From Oligoflexia bacterium (lineage in GTDB: Bacteria > Bdellovibrionota > UBA1018): a stretch of 64,000 bases of DNA. Position numbers and translations under genes: made by a program. Below are positions 1 to 64,000 of the stretch, in pieces. The notes beneath the pieces are model-generated. The model saw nothing but the letters and a program-made list of their open reading frames with translations. It was not told the origin of the DNA and ran no database searches. How positions within the stretch are numbered: position 1 is the stretch's first letter; the number at the start of each line of letters is the position of its first letter. Location: contig CAIZRG010000029.1 in NCBI GenBank assembly GCA_903935335.1, forward strand, positions 5,406 through 69,405, given 5' to 3'.

Positions 1-103
<103 letters not shown>

Positions 104-397
104 TAATTTTTTAACCTAAAAGCTTCTCTCTTATCCAGTTACCCAGATCTTTTAATCCACTTCTAGTTGCTATCAAACTTGTTTGCTCCTCTGACTCAAT
201 CACTTCTTCAAAGTTATTGATTCGAGGTTTTCGACATCACTCCCTCTCCAATCCCTTAAATTCGCTTCTTACACAAATCTAGTAGACCTTCGAGAAAGCT
301 GCCTGCCTACTTACCCCCACTTTCTCTTTCAATTGATTCATCTCAGTTTTCAAAGAACAACCGCTTTCATTCTTAAAATTTAGCAGTGAGGTCCGTG

Positions 398-426
398 TTA
401 ATATCTAAGTCGTGCGATAGGTGCAA
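398..426 (-). promoter_or_regulatory. Candidate sigma-70 rRNA promoter (-35 TTGCAC / 17-bp spacer / -10 TATTAA) with an A/T-rich UP-like tract at 427..455
   Basis: Reverse complement of 398..426 gives TTGCAC-N17-TATTAA ~290 nt upstream of the mature 16S 5' end; a long A/T run lies immediately upstream. Typical rrn P1 architecture; not experimentally verifiable here. Confidence 0.4.
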
Positions 427-496
427 TAGTTTTTTTTAAAAAAATTGTTTTTTTCTCGATTTTCACATCCAACCTCTGAAATATCTTAATCAGTAG

Positions 497-1471
497 TCAA
501 CTTAAACCTAGGCCATAAGCCCTCACTCTTCGAAGAAAAGTCGTCTTATTAAGCCCAATTTGCCTTGCTGTCCGGCTGATTCTTCCATGATTCAAACGAA
601 GTGCTCGACTAAAATACTCCTTTTGAAACCGTTCCAAAGTTTCTTGGAAATCAAACGAAAGAGGCAGTTCAACCACACCTAAGCCTTCAGGTAAAATCTG
701 AGACGCAGGGCCCAATAGCCGTTCATTTTTAGACTCAGGCTCCAAAAACCAAATGGGCAGATCATCAAAAGTAATCACTCCGTTTGAACTGGATAAAACG
801 GCACACTCTAAAACATTTTTGAGTTCTCGAATATTTCCAGGCCAATCATACATCTCCAGTGCATCTGCCACTTCTTCAGAAATTCGTAGAATAGGTCGCC
901 CCAATTGAGCCGATACATCCGTTAAACAAGTATGAACCAAAGCATCAAACTCATCTGATCTTTCCTTGATTGATTTTAAAGCAATAGAAATCACTCGAAG
1001 TCTAAAAAACAAATCTTCTCTGAACTCTCCTAATGACACGGCTTTCTGAAGATTTCGATGGGTTGCTGCAATCACACGAGCATCCACTCCAATCTCTCGA
1101 TTACTTCCTAAAGGTGTCATTCGTCGGGACTGAAAAAATTCAAGAAGCCGGGCCTGCATCCTCAGTGAAAGCTCCCCCACTTCATCTAAAAACAAAGTCC
1201 CTCCATGAGCCATTTCTAAACGACCTGACCTTTTTTTCTCAGCCCCCGTAAAAGCACCCCGCTCATGCCCAAATAACTCTGACTCAAGAGTGCCTTCATG
1301 AAGCGTCGCTAAATTCACCACAACAAAGGGTCCATCCCGGCGCTTGCCTTCTTCATGGATCTGTCTTGCTAACGATGATTTTCCTGTTCCTGTTTGACCT
1401 GTAATCAAAACATGACTGTTACTCTCAATAGCAATACTCAGTTGTTTTAAAAAAATCTGGGAATGATTCAT
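497..1471 (-). CDS. Sigma-54-dependent transcriptional activator (AAA+ sigma-54 interaction domain + C-terminal Fis-type HTH), no N-terminal receiver/sensory domain
   Basis: Walker A GQTGTGKS, GAFTGA motif (GHERGAFTGA), Walker B LFLDEVGEL, C-terminal HTH (ISRTARQIGLNKTTFLRRV). Only 324 aa and starts directly in the AAA+ core (PspF-like minimal architecture). Confidence 0.85.
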   Translation of the reverse strand: MNHSQIFLKQLSIAIESNSHVLITGQTGTGKSSLARQIHEEGKRRDGPFVVVNLATLHEGTLESELFGHERGAFTGAEKKRSGRLEMAHGGTLFLDEVGELSLRMQARLLEFFQSRRMTPLGSNREIGVDARVIAATHRNLQKAVSLGEFREDLFFRLRVISIALKSIKERSDEFDALVHTCLTDVSAQLGRPILRISEEVADALEMYDWPGNIRELKNVLECAVLSSSNGVITFDDLPIWFLEPESKNERLLGPASQILPEGLGVVELPLSFDFQETLERFQKEYFSRALRLNHGRISRTARQIGLNKTTFLRRVRAYGLGLS

Positions 1472-1570
1472 AGGTGTTCCTCGCTAGTAAAAATAATTCA
1501 ACTAAGCAAATTTCAAGCCACCCTTTCATGTGCTCAAGACCCAACCATAAATGGAGTTATTTTTTGAAAA

Positions 1571-1622
1571 ATTGTTTGGATTTTCATACAAAAAAAGAAC
1601 TTTGTATGAAAATCCAAACAAT
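1571..1622. repeat. Perfect 22-bp inverted repeat with 8-nt spacer (ATTGTTTGGATTTTCATACAAA-aaaagaac-TTTGTATGAAAATCCAAACAAT) in the divergent intergenic region between the two sigma-54 EBP genes
   Basis: Read directly: 1571..1592 is the exact reverse complement of 1601..1622. Confidence 0.9.
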
Positions 1623-1776
1623 GGAATAAACTAAATCGAGAGAGTATTATTCTAAAAAAGTTTAGAATTTTTAATAAATAAACCATTAAAAAAGTAAAAT
1701 ATTTCTAGCGCATTAAAAATAAAAATACTATTCAAGAAATGAATCATTTATTCTTTTTAAGGTTTGATCAAAAAAT

Positions 1777-3213
1777 ATGCTAGAAAATATAAAAATTCTT
1801 CTTTGCGATGATGACCCCCTCTTTCAAATCCACCTCAAAAAAACATTGGCAGAAAAAATGAAAAATCAGTACGATTTTTTAACTGCTAATGACTCTGAAG
1901 AAGCCCTCTCTCTTTTCCAATATCACAGCTTCGATCTTCTTTTACTGGATATTAACCTCAGAGAGCCTCGTGAAGGTCTTCGAGCTATCCCTCGATTCTT
2001 AGAAATCGATCGCGATCTAGTCATTGTGATCAATTCCATCATGAGTGACTTCCAAGTCGTGCGAGAAGCTCTGCGTTTGGGAGCAGTGGATTACATCGTC
2101 AAGGACATTGATTCAGAAGACTTGCTTCACACCTTCACTCAAGCTCTTTCAAAAAGAAAACATTTAAAACACCATCAACAGCTGCACCTTAAAGCTCAAT
2201 CAACTCATACAAATAACATTCTCCTAGGGGAGAGCCCTCCCATTAAAAAACTTCATCAAATGATCCATAAAGTGAAAAACAGTAGAGCTAACGTCATCAT
2301 CACAGGAGAAACAGGAACTGGAAAAGAGTTAGTCGCCAAACAGCTCAGACGAATTCTTCCTAATGACTTACTAGAACCTTTCATTGCAATCAATTCTTCC
2401 ACAATTCAGGACTCCATGGCTGAAAGCATTTTGTTTGGTCATGAGCGAGGTGCTTTTACTGGCGCAGATCGAACAGTCAAAGGAATCTTTGAGCAAGCCC
2501 ATGGAGGCACTCTTTATTTTGATGAAATATCTACAATGCCTATTGGAATTCAATCAAAACTTCTCAGAGTCATCCAAGAAAAAGAAATCACTCGATTAGG
2601 ATCTTCAAAAGTCATTCCGATTGATTTTCGATTGATTTGTGCGACCAATAAAAACCTGGAAAAAATGTCACAGCAAAATACATTTAAAGACGATCTCCTC
2701 CATCGAATCAATGTCATTTCTTTAGAAACCCCCCCTCTCAGAGATCGCATAGATGACCTTCCCCTCTTAATCGAACATTTCATTCTGAAATACTGTCCCC
2801 CCTTAAAAAAATTGATCTTTTCAGACTGTGCAATCGAAGCCCTAAAAACCTATTCATGGCCTGGCAATGTCCGAGAGCTAGGAAATCTCATCGACCAATT
2901 GATCACCTTACACGAATCGCCTGAGGTCTTTAAAAAAGACTTACCCGAACGATTCCAGCAACCCTCAAAGCAAGAGAAACACCCAGATATAAAACCCCGT
3001 AACTCTCACTATCCAACTGGATTTTACGAAAAAATTTTAGCCTTTGAACGAGAGCTTTTAAAAGAAGAGTACATGAAGCACGAGGGAAATATGAGTCAGC
3101 TTGCCTCAGCCCTTGGAATGAACCGAGCTCATCTCTATTGTAAACTAAAAGAACTCGGTATTCATTTTCCACGCAATAGCTCCTCAAAAAATAGAGAAAA
3201 GAAAGAACCCTAG
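1777..3213 (+). CDS. NtrC-family sigma-54-dependent response regulator (receiver + AAA+ + HTH)
   Basis: N-terminal receiver (LLCDDDP...LLLDINL), central AAA+ with GETGTGKE Walker A and GHERGAFTGA, C-terminal HTH. ATG at 1777. Confidence 0.85.
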   Translation: MLENIKILLCDDDPLFQIHLKKTLAEKMKNQYDFLTANDSEEALSLFQYHSFDLLLLDINLREPREGLRAIPRFLEIDRDLVIVINSIMSDFQVVREALRLGAVDYIVKDIDSEDLLHTFTQALSKRKHLKHHQQLHLKAQSTHTNNILLGESPPIKKLHQMIHKVKNSRANVIITGETGTGKELVAKQLRRILPNDLLEPFIAINSSTIQDSMAESILFGHERGAFTGADRTVKGIFEQAHGGTLYFDEISTMPIGIQSKLLRVIQEKEITRLGSSKVIPIDFRLICATNKNLEKMSQQNTFKDDLLHRINVISLETPPLRDRIDDLPLLIEHFILKYCPPLKKLIFSDCAIEALKTYSWPGNVRELGNLIDQLITLHESPEVFKKDLPERFQQPSKQEKHPDIKPRNSHYPTGFYEKILAFERELLKEEYMKHEGNMSQLASALGMNRAHLYCKLKELGIHFPRNSSSKNREKKEP

Positions 3214-3336
3214 GAAGCTCTATTTTAGGAAGCCCTACTTAAGGATGAGAAACACCTACAAAATTTACTCCCTCGTATTATTGTTTTGTTGTGAATTTTT
3301 AATTTTCTTGCGCCGAATTGGCGTTATTAGATTAAA

Positions 3337-3412
3337 TGGTGGAGCTGAGCGGAATCGAACCGCTGACCCTCTGCTTGCAAAGCAGATGCTCTACCAACTG
3401 AGCTACAGCCCC
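3337..3412 (-). tRNA. tRNA-Ala (anticodon UGC)
   Basis: Minus-strand sequence GGGGCTGTAGCTCAGTTGGTAGAGCATCTGCTTTGCAAGCAGAGGGTCAGCGGTTCGATTCCGCTCAGCTCCACCA folds as a cloverleaf. Anticodon loop is CTTTGCAAG (TGC), the G3:U70 alanine identity pair is present, and CCA is encoded. Confidence 0.93.
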
Positions 3413-3551
3413 ATAGTATGGGAAAAATTAATGAAAGAACAAAAGTACTTTTATGAGATCTTAGGCCAATTGGCAACTCAAAATTTTTACCCACCTCTAA
3501 AAGTTTAAGGTTCATCTGGATATCTATAGCCTTCATGTTAGTGTCATTTTA

Positions 3552-3842
3552 ATGATCAACCTAAATTCAGAGAATTATCTCAAAGGTTTTTTGGTCGACG
3601 AAGAACTGATGGCAGGCATTACCCCTCATCGAGAACAGCCTGGTGTTTTTATTGCTTTTGTTCTGAAACACACGACCGGGGAGTACTTGAGCTATCAGCC
3701 CTTTTCTGATTTAGAATCCGCACTCCAAACCATGAACCAAATCCAGCGCCCATGGTCCTTTGAATCACTGAGTGGCTGTGGAGGAGGAGGGTGCAACAGT
3801 CAGGGAACTTGCTCCAAAGGAAGTTCTTGTCATCAAAAATAA
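3552..3842 (+). CDS. Hypothetical small protein with Cys/Gly/Ser-rich C-terminal tail (…SGCGGGGCNSQGTCSKGSSCHQK)
   Basis: 96-aa ORF in an otherwise unassigned 300-bp gap between tRNA-Ala and ymdB. No recognisable domain; coding status uncertain. Confidence 0.3.
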   Translation: MINLNSENYLKGFLVDEELMAGITPHREQPGVFIAFVLKHTTGEYLSYQPFSDLESALQTMNQIQRPWSFESLSGCGGGGCNSQGTCSKGSSCHQK

Positions 3843-3848
3843 ACTTCA

Positions 3849-4661
3849 TCAGTGAACGTCAATTGTTGTTTCACGAAGTCGTAAGATGGATTGAGCTTGA
3901 CCATCAGACTCCCGAATATCAATGACAACGGCTCCATAACCGCCGGGTCCTTCAGCAGGTTCATAACGAACTGGGCGCTTTGTCAGAAATTTTTGAATTG
4001 AGAGCTCTTTTCTAACACCAATGACCGAATCAAAGCAGCCACACATCCCCACATCGGTAATAGCTGCAGTTCCTTGCGGTAGAATCCTTTCATCAGCAGT
4101 TTGCACATGGGAGTGACTTCCCACAACTGCACTCACTTTTCCATCCATGAAAAAAGCAAAAGCCTGCTTTTCAGAAGAAGCTTCTCCATGAAAATCAATC
4201 AAAATACACTGCAATCCTAACTCATCAAGCCTTTCAGCTTCCCTCTCAGCCGACCGAAAAGGACAATCCAAAGCATCCATAAAAACTCGCCCCATCACCT
4301 GAATCACCCCTAGTCTTAATCCATTCCTTAGCCGAGATTCTACAACGGTTACCCCTCTTCCTGGGGTTTTATAAGCGGGATGATCCGGATAATTAGCAGG
4401 CCTCAAAAGTCGGGTTGTAGTAGCCATATAAGGGATAATTTGACGCTGATCCCAAGCATGATTTCCTGTCGTAATCACATCCACACCTAAGCTGAAAAAC
4501 TCTTCTGCCATTTCAGGTAAGATTCCATTGCCATGGCAAAAATTTTCCCCATTCACAATAACAAAATCAATTTGATGAAGAGGTACCAGCTTTTTTATAG
4601 CAGCTTTCACAGCATCTCGTCCTGGTCGTCCATAGGTGTCCCCAAAGTAAAGAATTTTCAT
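3849..4661 (-). CDS. ymdB: YmdB-family metallophosphoesterase (2',3'-cyclic-nucleotide phosphodiesterase, TIGR00282-like)
   Basis: MKILYFGDTYGRPGRDAVK…VNGENFCHGNGI…TGNHAWD closely matches B. subtilis YmdB; sits immediately downstream of rny as in Firmicutes. Confidence 0.85.
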   Translation of the reverse strand: MKILYFGDTYGRPGRDAVKAAIKKLVPLHQIDFVIVNGENFCHGNGILPEMAEEFFSLGVDVITTGNHAWDQRQIIPYMATTTRLLRPANYPDHPAYKTPGRGVTVVESRLRNGLRLGVIQVMGRVFMDALDCPFRSAEREAERLDELGLQCILIDFHGEASSEKQAFAFFMDGKVSAVVGSHSHVQTADERILPQGTAAITDVGMCGCFDSVIGVRKELSIQKFLTKRPVRYEPAEGPGGYGAVVIDIRESDGQAQSILRLRETTIDVH

Positions 4662-5758
4662 CGTGAAACTACCTCTACAGCTCTTAATTCACGCAAAACA
4701 ACGACGCTCATCTGACCCGGAAATTGGACTTCAGCACCGATCTTTTCTGCAACCCGACGCGCTACTTCAGAAAGCTGCTCATCTTTGACTTGATCACTAT
4801 CCACAAATACTCGCAATTCTCTCCCTGCACGTACAGCAAAAGCAAATTGTACCCCAGGAGTTTGTTGAGCAATCAATTCCATCTGAGTGGCTCTTTCTAA
4901 TGCTGTTTGAGTCGATCCATGCCGAGCCCCTGGCCTAGCTCCTGACAGAGCGTCTGCTGCCAAAACAAGATGATCAAGCCACGAAACAGGAGCAATTTCT
5001 TCATGATGAGATGCAATCGCCTGAACAATGACTTCCTTTTCACCATACCTCTGAGCAAACTCTGCACCCGCTTGAGCATGTCCTCCATCATGAGTTTGAT
5101 CTAAACCTTTACCTAAGTCGTGAAGTAAAGCCGCCCTTCTTGCTAAAAAAACATCAAAACCAAGCTCCAAAGCAAGGTTTCCACAAAGCCAAGCTGACTC
5201 AATCGAATGATCGAGTTGATTCTGGCCAAAGCTATGGCGAAATTTTAAAGTTCCTAAAACTCTCAAAATGGCTGGATGTAAATCTTGGATTCCTAAAGAA
5301 AGAGCAGAATTTTTACCTGCTTCTCTGACTTCTTGGTCGATTCGAATCTGAGCTTCTTCGAGTGCTTCTTCAATTCTGGCCACTTGAATCCTTCCATCCT
5401 GAATCAAAGAGCTCAAAGCTAAACGAGCCACCTCTCGACGAAAAGCATCAAAACTTGAAACTAAGACCGCATCGGGTTCTTCATTTAACACTAAATCAAC
5501 CCCTGCACGCTCCTCAAAATGTCGAATGTTTCTCCCCTCTTTGCCAATAATTTTTCCTTTTATGCCTTCTTCCAACTGACTCTGAGTCAATTTGACTCTA
5601 GAGGTTGTTGCATGTGAAACAAAGCGGGTAGCTTGTCTAGAAACCGCAATCGCCAGGAGCCGTCGAGCTTGATCTTCTGTATCCAAGTAGGAGGGTTGGC
5701 CTGAAAGTGTTTCATAGCGCTTAAAAAAAGTCATACCTTCATCCTCTGATCCATCCAA
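4658..5758 (-). CDS. rny: Ribonuclease Y catalytic core (KH + HD domains), lacking the canonical N-terminal transmembrane/coiled-coil region
   Basis: KH motif GKIIGKEGRNIRHFEERAGVDLVL, HD motif LLHDLGKG, and end-to-end similarity to B. subtilis RNase Y residues ~190-520. The ORF-track start codon is a TTG (plus 5756..5758 = caa); the frame is closed upstream and overlaps the ygfA 3' end. Confidence 0.85.
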   Translation of the reverse strand: MDGSEDEGMTFFKRYETLSGQPSYLDTEDQARRLLAIAVSRQATRFVSHATTSRVKLTQSQLEEGIKGKIIGKEGRNIRHFEERAGVDLVLNEEPDAVLVSSFDAFRREVARLALSSLIQDGRIQVARIEEALEEAQIRIDQEVREAGKNSALSLGIQDLHPAILRVLGTLKFRHSFGQNQLDHSIESAWLCGNLALELGFDVFLARRAALLHDLGKGLDQTHDGGHAQAGAEFAQRYGEKEVIVQAIASHHEEIAPVSWLDHLVLAADALSGARPGARHGSTQTALERATQMELIAQQTPGVQFAFAVRAGRELRVFVDSDQVKDEQLSEVARRVAEKIGAEVQFPGQMSVVVLRELRAVEVVSR

Positions 5759-6360
5759 GCCTCTAAAAATGAGGTTCTATATTCACAGGTTTCAGTCACC
5801 ACCCAGTGAACACATTGATCCATTTGGGTCTGAGGTAAAGCAGAAAAAACTTGAAAATCAAAAGCAAGCGCAACCCGAAGAGCTTGAGGGGCTAAGACTA
5901 AAAATCGATCATAGTATCCTGAACCTCTCCCTATTCTTTCGCCCTTCTCACCAAAGGCTACCCCAGGAACAAAAATAAGATCTAAATCTTGAGGACGAAT
6001 TGCTTTTCGATCTGTATCTGGCTCACAAATGCCATAGGATCCTAACTTCCATCCTCTCTCACGAGGAAGCTCTACAAATTCCATGGATTTAGATTTGTGA
6101 TCGATTACTCTTGGATAATATAAACAAGACCCATGAGCTTCAAAAAAATCCCCTATCCAGCCCATATCTAATTCCCCTGAAAAAGCAGAATAGAGCCCTA
6201 CTTTAAACTTTTTTAATTGATGCTCTTTCCAGCTCCAACTCTGTAAACAACGCAAAGAAATTGCACGACTCAACTTAAACGTTTGATCTGAAGAAATCTC
6301 TTTCCTCTGAACTAAACAGGCTTTTCGGATTTCAGTAACAATGACCTGACCAGTTTGCAT
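5731..6360 (-). CDS. ygfA: 5-formyltetrahydrofolate cyclo-ligase
   Basis: C-terminal GRGSGYYDRFL motif and overall size typical of the 5-FCL family. Confidence 0.8.
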   Translation of the reverse strand: MQTGQVIVTEIRKACLVQRKEISSDQTFKLSRAISLRCLQSWSWKEHQLKKFKVGLYSAFSGELDMGWIGDFFEAHGSCLYYPRVIDHKSKSMEFVELPRERGWKLGSYGICEPDTDRKAIRPQDLDLIFVPGVAFGEKGERIGRGSGYYDRFLVLAPQALRVALAFDFQVFSALPQTQMDQCVHWVVTETCEYRTSFLEAWMDQRMKV

Positions 6361-6605
6361 GAAAAACGAATTTTAGCATAAAAAGACCTAAATAGGGAGG
6401 TTTTTCAGTCTATGACTGTATGTAGAGTTTTAAAGCAAATCACGGCGCAAGGACTGAACGAGCTTTGGATCTTTCAAAGCCAACCGTCTGAGAAGAGACT
6501 CCCTAAATTTTGGATCAGCAATTTTAAGCATATCCAGAATTTGCTGAAAACCGTTCATGGGAATGAGTTGTGAATCCCTTTGATCTTGTTTTTCCGTAGA
6601 TAGAT

Positions 6606-7061
6606 TCATGATCGTTCCTTCTCTCTTTGTCCTGTTTTCCTAGCTTTCTCATGAAGTTCCTGAATGGATCGTTGGAGCTGTTTTTGAGTTGATTCGAACT
6701 GAGCTTCTGCATTCTTTTTATACTCTTCTATTCTCTTTTGATGGGTGAACTTAAGCTTGGCAAGCTCCTCTTCTTCTGCTTGCTTTTCTATACTAAGGTT
6801 TTTCTGATGCTGACTTCGAACTTGACGTAACTGTTCCTCAAGAGTAGTAGCCTCTTCTGAGATTTTTACATCAAACCCCTTTTTTAATGCTTCAACCTGC
6901 TGAACCTGAGATTTCGATAGTTCTTGAAGTTCATCAGCATGTTGAGCTTGCATCTCCTGAATCTCGAGGTCATTTCTCCTCTGAATTTGCTCACGGTAGC
7001 CCTGAAGTCTTGCTTCATCCGATGAAACAGCTGCAAAAGTGGAAGATGTTGTTGAGGTCAT
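6606..7061 (-). CDS. Hypothetical coiled-coil protein (151 aa, E/Q/K-rich, no TM segment)
   Basis: Heptad-rich sequence throughout with no enzymatic motifs. The position upstream of a ~245-nt gap and ygfA mirrors zapA-ssrS-ygfA synteny. Confidence 0.5.
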   Translation of the reverse strand: MTSTTSSTFAAVSSDEARLQGYREQIQRRNDLEIQEMQAQHADELQELSKSQVQQVEALKKGFDVKISEEATTLEEQLRQVRSQHQKNLSIEKQAEEEELAKLKFTHQKRIEEYKKNAEAQFESTQKQLQRSIQELHEKARKTGQREKERS

Positions 7062-7230
7062 ACTCTATTTTCTCTCCTTTTTATTATCACCCCATCAAGA
7101 CGGACTTGAAAACAGGCAGTATTTGCCGTAATCATCCAGAATCCTCTGCCGAACCCTCTTCATTTCATTTGCCTTTTGTTCAAGCACAAAATATCAATGA
7201 AGAGTCTAATATTTAAAAAGTAGGACTAAT

Positions 7231-7857
7231 ATGATCAAGAACTTTCTCCCCAAGGAAGAAAAATTTTTTCAACTATTTAACCAAGCAGCTGCCCATTTGG
7301 TTCAAGCTGCTCAAGCCCTCAATGAATGTTTAAAAAACCCTTCTGTTATTGAACAAAAGGTCCCTCAGATCAGGGAAATTGAATGGGCTGCTGACGAGAT
7401 TACGCACACAACCCTAGAACTTCTTCACAACACCTTTATTACCCCTTTTGATCGGCATCATATTTATGACTTAATTCAAGGATTGGACGATATTACTGAC
7501 CTTATTCACGCAACCTCTGAACGACTCATTCTTTACCATATTGAAAAAATTCCACCTATTACAGTTCGTTTAGGTGAAAAAGCTGAAGAAGCAGTTCTCC
7601 AGGTACAAAAAGCTGTTGGAGGTTTGAATCACCTTAAAAAGTCTGATCCAATTCGAATGACTTGCTCAGAAATTCACCGCTTAGAAAATGAAAGCGATGT
7701 CCTATTTCGGGAGTCTATTGCAGGCCTATTCCGAGAGGAAACTAATATGAAAATCTTAATTAGCCTTAAGGACATTAACGAGATTTTAGAAACAATTTCA
7801 GATCGCTGCGAACATATGGCAAGTCTTATTGAATCCATTCTTTTAGAGTACGCCTAA
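7231..7857 (+). CDS. PhoU-like / DUF47 (YkaA) family phosphate-transport accessory protein
   Basis: 208-aa helical protein of the DUF47 type immediately upstream of a PiT-family transporter (classic pairing). Confidence 0.7.
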   Translation: MIKNFLPKEEKFFQLFNQAAAHLVQAAQALNECLKNPSVIEQKVPQIREIEWAADEITHTTLELLHNTFITPFDRHHIYDLIQGLDDITDLIHATSERLILYHIEKIPPITVRLGEKAEEAVLQVQKAVGGLNHLKKSDPIRMTCSEIHRLENESDVLFRESIAGLFREETNMKILISLKDINEILETISDRCEHMASLIESILLEYA

Positions 7858-7873
7858 AAAGAAAGCCTAATCT

Positions 7874-16200: not shown

Positions 16201-18480
16201 CTATCTTCGAGAGTCAATTGAGACATTTTCAGAAAAATACCCCGAAACGTACCTAAAGAGAAACTTTCTTTCCGTTTGACCTGAAAACCGAATCGTGACT
16301 TTCTGATCAACTCCTGCCCCTTCACTAGCGACCACAGTACCACAACCATACTGTGGATGAACCATCTGTTTTCCTACACAACCCTCTACAACACTTCTGA
16401 ATTGACGAGAAGACCCTACTTTAAACCCATCACTTTTATTTCCATAAGAGAAGGCGTGATCCTTCAAAAGATCATTAGAAATTTCAGAAAAAAATCGAGA
16501 AGGCTCTTGGTAACTGACATTTCCCCAAATCCGACGAACCTTCGCATTCAGTAAATAAAGCTTTTCTCGAGAACGAGTGATTCCCACATAAAATAAGCGT
16601 CGTTCCTCTTCAATTTCATCTTCCTGACTTTCCTCCCAAGGCTTCAATGAAGGAAATAATCCCTCCTCCATTCCAACAATAAAAACAACAGGAAACTCCA
16701 ATCCTTTAGAAGAGTGTAAGGTCATTAACTGAACACTTCCTTCTTTCTCCTCCCCCGAAAACTCAGAATCTGAGATTGAGGACTGCTCTATAAATAAAGT
16801 TAAAAGCTCGCTTCGCTTCTGATTCCGCTGTTGCTCAGACAACGGCTCTAAGAGATCCTCCTCAAATTCTTGAAGCAAAGTCGAAAATTCTTCGAGGTTT
16901 TGAATTCTAGCCAAAGATTCTTCAGTCGCTTCAGCACGCAACTGCCTCACATATCCGGTTTCATCTAAAATGAGATGGTAAAGTTCTGAAAGAAGGCGAT
17001 TGGGTTGGCTATCCATCAATTTTTGAATTAACTCAATAAACAGAGAAAGCTTCCGAGCAGCTGCTCCAGAAAACCTCCCTTGGGCAACAGCAAGCTGCAT
17101 CACCTCCCAGTAGGAACTGGGACCTTGAGAATTCACTTCTTGATAAAACAATTCTAGCTTTTCAACTGTAGTCTTCCCAATCCCTCGAACAGGAACATTA
17201 ATAATTCTCTTTAAACTAACAGAATCAGAAAAATTCAAAATTACTTTGAAATAAGCAAGGATATCTTTAATTTCTTTTCGATCGTAAAATCGAAGTCCTC
17301 CTACAATCTGATAGGGGATTTTCTCTCTGCGAAGTACATCTTCAAAAGGGCGACTTTGAGCATTTGTACGATAAAAAATTGAAAAATCAGGGTAACTACG
17401 GCCTTCATCAAAGACTAACCGCTTGATTTCAGCAATCACCACTTCGGCCTCAGCTCGCTCATCTGCAAGTTGAGCTCGAATCACCTGAGAACCCTCTTGA
17501 TTCTTTGTCCAAAGCGTTTTATCTCTCCTGGAGCGATTATTTCGAATAACCTGACTCGCTACAGCAAGAATTGTTTGTGTAGATCTATAATTCTCCTCGA
17601 GTTTGACAATCTGAGCTCCTGGAAAATCTTTTTCAAAATCTAAAATATTACGAATATCTGCCCCACGCCATTTATAAATCGACTGATCTTCATCTCCCAC
17701 CACACAAAGGTTTCCATGTCCTCCCTGACGAGAACCTGCAAGCATAGAAAGCAATAAATACTGAGCTCGATTTGTATCTTGATATTCATCAACATGGAGG
17801 TATCTTAGATTTTTTTGATACTTTTCTCTGAGCTCTGAATCGTCCCGAAGCAACCGATAGGTCATGCAAATAATCTCGCCAAAATCCAAGGCATGATTTA
17901 AAAGGAGTTCTTTCTGATAGGATTCATAAACTCGTTTCAGCTGCCGAGAAAAAACGGAATAAGAAAGGGCTTCCAACTCATCTGGAGTTTGTGCATCACA
18001 CTTTGCACGGTTAATTCCAGATTGGATGGCCTTGGGATTTACAGATTTTTCATCTATATTTAAACTGGAAAATACTCTTTTAATCAAGCTCAGTTGATCC
18101 GTATCGTCATAGATCACAAAAGGTTTTGTAAAGGGAGTCCGATGAAGCTCCCTTCGTAATAATCGAACACAAAAAGAGTGAAAAGTGCCAATTTCAGGTC
18201 TTCCTAAGCGGGGCCCTCCCTCTTTGGGACTCCAAGTGGAAGTAGAGTACCCAAGCATTTTGTCTACTCTTGCACGCATTTCTGCAGCTGCCTTGTTCGT
18301 AAAGGTCACAGCCATGACCTGATGCGCAGGAATACAAAGTTCTTGGATCAAATGAACAATCCTTGAAGTTAACATCTTCGTCTTGCCAGAGCCAGCTCCT
18401 GCTAGAACGATTAAGGGCCCGTCAGTACACAAGACAGCCTCTCGCTGCCTTGGATTGAGGGAAGCTAACACATCTTGCAT
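16201..18480 (-). CDS. uvrD: UvrD/PcrA/Rep-family ATP-dependent DNA helicase
   Basis: LNPRQREAV…GAGSGKT Walker A, helicase motifs throughout, and a C-terminal Tudor-like tail. The ORF track extends 12 codons further upstream (to 18516). Confidence 0.85.
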   Translation of the reverse strand: MQDVLASLNPRQREAVLCTDGPLIVLAGAGSGKTKMLTSRIVHLIQELCIPAHQVMAVTFTNKAAAEMRARVDKMLGYSTSTWSPKEGGPRLGRPEIGTFHSFCVRLLRRELHRTPFTKPFVIYDDTDQLSLIKRVFSSLNIDEKSVNPKAIQSGINRAKCDAQTPDELEALSYSVFSRQLKRVYESYQKELLLNHALDFGEIICMTYRLLRDDSELREKYQKNLRYLHVDEYQDTNRAQYLLLSMLAGSRQGGHGNLCVVGDEDQSIYKWRGADIRNILDFEKDFPGAQIVKLEENYRSTQTILAVASQVIRNNRSRRDKTLWTKNQEGSQVIRAQLADERAEAEVVIAEIKRLVFDEGRSYPDFSIFYRTNAQSRPFEDVLRREKIPYQIVGGLRFYDRKEIKDILAYFKVILNFSDSVSLKRIINVPVRGIGKTTVEKLELFYQEVNSQGPSSYWEVMQLAVAQGRFSGAAARKLSLFIELIQKLMDSQPNRLLSELYHLILDETGYVRQLRAEATEESLARIQNLEEFSTLLQEFEEDLLEPLSEQQRNQKRSELLTLFIEQSSISDSEFSGEEKEGSVQLMTLHSSKGLEFPVVFIVGMEEGLFPSLKPWEESQEDEIEEERRLFYVGITRSREKLYLLNAKVRRIWGNVSYQEPSRFFSEISNDLLKDHAFSYGNKSDGFKVGSSRQFRSVVEGCVGKQMVHPQYGCGTVVASEGAGVDQKVTIRFSGQTERKFLFRYVSGYFSENVSIDSRR

Positions 18481-18518
18481 GATTCTTTCATCGCACACCT
18501 TGTTATGACAAATCAAAA

Positions 18519-20384
18519 CTATTCCACCGTCACGCTCTTAGCCAAATTGCGAGGCTTATCCACATCGGTTCCCTTCTGAACAGCTCGGTAATAGCTAAAC
18601 AACTGAACAACAGGGGCTAAAATGAACGAAAGCAGCCCAGCATCGATAGATCGATTTTCAGAAGGAAGTGGGATCCAATCATCACATAGATTTTTTAAAT
18701 CATAATCATCCGAATCTCCAATTCCCACAATCATTGCTCCTCTGGCTTTCACTTCCTCTAAATTAGAGACCGTTTTATCTCGCCAAGAATCTCGAGGCGC
18801 TAAAACCACAACCACCATTCCCTGATCAATCATAGCGATTGGACCATGCTTGAGCTCTCCAGCTGCATAACCCTCCGCATAGTCATAAGCAATTTCCTTC
18901 AGTTTGAGCGCCCCTTCTAAGGCCAGAGGATAAGAATATCCACGACCTATAAAGAAAAATCCTTTTGAGTGAGAAAGATTTTGGACTGTGACTCGGATCT
19001 GTTTCAGCATCTCAGAACCCTCTTCAAGCTCCTGAGATAGCAAATGAGGAATTTTAACTAATTCATTAAAAAGCTGAGCAATTTCAAGATTGCTCTTCTT
19101 TTTTTGCTTAAACCCAAGGTAGCCAGCAAACACGAGCATCACTAAAATCTGAGCCATAAAGGTCTTGGTCGCAGCTACTCCAACTTCAGGTCCAGCCGAA
19201 GTAAAAAACACAGCATCAGCTTCCCTGGCAATTGAACTTCCACGAACATTAGAAACTCCAAGTGTTGGAACTCTACGCACCCTCATCTCTCTTAGAACTG
19301 CAAGAGTATCCGCAGTCTCCCCCGATTGAGAAACCCCAATCACTAAAGTCCCAGATCTTACGACTGGGTCACGATATCGAAACTCACTCGCCAACTCAAC
19401 GTTCACAGGAATTCCAGACCATCGCTCAATCCAATATTTTCCTAGCAAGGCTGCATGCCAGGAAGTCCCACACGCCACCAAGCAAAGCTCTTGTGCCTGG
19501 TTCAATAAATTGACGCCCGGCTGAGGAAATAAAGAAAACGGATTTTTTTGATTTCGATCTAGAATCTGATTCAACGTATGGGTAATCACACCTGGCTGCT
19601 CATAAATTTCTTTGAGCATGTAATGTGGAAAACCCCCTTTGTCCATTTGTTCAATCGACCACTCAAGGCTCAAAGGCTTTCGTTCAACCTCCAACCCACT
19701 CTCAAGCTCTATGACTTGCATCCCCTCATGGGTTGCAATCACCAGATCCCCATGCTCCAAAAAAATCACTTCCCGAGAAAAAGGTAGGAGAGGTTGAGCA
19801 TCACTTGCAATCACCACTCCGCCTTCAGGATCACGAACAACCACCAAGGGGGAACCATTTCGAACCCCAACAATTTTTTCAGGCTCTCGCTCAGACATCA
19901 CAACAACACTACATTGCCCAAGAAGTTTAGAAAAACTTCGCCGAACCGCTGTCACTAAGCTAGCACCCAACTCCATCTCATCTAAAACTAGAAAACCAAA
20001 AAGCTCACTATCGGTTTCTGATTGCGGAGTGTGGCCTTTTAAAATTAATTCTTTTTTAATCTCAAGATAATTTTCAATGATTCCATTATGCACTAAAACC
20101 ACATGCCCCGTCTTATGAGGATGAGCATTTTTAGTCGTAGGTTTACCATGGGTTGCCCATCGGGTGTGACCGATACCACAGGAAGAGTAAAGAGGAACCC
20201 TCTTGTCTCGAAAGATTTTTTCAATATTTCCTAATCGTCCTTCTGATTTCTCAATGACAATTTGATTTTTAATGAAAAGCGCAATCCCTGCTGAATCATA
20301 GCCTCGGTATTCAAGATGCTTTAAACCTTGAATCAGAACATCAGCAGCTGAACGACTTCCTATATAACCCACAATACCGCACAT
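18519..20384 (-). CDS. glmS: Glutamine--fructose-6-phosphate aminotransferase
   Basis: N-terminal MCGIVGY (catalytic Cys2), two SIS domains, C-terminal …VTVE. The ORF track begins 14 codons upstream; the true start is taken as the M preceding CGIVGY. Confidence 0.9.
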   Translation of the reverse strand: MCGIVGYIGSRSAADVLIQGLKHLEYRGYDSAGIALFIKNQIVIEKSEGRLGNIEKIFRDKRVPLYSSCGIGHTRWATHGKPTTKNAHPHKTGHVVLVHNGIIENYLEIKKELILKGHTPQSETDSELFGFLVLDEMELGASLVTAVRRSFSKLLGQCSVVVMSEREPEKIVGVRNGSPLVVVRDPEGGVVIASDAQPLLPFSREVIFLEHGDLVIATHEGMQVIELESGLEVERKPLSLEWSIEQMDKGGFPHYMLKEIYEQPGVITHTLNQILDRNQKNPFSLFPQPGVNLLNQAQELCLVACGTSWHAALLGKYWIERWSGIPVNVELASEFRYRDPVVRSGTLVIGVSQSGETADTLAVLREMRVRRVPTLGVSNVRGSSIAREADAVFFTSAGPEVGVAATKTFMAQILVMLVFAGYLGFKQKKKSNLEIAQLFNELVKIPHLLSQELEEGSEMLKQIRVTVQNLSHSKGFFFIGRGYSYPLALEGALKLKEIAYDYAEGYAAGELKHGPIAMIDQGMVVVVLAPRDSWRDKTVSNLEEVKARGAMIVGIGDSDDYDLKNLCDDWIPLPSENRSIDAGLLSFILAPVVQLFSYYRAVQKGTDVDKPRNLAKSVTVE

Positions 20385-20422
20385 AACTTCTCCTTCTAAC
20401 ACCCCCCAACAACACGCCAACT

Positions 20423-21877
20423 TCACTCTTTTTTGAGCTGTCGAATTCTTCGAGCATAGCCAGGTTTATTGACTTGCCGAGACCGAGCAATCGCTAAATC
20501 TTCAGGGGGGACATCCTGCGTAATCGTAGAACCAGAAGCAATATAAGCTCCATCCCCAATTTTCACAGGAGCGACCGTTTGACAATCACTCCCTAAGAAC
20601 ACCCCGTCTCCAATCAAAGTCTTATGCTTTCTTTCTCCTTGAATTGTACGACCATCAAAGTTGCAAGTCACAAAACCACAACCAATATTGACATTTTTCC
20701 CGACTACAGCGTCTCCGAGATAAGATAAATGCGCAATATGGGTGTGAGCGCCAACACTTGTTTTTTTTAGCTCAACAAAATTTCCGATCTTACAATGAAG
20801 ACCCACTTGAGTCTCAGGCCGAAGGTGAGCATAGGGTCCCACTTGAGAATAAGAGCCAATCTTCGAGTTTTCTGCGATTGTTCCAGCTCGGATGCAAACT
20901 TCTTGCCCAACTTCGACATCTTTAAGTATCGAACGAATCCCAATTTCTGTGCCCGATCCTACCGTCGTCTTTCCCTTTAAAACAACTCCGGGATGAACTG
21001 TGACCCCTTCCTCGAAAGTAACAGAACTATCAATGAAAGTACTGTAAGGATCAATAAAGCGCACGCCCCTCAAAGCCCATTGACGGATCATTCTCAAATT
21101 TAAGAGTCGATCGGCCTGGGCCAGCTCCCAAAGATCATTAACACCTTGCACATCCTCAGCTTTATCCCAATATAATAAATCAATTTCTTTTTTTCGTTTC
21201 ACAGCTTGATCAATTAAGTCTGTTAAATAATATTCAGATTGCGCATTTTTGCAGTTAATTCGATGAAGCGATGTCCTGAGAAATTTAGGCTCAAACAAAT
21301 AAATTGAAACAGACACTAAAGAAATGAGCTTTTCCTTTAAATTTGCATCTCTTTCTTCTCGAATACGTAAAATAGGACCATTTTTATGCTTACGAATCAC
21401 TCTCCCGTATCCTGTCGGATCTTCAAGTTCACAAACCAGAAGTCGCATTGCCTGCTTCTTCTTCAAAGGTAAAGCCATGGACCGTATCAAACCCGAATGC
21501 ACCAATGGCAAATCCCCGGGTAGAACTAAAACTGGGGTCTGAGATTGGATTTGAGATTTACCCCAATCTGAGTCCATTGCACAACGAGCTGCATGACCTG
21601 TTCCTAACTGCTCTGCTTGATGAATCCAATGAAGATCCATGCCTTGAAATTTAGACTCACTCTGAATCAGAGCTTTTATTTGTTCATGTTGATAGCCAAC
21701 AACGATTGCCACTGAAACCTGAGGAAATAATTCAAGAACTTGATCTAGCAAATGAAATAAGAGAGGCCTGCCTCTGATAGGGTGAAGGACTTTAGGAAGA
21801 GAAGATTTCATCCTTTTCCCAAGACCTGCTGCTAAAACTAACACACCGCACTGGATCGAATTCTGATTTCTGACCAT
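20423..21877 (-). CDS. glmU: Bifunctional UDP-GlcNAc pyrophosphorylase / GlcN-1-P acetyltransferase
   Basis: N-terminal VLAAGLGKRMKSSLPKVLH nucleotidyltransferase motif and C-terminal hexapeptide-repeat acetyltransferase domain; upstream of glmS. Confidence 0.88.
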   Translation of the reverse strand: MVRNQNSIQCGVLVLAAGLGKRMKSSLPKVLHPIRGRPLLFHLLDQVLELFPQVSVAIVVGYQHEQIKALIQSESKFQGMDLHWIHQAEQLGTGHAARCAMDSDWGKSQIQSQTPVLVLPGDLPLVHSGLIRSMALPLKKKQAMRLLVCELEDPTGYGRVIRKHKNGPILRIREERDANLKEKLISLVSVSIYLFEPKFLRTSLHRINCKNAQSEYYLTDLIDQAVKRKKEIDLLYWDKAEDVQGVNDLWELAQADRLLNLRMIRQWALRGVRFIDPYSTFIDSSVTFEEGVTVHPGVVLKGKTTVGSGTEIGIRSILKDVEVGQEVCIRAGTIAENSKIGSYSQVGPYAHLRPETQVGLHCKIGNFVELKKTSVGAHTHIAHLSYLGDAVVGKNVNIGCGFVTCNFDGRTIQGERKHKTLIGDGVFLGSDCQTVAPVKIGDGAYIASGSTITQDVPPEDLAIARSRQVNKPGYARRIRQLKKE

Positions 21878-22025
21878 GAGTAACTGAGCTACCGGAAATC
21901 AATACTTTACTCAAGTTGACTTTCAAAAACCTCTTTCAAAGTCTATCTTTCCAGTCCATGAAACAAAGCGTTTAAAATCATCTTCCCCTTAAAAGAATAT
22001 TTCTTGAGTTCGCTCATAAAATTTA

Positions 22026-22053
22026 TTGTCAAATTCTACTAAAAAGCTAAAAT
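22026..22053 (+). promoter_or_regulatory. Candidate sigma-70 promoter for dksA (TTGTCA-N16-TAAAAT)
   Basis: Hexamers read in sequence ~50 nt upstream of the dksA ATG. Confidence 0.3.
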
Positions 22054-22100
22054 AGACAAGTTGTTAAAAAGTAGTATCATCCTGATGGGGGGAACAAGGC

Positions 22101-22463
22101 ATGGACTCGAAAGTACTATTTAAATATAAAAAACTCTTGCTTGAAGAAAAACAGAGAATTCTAAATAATTCAAAAAATGCCCTAAAAAACGAGCTCGTTT
22201 TATCAACAGACGATCTTCCTGATGAAACTGATCTAGCTGCCAGTGAAATTAACCAAAACTTAGTGTTTAAGTTAAGAGACCGTGAACGTCAACTGTTGAG
22301 TAAAATTGATGAAGCTCTTTTAAGAATGACTGAAGGTACTTTTGGCACTTGCCAGGACTGCGAAGAACCGATTGAACCTCGACGGCTTGAAGCTCGACCG
22401 ATGTCTACTCTTTGCATTGCTTGCAAAGAAAAGCAAGAACATCGCGAAAAAATTTACGCTTAG
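22101..22463 (+). CDS. dksA: DksA (RNA polymerase-binding transcription factor), short form
   Basis: DETDLAASE (DxxDxA coiled-coil tip) and C4 zinc finger CQDCEEPIEPRRLEARPMSTLCIACK, nearly identical in pattern to E. coli DksA ([26 protein letters not shown]). Confidence 0.8.
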   Translation: MDSKVLFKYKKLLLEEKQRILNNSKNALKNELVLSTDDLPDETDLAASEINQNLVFKLRDRERQLLSKIDEALLRMTEGTFGTCQDCEEPIEPRRLEARPMSTLCIACKEKQEHREKIYA

Positions 22464-22600
22464 CCATTGCATGACTGATCCAATGAGTCTGAAAATCCTT
22501 GTTAATGTTGACTCGGCAATTATTCCCTAAAGACCCCTCATTTTTCAACCGAAGGTAATTTAGATCGTGAATAGCCGAGTCAAATCAAGGAGACTTTGGA

Positions 22601-25060
22601 ATGGTAACTAATTATGACGGCGAAGAAATTGAAATTCCTAAGACACTCCCACTCTTACCTGTAAGAGATATTGTCGTTTTTCCATATATGATCATCCCTT
22701 TGTTTGTAGGACGCGATTCTTCAATTAAAAGCGTAGAAGAAAGTCTTTCAAGAGCAGATAGGCTTATTCTTTTATCCTCACAAAAAGAAATGAGTGACGA
22801 ACATCCGTCTCCTGATGGAATTTATACTACAGGAACTGTCGCAATGATCATGCGGATGCGAAAACTTCCTGACGGACGTATTAAAATTTTAACACAAGGG
22901 CTTTGTAAAGCTAACATTAAAGAATTTGTCCAATCACAACCTTTTTTTGAAGTAAAAATTGATAAAATTTCTGAAACTTCAGAAGGAGTTTTAGCTGAAA
23001 CTGAAGCTCTGATGCGCAACGTACGTGAACAACTTGAACGAGTTATTGCTTTAGGTAAAGTACTTACACCTGACATCTTAATGGTTCTAGATGACATCAT
23101 TGACCCAGGACGATTGGCGGACCTTGTTGCATCCAACCTTGGACTCAAAGTGAGTGATGCTCAATCAATTTTAGAGACTTCAGATTCAGTAGAAAGACTT
23201 AAAAAAATCCATGAAATTTTAACTAAAGAAATTGAAGTCCTCTCTATCCAAGCAAAAATTCGTTCTCAAGCTAAAGACGAAATGACGAAATCTCAAAAAG
23301 AATATTTTTTGAGAGAACAAATTCGAGCTATTAAAAATGAACTAGGCGACTCCGACACTAAGGGTGAAGAAATTAATGAGCTTAAAGAAAAAATATTATC
23401 CTGCAAAATGCCAAATGAAGCAGAACAAGAAGCCTTAAAGCAGCTCAACCGACTTGAAAGAATGCACCCTGATGCCTCAGAAGCCTCAATGCTTAGAACC
23501 TACATTGACTGGTTACTGGATACACCTTGGTCAAAACACACTACTGACAACTTGGATTTAGTTCGAGCAAAAAATATCTTAGATGAAGAACATTATAATC
23601 TAAAAAAAATTAAAGAAAGAATCCTAGAGTATTTAGCTGTAAGAAAATTAAAAGACAAGATGAAAGGACCCCTTCTTTGCTTTGCAGGACCTCCAGGAGT
23701 TGGAAAAACGTCTTTAGGTCGCTCAATTGCCCGCGCACTTGGCAGAGAATTTGTAAGAATTTCATTAGGGGGAGTTAAAGACGAAGCTGAAATCAGAGGA
23801 CACAGAAGAACCTATGTAGGAGCCCTCCCAGGAAGGATTATTCAAGGCTTAAAGCAAGCCGGAACTAATAATCCTATCTTTGTTCTCGATGAAATTGACA
23901 AACTCGGAAATGACTTTAGGGGAGATCCTTCAGCTGCTTTACTCGAAGTACTTGACCCTGAACAGAACAACTCATTTCGAGACCATTACCTGAATTTATC
24001 TTACGATCTTTCAAATGTTATGTTTATTGCTACTTGCAATATGCTTGACACTATTCCATCTGCTCTAAAAGACAGAATGGAAATTATCCAACTTTCTGGA
24101 TACACGGAGGAAGAGAAATATTTTATTTCAAAAAAATATCTCATACCAAAACAAATCTCAGAAAATGGGATTGAAGAATCTCAAATTGAATTCGATGACG
24201 ACTCTATACAAATCATTATATCTCAATACACACGAGAAGCAGGTCTCAGAAACTTAGAAAGAAATATAGCTAAAGTTTGCAGAAAGACAGCAAAACTGGT
24301 AGCTGAAGGAAAATTAGAGAAAACATTTATTAATCCAAAGCAAGTTTACGAGTTTCTAGGACCAGCTCCTTACATGAAGGAAGACGAGCAAGAAAAAGAT
24401 GAAATTGGAATTGCAACAGGACTAGCTTGGACATCAGTGGGTGGAGAAATCCTCTTTGTTGAGTCTACTGCAATGAAGGGTAAGGGAGGCATCACTCTAA
24501 CCGGACAGCTTGGAGATGTTATGAAAGAGTCAGGTCAAGCAGCACTTGGCCTGATCCGATCTCGTGCAAAAGACTTCGACATTGACGAAGATCTTTTCTC
24601 ATCGACTGATATTCATGTCCATTTTCCAGCAGGAGGTGTACCTAAAGATGGGCCTTCAGCTGGAATCACAATGGCCACTGCCATTATTTCAAGGCTAACC
24701 AATATCCCAATCAGAAAAGACATTGCTATGACAGGAGAAATCACTTTAACAGGAAAAGTTCTCCCGATTGGTGGACTTAAAGAAAAAGCACTAGCAGCTA
24801 TGCGACATGGGATTAAAAACATTATTATTCCTCTAAAAAACAAAAAAGATCTTGAGGACATTCCTGAAGAATACAGAAAAAATCTAAACTTTATCCCTGT
24901 AAAAACAATTGATGAAGTCCTAGACGCTGTGTTGACTCAAAAAATTTCAAAAATGAATGAAAATACCCCTCACTCTCCTTCAGGAAAAGAAGATAAAACA
25001 AAAACCAGTCGTAAAAAAATAACCCCTTCAGCAGGAACGGATTTTGATAAAGCAGCTTAA
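22601..25060 (+). CDS. lon: ATP-dependent Lon protease
   Basis: LON N-domain, AAA+ module (GPPGVGKTS) and protease domain (PKDGPSAG, catalytic Ser-Lys dyad region). Confidence 0.92.
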   Translation: MVTNYDGEEIEIPKTLPLLPVRDIVVFPYMIIPLFVGRDSSIKSVEESLSRADRLILLSSQKEMSDEHPSPDGIYTTGTVAMIMRMRKLPDGRIKILTQGLCKANIKEFVQSQPFFEVKIDKISETSEGVLAETEALMRNVREQLERVIALGKVLTPDILMVLDDIIDPGRLADLVASNLGLKVSDAQSILETSDSVERLKKIHEILTKEIEVLSIQAKIRSQAKDEMTKSQKEYFLREQIRAIKNELGDSDTKGEEINELKEKILSCKMPNEAEQEALKQLNRLERMHPDASEASMLRTYIDWLLDTPWSKHTTDNLDLVRAKNILDEEHYNLKKIKERILEYLAVRKLKDKMKGPLLCFAGPPGVGKTSLGRSIARALGREFVRISLGGVKDEAEIRGHRRTYVGALPGRIIQGLKQAGTNNPIFVLDEIDKLGNDFRGDPSAALLEVLDPEQNNSFRDHYLNLSYDLSNVMFIATCNMLDTIPSALKDRMEIIQLSGYTEEEKYFISKKYLIPKQISENGIEESQIEFDDDSIQIIISQYTREAGLRNLERNIAKVCRKTAKLVAEGKLEKTFINPKQVYEFLGPAPYMKEDEQEKDEIGIATGLAWTSVGGEILFVESTAMKGKGGITLTGQLGDVMKESGQAALGLIRSRAKDFDIDEDLFSSTDIHVHFPAGGVPKDGPSAGITMATAIISRLTNIPIRKDIAMTGEITLTGKVLPIGGLKEKALAAMRHGIKNIIIPLKNKKDLEDIPEEYRKNLNFIPVKTIDEVLDAVLTQKISKMNENTPHSPSGKEDKTKTSRKKITPSAGTDFDKAA

Positions 25061-25139
25061 CTTTGTAGTATAATTGAGATTTTTTTGATTGTTAGGATGC
25101 CTCTGGACAGCTCAGAGCTGCGTATGAGAAAAAGAACTC

Positions 25140-26246
25140 ATGACATCTCTTCAAACAGGGGCGTTTTTAATTTTAATTCTTCTATCTGCCTATCTATCCG
25201 CCTCAGAAACTGCTCTATTTAGCTTATCCCGGTTTCAACTCAGATCGCTGAAAGAAAATTTCCGTCCTAAGTATCGTAAAATTAAGCGACTTTTATCTGA
25301 CCCAGGCGGACTCTTGGTTACAATTCTTGTTGTCAACGAGGTCGTCAATGTTACTCTTTCTTCATTGATTACTGAATTTGTTTCTGCTCAAAATTTTGCA
25401 ATCCCTCCTCCATTAGAGGGTATTCCCCGCTGGGCTTTTAATGCAGTTCTAGGAATTCTAATTGCAGCCCCCATCATTCTGTTTGGATGTGAAATCACAC
25501 CTAAGGTCATTGGAGCTCGGATTAATCAACTCGTTTCAACCTTGACTGCTAGTCCGTTATTATTTATTTATCTTCTTTTTAAACCTTTTCGCGTGATTTT
25601 AAAGCAGGTCATTTTTATTTTTTCATTTCAACCCAAAACACAAAAGAGCCCTGAAGCTAAAACTAATACTTACTCCTCCATGGATGGAAACATCTTACGA
25701 GAGATTGATTTTTTACTCATGCTAGAAGAAGGACACCGGGAGGGGGCAATTCAGGAAAGTGAACTAGAACTCATACGTAATGTTTTTGAACTCGGCAATA
25801 CTCTTGTTTCAAAAATTGCAACGCCCCTTTCACAAGTTCGTTCTCTTTCGATCAATACGACTATTAAGGCTGCACTAGTCGCTGTAAAAAATGATCGATA
25901 TTCTAGAATTCCAATTCTTTCTCCCAATCGAAATGATGTTGTAGGAATTCTTTACTCAAAAGATTTATTACGGTTTCGACTTCCTATAGAATCTTCTCAG
26001 ATCACCGTAAGCTCTCTTATGAAAAAACCTTTTTTTATTCAACCCAACATGAAATTAAACACATTATTCCGTAAGTTCAAACAGCATAAAATCCATATGG
26101 CTATCCTAAAAAATACAAATGGTGACATCTCTGGAGTCGTCACCATGAGCGATGTTCTTGACACTCTCTTTGAAGACTTTATCCCAGAAGAAGAAGATAC
26201 ACAGACAAATGAACTTCAAATGAAAATGGGTAGGAGCCCCTCATGA
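25140..26246 (+). CDS. HlyC/CorC (CNNM) family transporter: DUF21 membrane domain + CBS pair + CorC_HlyC
   Basis: N-terminal 4-TM DUF21 region, tandem CBS motifs, and C-terminal transporter-associated domain. Confidence 0.7.
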   Translation: MTSLQTGAFLILILLSAYLSASETALFSLSRFQLRSLKENFRPKYRKIKRLLSDPGGLLVTILVVNEVVNVTLSSLITEFVSAQNFAIPPPLEGIPRWAFNAVLGILIAAPIILFGCEITPKVIGARINQLVSTLTASPLLFIYLLFKPFRVILKQVIFIFSFQPKTQKSPEAKTNTYSSMDGNILREIDFLLMLEEGHREGAIQESELELIRNVFELGNTLVSKIATPLSQVRSLSINTTIKAALVAVKNDRYSRIPILSPNRNDVVGILYSKDLLRFRLPIESSQITVSSLMKKPFFIQPNMKLNTLFRKFKQHKIHMAILKNTNGDISGVVTMSDVLDTLFEDFIPEEEDTQTNELQMKMGRSPS

Positions 26247-27529
26247 ACCCAAGCCTCATCTCAAAATGGACATTGCTAGCATGGGTACTGCCTTTAGTCA
26301 CCCTAGAAGCATTCTTTTCTGGATCTGAAATCGCTTTGCTTTCAGCTGATAAACTTTATCTTTTGGAACAGTCAAAAGCAGGAAGCTCAAAATCAACTCT
26401 TGCTCTCAAAATTGCAGGCCATCCCGAACGAATTTTATCAACTACTCTTTTAATCACCAATCTCTGTATTGTTGGAATTTCAGCGATTATCTCTCTTTAT
26501 TTTCTTGAAAATTTTCATAAAAATCAAAATATTCTTGCAATTGCAGTGACTTCTCCTATCATTGTTTTTTTGGGAGAACTGATACCAAAAACTATATTTC
26601 AAAGAAATGCAAACACTCTAGCCCCATGGGTAGCTTATCCACTGCACTTCACTTATTGGCTTTTCTACCCAATCACCCGTGGACTTACTTATTACACAGC
26701 ACGTTTATCTCACCTCGTTGGACCCATCGAAGAGCTTCTAGCAGGGAGACGTAAGACAACTCGAGATGAAATTCGATCTCTTTTGACTTACAAAAAGAAT
26801 GAAACTGAAATTAAAACCACCGAAAAAGAAATGATTAAAAGAATTTTTGATTTTAGATACTCAGAAGCCAGACATGCTCTTATCCCTTTAGTTCGAGTTG
26901 AAGCAATCGAAGAATCATCTGATTTACATTTCGCATTAGAATGCTTTGAAAGGCATCGGCACAGCAGAATGCCTGTTTATTTAGAAAGAATTGATAATAT
27001 CATTGGAATTTTAGAGATTGCCGACTTGTTTTCTGTAAGCGATTTAAAACAACCCATCCGATCTTATATTACAAGAGCTCAATATGTCGCTGAAACTCAA
27101 CCTCTTCAAGACCTAATGATGGAAATGCGACGAAAAGACCATGAAATGGCTGTCGTCGTTGATGAACATGGGGGTGCTGTCGGAATTCTTACTTTTGAGG
27201 ATATTGTTGAAGAAATCGCAGGAGAGATCAATGATGAATTCGATTACGAATCTATGAGCTATAGAACTTTATCTGAATATTCATGGATAATTCAGGCTAC
27301 GATGGAAATTCAAAAAATTAATGAAGCCATCAAAATTGAAATTCCAGACGGAAATTATGAGACGCTTAGCGGTTTTTTGCTTCAACAATTCGGAAGAATT
27401 CCGGAAGCAAAAGACGAATTGTTTTTTGATACGCCGACTGGAGCTTATAAATTCACGATCCAAAGGGCAACTGAACGCCATATTGAAACTGTTGTTATTG
27501 AAAAACAAAAAAATTACAAAGAGGGTTGA
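26243..27529 (+). CDS. HlyC/CorC (CNNM) family transporter, paralogue of the upstream gene (start overlaps its stop by 4 nt)
   Basis: Same DUF21-CBS-CorC architecture; ATGA overlap at 26243..26246. Confidence 0.7.
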   Translation: MNPSLISKWTLLAWVLPLVTLEAFFSGSEIALLSADKLYLLEQSKAGSSKSTLALKIAGHPERILSTTLLITNLCIVGISAIISLYFLENFHKNQNILAIAVTSPIIVFLGELIPKTIFQRNANTLAPWVAYPLHFTYWLFYPITRGLTYYTARLSHLVGPIEELLAGRRKTTRDEIRSLLTYKKNETEIKTTEKEMIKRIFDFRYSEARHALIPLVRVEAIEESSDLHFALECFERHRHSRMPVYLERIDNIIGILEIADLFSVSDLKQPIRSYITRAQYVAETQPLQDLMMEMRRKDHEMAVVVDEHGGAVGILTFEDIVEEIAGEINDEFDYESMSYRTLSEYSWIIQATMEIQKINEAIKIEIPDGNYETLSGFLLQQFGRIPEAKDELFFDTPTGAYKFTIQRATERHIETVVIEKQKNYKEG

Positions 27530-27589
27530 AAATTATTTTTTTATTTTTTTTAAATCAAGTACACTATCTAAAGAGAGGCGTGTTTGCAC

Positions 27590-27994
27590 ATGGCCAAAAC
27601 AGTACTCATTGTAGATGATATTGAATTCGTACGAAAAACACTGTTAGAGATCTTAACTCAAGCTCACTATCAAGTCATTGGTGAAGCCACCGACGGAGCT
27701 CAAGCCATTGAGCTTTACATCAAACTTCGTCCAGATATTGTTACAATGGATATTGTCATGCCACAAATGAGCGGGCTTGAGGCTACTCGAAAAATACTAA
27801 AAATTGATAAAAAAGCTAAAGTCATCATTATTTCAGCGATGGGGCAAGAAAATCTTGTTATGGAAGCCATTGATATCGGGGCAAAAGACTATATTCTAAA
27901 ACCTTTTCATTCATCAGAAGTTGTAAAAACAATGGATCGTGCTCTTTCAGCTACCCATTCGGCTCTTGAGCGCGAAGCACCACAAAAAGGTTAA
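27590..27994 (+). CDS. Single-domain CheY-like response regulator
   Basis: MAKTVLIVDDIEF…DIVMPQMSG…KVIIISAMG…KDYILKPF; receiver domain only. Confidence 0.8.
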   Translation: MAKTVLIVDDIEFVRKTLLEILTQAHYQVIGEATDGAQAIELYIKLRPDIVTMDIVMPQMSGLEATRKILKIDKKAKVIIISAMGQENLVMEAIDIGAKDYILKPFHSSEVVKTMDRALSATHSALEREAPQKG

Positions 27995-27996
27995 TC

Positions 27997-28419
27997 TTGA
28001 TATCTATAGAACAACTTTTAAACGCTCTACCCCCAAATTTCCAATTTTACCACCTAGGGGAAGTAAAAATAAATTCTACACCCTCTCCTATACAAGATCC
28101 AGGGGCCATTGCGTATAGAATTTATGGTGAATTATCAGCTATTCTGATCCTTCTTTTTGACCGAGATTTAGATCATTCTATTTACTCAGAGTTAGGCAAC
28201 ATTATTGTAAGCCAACTGAGCCACCGAATCTCTACCGAAACTGGGCTTGAACTGATGGTTTCCAGTCCACAATTTTTAAATGCAGATCAGTTACAAAGAC
28301 TCAATCAATCCAATTGCCTCAAATTAAGTAGAAGCTACGGGCATTTTTTTCAAAATTCGGTTATTCCATTAGAAGCTGTCATACTGGCTGCGACGTTGGA
28401 GGAAATCGTCTATGTTTAA
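27997..28419 (+). CDS. CheX/CheC-like CheY-P phosphatase (candidate)
   Basis: Contains one exact copy of the CheC-family signature S-x3-E-x2-N-x22-P (SIYSELGN + 22 residues + P). Small (140 aa) and immediately follows the CheY-like gene after a 2-nt gap. Confidence 0.5.
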   Translation: MISIEQLLNALPPNFQFYHLGEVKINSTPSPIQDPGAIAYRIYGELSAILILLFDRDLDHSIYSELGNIIVSQLSHRISTETGLELMVSSPQFLNADQLQRLNQSNCLKLSRSYGHFFQNSVIPLEAVILAATLEEIVYV

Positions 28420-28795
28420 ACTCATGGGTTTTTGTATCAAACTACTGACTTTCTCTATTTTGATTCTGATTCTTGCAAACTCCCTCCACTGGAGGGGGAA
28501 AACAATCTCAGATCAGGTAAAAATTCAAATGTTTCATGCCGAACAATCTCCTTGGATAGGATCTATTCGAACTTGGGCTGAAAAAATCTCTCAAGATGCC
28601 CACAAGGGGATTCAGAAACAAACAGGTCAGTTTTTAGAGCATCATCCAGCTCGTCTTCAGGAAGACATTTCTTCATCGGAGAAACAAAAACTAAAAGCTC
28701 TAATCCATGAACTCAACTACTCTCATCCCAAGACAAAGACAAAGACAAAGACAAAGACAAAGATAAAAGGCGAAACAAAGAGTCAGTATAACTAG
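28412..28795 (+). CDS. Small signal-anchored protein with C-terminal (Lys-Thr)n tail
   Basis: N-terminal hydrophobic segment and C-terminus …HPKTKTKTKTKTKIKGETKSQYN encoded by the hexanucleotide repeat; overlaps the upstream gene by 8 nt. Confidence 0.45.
   Translation: MFKLMGFCIKLLTFSILILILANSLHWRGKTISDQVKIQMFHAEQSPWIGSIRTWAEKISQDAHKGIQKQTGQFLEHHPARLQEDISSSEKQKLKALIHELNYSHPKTKTKTKTKTKIKGETKSQYN
28730..28765 (+). repeat. (AAGACA)5 + AAGATA hexanucleotide microsatellite inside the CDS
   Basis: Read directly from the sequence; in-frame and encodes KT dipeptides. Confidence 0.9.
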
Positions 28796-28802
28796 CTCAA
28801 TC

Positions 28803-29066
28803 TTATCGACCCTTTGCAAGAGCAGCACCAGAATCTTTTTTCTTTCCCAGAAACTCACCCTGAAACTCAGAAGAAGGCGATAAAACTTTCTTCGAATCAG
28901 CCTCACACGTCACACTACCCGGAGGAAATAAACTCGGTTTATGGAACTCCCCTAAGGACCCTTGATCATTAGCTATGGAAGCAAAACCACTTAAACCAAA
29001 TACAGCTAATAGTAAAAACATAATTAAAAATGACACCGGCACTCTTTTTCTATTCATAACATCCAC
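28803..29066 (-). CDS. Hypothetical small secreted protein
   Basis: N-terminal signal peptide (VSFLIMFLLLAVFGLSGFASIA), 87 aa, no known domain. Confidence 0.35.
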   Translation of the reverse strand: MDVMNRKRVPVSFLIMFLLLAVFGLSGFASIANDQGSLGEFHKPSLFPPGSVTCEADSKKVLSPSSEFQGEFLGKKKDSGAALAKGR

Positions 29067-29290
29067 TCCTGTTTTCGTTCGTTCGAGTCAAGAAATGACT
29101 TTTTCAGCTCAAACCCTTGACTGCGCCCGACCTTGTGCAATAGAAGTGCCAAACACACAAACCCCCACCCTTTTCTGCAAGGTATGCAACTATTGAATAA
29201 GAAAGGTATTTTTTTAATGAAAAAAAACTAAGAAAATAATTTTGATGCTATAAAGTACAGATGTCAATTCGATCAACAGTCATTTAGATC

Positions 29291-29331
29291 TAAAAAAAAG
29301 CCTGACTCAGCCTCGTTGGACTGGGTCAGGC
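29291..29331 (-). terminator. Rho-independent terminator of hup (11-bp stem, 10-nt loop, followed by U8 on the minus strand)
   Basis: GCCTGACTCAG (29300..29310) pairs with CTGGGTCAGGC (29321..29331) with one G·U; the A8 tract on plus equals a U8 tract 3' of the hairpin on the minus transcript, 27 nt after the hup stop. Confidence 0.75.
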
Positions 29332-29357
29332 CGGAAATTTACTGGAAATGTAAAAGA

Positions 29358-29630
29358 TTATCTCAAGATATTCTTAAACTCACGACCTGGACGAAACTTT
29401 GGGACAGTCATTGCAGGAATCTTAATCTCCTTGCCTGTCTGAGGATTGCGACCCATTCGAGCCTTTCTTTTGGTCTTCGTAAATGTTCCAAAACCAATCA
29501 AAGTTACATCATCTCCTTTTTTCACACTCTTCTTAATGGTGTCTAATGCAGCATTCAAAATCATTTCTGCATCGACTTTAGTTGTTTTTGCATTCTTTGC
29601 TACTGCCTCGATCAACTGAGCCTTATTCAT
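29358..29630 (-). CDS. hup: DNA-binding protein HU
   Basis: MNKAQLIEAVA…GFGTFTKTKRKARMGRNPQTGKEIKIPA…; canonical 90-aa HU with beta-arm GRNPQTG. Confidence 0.92.
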   Translation of the reverse strand: MNKAQLIEAVAKNAKTTKVDAEMILNAALDTIKKSVKKGDDVTLIGFGTFTKTKRKARMGRNPQTGKEIKIPAMTVPKFRPGREFKNILR

Positions 29631-29797
29631 TTCTTCTATCTCCTTAACAGGTTTTTAACAATTAGGTATGCACCCCCGATTGAGACTTCCGTAGGGTATC
29701 TCTCGCTTGCAAGGCCCCTCGGGGCTAGCCAAGTCAAACATTGGTAGTGATGATGTCCAAATCTCAGCTCTCTGTCAACGCCCTAATAAGAAAAAAA

Positions 29798-30352
29798 TCA
29801 AATTTGACGGAGTATTTGCACATTTTTCAAGAGAATCTCTTCGCAGGGACGATCCGTAGAACCTGTTTGAACACTTCCCAATCTCCTAAGAACACTTTCT
29901 CCCTTGACCAGCTCTCCAAAAACAGTGTGCTTCCCATCAAGCCACGGAGTTGCTGCAAGAGTAATAAAAAACTGACTCCCGTTTGTGTTCGGACCCGCAT
30001 TAGCCATTGATAAAACCCCAGGTCCTTTATGTTTCAAGGTGGGATGAAACTCATCTTTAAAGCAATACCCAGGCCCTCCCATTCCAGTTCCTAACCGATC
30101 CCCTCCTTGAATCATGAAATCTTGAATCACCCGATGAAACACCGTTCCATCATAAAAAGGCTGCTTTGACTTTTTACCCGTACGAGAATCAATATACTCT
30201 TTCTCCCCCAAAGCTAGGCTGACAAAGTTTTTCACAGTCTCAGGAGCTTTCTCCTCTTCGAGCTTGCAAATCATCTCCCCCAAAGAGGTTTCAAAACACG
30301 CAAAAAGACCTTTGCCTAATCCTAGATTTTTTTTAGACTCTAAACTCATTCT
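29798..30352 (-). CDS. ppiB: Cyclophilin-type peptidyl-prolyl cis-trans isomerase
   Basis: KAPETVKNF…FHRVIQDFMIQGGD…GSQFFIT; start assigned at MSLES… by alignment to PpiB (the ORF track extends to 30400). Confidence 0.85.
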   Translation of the reverse strand, partial: RMSLESKKNLGLGKGLFACFETSLGEMICKLEEEKAPETVKNFVSLALGEKEYIDSRTGKKSKQPFYDGTVFHRVIQDFMIQGGDRLGTGMGGPGYCFKDEFHPTLKHKGPGVLSMANAGPNTNGSQFFITLAATPWLDGKHTVFGELVKGESVLRRLGSVQTGSTDRPCEEILLKNVQILRQI

Positions 30353-30413
30353 GGCTTCACTCCTTAACACGAGGTGGGTTAGAGTCCATTCAGGTACCAC
30401 AATTTCTCAATAC

Positions 30414-31220
30414 TCAAAAGTGAAAACCTAAGCCAGCTGCTCCCCAAACCCAAGTAGATCTCTCATCCAAAGCTGTCAAAGCTCCCCACTCAATATAAGC
30501 TGCTACATGATTTTTATAGAATAATGAAAAAGGATAATTAAGACCGATACTCCCTCCAGCCCATTGGCTTGCTCCAACCCATTGAAACGAAGGAACTCCT
30601 CCTCGAGCAAAGCGCAACCGAACTTCAGGTTCTATACGACTCTCCTGATAAAGCCGAACCACAGCACTTGCTGCCACCCAAGTACTCTGAGAAATCGAAA
30701 GAACTGCCCCCCCCAATGATAGTAAACGATGAAAATAGCCATAACTTCGAAGTGGCACACAAAAAGTCAGCTCACCTTCTCCTCCATAAGAAAATTTAGA
30801 TCTTTCATCAAAAAATTTATAAAGTGTGGTGTTCATCCCAACAAACCCCATCACACGCAAAACTCGAGCCCAAGAAGAGCGGGTTTCATCTCCCTCAACC
30901 TGAGGAGCTCCTATACCCGCTGCTTTTAATTCCTGGCTTAAGTCTGAAGAGGAAACATCGTTCACCATCACATAGCCGTAACTTGAATTGGGCAATAAAA
31001 TCTTATACCAATAGGTTCCCTCAGGATCAACAATCATCTTAGAACTCCCTCGCAGGACTGTTCCGCGAACAAAAGATGAAATCACTGAGGATTCACGATT
31101 TGGATGAGTGTAAGCCTCCAAAACAGATGAAATCACTGTCAATTTCTGATGTGCACTGGCTTGGTGACATGGCAACAATACAGCCAACCCAAGGACAAAG
31201 ACAAATGACCGAACAGTCAT
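30414..31220 (-). CDS. Putative outer-membrane beta-barrel protein with possible N-terminal SH3b-like module
   Basis: Signal peptide MTVRSFVFVLGLAVLLPCHQASA, alternating amphipathic beta-strand pattern, C-terminal …GLGFHF (aromatic terminal residue typical of OMPs). Confidence 0.45.
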   Translation of the reverse strand: MTVRSFVFVLGLAVLLPCHQASAHQKLTVISSVLEAYTHPNRESSVISSFVRGTVLRGSSKMIVDPEGTYWYKILLPNSSYGYVMVNDVSSSDLSQELKAAGIGAPQVEGDETRSSWARVLRVMGFVGMNTTLYKFFDERSKFSYGGEGELTFCVPLRSYGYFHRLLSLGGAVLSISQSTWVAASAVVRLYQESRIEPEVRLRFARGGVPSFQWVGASQWAGGSIGLNYPFSLFYKNHVAAYIEWGALTALDERSTWVWGAAGLGFHF

Positions 31221-31222
31221 CT

Positions 31223-31675
31223 TCACTCCATTCTGGTGTTGAGCTGCTTTAAAAGACAGCCCAATATTTTTGCATTCGAAGGATAACCTAATAAACTCGA
31301 AGCATCTTGAGCCGAAACCCACTTAAAGTCTACGTGTTCAGAAGGATCAACTTTGACTGAAACTAGAAAAGAGCCCTGTTCTGAAACATCTAAAGCAAAA
31401 CTATATTCCCGTATCTTTTGCCCACGACTCTCAAACTCAAACGGTCTCCCAATCGAATAAATTCCACCCGAAATGGCAATACCCGTTTCTTCTTGAGCTT
31501 CTCGAAGGGCAGCCTGCTCTAAACTCTCTCCTTCTTCTACACTTCCAGTAATAGGCTGCCAAAATCCCCCCCGATCAGGCCGGGTCTTGAGCAGTAAAAA
31601 CTGAGTACTTCGAAGTTGATGGCAATAAATCCAAACTTGTACTTTATACTTCAAGCCAGAATCACGATCGATCAT
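31223..31675 (-). CDS. nudB: NUDIX hydrolase, NudB-like (dihydroneopterin triphosphate diphosphatase type)
   Basis: FWQPITGSVEEGESLEQAALREAQEETGI matches the NudB Nudix box (FWQSVTGSVEEGETAPQAAMREVKEE). Confidence 0.7.
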   Translation of the reverse strand: MIDRDSGLKYKVQVWIYCHQLRSTQFLLLKTRPDRGGFWQPITGSVEEGESLEQAALREAQEETGIAISGGIYSIGRPFEFESRGQKIREYSFALDVSEQGSFLVSVKVDPSEHVDFKWVSAQDASSLLGYPSNAKILGCLLKQLNTRME

Positions 31676-31820
31676 AATAGTGCCATTTTCTATATTATTT
31701 TGACTTGATTAAAAATTAAAAATTGAAATTCAAACTTTTTCGTTGTATGAAGAATTTCATTCTTGAGTGGATTACAAATGAGACAGATATTAGATTGATC
31801 CATAACAAGAAAGCTGTTGT

Positions 31821-34058
31821 ATGAAAAGATTTAGTGTTCAAGGACAGCTCCTCACTCTCATGAGCTTTTCCCTGACAGCTTTGCTTGTCATCGTTGCTAT
31901 TGCAATCTGCAGTTTATCCCTCACTCAAACCTCCTTGAACCATTTTCGTCGTCAATCCCATTCCATAGGCTTAAGAAAAATGCAGACCCATTATCATCTA
32001 AGCCTTAAAAATCTTCTAGAAACTCTTCAGTCAACCGAAAACTCTAAAAACTTAGGTTCTTTAATACAAGTCCATCAAAACTTGAAAAAGCTTTTTTTAA
32101 AATTAAAACTGAACCACCAATTTTATGAATCACTCCCAAAAACTGAAGAAGAAGTTTTAATCTGGGGAAATATTAAAAAAACTCACCAAGAATTTATCCA
32201 ACTGGTTTTTTCTACTTTTCAGTCAAATAAACTCATCAACCCCTCTGACCTTAAGAATGAACAACAGAATAAATCCACAGCCCATTTCCAGAATTCTTTT
32301 TTAGCAATCATCCCTAAAGCCAATGAACTGAATACTCACTTAGATGAACTGATTGAATTACATAATCAAAACGATGATTTATCTTTGAAAAAAACTGAAA
32401 ACACTATTCTTTATCTGGGTATCACAGTTTCCTGGATCTCTGGACTCATGACTCTTTTTGTTCTTTTACTAGGATCCGCTGTCTTCCGAGGAATTATTGA
32501 CACTGTTGAAAGCTTGAAAAAAACTGATCGTTCCCTTCGCAAAAGTAAAGCAGTGCTAGAAACAGCTCTATCCAGCATGACTGATTCTATCCTGATCTCC
32601 AACCTTCAAGGAGAAGTCATTAACTGTAATCAAGCTTTTTTAAAGTCATTAAAAGTTAAAAGCAAAGAAGAATGTAATAAAAAATTATCTCATTACCACT
32701 TGTCATTTGATACCTATTCTCCTGACGGCTCTTTAGTCACGCCTGACCAATTTCCCCTTTCCCGAGCGCTTCGAGGAGAGTCTGTTTCTAATCTTGAGCA
32801 CACATGCCGGAACAAAGAGACAAACCAAATTTCTGTGAATCTTTATAGTTTTTCGCCGATTCGAAACACTGCAGACTCGATTGTTGGAGCAGTTGTTGTG
32901 GCTCATGATATTACAGAGCGCAAAGCAGTAGAAAACTCTCTTCGAAAAAGTGAGATTTTGCATCGAGCCCTCTTCGAAGCTCTGCCCTTAGGAATCGTTG
33001 TTGCAGATAACTCAGGTCAAATTATTACCTCTAACCCGACCACAGAGAAAGTCTTTGAGCTTTCTGTACGTGAACAAAAAAAATTCAAGATTGATGACTA
33101 TCAATGGAAGGTGATTCGACCTGACGGCTCTCCGATAGTCCCTGAAGAATTTGCCAGCGTACGCGCTTTAAAAGAACAAAAACTGATTGCTAATATGGAG
33201 ATAGGAGTAGTGAGAAAACAAGGTGATGTAGCCTGGTTCCTTGTAACTGCGATCCCTCTTCCTAAACACGGAATTGTAGTCAACTACGAAGACATAACTG
33301 AAAGAAAACAGCTTGAAAATGAGCTCCGCGCTGCGGTTGAACTCCGGGATGAGTTTATCTCGATTGCTTCCCATGAGCTCAAAACTCCATTAGCTGCCTT
33401 GCAAATGCAAATTCAGTTTCAAAATCAGCTTTTAGCCACAGAAAGCCAAATCCAGGAACCACGGATCGCCTTACTCAGTCAAAGCGCGTATCGATCCGCC
33501 CAGTCCCTCAATAAGCTTTTAGATGAACTCCTGGATGTCACGCGAATTCGAGCTGGAAAATTAAAATTAGAACCCCTCGAGATGGACTTAAGAAGCATGG
33601 CCATTGAAACCATTGCCCTCGCTCAAAACTGTGCCAAACAAAAAGGAAGTTCCATCATTCTAAAAGCAAGTGCACCTGTCATTGGGAAATGGGATCCAAT
33701 CCGAATGAATCAAGTTCTTTCTAATCTGCTCTCAAACGCTATTAAATATGGCCAAGGCAAGCCCATTGAAGTTACATTAATAACCTCTCCTCATTCAAAA
33801 AAAGCTCAAATCATAGTCAAAGATCAAGGGATTGGTATTTCAGAGGATATTCAAGCTAAGATTTTTGAACGTTTTCAAAGAGGAGTATCGAGCAACAAAA
33901 TTACAGGGCTGGGCTTAGGCCTCTATATTACACGTCAGATTATTGATGCCCATGGGGGCACCATTCAAGTTCAAAGTGAACTGGATCATGGATCAGTTTT
34001 CATTGTAGATCTTCCCAAGACTGCTCATGCTCTTGAAGCCATTCCTTCTTCAGCCTAA
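31821..34058 (+). CDS. Membrane-anchored PAS-domain sensor histidine kinase
   Basis: Two TM segments, two PAS blocks, HisKA (FISIASHELKTPL) and HATPase_c (GLGLGLYITRQIIDAHGGTI). Confidence 0.85.
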   Translation: MKRFSVQGQLLTLMSFSLTALLVIVAIAICSLSLTQTSLNHFRRQSHSIGLRKMQTHYHLSLKNLLETLQSTENSKNLGSLIQVHQNLKKLFLKLKLNHQFYESLPKTEEEVLIWGNIKKTHQEFIQLVFSTFQSNKLINPSDLKNEQQNKSTAHFQNSFLAIIPKANELNTHLDELIELHNQNDDLSLKKTENTILYLGITVSWISGLMTLFVLLLGSAVFRGIIDTVESLKKTDRSLRKSKAVLETALSSMTDSILISNLQGEVINCNQAFLKSLKVKSKEECNKKLSHYHLSFDTYSPDGSLVTPDQFPLSRALRGESVSNLEHTCRNKETNQISVNLYSFSPIRNTADSIVGAVVVAHDITERKAVENSLRKSEILHRALFEALPLGIVVADNSGQIITSNPTTEKVFELSVREQKKFKIDDYQWKVIRPDGSPIVPEEFASVRALKEQKLIANMEIGVVRKQGDVAWFLVTAIPLPKHGIVVNYEDITERKQLENELRAAVELRDEFISIASHELKTPLAALQMQIQFQNQLLATESQIQEPRIALLSQSAYRSAQSLNKLLDELLDVTRIRAGKLKLEPLEMDLRSMAIETIALAQNCAKQKGSSIILKASAPVIGKWDPIRMNQVLSNLLSNAIKYGQGKPIEVTLITSPHSKKAQIIVKDQGIGISEDIQAKIFERFQRGVSSNKITGLGLGLYITRQIIDAHGGTIQVQSELDHGSVFIVDLPKTAHALEAIPSSA

Positions 34059-34086
34059 GGACATTCAAACTTAATGGCTGCATCTC

Positions 34087-36366
34087 TTACTTTTTAAAAC
34101 GACTGAGAATATCCCTGGTGGCTAAAGTCGCCATATGAGTAATCTCGGTAACACTTGAATTCTGAGCTAAAACATAAACAGGTTTTTTCATACCCAACAA
34201 AATGGGACCAATCACCTCAGCTTCAGCTAACTGCCCCATGAGCTTGTAAGCAATATTAGCAGATTGAAGATCAGGAAAAATTAAGACATTTGCATCTCCA
34301 GAAACTCGATTAAACGGGAAACTCGTAGCTGAAATCTCTGATTGAAGAGCCGTATCAGCCTGCATCTCCCCATCCACTAACTGATCTGGGTCGGTTTGAC
34401 GAATTTTCTCAGTAGCTTTTTGAACCTTCTCCACTAAATGATGATGGTTGGACCCAAAATTAGAAAATGACAGCATTGCAATCTTAGGTTCTTCAACCAT
34501 AAATTGAGCTGCAAATCGAGCAGTTTGAATGGCAATATCTGCAAGATCTTGGGCAGAAGGCTCAATATTGACTGTAGTATCGGCAAACCAAAAAATCCGC
34601 TTTTTAAGAATAACCAGATAAACTCCGACCAGCTTGGAACCGGAAGTAACCCCAACTGCATGAATAGCAGGGCGAATCGTTTCGGGGTAACTCTGAGAAA
34701 CACCATTCAAAACTCCATCCGCATCCCCCGCCTCAAGCATCATCAACCCAAAATAACGAGTCTGCTGAACCATTTCTCGAGCTTGAACTAACGTCATTCC
34801 TTTTCTGATTCTTTTTTCAAACAAAAGAGAAGCATAAGCAGTCATTTTTTCACTCTTTGCAGGCTGAATCAAAATAACTTCATCTAAAGTATTTCCTAAT
34901 TCCATTTCATGAATTTTTTTTCGAATTTTTTCTTCATCCCCAAGAAGAATAGGGAGCGCAATCTGTTCCTCGCACAAAAACCGAGCTGCTTTTAAAATGG
35001 AGGGATGCTCCCCTTCTGGAAACACTAACCGTGGAACTCTAAGCTCAGCGCGGCCATCTTCCAAACGTCTTTTAACCGATCGCATAAAAGTGTAGCTTGC
35101 TCCAAGTAAAGTCTCAAGCCACTCTCGGTATTTTTTAAGATCCACTCGCTTTCTAGCTACACCTGAATTCATAGCTGCCTGAGCAACAGCAGGAGCCACC
35201 CATAAGAGGGCTCGCTGATCAAAAGGCTTAGGGATCAGGTACTCCCTACCAAAATGGAATTGATTACCCCCATAAGCTCGGATCACATTTTCAGGAACTT
35301 CTTCCTTAGCCAGTTGAGCAATAGCCCGAACGGCTGCAAGCTTCATCTCTTCATTAATCATCGTTGCTTGAATGTCCAAAGCACCTCGGAAGATAAAGGG
35401 AAATCCAAGAACATTATTGACCTGGTTAGGATAATCTGACCGACCCGTTGCCATGATAGCATCTGAGCGCACCTGAAAAACCTCTTCCGGAAGAACTTCT
35501 GGATCTGGATTGGCCATTGCGAAAATAATAGGGTCTTGGGCCATCTGAACAATCATTTCAGCATTGAGAGCTCCTTGAGCCGACAAACCAATCACTGCAT
35601 CCGCTCCCCGAAGTACTTCGTAAAGAGTTCTAAAGTGGGTTTTCCGAGCAAAAGCTTGCTTATAAGGGTTCATCGATTCGAGTCGACCTTCATAAATGAC
35701 CCCCTGTAAATCTGTCATCACTAAATTCTCAGGACGAACCCCAAGCTGCAAAAACATTCGAGCAGAGGAGATGCAAGCAGCCCCTCCCCCAACAAAAACA
35801 CATTTTACTTGTTCAATACGTTTTCCTACAATTTCCAAAGCATTTAAGAACGCAGCGCCACAAATAATGGCTGTTCCATGCTGATCATCATGAAAAACGG
35901 GGATCTTGAGCCGCTTTTTGAGCTCTTCTTCAATAAAAAAACACTCAGGTGCTTTAATATCTTCAAGATTAATTCCTCCAAAAGTAGGCTCTAGCATCTG
36001 ACAAGCTTGGATGACATCTTCAGGTCTAGGAGCGTTTAACTCAATATCAAAGACATCAATATCAGCAAATTTTTTAAATAAAACAGCTTTACCTTCCATC
36101 ACCGGCTTTGCAGCATAAGGACCGATATTCCCCAAACCCAAAACGGCCGTTCCATTGGATACTACCGCAACCAAATTCCCCTTCGCAGTGTGCTCATACA
36201 CGCAATCTTCCTGATCGGCAATCCTACGACAAAAATCAGAAGCTTCGAATAAAACGTCAGAAAGCACGAGTTCAGCAAGGTTAGATACTGGACTTGAAGG
36301 AACAACTTCAATTTTGCCTTTTCTTCCACTCGAATGATAGGCAAGAGCATCTTTGTAAATAGTCAT
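34087..36366 (-). CDS. maeB: NADP-dependent malic enzyme (malic enzyme + C-terminal phosphotransacetylase-like domain)
   Basis: Malic-enzyme NAD(P)-binding motifs (VFVGGGAACI) plus ~330-aa PTA-like C-terminal domain; length ~760 aa as for MaeB. Confidence 0.85.
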   Translation of the reverse strand: MTIYKDALAYHSSGRKGKIEVVPSSPVSNLAELVLSDVLFEASDFCRRIADQEDCVYEHTAKGNLVAVVSNGTAVLGLGNIGPYAAKPVMEGKAVLFKKFADIDVFDIELNAPRPEDVIQACQMLEPTFGGINLEDIKAPECFFIEEELKKRLKIPVFHDDQHGTAIICGAAFLNALEIVGKRIEQVKCVFVGGGAACISSARMFLQLGVRPENLVMTDLQGVIYEGRLESMNPYKQAFARKTHFRTLYEVLRGADAVIGLSAQGALNAEMIVQMAQDPIIFAMANPDPEVLPEEVFQVRSDAIMATGRSDYPNQVNNVLGFPFIFRGALDIQATMINEEMKLAAVRAIAQLAKEEVPENVIRAYGGNQFHFGREYLIPKPFDQRALLWVAPAVAQAAMNSGVARKRVDLKKYREWLETLLGASYTFMRSVKRRLEDGRAELRVPRLVFPEGEHPSILKAARFLCEEQIALPILLGDEEKIRKKIHEMELGNTLDEVILIQPAKSEKMTAYASLLFEKRIRKGMTLVQAREMVQQTRYFGLMMLEAGDADGVLNGVSQSYPETIRPAIHAVGVTSGSKLVGVYLVILKKRIFWFADTTVNIEPSAQDLADIAIQTARFAAQFMVEEPKIAMLSFSNFGSNHHHLVEKVQKATEKIRQTDPDQLVDGEMQADTALQSEISATSFPFNRVSGDANVLIFPDLQSANIAYKLMGQLAEAEVIGPILLGMKKPVYVLAQNSSVTEITHMATLATRDILSRFKK

Positions 36367-49948: not shown

Positions 49949-51361
49949 TTACCTGTCAATATGAGAAAGACCTTGAGCAGCCTCATAATCAGCTTTTGCT
50001 TTATGAAAATCAGCAAAAGCCTCAATCTCTTTGACCATTGCATCTCGAGTTGTCTGTTCCCTTAAATTGACAATCAGAATGCTACTGTCTCCATGCTCAG
50101 CTCGAATCCGCTCAGCAGCCTCAAGCTTTTTAGAAAGCTTCACCTCATCTTTAACTAACAAAAGACGTGAATAAGCTGCTTTCATTGCCAAAACTGAGTC
50201 CTTCAACTGCATTTCTAAGCGATTTAAGATGAACTGCTGAGATGCCAAAACTCGATCTATAGCTGCTAAACTAGCCTTGACTTGACCCCTCGCTCCTCGG
50301 AAGAAAAGAGGGAATTCTAAAACAAGACCCATACGAAGCTCGCTAGGATATTGAGTTGGGGGAAGATACGAATTTCCTGCATTCACTCCAAAATCTGAAT
50401 AAATTCCGATATGGAAATCGAAACGAGGTAAAAGCTGATTTTGAGCGAAACGAGCTTGTGTATCTACTTGTTGTAATTGAAATGCTATTTTTCTTACCTC
50501 AGGATGATTGGATAAAAAATTATTACTTTTTTCAGCTTTTTCAATAAGTTGACTCAATTCACTCGAAGAAAAAACCCTCGGCAAAAAATCTATAGATGGG
50601 ATACGGGGCTCGCCAGCAGAATTTCGATAATAAAGAGACAACTCAAAAGATGCCTTCTGAAAAGCTCTTTCTGCTGCAATCACATTGGACTGTCTTTGCA
50701 AAACAGATCGCTCGTTATCCGTCTGATCAAACTCTGGAGTATCGCCATGCCAAACTTTCTTTTGAATGGCATCACTCCTCAATACTGCAATTTCTAATAG
50801 CTCTTTCATAATTATAATTTTTTGACCTGTAAAAACCCAATCCCAATATTTACAAGAAGCCTGTCTGACCACTTCAAGTCGTTGAGACGAAACATTGGCT
50901 TGAACTCCCTTGAACCCCTGTTCTGAAGTCATGATCGTCATTCGACGCTCATCAATAGGACCTCCTTTTAAGAGAGGAACCTCCAGTCCAGCACGAAACT
51001 CACCGTCTGTAAAAGTTGCCATTTTGGCCTCATAGATCGGGAAATTGCCATCTCCTTTCCTCCAACCTCCAAACAGACGGGTTCCCCAAAGACCTGTGGG
51101 CTGTTCTACACTGAAATCCATATAATTATTAGAGTAATAACCTATCCTAGATTTTGAATGTGCAGCTTTCATCACTGGATCAAACCCACCATAAGCCGAC
51201 TGAAGCTCTCCTTGTGCTTTTCTAGCTTCTGCTTCAGCTAACAAAATCAAAGGATAATTCAGCTGAGCTGCATCAATGACTTCACTCAAAGTCAGAACAG
51301 AAGCTCCAAAACTTTTACTAACCCAACAAAAAAATAATAAAAAACACTTAAAAGTAAGCAT
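49949..51361 (-). CDS. TolC-like outer-membrane efflux protein
   Basis: Signal peptide, two OEP repeats, ~470 aa; last gene of the ABC-MFP-OMP trio. Confidence 0.75.
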   Translation of the reverse strand: MLTFKCFLLFFCWVSKSFGASVLTLSEVIDAAQLNYPLILLAEAEARKAQGELQSAYGGFDPVMKAAHSKSRIGYYSNNYMDFSVEQPTGLWGTRLFGGWRKGDGNFPIYEAKMATFTDGEFRAGLEVPLLKGGPIDERRMTIMTSEQGFKGVQANVSSQRLEVVRQASCKYWDWVFTGQKIIIMKELLEIAVLRSDAIQKKVWHGDTPEFDQTDNERSVLQRQSNVIAAERAFQKASFELSLYYRNSAGEPRIPSIDFLPRVFSSSELSQLIEKAEKSNNFLSNHPEVRKIAFQLQQVDTQARFAQNQLLPRFDFHIGIYSDFGVNAGNSYLPPTQYPSELRMGLVLEFPLFFRGARGQVKASLAAIDRVLASQQFILNRLEMQLKDSVLAMKAAYSRLLLVKDEVKLSKKLEAAERIRAEHGDSSILIVNLREQTTRDAMVKEIEAFADFHKAKADYEAAQGLSHIDR

Positions 51362-51411
51362 TTACTGATTCTTCCAAAAACTGTTCGTTAGAAACCTAAT
51401 AATAAACTTTC

Positions 51412-52443
51412 CTATTTTGATTTTTTCATCCATTGAGGCGGACCCTCCATAGCAGGGGGAAAGCCATTAAACTTCCTCCAAAGCTCATAACCCAACTTAA
51501 CACGACCTAAAAGGATCCAAGCATGCACTCGAACACCTTGCCTAAGATACTGACTGGAAGGCCAAGGATTGTTAGGCTCTGGAATAATTAAAATTCTAAA
51601 CTTCCCATCTCCACTATCTGCAGCATCAATAACAGCTACTCGCCCTGCAAAAGTCCCTGTAGAAACAGAAGGCCATCCACTAAATTGCATGGCGGGCCAA
51701 CCCTCAAACTGCAAACGTACAACCTGATCTCGATGAATTAAGGAGACATCATTCCCAGGAATCCAGACCTCAGCCGCTCTTGAGTCTGTATCCGGAACTA
51801 AAGAAAGCAAGTGCTCACCTGTCTTAACCAAGACCGAACTTTCTCCTGCCATTCGCCTTAAAATCGATCCACTTCTAGGAGCTCGAACAAACTGAGTACT
51901 CTGACGTGCTAGCCGAGTATCAATCCGCATGAGTTCCATTCGAGTATTTGCCTCATCCGTCAAATACTTTGCATGCTCAAGCTTGGCTAGCTCAAACGAA
52001 CGCCTCGAACTTAAACCTTGCTCTGACAAAGATTTTTGCCGATTCAAATTAATCAAAGCAGTCTCCTTTGAAACCTGAGCAGCATTCAGCCTGGCTTGAA
52101 TCGCATCTTTTTCAACTTGCAAACGATTGAGAAGATCTGGGTCATTATCCGATATCTCTACAATGGGATCACCCTCCTCCACATGAGATCCCTCATGGAC
52201 AAACCACCGGACCAGCTTTCCTTCGACCGGAGCATCCACATGCTGCTGCCTCTCTGTGGGTGAGTATGCAACCACTCTCCCACTCCCCATTGAAGTCTGC
52301 TGCCAAGGAACCATCACCATGATTGTACACCAGAGAACTAAACCTGCAGATAACGCCTGTCCAATACTCTTAAATCGTCTTTTAGGTGCGACTTGAGTGA
52401 GAGAACTCAGATTTCGTTCGAGCTTTAAGATTTCATCAAACAT
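51412..52443 (-). CDS. HlyD-family membrane-fusion (periplasmic adaptor) protein
   Basis: N-terminal TM anchor, coiled-coil hairpin region, and beta-barrel/lipoyl motifs (…PIVEISDNDPD…RAPRSGSI…). Confidence 0.75.
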   Translation of the reverse strand: MFDEILKLERNLSSLTQVAPKRRFKSIGQALSAGLVLWCTIMVMVPWQQTSMGSGRVVAYSPTERQQHVDAPVEGKLVRWFVHEGSHVEEGDPIVEISDNDPDLLNRLQVEKDAIQARLNAAQVSKETALINLNRQKSLSEQGLSSRRSFELAKLEHAKYLTDEANTRMELMRIDTRLARQSTQFVRAPRSGSILRRMAGESSVLVKTGEHLLSLVPDTDSRAAEVWIPGNDVSLIHRDQVVRLQFEGWPAMQFSGWPSVSTGTFAGRVAVIDAADSGDGKFRILIIPEPNNPWPSSQYLRQGVRVHAWILLGRVKLGYELWRKFNGFPPAMEGPPQWMKKSK

Positions 52444-52473
52444 ACAACCCTCTCTATGGTGCTCCAGAAAAGG

Positions 52474-54153
52474 TTAATCTGGATATCTATAGCCATCTAA
52501 TAGAATCACTTGATCACAAAAATGAATCTGCTCCTTTTTCCTTGAAGTAAATAAAACAGAAAATTCGTTGTTTTTTCTTATTAAAAAATTTGCCCAAGAA
52601 GGATCTGATTGAGGATCTAAGTGATCAAAAATATCATCAAAAAGAATAAGTTTAGGCTTTGCTACGATTGCTCTTGCAATCATAATTTTTTGAGCTTGAG
52701 TCGTTGAAAGAGGATACTGCCCACCTGAAATAACAGTATGAAGACCTTGAGGTAATGCACTGATCGGCTCTTCCAAACCTAATTCTCTGAGTACATTTTG
52801 AATTTCATAAATATCAATACCTGCTTTGGATTGAGATAATCGAATGTTATCAAGCAGTGTTCCATCAAAAAGCTGAATCTCAGAAACATAGAAAACTTTT
52901 GAACGAATACTCTCTAAAGAGGCATATTGATAATCAAGCCCTTCAATCTCAATTCTTCCGGCTTGAGGCTTTTCAAGACCATAAAGAAGACGAATGAACC
53001 GAGTTTTTCCAGATCCACCCAAACCTACAATAGCTGTTTTGGATCCTAGACTTAAATCAAAATTCAAAGGAGATTGGCGAGATTCATGCTGTCCAAAAAT
53101 CTGAAGGTCTCGGACTCGGATTAAGGGGAATTCAGAGCTTCTTTCCGATACACTTTCCCCTCCCAATCGTTCAAGTGGTAATTCAAAAATATATCCTATT
53201 TTATCCAAAGCACCTGCTAAATCATAATAACTTTCAAGATATTTACCAAATTTTCCAATTCCTGAAACGACAGAGCTTACAATCAGCTCAGAAGCAACCA
53301 ACTGACCTAACGTCAGTTGCCCCTGAGTCACTAACCAACCTCCTAGCCCTAACAATAAAACACTGGCTGCAATTTGAAGAACAATCGCAGCAACAACCTG
53401 TTTAAATAAATAAGTAAAATGATTTTTTGCACTCACAATATATTCTGTTGTCAATAAATCTGCCTTTTTTAAAGCAAAATTTCTAGATTGAGTAGACCGA
53501 AAAGATTCATAATTTTTAGCAAGCTCCTGAAGCCAAACTGCAACCGAGTGTTTTGATTTAGACTCTTGAATATTTGACTCAATAGCTCTATTTCCCAGTC
53601 GAACAAAAAAAACAGAAACAAAAATAATAATAATTAAATTAAGAGCTAAAAGAAAAGGATGGTAAAACGCTAGGAGAAGCATTCCAAAAATAATCTGTAA
53701 AACAACCACAGCTCCATCTAAAATCAAAAGAGTGGTTGTTTTTTGAATGACTGTTACATCAAAAAAACGATTCACTAATTCAGGACCTTGATTTTCACGA
53801 AAGATCTTTGAATCTAACCTAGGAATCCGCATAGCCATTTCCATGGCGATTTTTGAAAACAATCTCTGCTGAAGAATCTCAGCCACAGAAACCTGTAAAG
53901 CCCGCATAGCTCCTGAAAAAGTCAAAAAGGTAAATACAATAAATGTCAGTACAATGATGGGTTGAATCAACAAACCAAAACCGATGGTATTCACAAAGGT
54001 CTGAACAGCAATGGGAACAACCAAGGAACAAATCCCCACCCAAATTCCATAGATCACCAAAATCCAAAGATCTTCTTTTTCCTCCATGATCAGTAATTTG
54101 AAAAACTTCAAAAATCGACCCAGGGAAGAATGAACAAAACGTGTGGTTCTCAT
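52474..54153 (-). CDS. Type-I-secretion-like ABC exporter (fused 6-TM domain + NBD, PrtD/HasD-like, no C39 peptidase domain) with apparently degenerate catalytic motifs
   Basis: Walker A GLGGSGKT is intact. The signature reads LSTTQAQKIMIARAI (vs LSGGQRQRIGLARAL), Walker B reads ILFDD (vs ILDE; catalytic Glu→Asp), and the H-loop reads VLFTSR (vs IAHR; His→Ser). Confidence 0.7.
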   Translation of the reverse strand: MRTTRFVHSSLGRFLKFFKLLIMEEKEDLWILVIYGIWVGICSLVVPIAVQTFVNTIGFGLLIQPIIVLTFIVFTFLTFSGAMRALQVSVAEILQQRLFSKIAMEMAMRIPRLDSKIFRENQGPELVNRFFDVTVIQKTTTLLILDGAVVVLQIIFGMLLLAFYHPFLLALNLIIIIFVSVFFVRLGNRAIESNIQESKSKHSVAVWLQELAKNYESFRSTQSRNFALKKADLLTTEYIVSAKNHFTYLFKQVVAAIVLQIAASVLLLGLGGWLVTQGQLTLGQLVASELIVSSVVSGIGKFGKYLESYYDLAGALDKIGYIFELPLERLGGESVSERSSEFPLIRVRDLQIFGQHESRQSPLNFDLSLGSKTAIVGLGGSGKTRFIRLLYGLEKPQAGRIEIEGLDYQYASLESIRSKVFYVSEIQLFDGTLLDNIRLSQSKAGIDIYEIQNVLRELGLEEPISALPQGLHTVISGGQYPLSTTQAQKIMIARAIVAKPKLILFDDIFDHLDPQSDPSWANFLIRKNNEFSVLFTSRKKEQIHFCDQVILLDGYRYPD

Positions 54154-54179
54154 GAAGCTTTACCTTTTAAATATCATAC

Positions 54180-55943
54180 TCAATTAGTCCGCAAATAAGA
54201 AATAGAATCACTCCTCGAGTTCCGATAAGCAATATCGGCAAAAAATGGACCCACATGGCATACTCTCCAAATCCACTGATTGGGTTGCTCACTCGGTAAA
54301 CGCTTTAAAATCATTTCTGTCACAAAGGAACGCAATGGATCCTCTAGGAGATAACGAGGATCCTCTAATCTTTGAGGGCCTTCGTAAATAGACAGATCTC
54401 CGTTTAATCCTGATAAAACTAATCCAAATCGACTCATAATGATCAGATCCGTTTTTTCTAAAAAATCCCAGGCACGCTCTTGAAATTCACTAAAATCTAA
54501 GAATCGCGTTAAATCCCAACTTGGGTGCCGAAAAGAAAGCTCAACCAAAACATCCGGAAGAGAGGTTTGCCAAACTCGAAGCGGATGTTTCTTAGACTGA
54601 TCTCCAGCCACTCGTTCAATGCAATCCACCCACTGACTGTAAGCAGACCAAGAATAAGAAGCAGGCATTTTAAACTGGATCGAAATATTGGCTGCTAACG
54701 ACAAAACAGCATAGGCTCCCACACAAAAACGTCCTAAAGAAAATCCTGAGAAAGTGGATGAACGAGATAATTTCATCATAAAAAAAATGGCTAACCAAGG
54801 CCATAAAGTCAAATGACACAGAGTAATAAACCAAACCTCAGGTTTAGAACACCAAAGGTATAAGCTTGTCCAAAAGGCCACACCTGCAGCAAGAAAGAGC
54901 TCTATTTGATTTCGATTTTCTGAACGAATTTTTTTGTTTACCATCAAAACGAAAAAATATAAAAAATGACCGCTCAAGAGGATCACCATGAGCCAAAAAA
55001 AACCTTTTGCCAAATTAAAAAATTTAGGCAAGCCTTCAGGATTTCCAATCGAAAGAAACAGACTATGAAAGAAAAGATAGGGGTTTGCAATCCATGAATT
55101 AATACCACTCAGGCGACTAAACTGACTACCCATCTGCTCTAAAAAAAGAGAAGGATGAGCTAAAATATAAACTCCCCACGGAATTAAAAATAAAGAAGTT
55201 CTCAGTCCTACTGCAAAAAGTCTTTTAATCCAATTTTTTAATTCTTTCTGCAGATTATTTTGAATTTTAAAAAGCCCTATAGATGTTGCAGGAACTAGAA
55301 TAATCGCTTCAAAATGAAAATAGGCCGCCAAAGCAAGCCATAAAGAAATCAACCAAAATCGCCGACTATCCTTCCTCAAAACTGAGTGGTCCTCTGACTG
55401 AAACGCATGAAGCTCCATCAAAATCATGAGCCAAAGCAATCCAATCCAGATCTCACTACGAACCACCAAAGTTCCCCAACGACAAATCGGATCCCATAAG
55501 GCAACCAAACCTAAAATAAAACTTAATAATATCGATTGAGTCAATCTCCAGGTCCAATACCCTAGCATCCATGCCCAAATACCAAGACCCAGAAGACTGA
55601 TAAACTTAATCGCCAAAGTGGCACCTAGAAGCTTACCTAATCCCAAATGCATTCCTATCCCAAGAAGAGCAGGCAAGAGGGGCATCATATTGAAATTCGC
55701 GATATCATAGGATGGGATGAATGCAGCTTGACTATGCATAACCCACCGAGGAGGCCAAGCTAAAAGTGATAATGAAGGAAGATAAAACGCAGATCCATCC
55801 GGCCAAGGAACAGGACTAAAAGATAAACAAGTAAAAGAAAACCAAGCTACCGTCACACCTACTATAAGGATTGACACTAGAACTGATCCAATTGTCACAA
55901 TAGAACTTCGTTTCATATTTTTTGAAAATTCATGATACAACAT
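54180..55943 (-). CDS. Large polytopic membrane protein (~12 TM) with ~150-aa C-terminal soluble domain; possible GT-C-fold (ArnT/PMT-like) glycosyltransferase
   Basis: Hydrophobicity pattern; no catalytic motif confidently recognised; first gene of the exporter array (26-nt gap to the ABC gene). Confidence 0.5.
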
Positions 55944-56467
55944 TTTTTAAATTTTTTACCACTCCCACAAGAACAAGGATCATTTCTACCCATTTTTGGC
56001 TCGGTTCTACGAACTGTTCCTGTTTGAATCCTTTGAGCATCAAGGAATCTCCAATCCCCATTCTCTTTTTCAAAAAAACTTTTCTCCCAATGCTCATGAG
56101 TCTTAGGATCTCCTGGAGCATCTCTTCGATCTTTGTAATAAGCGACAAAAACAAGGGTTTCTTTTTCATGATCGACTCCCCCTGGTTCTTCTACTGCTTT
56201 TTCCCGTGGATCGACCTGAATGATCTTTAAACCTAACCACTCTGAATTTTTTGACCAGTCTTCGATTTCATCGCGCTTTAACTCATGACGTGTTCGAGAG
56301 TGATGAGTTGCAAGGATAAAATCGATCTCCCCTCGAGTAAAAGCAGTGTATCGTGCTCTCAAGAGTCTTTCTGCCGAAGTTGCTTTTTCTCTGCCCTCAA
56401 TGACAGGAAGACAACACTCCGACAAAAGAAGTTCAGAACCACAGGGACAGAAATTTGAATCAGACAT
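55913..56467 (-). CDS. YchJ-family protein (two SEC-C metal-binding motifs flanking an NTF2-like domain)
   Basis: N-terminal [13 protein letters not shown] and C-terminal [15 protein letters not shown]. Confidence 0.75.
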
Positions 56468-56504
56468 GGATTCATGATATCCGCAATACTGAACAACAGG
56501 TCAA

Positions 56505-56843
56505 GTGGAGTCTTCTATGAAAGCTCATTTTAGAAAGCAAGTCCAAGAAACTTTTGAAAAAATTGAACGAGCTCTAGAATCGATTGATCCAGATCAGATC
56601 GAATGTGAGCAGTCCCAAGGCTCTTTGATCCTGACTCTATCTAACCACTCCAAGTGTATTCTCAGCCTCCAACCCTCTGTAGAACAGCTTTGGCTAGCCT
56701 TAGCCTCACGCGGAATCGCTTATCATTTTGATTTAGATCCAAGCTCAGGACTTTGGATAGACGACAAAGGAGAAGGCGTCGAACTCCTTCATTTTTTAGA
56801 GCGCTCCTTAAAGGAAATTACAGGAATTGAGATTACAATCTAG
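56505..56843 (+). CDS. cyaY: Iron-sulfur cluster assembly protein CyaY (bacterial frataxin)
   Basis: …IECEQSQGSLILTL…QLWLALASRGIAYHFDLD… collinear with E. coli CyaY. Confidence 0.85.
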   Translation: MESSMKAHFRKQVQETFEKIERALESIDPDQIECEQSQGSLILTLSNHSKCILSLQPSVEQLWLALASRGIAYHFDLDPSSGLWIDDKGEGVELLHFLERSLKEITGIEITI

Positions 56844-57903
56844 CTCACATTTTCTTTTTACTGTCTGTCAACAAGGTGCTGAAAAAGCTTTAAAAGAAGA
56901 GCTGGGCTCTGCCCATCCTGACTTTAAATTTGCCTATTCTCGACCCGGATTTTTGACCTTTAAAAACACTCAACCTACTGAAATACCTTTTGATTTTATC
57001 CTTCACTCAATTTTTGCTAGAGCTTATGGTGTTTCTCTAGGAGGAAGCCCAAGAAATTCTAAGACTATTTTCCAAACCGCTGAAACCCTAAAATCCATCT
57101 ATCCTCTTCTCAAACCTCATCTCCATGTCTGGCAACGAGATTTCTATCCACCCGGAAAAGAACCCCTAGGATACGATCCAAAAACTTTAAGTTTCACCCT
57201 TGAGAAAGATCTTCGCAAAGATGTCCCTCATTTCTTTGAAAAACCTCGTTCACCCAAACCTCAAGAACTTGTTTTTGATGTTATTTTGCTGGATGAAAAT
57301 CAAGTCTGGTTAGGAGGTCACCTTCACACGACTTCCCACTCCCCCTGGCCAGGAGGAGTTCCCGAACTGATCCTCCCGAATGAAGCACCTTCAAGAGCCT
57401 ACCTCAAACTGGAAGAAGCCATTCTTTGGTCTCAGGCACCGCTTCTTAGAAATGACACTGCTCTTGAACTTGGAAGTGCCCCAGGTGGAGCTTCTTATGC
57501 GCTTCTTTTAAGAGGACTTCACGTCATCGGAATTGATCCTGGGAAAATGGATGATCAAATTTTAAAAAATCCCCATTTCCAACACATTCAAAGACCTGTA
57601 GCCCAAGTCTTACGTGAAGAGCTTCCCGACTCTATTCAATGGCTACTCTTAGACATGAATGTCGAGCCTCGAGTTTCTATTTTTGCTGTGGATCGCCTTG
57701 CTTCTCGCATGAAGGAGTCTCTCCTGGGTGTCTTTTTAACTTTAAAGCTCAATCACTGGAAAATAACTCATGAAATTCCAGAAATTTTGAGCCATATTCG
57801 ACAAATGGGAATCATTAAAATGAAAGCGGCACAGCTCTCGCGTTGCCGTCAAGAATTCATGATCTATGGACTCACTCGGAAAGGAATGGCTCGAAAACTA
57901 TGA
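56827..57903 (+). CDS. rlmM: 23S rRNA (cytidine2498-2'-O)-methyltransferase RlmM
   Basis: APSRAYLKLEEAI (E. coli APSRSTLKLEEAF), SAM motif ELGSAPGGASYALL (DLGACPGGWTYQLV), and WLLLDMNVEP (WMVCDMVEKP). Confidence 0.8.
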   Translation: MRLQSSSHFLFTVCQQGAEKALKEELGSAHPDFKFAYSRPGFLTFKNTQPTEIPFDFILHSIFARAYGVSLGGSPRNSKTIFQTAETLKSIYPLLKPHLHVWQRDFYPPGKEPLGYDPKTLSFTLEKDLRKDVPHFFEKPRSPKPQELVFDVILLDENQVWLGGHLHTTSHSPWPGGVPELILPNEAPSRAYLKLEEAILWSQAPLLRNDTALELGSAPGGASYALLLRGLHVIGIDPGKMDDQILKNPHFQHIQRPVAQVLREELPDSIQWLLLDMNVEPRVSIFAVDRLASRMKESLLGVFLTLKLNHWKITHEIPEILSHIRQMGIIKMKAAQLSRCRQEFMIYGLTRKGMARKL

Positions 57904-58160
57904 CAATGAATGCATCTATCCATGTTTACACTATGAAAAACTGTCCTTATTGCCTGAAGGCCAAACAACTCCTCACACAAAGAGGAATTCCATTTACTGA
58001 AACTCTGGTCTCTCATGACAATGATGCACAATGGGAGTCCCTGTTTCAAAAATCTGGAATGAAAACTCTCCCCCAAATTTTTCATGGGGATCAACTCATT
58101 GGAGGATACCAAGAGTTAAGCGAACTCGATAAAAAGGATAACCTTCAATCTCTTCGATGA
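57900..58160 (+). CDS. Glutaredoxin
   Basis: CPYC active site (IHVYTMKNCPYCLKAKQLL), GG motif; ATGA overlap with the rlmM stop. Confidence 0.85.
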   Translation: MTMNASIHVYTMKNCPYCLKAKQLLTQRGIPFTETLVSHDNDAQWESLFQKSGMKTLPQIFHGDQLIGGYQELSELDKKDNLQSLR

Positions 58161-58168
58161 AGCAAACT

Positions 58169-59398
58169 TCACACCTGTGTGACTTTTATAATTTCAATTT
58201 GGTTGGCTCTAATCAAAAGAGCTCTTTGACCCTTGAGTATTGCTATCAAATCTTCACCAATCAGGTTTGCAGCTTCCTCGGTGAGAATCCCTAAGCGATT
58301 CAACTCTTTTGAATCCTGAGCAGAACATCGTAGCAAAGCCAAAAGCTGAGAGGAGTTCAGCAAATGCTTGACCCCAATTTTATGCCGATCAGCTAGCATT
58401 CCAACATAACACCGCAATAAATCTAAAACTTGAGACTCTTCTTGGCTCGGAGTTCTCGCTCTGGAGTTTTTAGAACCCGCGACTATTTGGGTTTCATCGT
58501 TTTGATGAAGTGCTTCTAAAATGGCTTGCCCACTGTTTTTGAGCTCTCCTTTGCTCAAACCTCGAAAAGCACTCAGATGAGTTAAATCCTTGGGACGAAC
58601 TTGAGCTAAGTCCAATAAAACCTGATCATCAGCAACCCACCTCCTGGGTAAATTAAGCTTTCTCACTCTTTCTTCTCGCCACTTCACCAGACCTGAAAGT
58701 GCGACAAAACTTTTCTGATCGAGTCGTCTACCACGAGCAAGCTTTTGAACAATTCCTTCTAAATCACACTGATAGAGTGCCTTCTTTTCCCAGTGAGCTG
58801 AAAGCTCAAACGCCCAAGCTTTCCGACTGGCTTGATCTAATTGCCTCATCAGCTCTTGAGCTAGAGCCACTAAGTAGATGACATCAGCATGAGCATATTC
58901 AATCAATTGCTCAGGCAAAGGTCTCACCGACCAATTCGTCCTCGCATGCCCTTTTGCAAGATCGACATCCAGAACTGCCTTCAAAAGCTTACTCAACCCT
59001 ATGGACTCTCCATAGCCACAAAGTGAACCGGCAAGAGCCGTATCAAAGATCGGAGAAGCAACCTCACCAAAACTGGTGTACAGACACTCTTGATCTCCTT
59101 GAGCAGCATGAACAATTTTTAAGATACCAGGGTTTTTAAAAACTTCCAGTAAAGGGGTAAACCCAGGATCAAAAGATTGGGGATTGCCTTCTGAATAGTT
59201 TTTCTTAAAAGCTCGAGCATCGACTAACCAAGATTGAGTTTGAGTTGCTATCTGAATAATTTCAACAATGGGGAAAAAAGTGGACTCTCGAATAAACTCT
59301 GTATCAAATGCAATGATTTTTTCAGAACTCAAAATTTGAGCCAGCTCATAAATCTGATCTGCCTTTGAAAGCAAGAGTGCATGACTATTCATGATCAA
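58169..59398 (-). CDS. rnd: Ribonuclease D (DEDDy 3'-5' exonuclease + HRDC)
   Basis: IAFDTEFIRESTFFP (Exo I), HAAQGDQECL, YAHADVIYL (Exo III), followed by an HRDC-like C-terminal domain. Confidence 0.85.
   Translation of the reverse strand: MIMNSHALLLSKADQIYELAQILSSEKIIAFDTEFIRESTFFPIVEIIQIATQTQSWLVDARAFKKNYSEGNPQSFDPGFTPLLEVFKNPGILKIVHAAQGDQECLYTSFGEVASPIFDTALAGSLCGYGESIGLSKLLKAVLDVDLAKGHARTNWSVRPLPEQLIEYAHADVIYLVALAQELMRQLDQASRKAWAFELSAHWEKKALYQCDLEGIVQKLARGRRLDQKSFVALSGLVKWREERVRKLNLPRRWVADDQVLLDLAQVRPKDLTHLSAFRGLSKGELKNSGQAILEALHQNDETQIVAGSKNSRARTPSQEESQVLDLLRCYVGMLADRHKIGVKHLLNSSQLLALLRCSAQDSKELNRLGILTEEAANLIGEDLIAILKGQRALLIRANQIEIIKVTQV

Positions 59399-64000: not shown

Follow-up and report, generated by a model that had tools for sequence, protein, structure and literature searches.

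The closest described systems to the locus analysed here are the type I secretion systems (T1SS) HlyB-HlyD-TolC and PrtD/HasD, which, like it, combine an ABC half-transporter of the type-IV fold with an HlyD-type adaptor anchored by a TM segment and a TolC-like duct. The LssB/LssD system of Legionella and the NHLM/PCAT exporters have the overall domain order of the ABC protein in common. Substitutions like those found in its nucleotide-binding domain (NBD), namely Asp for the Walker-B Glu, a missing switch His and a signature that departs from the consensus, are present in TmrAB, TM287/288, BmrCD, TAP1/2 and MsRv1273c/72c. In these heterodimers the defects are split over two chains and one site is active (PMC7756269), whereas here all defects were found on one chain encoded by the sole ABC gene. 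A site that has lost the Walker-B Glu is generally accepted to be incapable of hydrolysis (PMC7544095, PMC7756269). CFTR (ABCC7) has kept the exporter fold, and ATP binding and NBD dimerisation gate downhill flow through it (PMC8640958).

The locus lies in the window (the whole 64-kb stretch of DNA that was analysed, from an uncultured member of the Bdellovibrionota) and contains the following genes and domains:

55913..56467, minus strand: ychJ (SEC-C / NTF2-like; Pfam YchJ_M-like 6.8e-23, SEC-C 7e-12)
54180..55916, minus strand: GT-C-fold integral membrane glycosyltransferase-like protein (AF2 and Foldseek)
52474..54153, minus strand: half-size ABC exporter, 559 aa (Pfam ABC_membrane and ABC_tran)
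53164..54153, minus strand: transmembrane domain (TMD) of the ABC protein, residues 1-330, its conserved and family-defining part
51412..52443, minus strand: membrane-fusion (HlyD-type) adaptor, 343 aa (Pfam HlyD_3, HlyD_D23 and Biotin_lipoyl_2)
49949..51361, minus strand: TolC-like outer-membrane factor (OMP), 470 aa (Pfam OEP 2.7e-28, two repeats)
49386..49904, minus strand: moaB-like gene, context (Pfam MoCF_biosynth)
61107..61994, minus strand: NhaR-like LysR regulator, context (phmmer homologues near other trios)

The original prediction of four co-directional genes with 26-50-nt gaps agreed with the minus-strand ORFs, which are separated by 26, 30 and 50 nt, and the ABC/HlyD/TolC trio was recovered with matching Pfam domains in all three genes. 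The co-directional run starts with ychJ, whose stop codon overlaps the GT-C start codon as ATGA, as the sequence itself shows; beyond the OMP gene the run extends through moaB, a hypothetical gene, namZ, fadB and further genes. The moaB-like gene begins 44 nt downstream of the OMP gene and forms the right-hand boundary of the inserted trio. The trio ABC gene is the only one in the 64-kb window, and no leader-peptide cargo gene or second ABC gene of the NHLM kind was present there. In contrast to the HlyB/PrtD T1SS, no RTX or C-terminal-signal substrate was located near the trio; the earlier observation that no RTX substrate is nearby held for the whole window, where the GGxGxD motif occurred in no ORF. 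Homologues of the NhaR-like regulator were found by phmmer in 18 non-window trio loci, mostly divergent and approximately 1.4 kb upstream of the ABC gene, in other phyla too.

The ABC protein consists of a type-IV exporter TMD fused to an NBD and has no N-terminal C39 or C39-like domain, whereas HlyB and the long-form family relatives carry a non-catalytic C39-like N-domain and the NHLM/PCAT exporters a peptidase domain. The AF2 model (pLDDT 80.7) showed the best Foldseek matches with TmrB, HlyB and PCAT1, the last of which was also the best bacterial PDB sequence match. The protein had been called PrtD-like, a label that is approximate only. The NCBIfam models for HlyB and PrtD scored 123 bits (cut-off 726) and 122 bits (cut-off 510), and the nearest curated models, those of the LssB/NHLM type (TIGR03375, TIGR03796/03797), scored 164-166 bits, 4-5-fold under the family cut-offs. 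The trio falls into a large HlyB/PCAT-like family that is uncurated and undescribed, with 582 genome loci in Planctomycetota, Acidobacteriota, Myxococcota and Bdellovibrionota. A TMD-only phmmer search of 1.84 billion proteins produced 1,242 50%-clusters at E≤1e-30, a number that rose to only 2,123 at E≤1e-3. Of the 34 columns that are invariant in alignment A2, 31 fall within the TMD. The order ABC-MFP-OMP with a single family ABC gene was present in approximately 65 of 88 loci, and in about as many (~65/88) the OMP gene follows the adaptor gene. The OMP is encoded inside the window operon, which differs from the HlyB/PrtD T1SS.

An N-terminal TM segment anchors the adaptor, and its alpha-hairpin region of 88 residues is very short compared to the HlyB/PrtD T1SS. 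The adaptor was 43% identical to a 458-aa myxobacterial orthologue, the difference being a 92-residue hairpin deletion, and hairpins of 88, 180 and 208 residues were distinguished among adaptors of the family. The hairpin tip contains the following motif:

52006..52041, minus strand: RLS motif R135-x3-L139-x6-S146, RQKSLSEQGLSS

This motif has been defined as the TolC-docking motif (PMC3391258) and, as RLS/RLT, is shared with HlyB-HlyD-TolC. In the family adaptors the R was present in 70 of 74, the L in 69 of 74 and the S in 52 of 74. The N-terminus of the OMP, MLTFKCFLLFFCWVSKSFGA, looks by eye like a signal peptide.

The motif register of the NBD was set with HMMER alignments to solved ABC exporters and 120-200 homologues, with the following result:

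53002..53025, minus strand: Walker A, GLGGSGKT, canonical
52867..52890, minus strand: Q-loop region YVSEIQLF, conserved Gln absent (compared to 'vSQEpvLF' of ABCB1/ABCB4)
52696..52710, minus strand: ABC signature LSTTQ, both glycines of LSGGQ replaced
52633..52647, minus strand: Walker B ILFD-D, aligned to LLLDE of ABCB1/ABCB4
52540..52542, minus strand: H-loop position, Arg538 in place of the switch His (ABCB1 and family alignments)

The alignment upheld the manual reading of an intact Walker A, of LSTTQ at the signature position and of Asp at the position of the catalytic Glu (Asp507, aligned with the Glu of LLLDE); the Mg-binding Asp506 of Walker B is retained and the D-loop Asp is intact. 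The H-loop His is indeed absent, but the residue in its place is Arg538 and not the Ser (Ser537) first proposed, since un-gapped alignments to 'IAHRL' of ABCB1 and to 'TTH[NVD]' of the family both put the H-loop at Arg538. This position is 31 residues from the Walker-B residue, and the spacing in HlyB is likewise 31. The reading of the NBD as catalytically degenerate is confirmed, and with the loss of the Q-loop Gln the degeneracy is wider than the list given before. Compared to the HlyB/PrtD T1SS, absence of the Q-loop Gln is a trait of the whole family, and the window protein has in addition lost the catalytic Glu, the His and the signature Gly. The window copy is at an intermediate stage of decay, in which the residues for Mg-ATP binding (Walker A Lys/Thr and Walker-B Asp) remain.

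An ordinary T1SS or efflux pump with a fully competent ATPase working through unconventional residues (Asp507 as the base, Arg538 as the linchpin and Gln427 as a shifted Q-loop) would agree with the intact Walker A, Walker-B Asp and D-loop Asp and with the NBD fold, which was still predicted with high confidence by AF2, and Asp is chemically capable as a base. It was considered unlikely, as four catalytic elements are non-canonical simultaneously, the P-loop was later lost entirely in close relatives and the NBD has diverged faster than any other part of the syntenic block. In addition, exchange of the ABCB1 Glu for Asp, Gln or Ala gives equal residual ATPase (PMC7756269).

The degeneracy had been presented as an oddity of a single gene; it turned out instead to recur across the whole family. 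A census of 200 members showed the Walker-B Asp in 198, the Walker-A Lys in 189, the catalytic Glu in 110 (Gly in 50 and Asp in 18 at this position), the H-loop His in 72 and the Q-loop Gln in 4, and all catalytic motifs were canonical in 49. Among 136 non-redundant representatives, 11 were fully canonical and 97 lacked both Glu and His. Depending on the set, all catalytic motifs were kept in 8-25% of members, and the P-loop was gone in some. On the TMD tree, at least 23 (Glu), 16 (His) and 20 (Walker A) independent state changes were counted; the clade of the window protein is entirely His-less and its sister clade is canonical. The catalytic residues of the ATPase were thus lost repeatedly and independently. 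About one quarter of the close family members still have every motif in canonical form, so a normal pump was probably the ancestral state.

The remainder of the system did not follow the NBD. Unlike in the HlyB/PrtD T1SS, the family TMD is more conserved than the NBD (family-wide identity of 56% vs 41%), and at equal TMD identity the NBDs of canonical pairs were 47% identical and those of degenerate pairs 38%. Between the window and its orthologues in a relative (L005), identity was 70% for the adaptor, 63% for the TMD, 55% for the OMP and 48% for the NBD. Members with a dead P-loop (L130, L064, L070 and L077) were still found in intact trios. Strong constraint is evident for the membrane domain, for the adaptor and for the motif with which the adaptor docks to TolC.

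These values also bear on whether the trio is a decaying relic, a disused pump on its way to a pseudogene. Relaxed constraint on the NBD, the lack of an identifiable cargo and a locus (L089) whose equivalent site has no trio would fit this, yet the three ORFs are all intact and identical copies of the proteins occur on 10 contigs, the three places shown being from three different samples. The TMD and adaptor are 61-67% and 70% identical to distant orthologues, at or above the level of the housekeeping neighbours CyaY and YchJ, and a degenerate pattern, LIDG/TGR, is stably held across a large planctomycete clade. A relic is therefore very improbable.

The ABC protein is presumably a homodimer, the one basis for this being the single ABC gene per locus, and with all defects on one chain both composite sites would therefore be affected. 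It could instead be half of a heterodimer, with a canonical paralogue elsewhere giving one working site as in TmrAB, TM287/288 or TAP. Nearly all known degenerate sites belong to heterodimers or full-length transporters (PMC7756269), the best Foldseek match, TmrB, is the degenerate chain of TmrAB, and in several phyla the family is represented by canonical as well as degenerate subtypes. Against such a partner, a second family ABC gene was beside the first in 0 of 88 loci, and the H-loop His was absent from both paralogues retrieved from Kuenenia (L042/L055 and L056). The Walker-B and H-loop defects lie on one face and the signature defect on the other; therefore, with any partner, each composite site has a degenerate half. 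Finally, the members with a dead P-loop retain their own dedicated adaptor and OMP. Overall, a heterodimer is doubtful.

The ORF of the GT-C protein reaches 55943 (54180-55943, 587 aa), and the start codon is most likely the ATG at 55916, giving 578 aa, as chosen by gene callers on three contigs. The protein has approximately 13 TM helices and a C-terminal alpha/beta domain that is probably periplasmic. No match was found in Pfam, including its GT-C families, or NCBIfam, nor by sequence profile in the PDB. The AF2 model (pLDDT 87.9, pTM 0.90) nevertheless bore out the predicted GT-C-like fold, with all top 14 Foldseek PDB matches being GT-C enzymes (DPY19, ArnT, ALG9, ALG3, Pmt4, a GPI-transamidase subunit, GPI-MT-I and AftB). 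For ArnT, DPY19, ALG9/ALG3 and PMT the Foldseek probability was 1.0 and the TM-score 0.46-0.57, and a C-terminal soluble domain and an acidic residue in the first outer loop, which is invariant here, are common to them and the window protein. Unlike these enzymes, the family is restricted to Bdellovibrionota, each of 49 homologues being from this phylum or unnamed. The first extracytoplasmic loop (EL1) contains the following motif:

55794..55814, minus strand: PVPWPDG (38-homologue alignment and model)

It lies directly after TM1 in the AF2 model, and P44, V45, P46, W47 and D49 (587-aa numbering) were invariant in the 38 homologues. GT-C enzymes carry a known acidic residue in EL1, and Asp49 is for this reason a candidate catalytic or metal-binding residue.

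It had been suggested that the GT-C protein makes the cargo, a glycolipid or glycan exported by the degenerate trio, so that all four genes would work as a unit. In favour of this, the GT-C fold is confirmed, the gap between the GT-C and ABC genes is 26 nt on one strand with no convincing terminator, and the relative L005, at 52-55% identity, shows the order GT-C to ABC too. Weak envelope hints were present beside the trios of other Bdellovibrionota, with DUF2079 (L004), lpxA-lpxI (L050/L078) and, at L129, a membrane protein resembling a polyprenol kinase by eye. The link was however not supported by the wider comparison: an ABC, MFP or OMP gene was within 8 kb of the GT-C gene in 0 of 40 other GT-C loci, and the GT-C gene was absent from all of approximately 85 other trio loci, including those of the closest ABC relatives (L129, L130, L131, L006 and L004). 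The adjacency occurs only in this species and L005. Distant GT-C relatives adjoin, by eye, GT2 and sugar-nucleotide epimerase/dehydratase-like genes and not exporters. Catalysis by GT-C enzymes takes place on the periplasmic side, and a product formed beyond the inner membrane needs no cytoplasm-facing ABC exporter. In L089, with a 51%-identical GT-C protein, the order ychJ..GT-C..moaB was found without the trio, the MoaB homologue being approximately 1.1 kb downstream of the GT-C gene, and the trio is therefore an indel at this site. One functional unit of four genes is thus quite improbable. The best explanation is that the GT-C gene stands apart from the trio, with its translation coupled to that of ychJ (the order of these two genes is also present in L005), and that the adjacency of the trio is a lineage-specific insertion accident.

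Overall, the trio is best read as a hydrolysis-deficient inner-membrane gate, ATP-gated or very slow, in a tripartite HlyB/PCAT-related system, to which a probability of about 0.55 is given. The ABC protein, its adaptor and the outer-membrane partner would still form a duct across the envelope, in which the ABC protein would act as the hydrolysis-deficient gate. ATP binding would be retained and hydrolysis lost, and the gate would be opened by ATP binding or, in the more decayed relatives, by nothing at all. Rather than being pumped, the cargo would pass downhill out of the cytoplasm and into the medium. Since long-form relatives carry the ancestral C39-like domain, the cargo may be an unfolded peptide or protein. 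CFTR is a conceptual parallel to this gate by analogy only, as the channel mode of the present family is what we infer and CFTR, a eukaryotic full-length protein, retains one hydrolytic site. Against a gate, Asp can sometimes weakly replace the catalytic Glu, and we know of no precedent for an energy-free duct among characterised T1SS or tripartite pumps. The Arg at the switch position and the Gln one residue off the Q-loop position might also allow residual activity. The decay across the family suggests that these machines work without normal ATP hydrolysis.

The trio of transport genes lies on the minus strand of the window in a tight co-directional run that includes the following genes:

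55913-56467, minus strand: ychJ, first gene of the run
54180-55943 (ORF), minus strand: GT-C membrane protein, no Pfam match
52474-54153, minus strand: ABC exporter, 559 aa, Pfam ABC_membrane and ABC_tran
51412-52443, minus strand: membrane-fusion adaptor, 343 aa, Pfam HlyD_3, HlyD_D23 and Biotin_lipoyl_2
49949-51361, minus strand: TolC-like protein, 470 aa, Pfam OEP (2.7e-28, two repeats)

After the TolC-like gene, the run goes on with moaB, a hypothetical gene, namZ, fadB and more genes, and a simple scan found no convincing terminator between the genes of the run. The intergenic gaps of 26, 30 and 50 nt given in the original prediction were correct. In three independent contigs with an identical copy, gene callers placed the start of the GT-C protein nine codons later (578 aa). 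This later ATG overlaps the stop codon of ychJ as ATGA (window 55913-55916), which showed that the co-directional run begins at ychJ, and the overlap suggests that ychJ, encoding a SEC-C-motif protein, and the GT-C gene may be translationally coupled. The order of ychJ and the GT-C gene was the same in L005, a relative with the same GT-C to ABC order, while in L089, a GT-C locus without the trio, the two genes were on opposite strands. Contigs with identical copies were metagenome-derived, and the Lon protease of the window was 79-86% identical to Lon of uncultured Bdellovibrionota, which places the source among the uncultured members of this phylum. In addition, a 201-aa ORF (window 48809-49414) without Pfam or NCBIfam match shares 29 nt with the end of moaB; this ORF was also kept in the identical contigs, where it was called as 190 aa.

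The three products showed the features of the corresponding T1SS components. The ABC protein is a half-transporter with a type-IV exporter membrane domain (TMD) fused to a nucleotide-binding domain (NBD), the adaptor has an N-terminal hydrophobic helix as transmembrane anchor, and the N-terminal stretch of the TolC-like protein reads by eye as a signal peptide. The TolC-docking motif RxxxLxxxxxxS defined for MacA, AcrA and HlyD (PMC3391258) was found in the window adaptor (R135/L139/S146) and was conserved across the family, the uncurated HlyB/PCAT-like ABC group that includes the window ABC protein. The order ABC-adaptor-OMP with a single family ABC gene was present at approximately 65 of 88 loci from Planctomycetota, Acidobacteriota, Myxococcota and Bdellovibrionota. 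The adaptor was unusually conserved: its Bdellovibrionota and Myxococcota versions were 43% identical and differed in a hairpin cleanly shortened by 92 residues. Judged from sequence, the gene order, the conserved adaptor and the docking motif thus identify the trio and its family as a true tripartite duct of T1SS type. The lengths of the adaptor alpha-hairpin were sharply quantised at 88, ~180 and ~208 residues among 69 family loci. A duct with the 88-residue hairpin would be ~7 nm shorter, as estimated from ~46 fewer residues per helix. The 88-residue hairpin was seen only with short-form ABC proteins that have no C39-like domain, the window protein included.

Comparison with curated models placed the window ABC protein below all cut-offs, with 123 bits against 726 for HlyB (TIGR01846), 122 against 510 for PrtD (TIGR01842) and 164 against 693 for LssB (TIGR03375). 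The best NCBIfam scores of the family (LssB, NHLM ABC1/ABC2) were 160-210 bits against cut-offs of ~700-850, canonical members included, and no Pfam or NCBIfam model except those for generic domains scored above its cut-off for the family. A Pfam search of the window ABC protein, which begins ~25 residues before TM1, showed no C39 peptidase domain. Most family members are ~720-760 aa long and have an N-terminal extension with a sub-threshold C39 match (E 0.001) and no Cys motif, which resembles the C39-like domain of HlyB. This extension has been lost in the lineage of the window.

The register of the ATPase motifs was set by HMMER alignments to the solved exporters ABCB1, ABCB4 and PCAT1 and by MAFFT alignment of 120-200 homologues, and the coordinates of all motifs were confirmed by translation. 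Walker A was canonical (GLGGSGKT, fitting GxxGxGK[ST]), as the original prediction had stated. Two substitutions that it had proposed were also borne out by the HMMER and MAFFT alignments: Walker B reads ILFD-D, with Asp506 present and the catalytic Glu replaced by Asp507, and the signature reads LSTTQ, with Ser present and both Gly replaced by Thr. The switch His of the H-loop was gone as predicted, but its column in the un-gapped alignment is Arg538 and not Ser537. The Q-loop Gln was absent as well (YVSEIQLF against the aligned vSQEpvLF), a defect not listed in the original prediction. Four of the five catalytic elements of the window ABC protein are therefore non-canonical, with the putative Mg-ATP-binding residues still there. 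The NBD was still confidently folded in the AF2 prediction, and the whole model matched the structures of TmrB, HlyB and PCAT1.

Since there is a single ABC gene and its product bears all these defects, they would affect both sites of the presumed homodimer. Of the proposed homodimer with two degenerate sites, the defects held up; the dimer itself is presumed from the single gene. Loss of the Walker-B Glu is an accepted hallmark of a hydrolysis-incompetent site (PMC7544095), and the described examples belong to heterodimers or full-length transporters whose other site is active (PMC7756269). A degenerate ABC protein that forms one half of a heterodimer with a canonical paralogue would conform to this pairing, but it is disfavoured because the ABC gene was always single, in the 64 kb of the window as at the other family loci examined, and the defects were on both faces of the NBD.

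A scan with the ABC alignment of one genome per species produced 582 relatives, and the loci examined were the best 80 of these together with individually fetched loci. A search of 1.84 billion representatives with the TMD alone returned 1,242 clusters at E ≤ 1e-30, a number that rose to just 2,123 at E ≤ 1e-3, which indicated that the family is large and sharply bounded. A census of 200 family members showed the Walker-B Asp in 198 and the Walker-A Lys in 189. The catalytic Glu was still present in only 110 members, with Gly at its position in 50 and Asp in 18; the second signature Gly remained in 117, the switch His in 72 and the Q-loop Gln in 4. Just 49 of the 200 were canonical at Walker A, Glu, His and LSxGQ together. 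Among 136 representatives non-redundant at 50% identity, 11 were fully canonical, 97 had neither Glu nor His and 41 (~30%) had lost the P-loop, as shown by the absence of the Walker-A Lys. A large planctomycete clade showed a fixed pattern of intact Walker A, Walker B LIDG, H-loop TGR, loss of the D-loop Asp and a signature of L[ST]xSQ, noted also as L[ST]x[SN]Q. This set looks like a stable alternative state and not like random decay; members were found for example at loci L012, L022, L029, L037, L045 and L060.

On a neighbour-joining tree of the TMD, the minimum number of parsimony changes was 23 for Glu, 16 for His and 20 for Walker A. The ABC proteins of the window clade (P0001-P0006, P0008 and P0012) were all without the His and three were also without a P-loop, while the sister of this clade was canonical. 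Intact trios retained P-loop-destroyed ABC members at L130, L064, L070 and L077. The NBDs are usually the most conserved part of ABC transporters. Against this rule, the TMD of the family was better conserved than the NBD (56 vs 41%), and at equal TMD identity the NBD identity was 38% for degenerate pairs and 47% for canonical pairs. Between the window and L005, identities were 70% for the adaptor, 68% for YchJ, 63% for the TMD, 62% for CyaY, 55% for the OMP, 53% for the GT-C protein and 48% for the NBD. Overall, the degeneracy is a trait of the family. Residual unconventional catalysis through Asp507 may occur in the window ABC protein, but it would not apply to the P-loop-dead relatives.

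Three observations contradict pseudogenisation, by which the trio would simply be decaying: the ORFs are intact, identical copies occur in several metagenomes, and the TMD and the adaptor are highly conserved. We infer that the trio is under purifying selection and that the ABC subunit can do without hydrolysis and, in some lineages, even without nucleotide binding. The favoured view of the window ABC protein is a gate deficient in hydrolysis. The NBDs would close and the duct open when ATP binds, the weak signature would allow the NBDs to separate with no hydrolysis, and cargo would pass downhill out of the cytoplasm into the medium. The medium being an effectively infinite sink, secretion would thermodynamically require no energy input, and this would account for the repeated catalytic decay. 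A binding-driven stroke is plausible by analogy with TmrAB, for which a single-molecule study carries the title 'ATP binding alone powers substrate translocation' (PMC13040083). Extended to all members, the most far-reaching reading is that an unrecognised, phylum-spanning family has repeatedly turned its ABC subunit into a pseudo-ATPase and thereby a pump into an ATP-gated or ATP-independent envelope-spanning channel or scaffold. We hold this reading tentatively, at a probability of roughly one in three (0.35); its basis is a family of at least ~1,200 clusters at 50% identity in which most members have lost hydrolysis residues, although the TMD, the adaptor and the docking to TolC have stayed tightly conserved. 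CFTR made its own transition from pump to channel, and that of the family would be a bacterial parallel.

The GT-C protein encoded just upstream of the trio had no Pfam, NCBIfam or PDB sequence-profile matches, and only 2 of 38 homologues gave faint TMEM260-like matches. Profile comparison of the GT-C family with solved structures returned nothing but spurious deoxycytidine-kinase matches. The AlphaFold model built on the 38 homologues (pLDDT 87.9, pTM 0.90) showed a multi-span GT-C fold with a long first outer loop. The top 14 Foldseek matches in the PDB were all GT-C proteins (DPY19, ArnT, ALG9, ALG3, Pmt4, a GPI-transamidase subunit, GPI mannosyltransferase I and AftB) with no non-GT family among them, so that the GT-C-like character first read from the sequence holds at the level of the predicted fold. 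Asp49 (numbered on the 587-aa ORF), located in PVPWPDG of the first outer loop, was invariant in the 38 homologues and D80 nearly so; by loop position and conservation only, Asp49 is a candidate counterpart of the catalytic residues of ArnT/PglB. The GT-C family had only 49 detectable members and every named one was from Bdellovibrionota. Bearing only indirectly on a polyprenyl-phosphate-sugar donor pathway, distant relatives adjoin, by eye, GT2 (ArnC/GtrB-like) and sugar-nucleotide epimerase/dehydratase genes, and no such genes were adjacent to the GT-C gene in the window.

The original prediction had proposed a glycolipid or glycan made by the GT-C protein as the cargo of the trio, with which it shares the co-directional run. 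This adjacency was not conserved. A metagenome-contig scan with the GT-C alignment found an ABC, adaptor or OMP homologue within 8 kb of the GT-C gene at 0/40 loci. Among the best 80 of 582 ABC relatives and the individually fetched loci, a GT-C gene was beside the trio only in the window's own contigs and L005, and the loci of the closest ABC relatives (L129, L130, L131, L006 and L004) were without it. At L089, ychJ and a moaB homologue flank a GT-C gene of 51% identity and the trio is missing, which makes the trio an insertion or deletion at this site. GT-C enzymes work at the periplasmic face. Since the adjacency is unconserved, the trio is an indel relative to L089 and the enzyme acts at the periplasmic face, a GT-C-made cargo is unlikely, and it was rejected as the main explanation on the two-way contig scans, which contradict it. 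A second GT-C-type enzyme (Pfam GT87, 427 aa, window 38909-40192) was identified ~10 kb from the trio, and together with the GT-C protein at 54180 the region encodes two predicted periplasm-facing glycosyltransferases. Beside the GT87 gene lies a 756-aa protein (window 40242-42512) with no Pfam match, helical/coiled-coil by eye.

No GGxGxD motif was found in any of the 56 window ORFs, in agreement with the earlier statement that no RTX or GGxGxD substrate is encoded nearby, and all-vs-all neighbour clustering of the 88 family loci showed no conserved cargo-like neighbour. As to the putative cargo, an unfolded peptide or protein is suggested by the ancestral C39-like domain and by the curated relatives closest to the family. 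Two window proteins were considered as cargo and rejected: the 756-aa protein is not T1SS-like, and a 535-aa protein (window 36622-38229) with YdcK-type beta-solenoid repeats has an apparent Sec signal peptide at its N-terminus. Faint YdcK-repeat matches were also seen in a kinase just upstream of the trio at L004, probably a coincidence. Searches for a partner ATPase gave no candidate either. An adjacent second ABC gene of the NHLM-pair type was present at 0/88 loci, and two extra ABC genes at L004 were weak matches (56-69 bits) on the opposite strand. Beside P-loop-dead ABC genes, the upstream ORF at L064 was a probable beta-barrel protein by eye and that at L070 was spurious.

The conserved neighbours of the trio were regulators, namely an NhaR-like LysR (~18 loci), ArsR (10) and another HTH family, together with a small HPF-like ORF. 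The LysR- and ArsR-type neighbours hint that the trio may be expressed in response to stress or ions. The ~18 loci with homologues of the window LysR were from Planctomycetota, Acidobacteriota and Bdellovibrionota. In the window, the NhaR-like LysR (61107-61994, minus strand) is divergent from a DabB-like gene (62079-63617, plus strand) followed by a DabA-like gene from 63633, a pair of a proton-antiporter-like protein and DabA; at L025 a DabB-like gene lies directly 3' of the trio. Several planctomycete loci have an ORF of ~110 aa between divergent LysR and ABC genes that resembles HPF/RaiA by eye, and HPF/RaiA-like ORFs include L041 948-1397, L046 2845-3168, L054 9064-9405 and L060 9071-9442. 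The trio comes immediately after lpxA and lpxI in two genomes of Bdellovibrionota (L050 7666-9863 and L078 7653-9846; Pfam for L050), and by ORF size alone the upstream ORFs would fit a bamA-skp-fabZ-type cluster. This outer-membrane-biogenesis context was seen at no other family locus. An 815-aa AsmA/YhdP-like protein, related to a family implicated in lipid transport to the outer membrane, is encoded in the window at 13747-16194 upstream of uvrD, glmS and a glmU-like gene.

ABC exporters are understood to be machines driven by ATP hydrolysis and, to our knowledge, degenerate sites are thought tolerable only beside a working site. The architecture of the window trio is plainly T1SS-like, and by its residues the energising subunit departs from the property that defines the class. 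No description of a homodimeric T1SS-type ABC protein with two degenerate sites, or of the family, was found in the full-text literature, of which journal coverage was partial. A large review of tripartite systems mentioned degenerate sites only for heterodimers such as TmrAB, and a planctomycete SecA_DEAD/HlyD module (PMC4452313) is a different system without an ABC protein. Of the original interpretation, the degeneracy and the GT-C fold stood while the link to a cargo did not. For annotation, the label 'ABC transporter ATP-binding protein' overstates what is known of the family genes, and adjacency of the GT-C gene to the trio should not be taken for a glycan-export operon. The interest of the finding rests mainly on the extension of the pattern to a large family and on its direct testability. 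If true, the family would provide a natural 'mutant series' by which ATP binding, hydrolysis and gating could be told apart for type-IV exporters and T1SS, and would draw attention to an uncharacterised envelope system that is common in four phyla of environmental importance. It would also mean that a tripartite export duct can function without a canonical motor.
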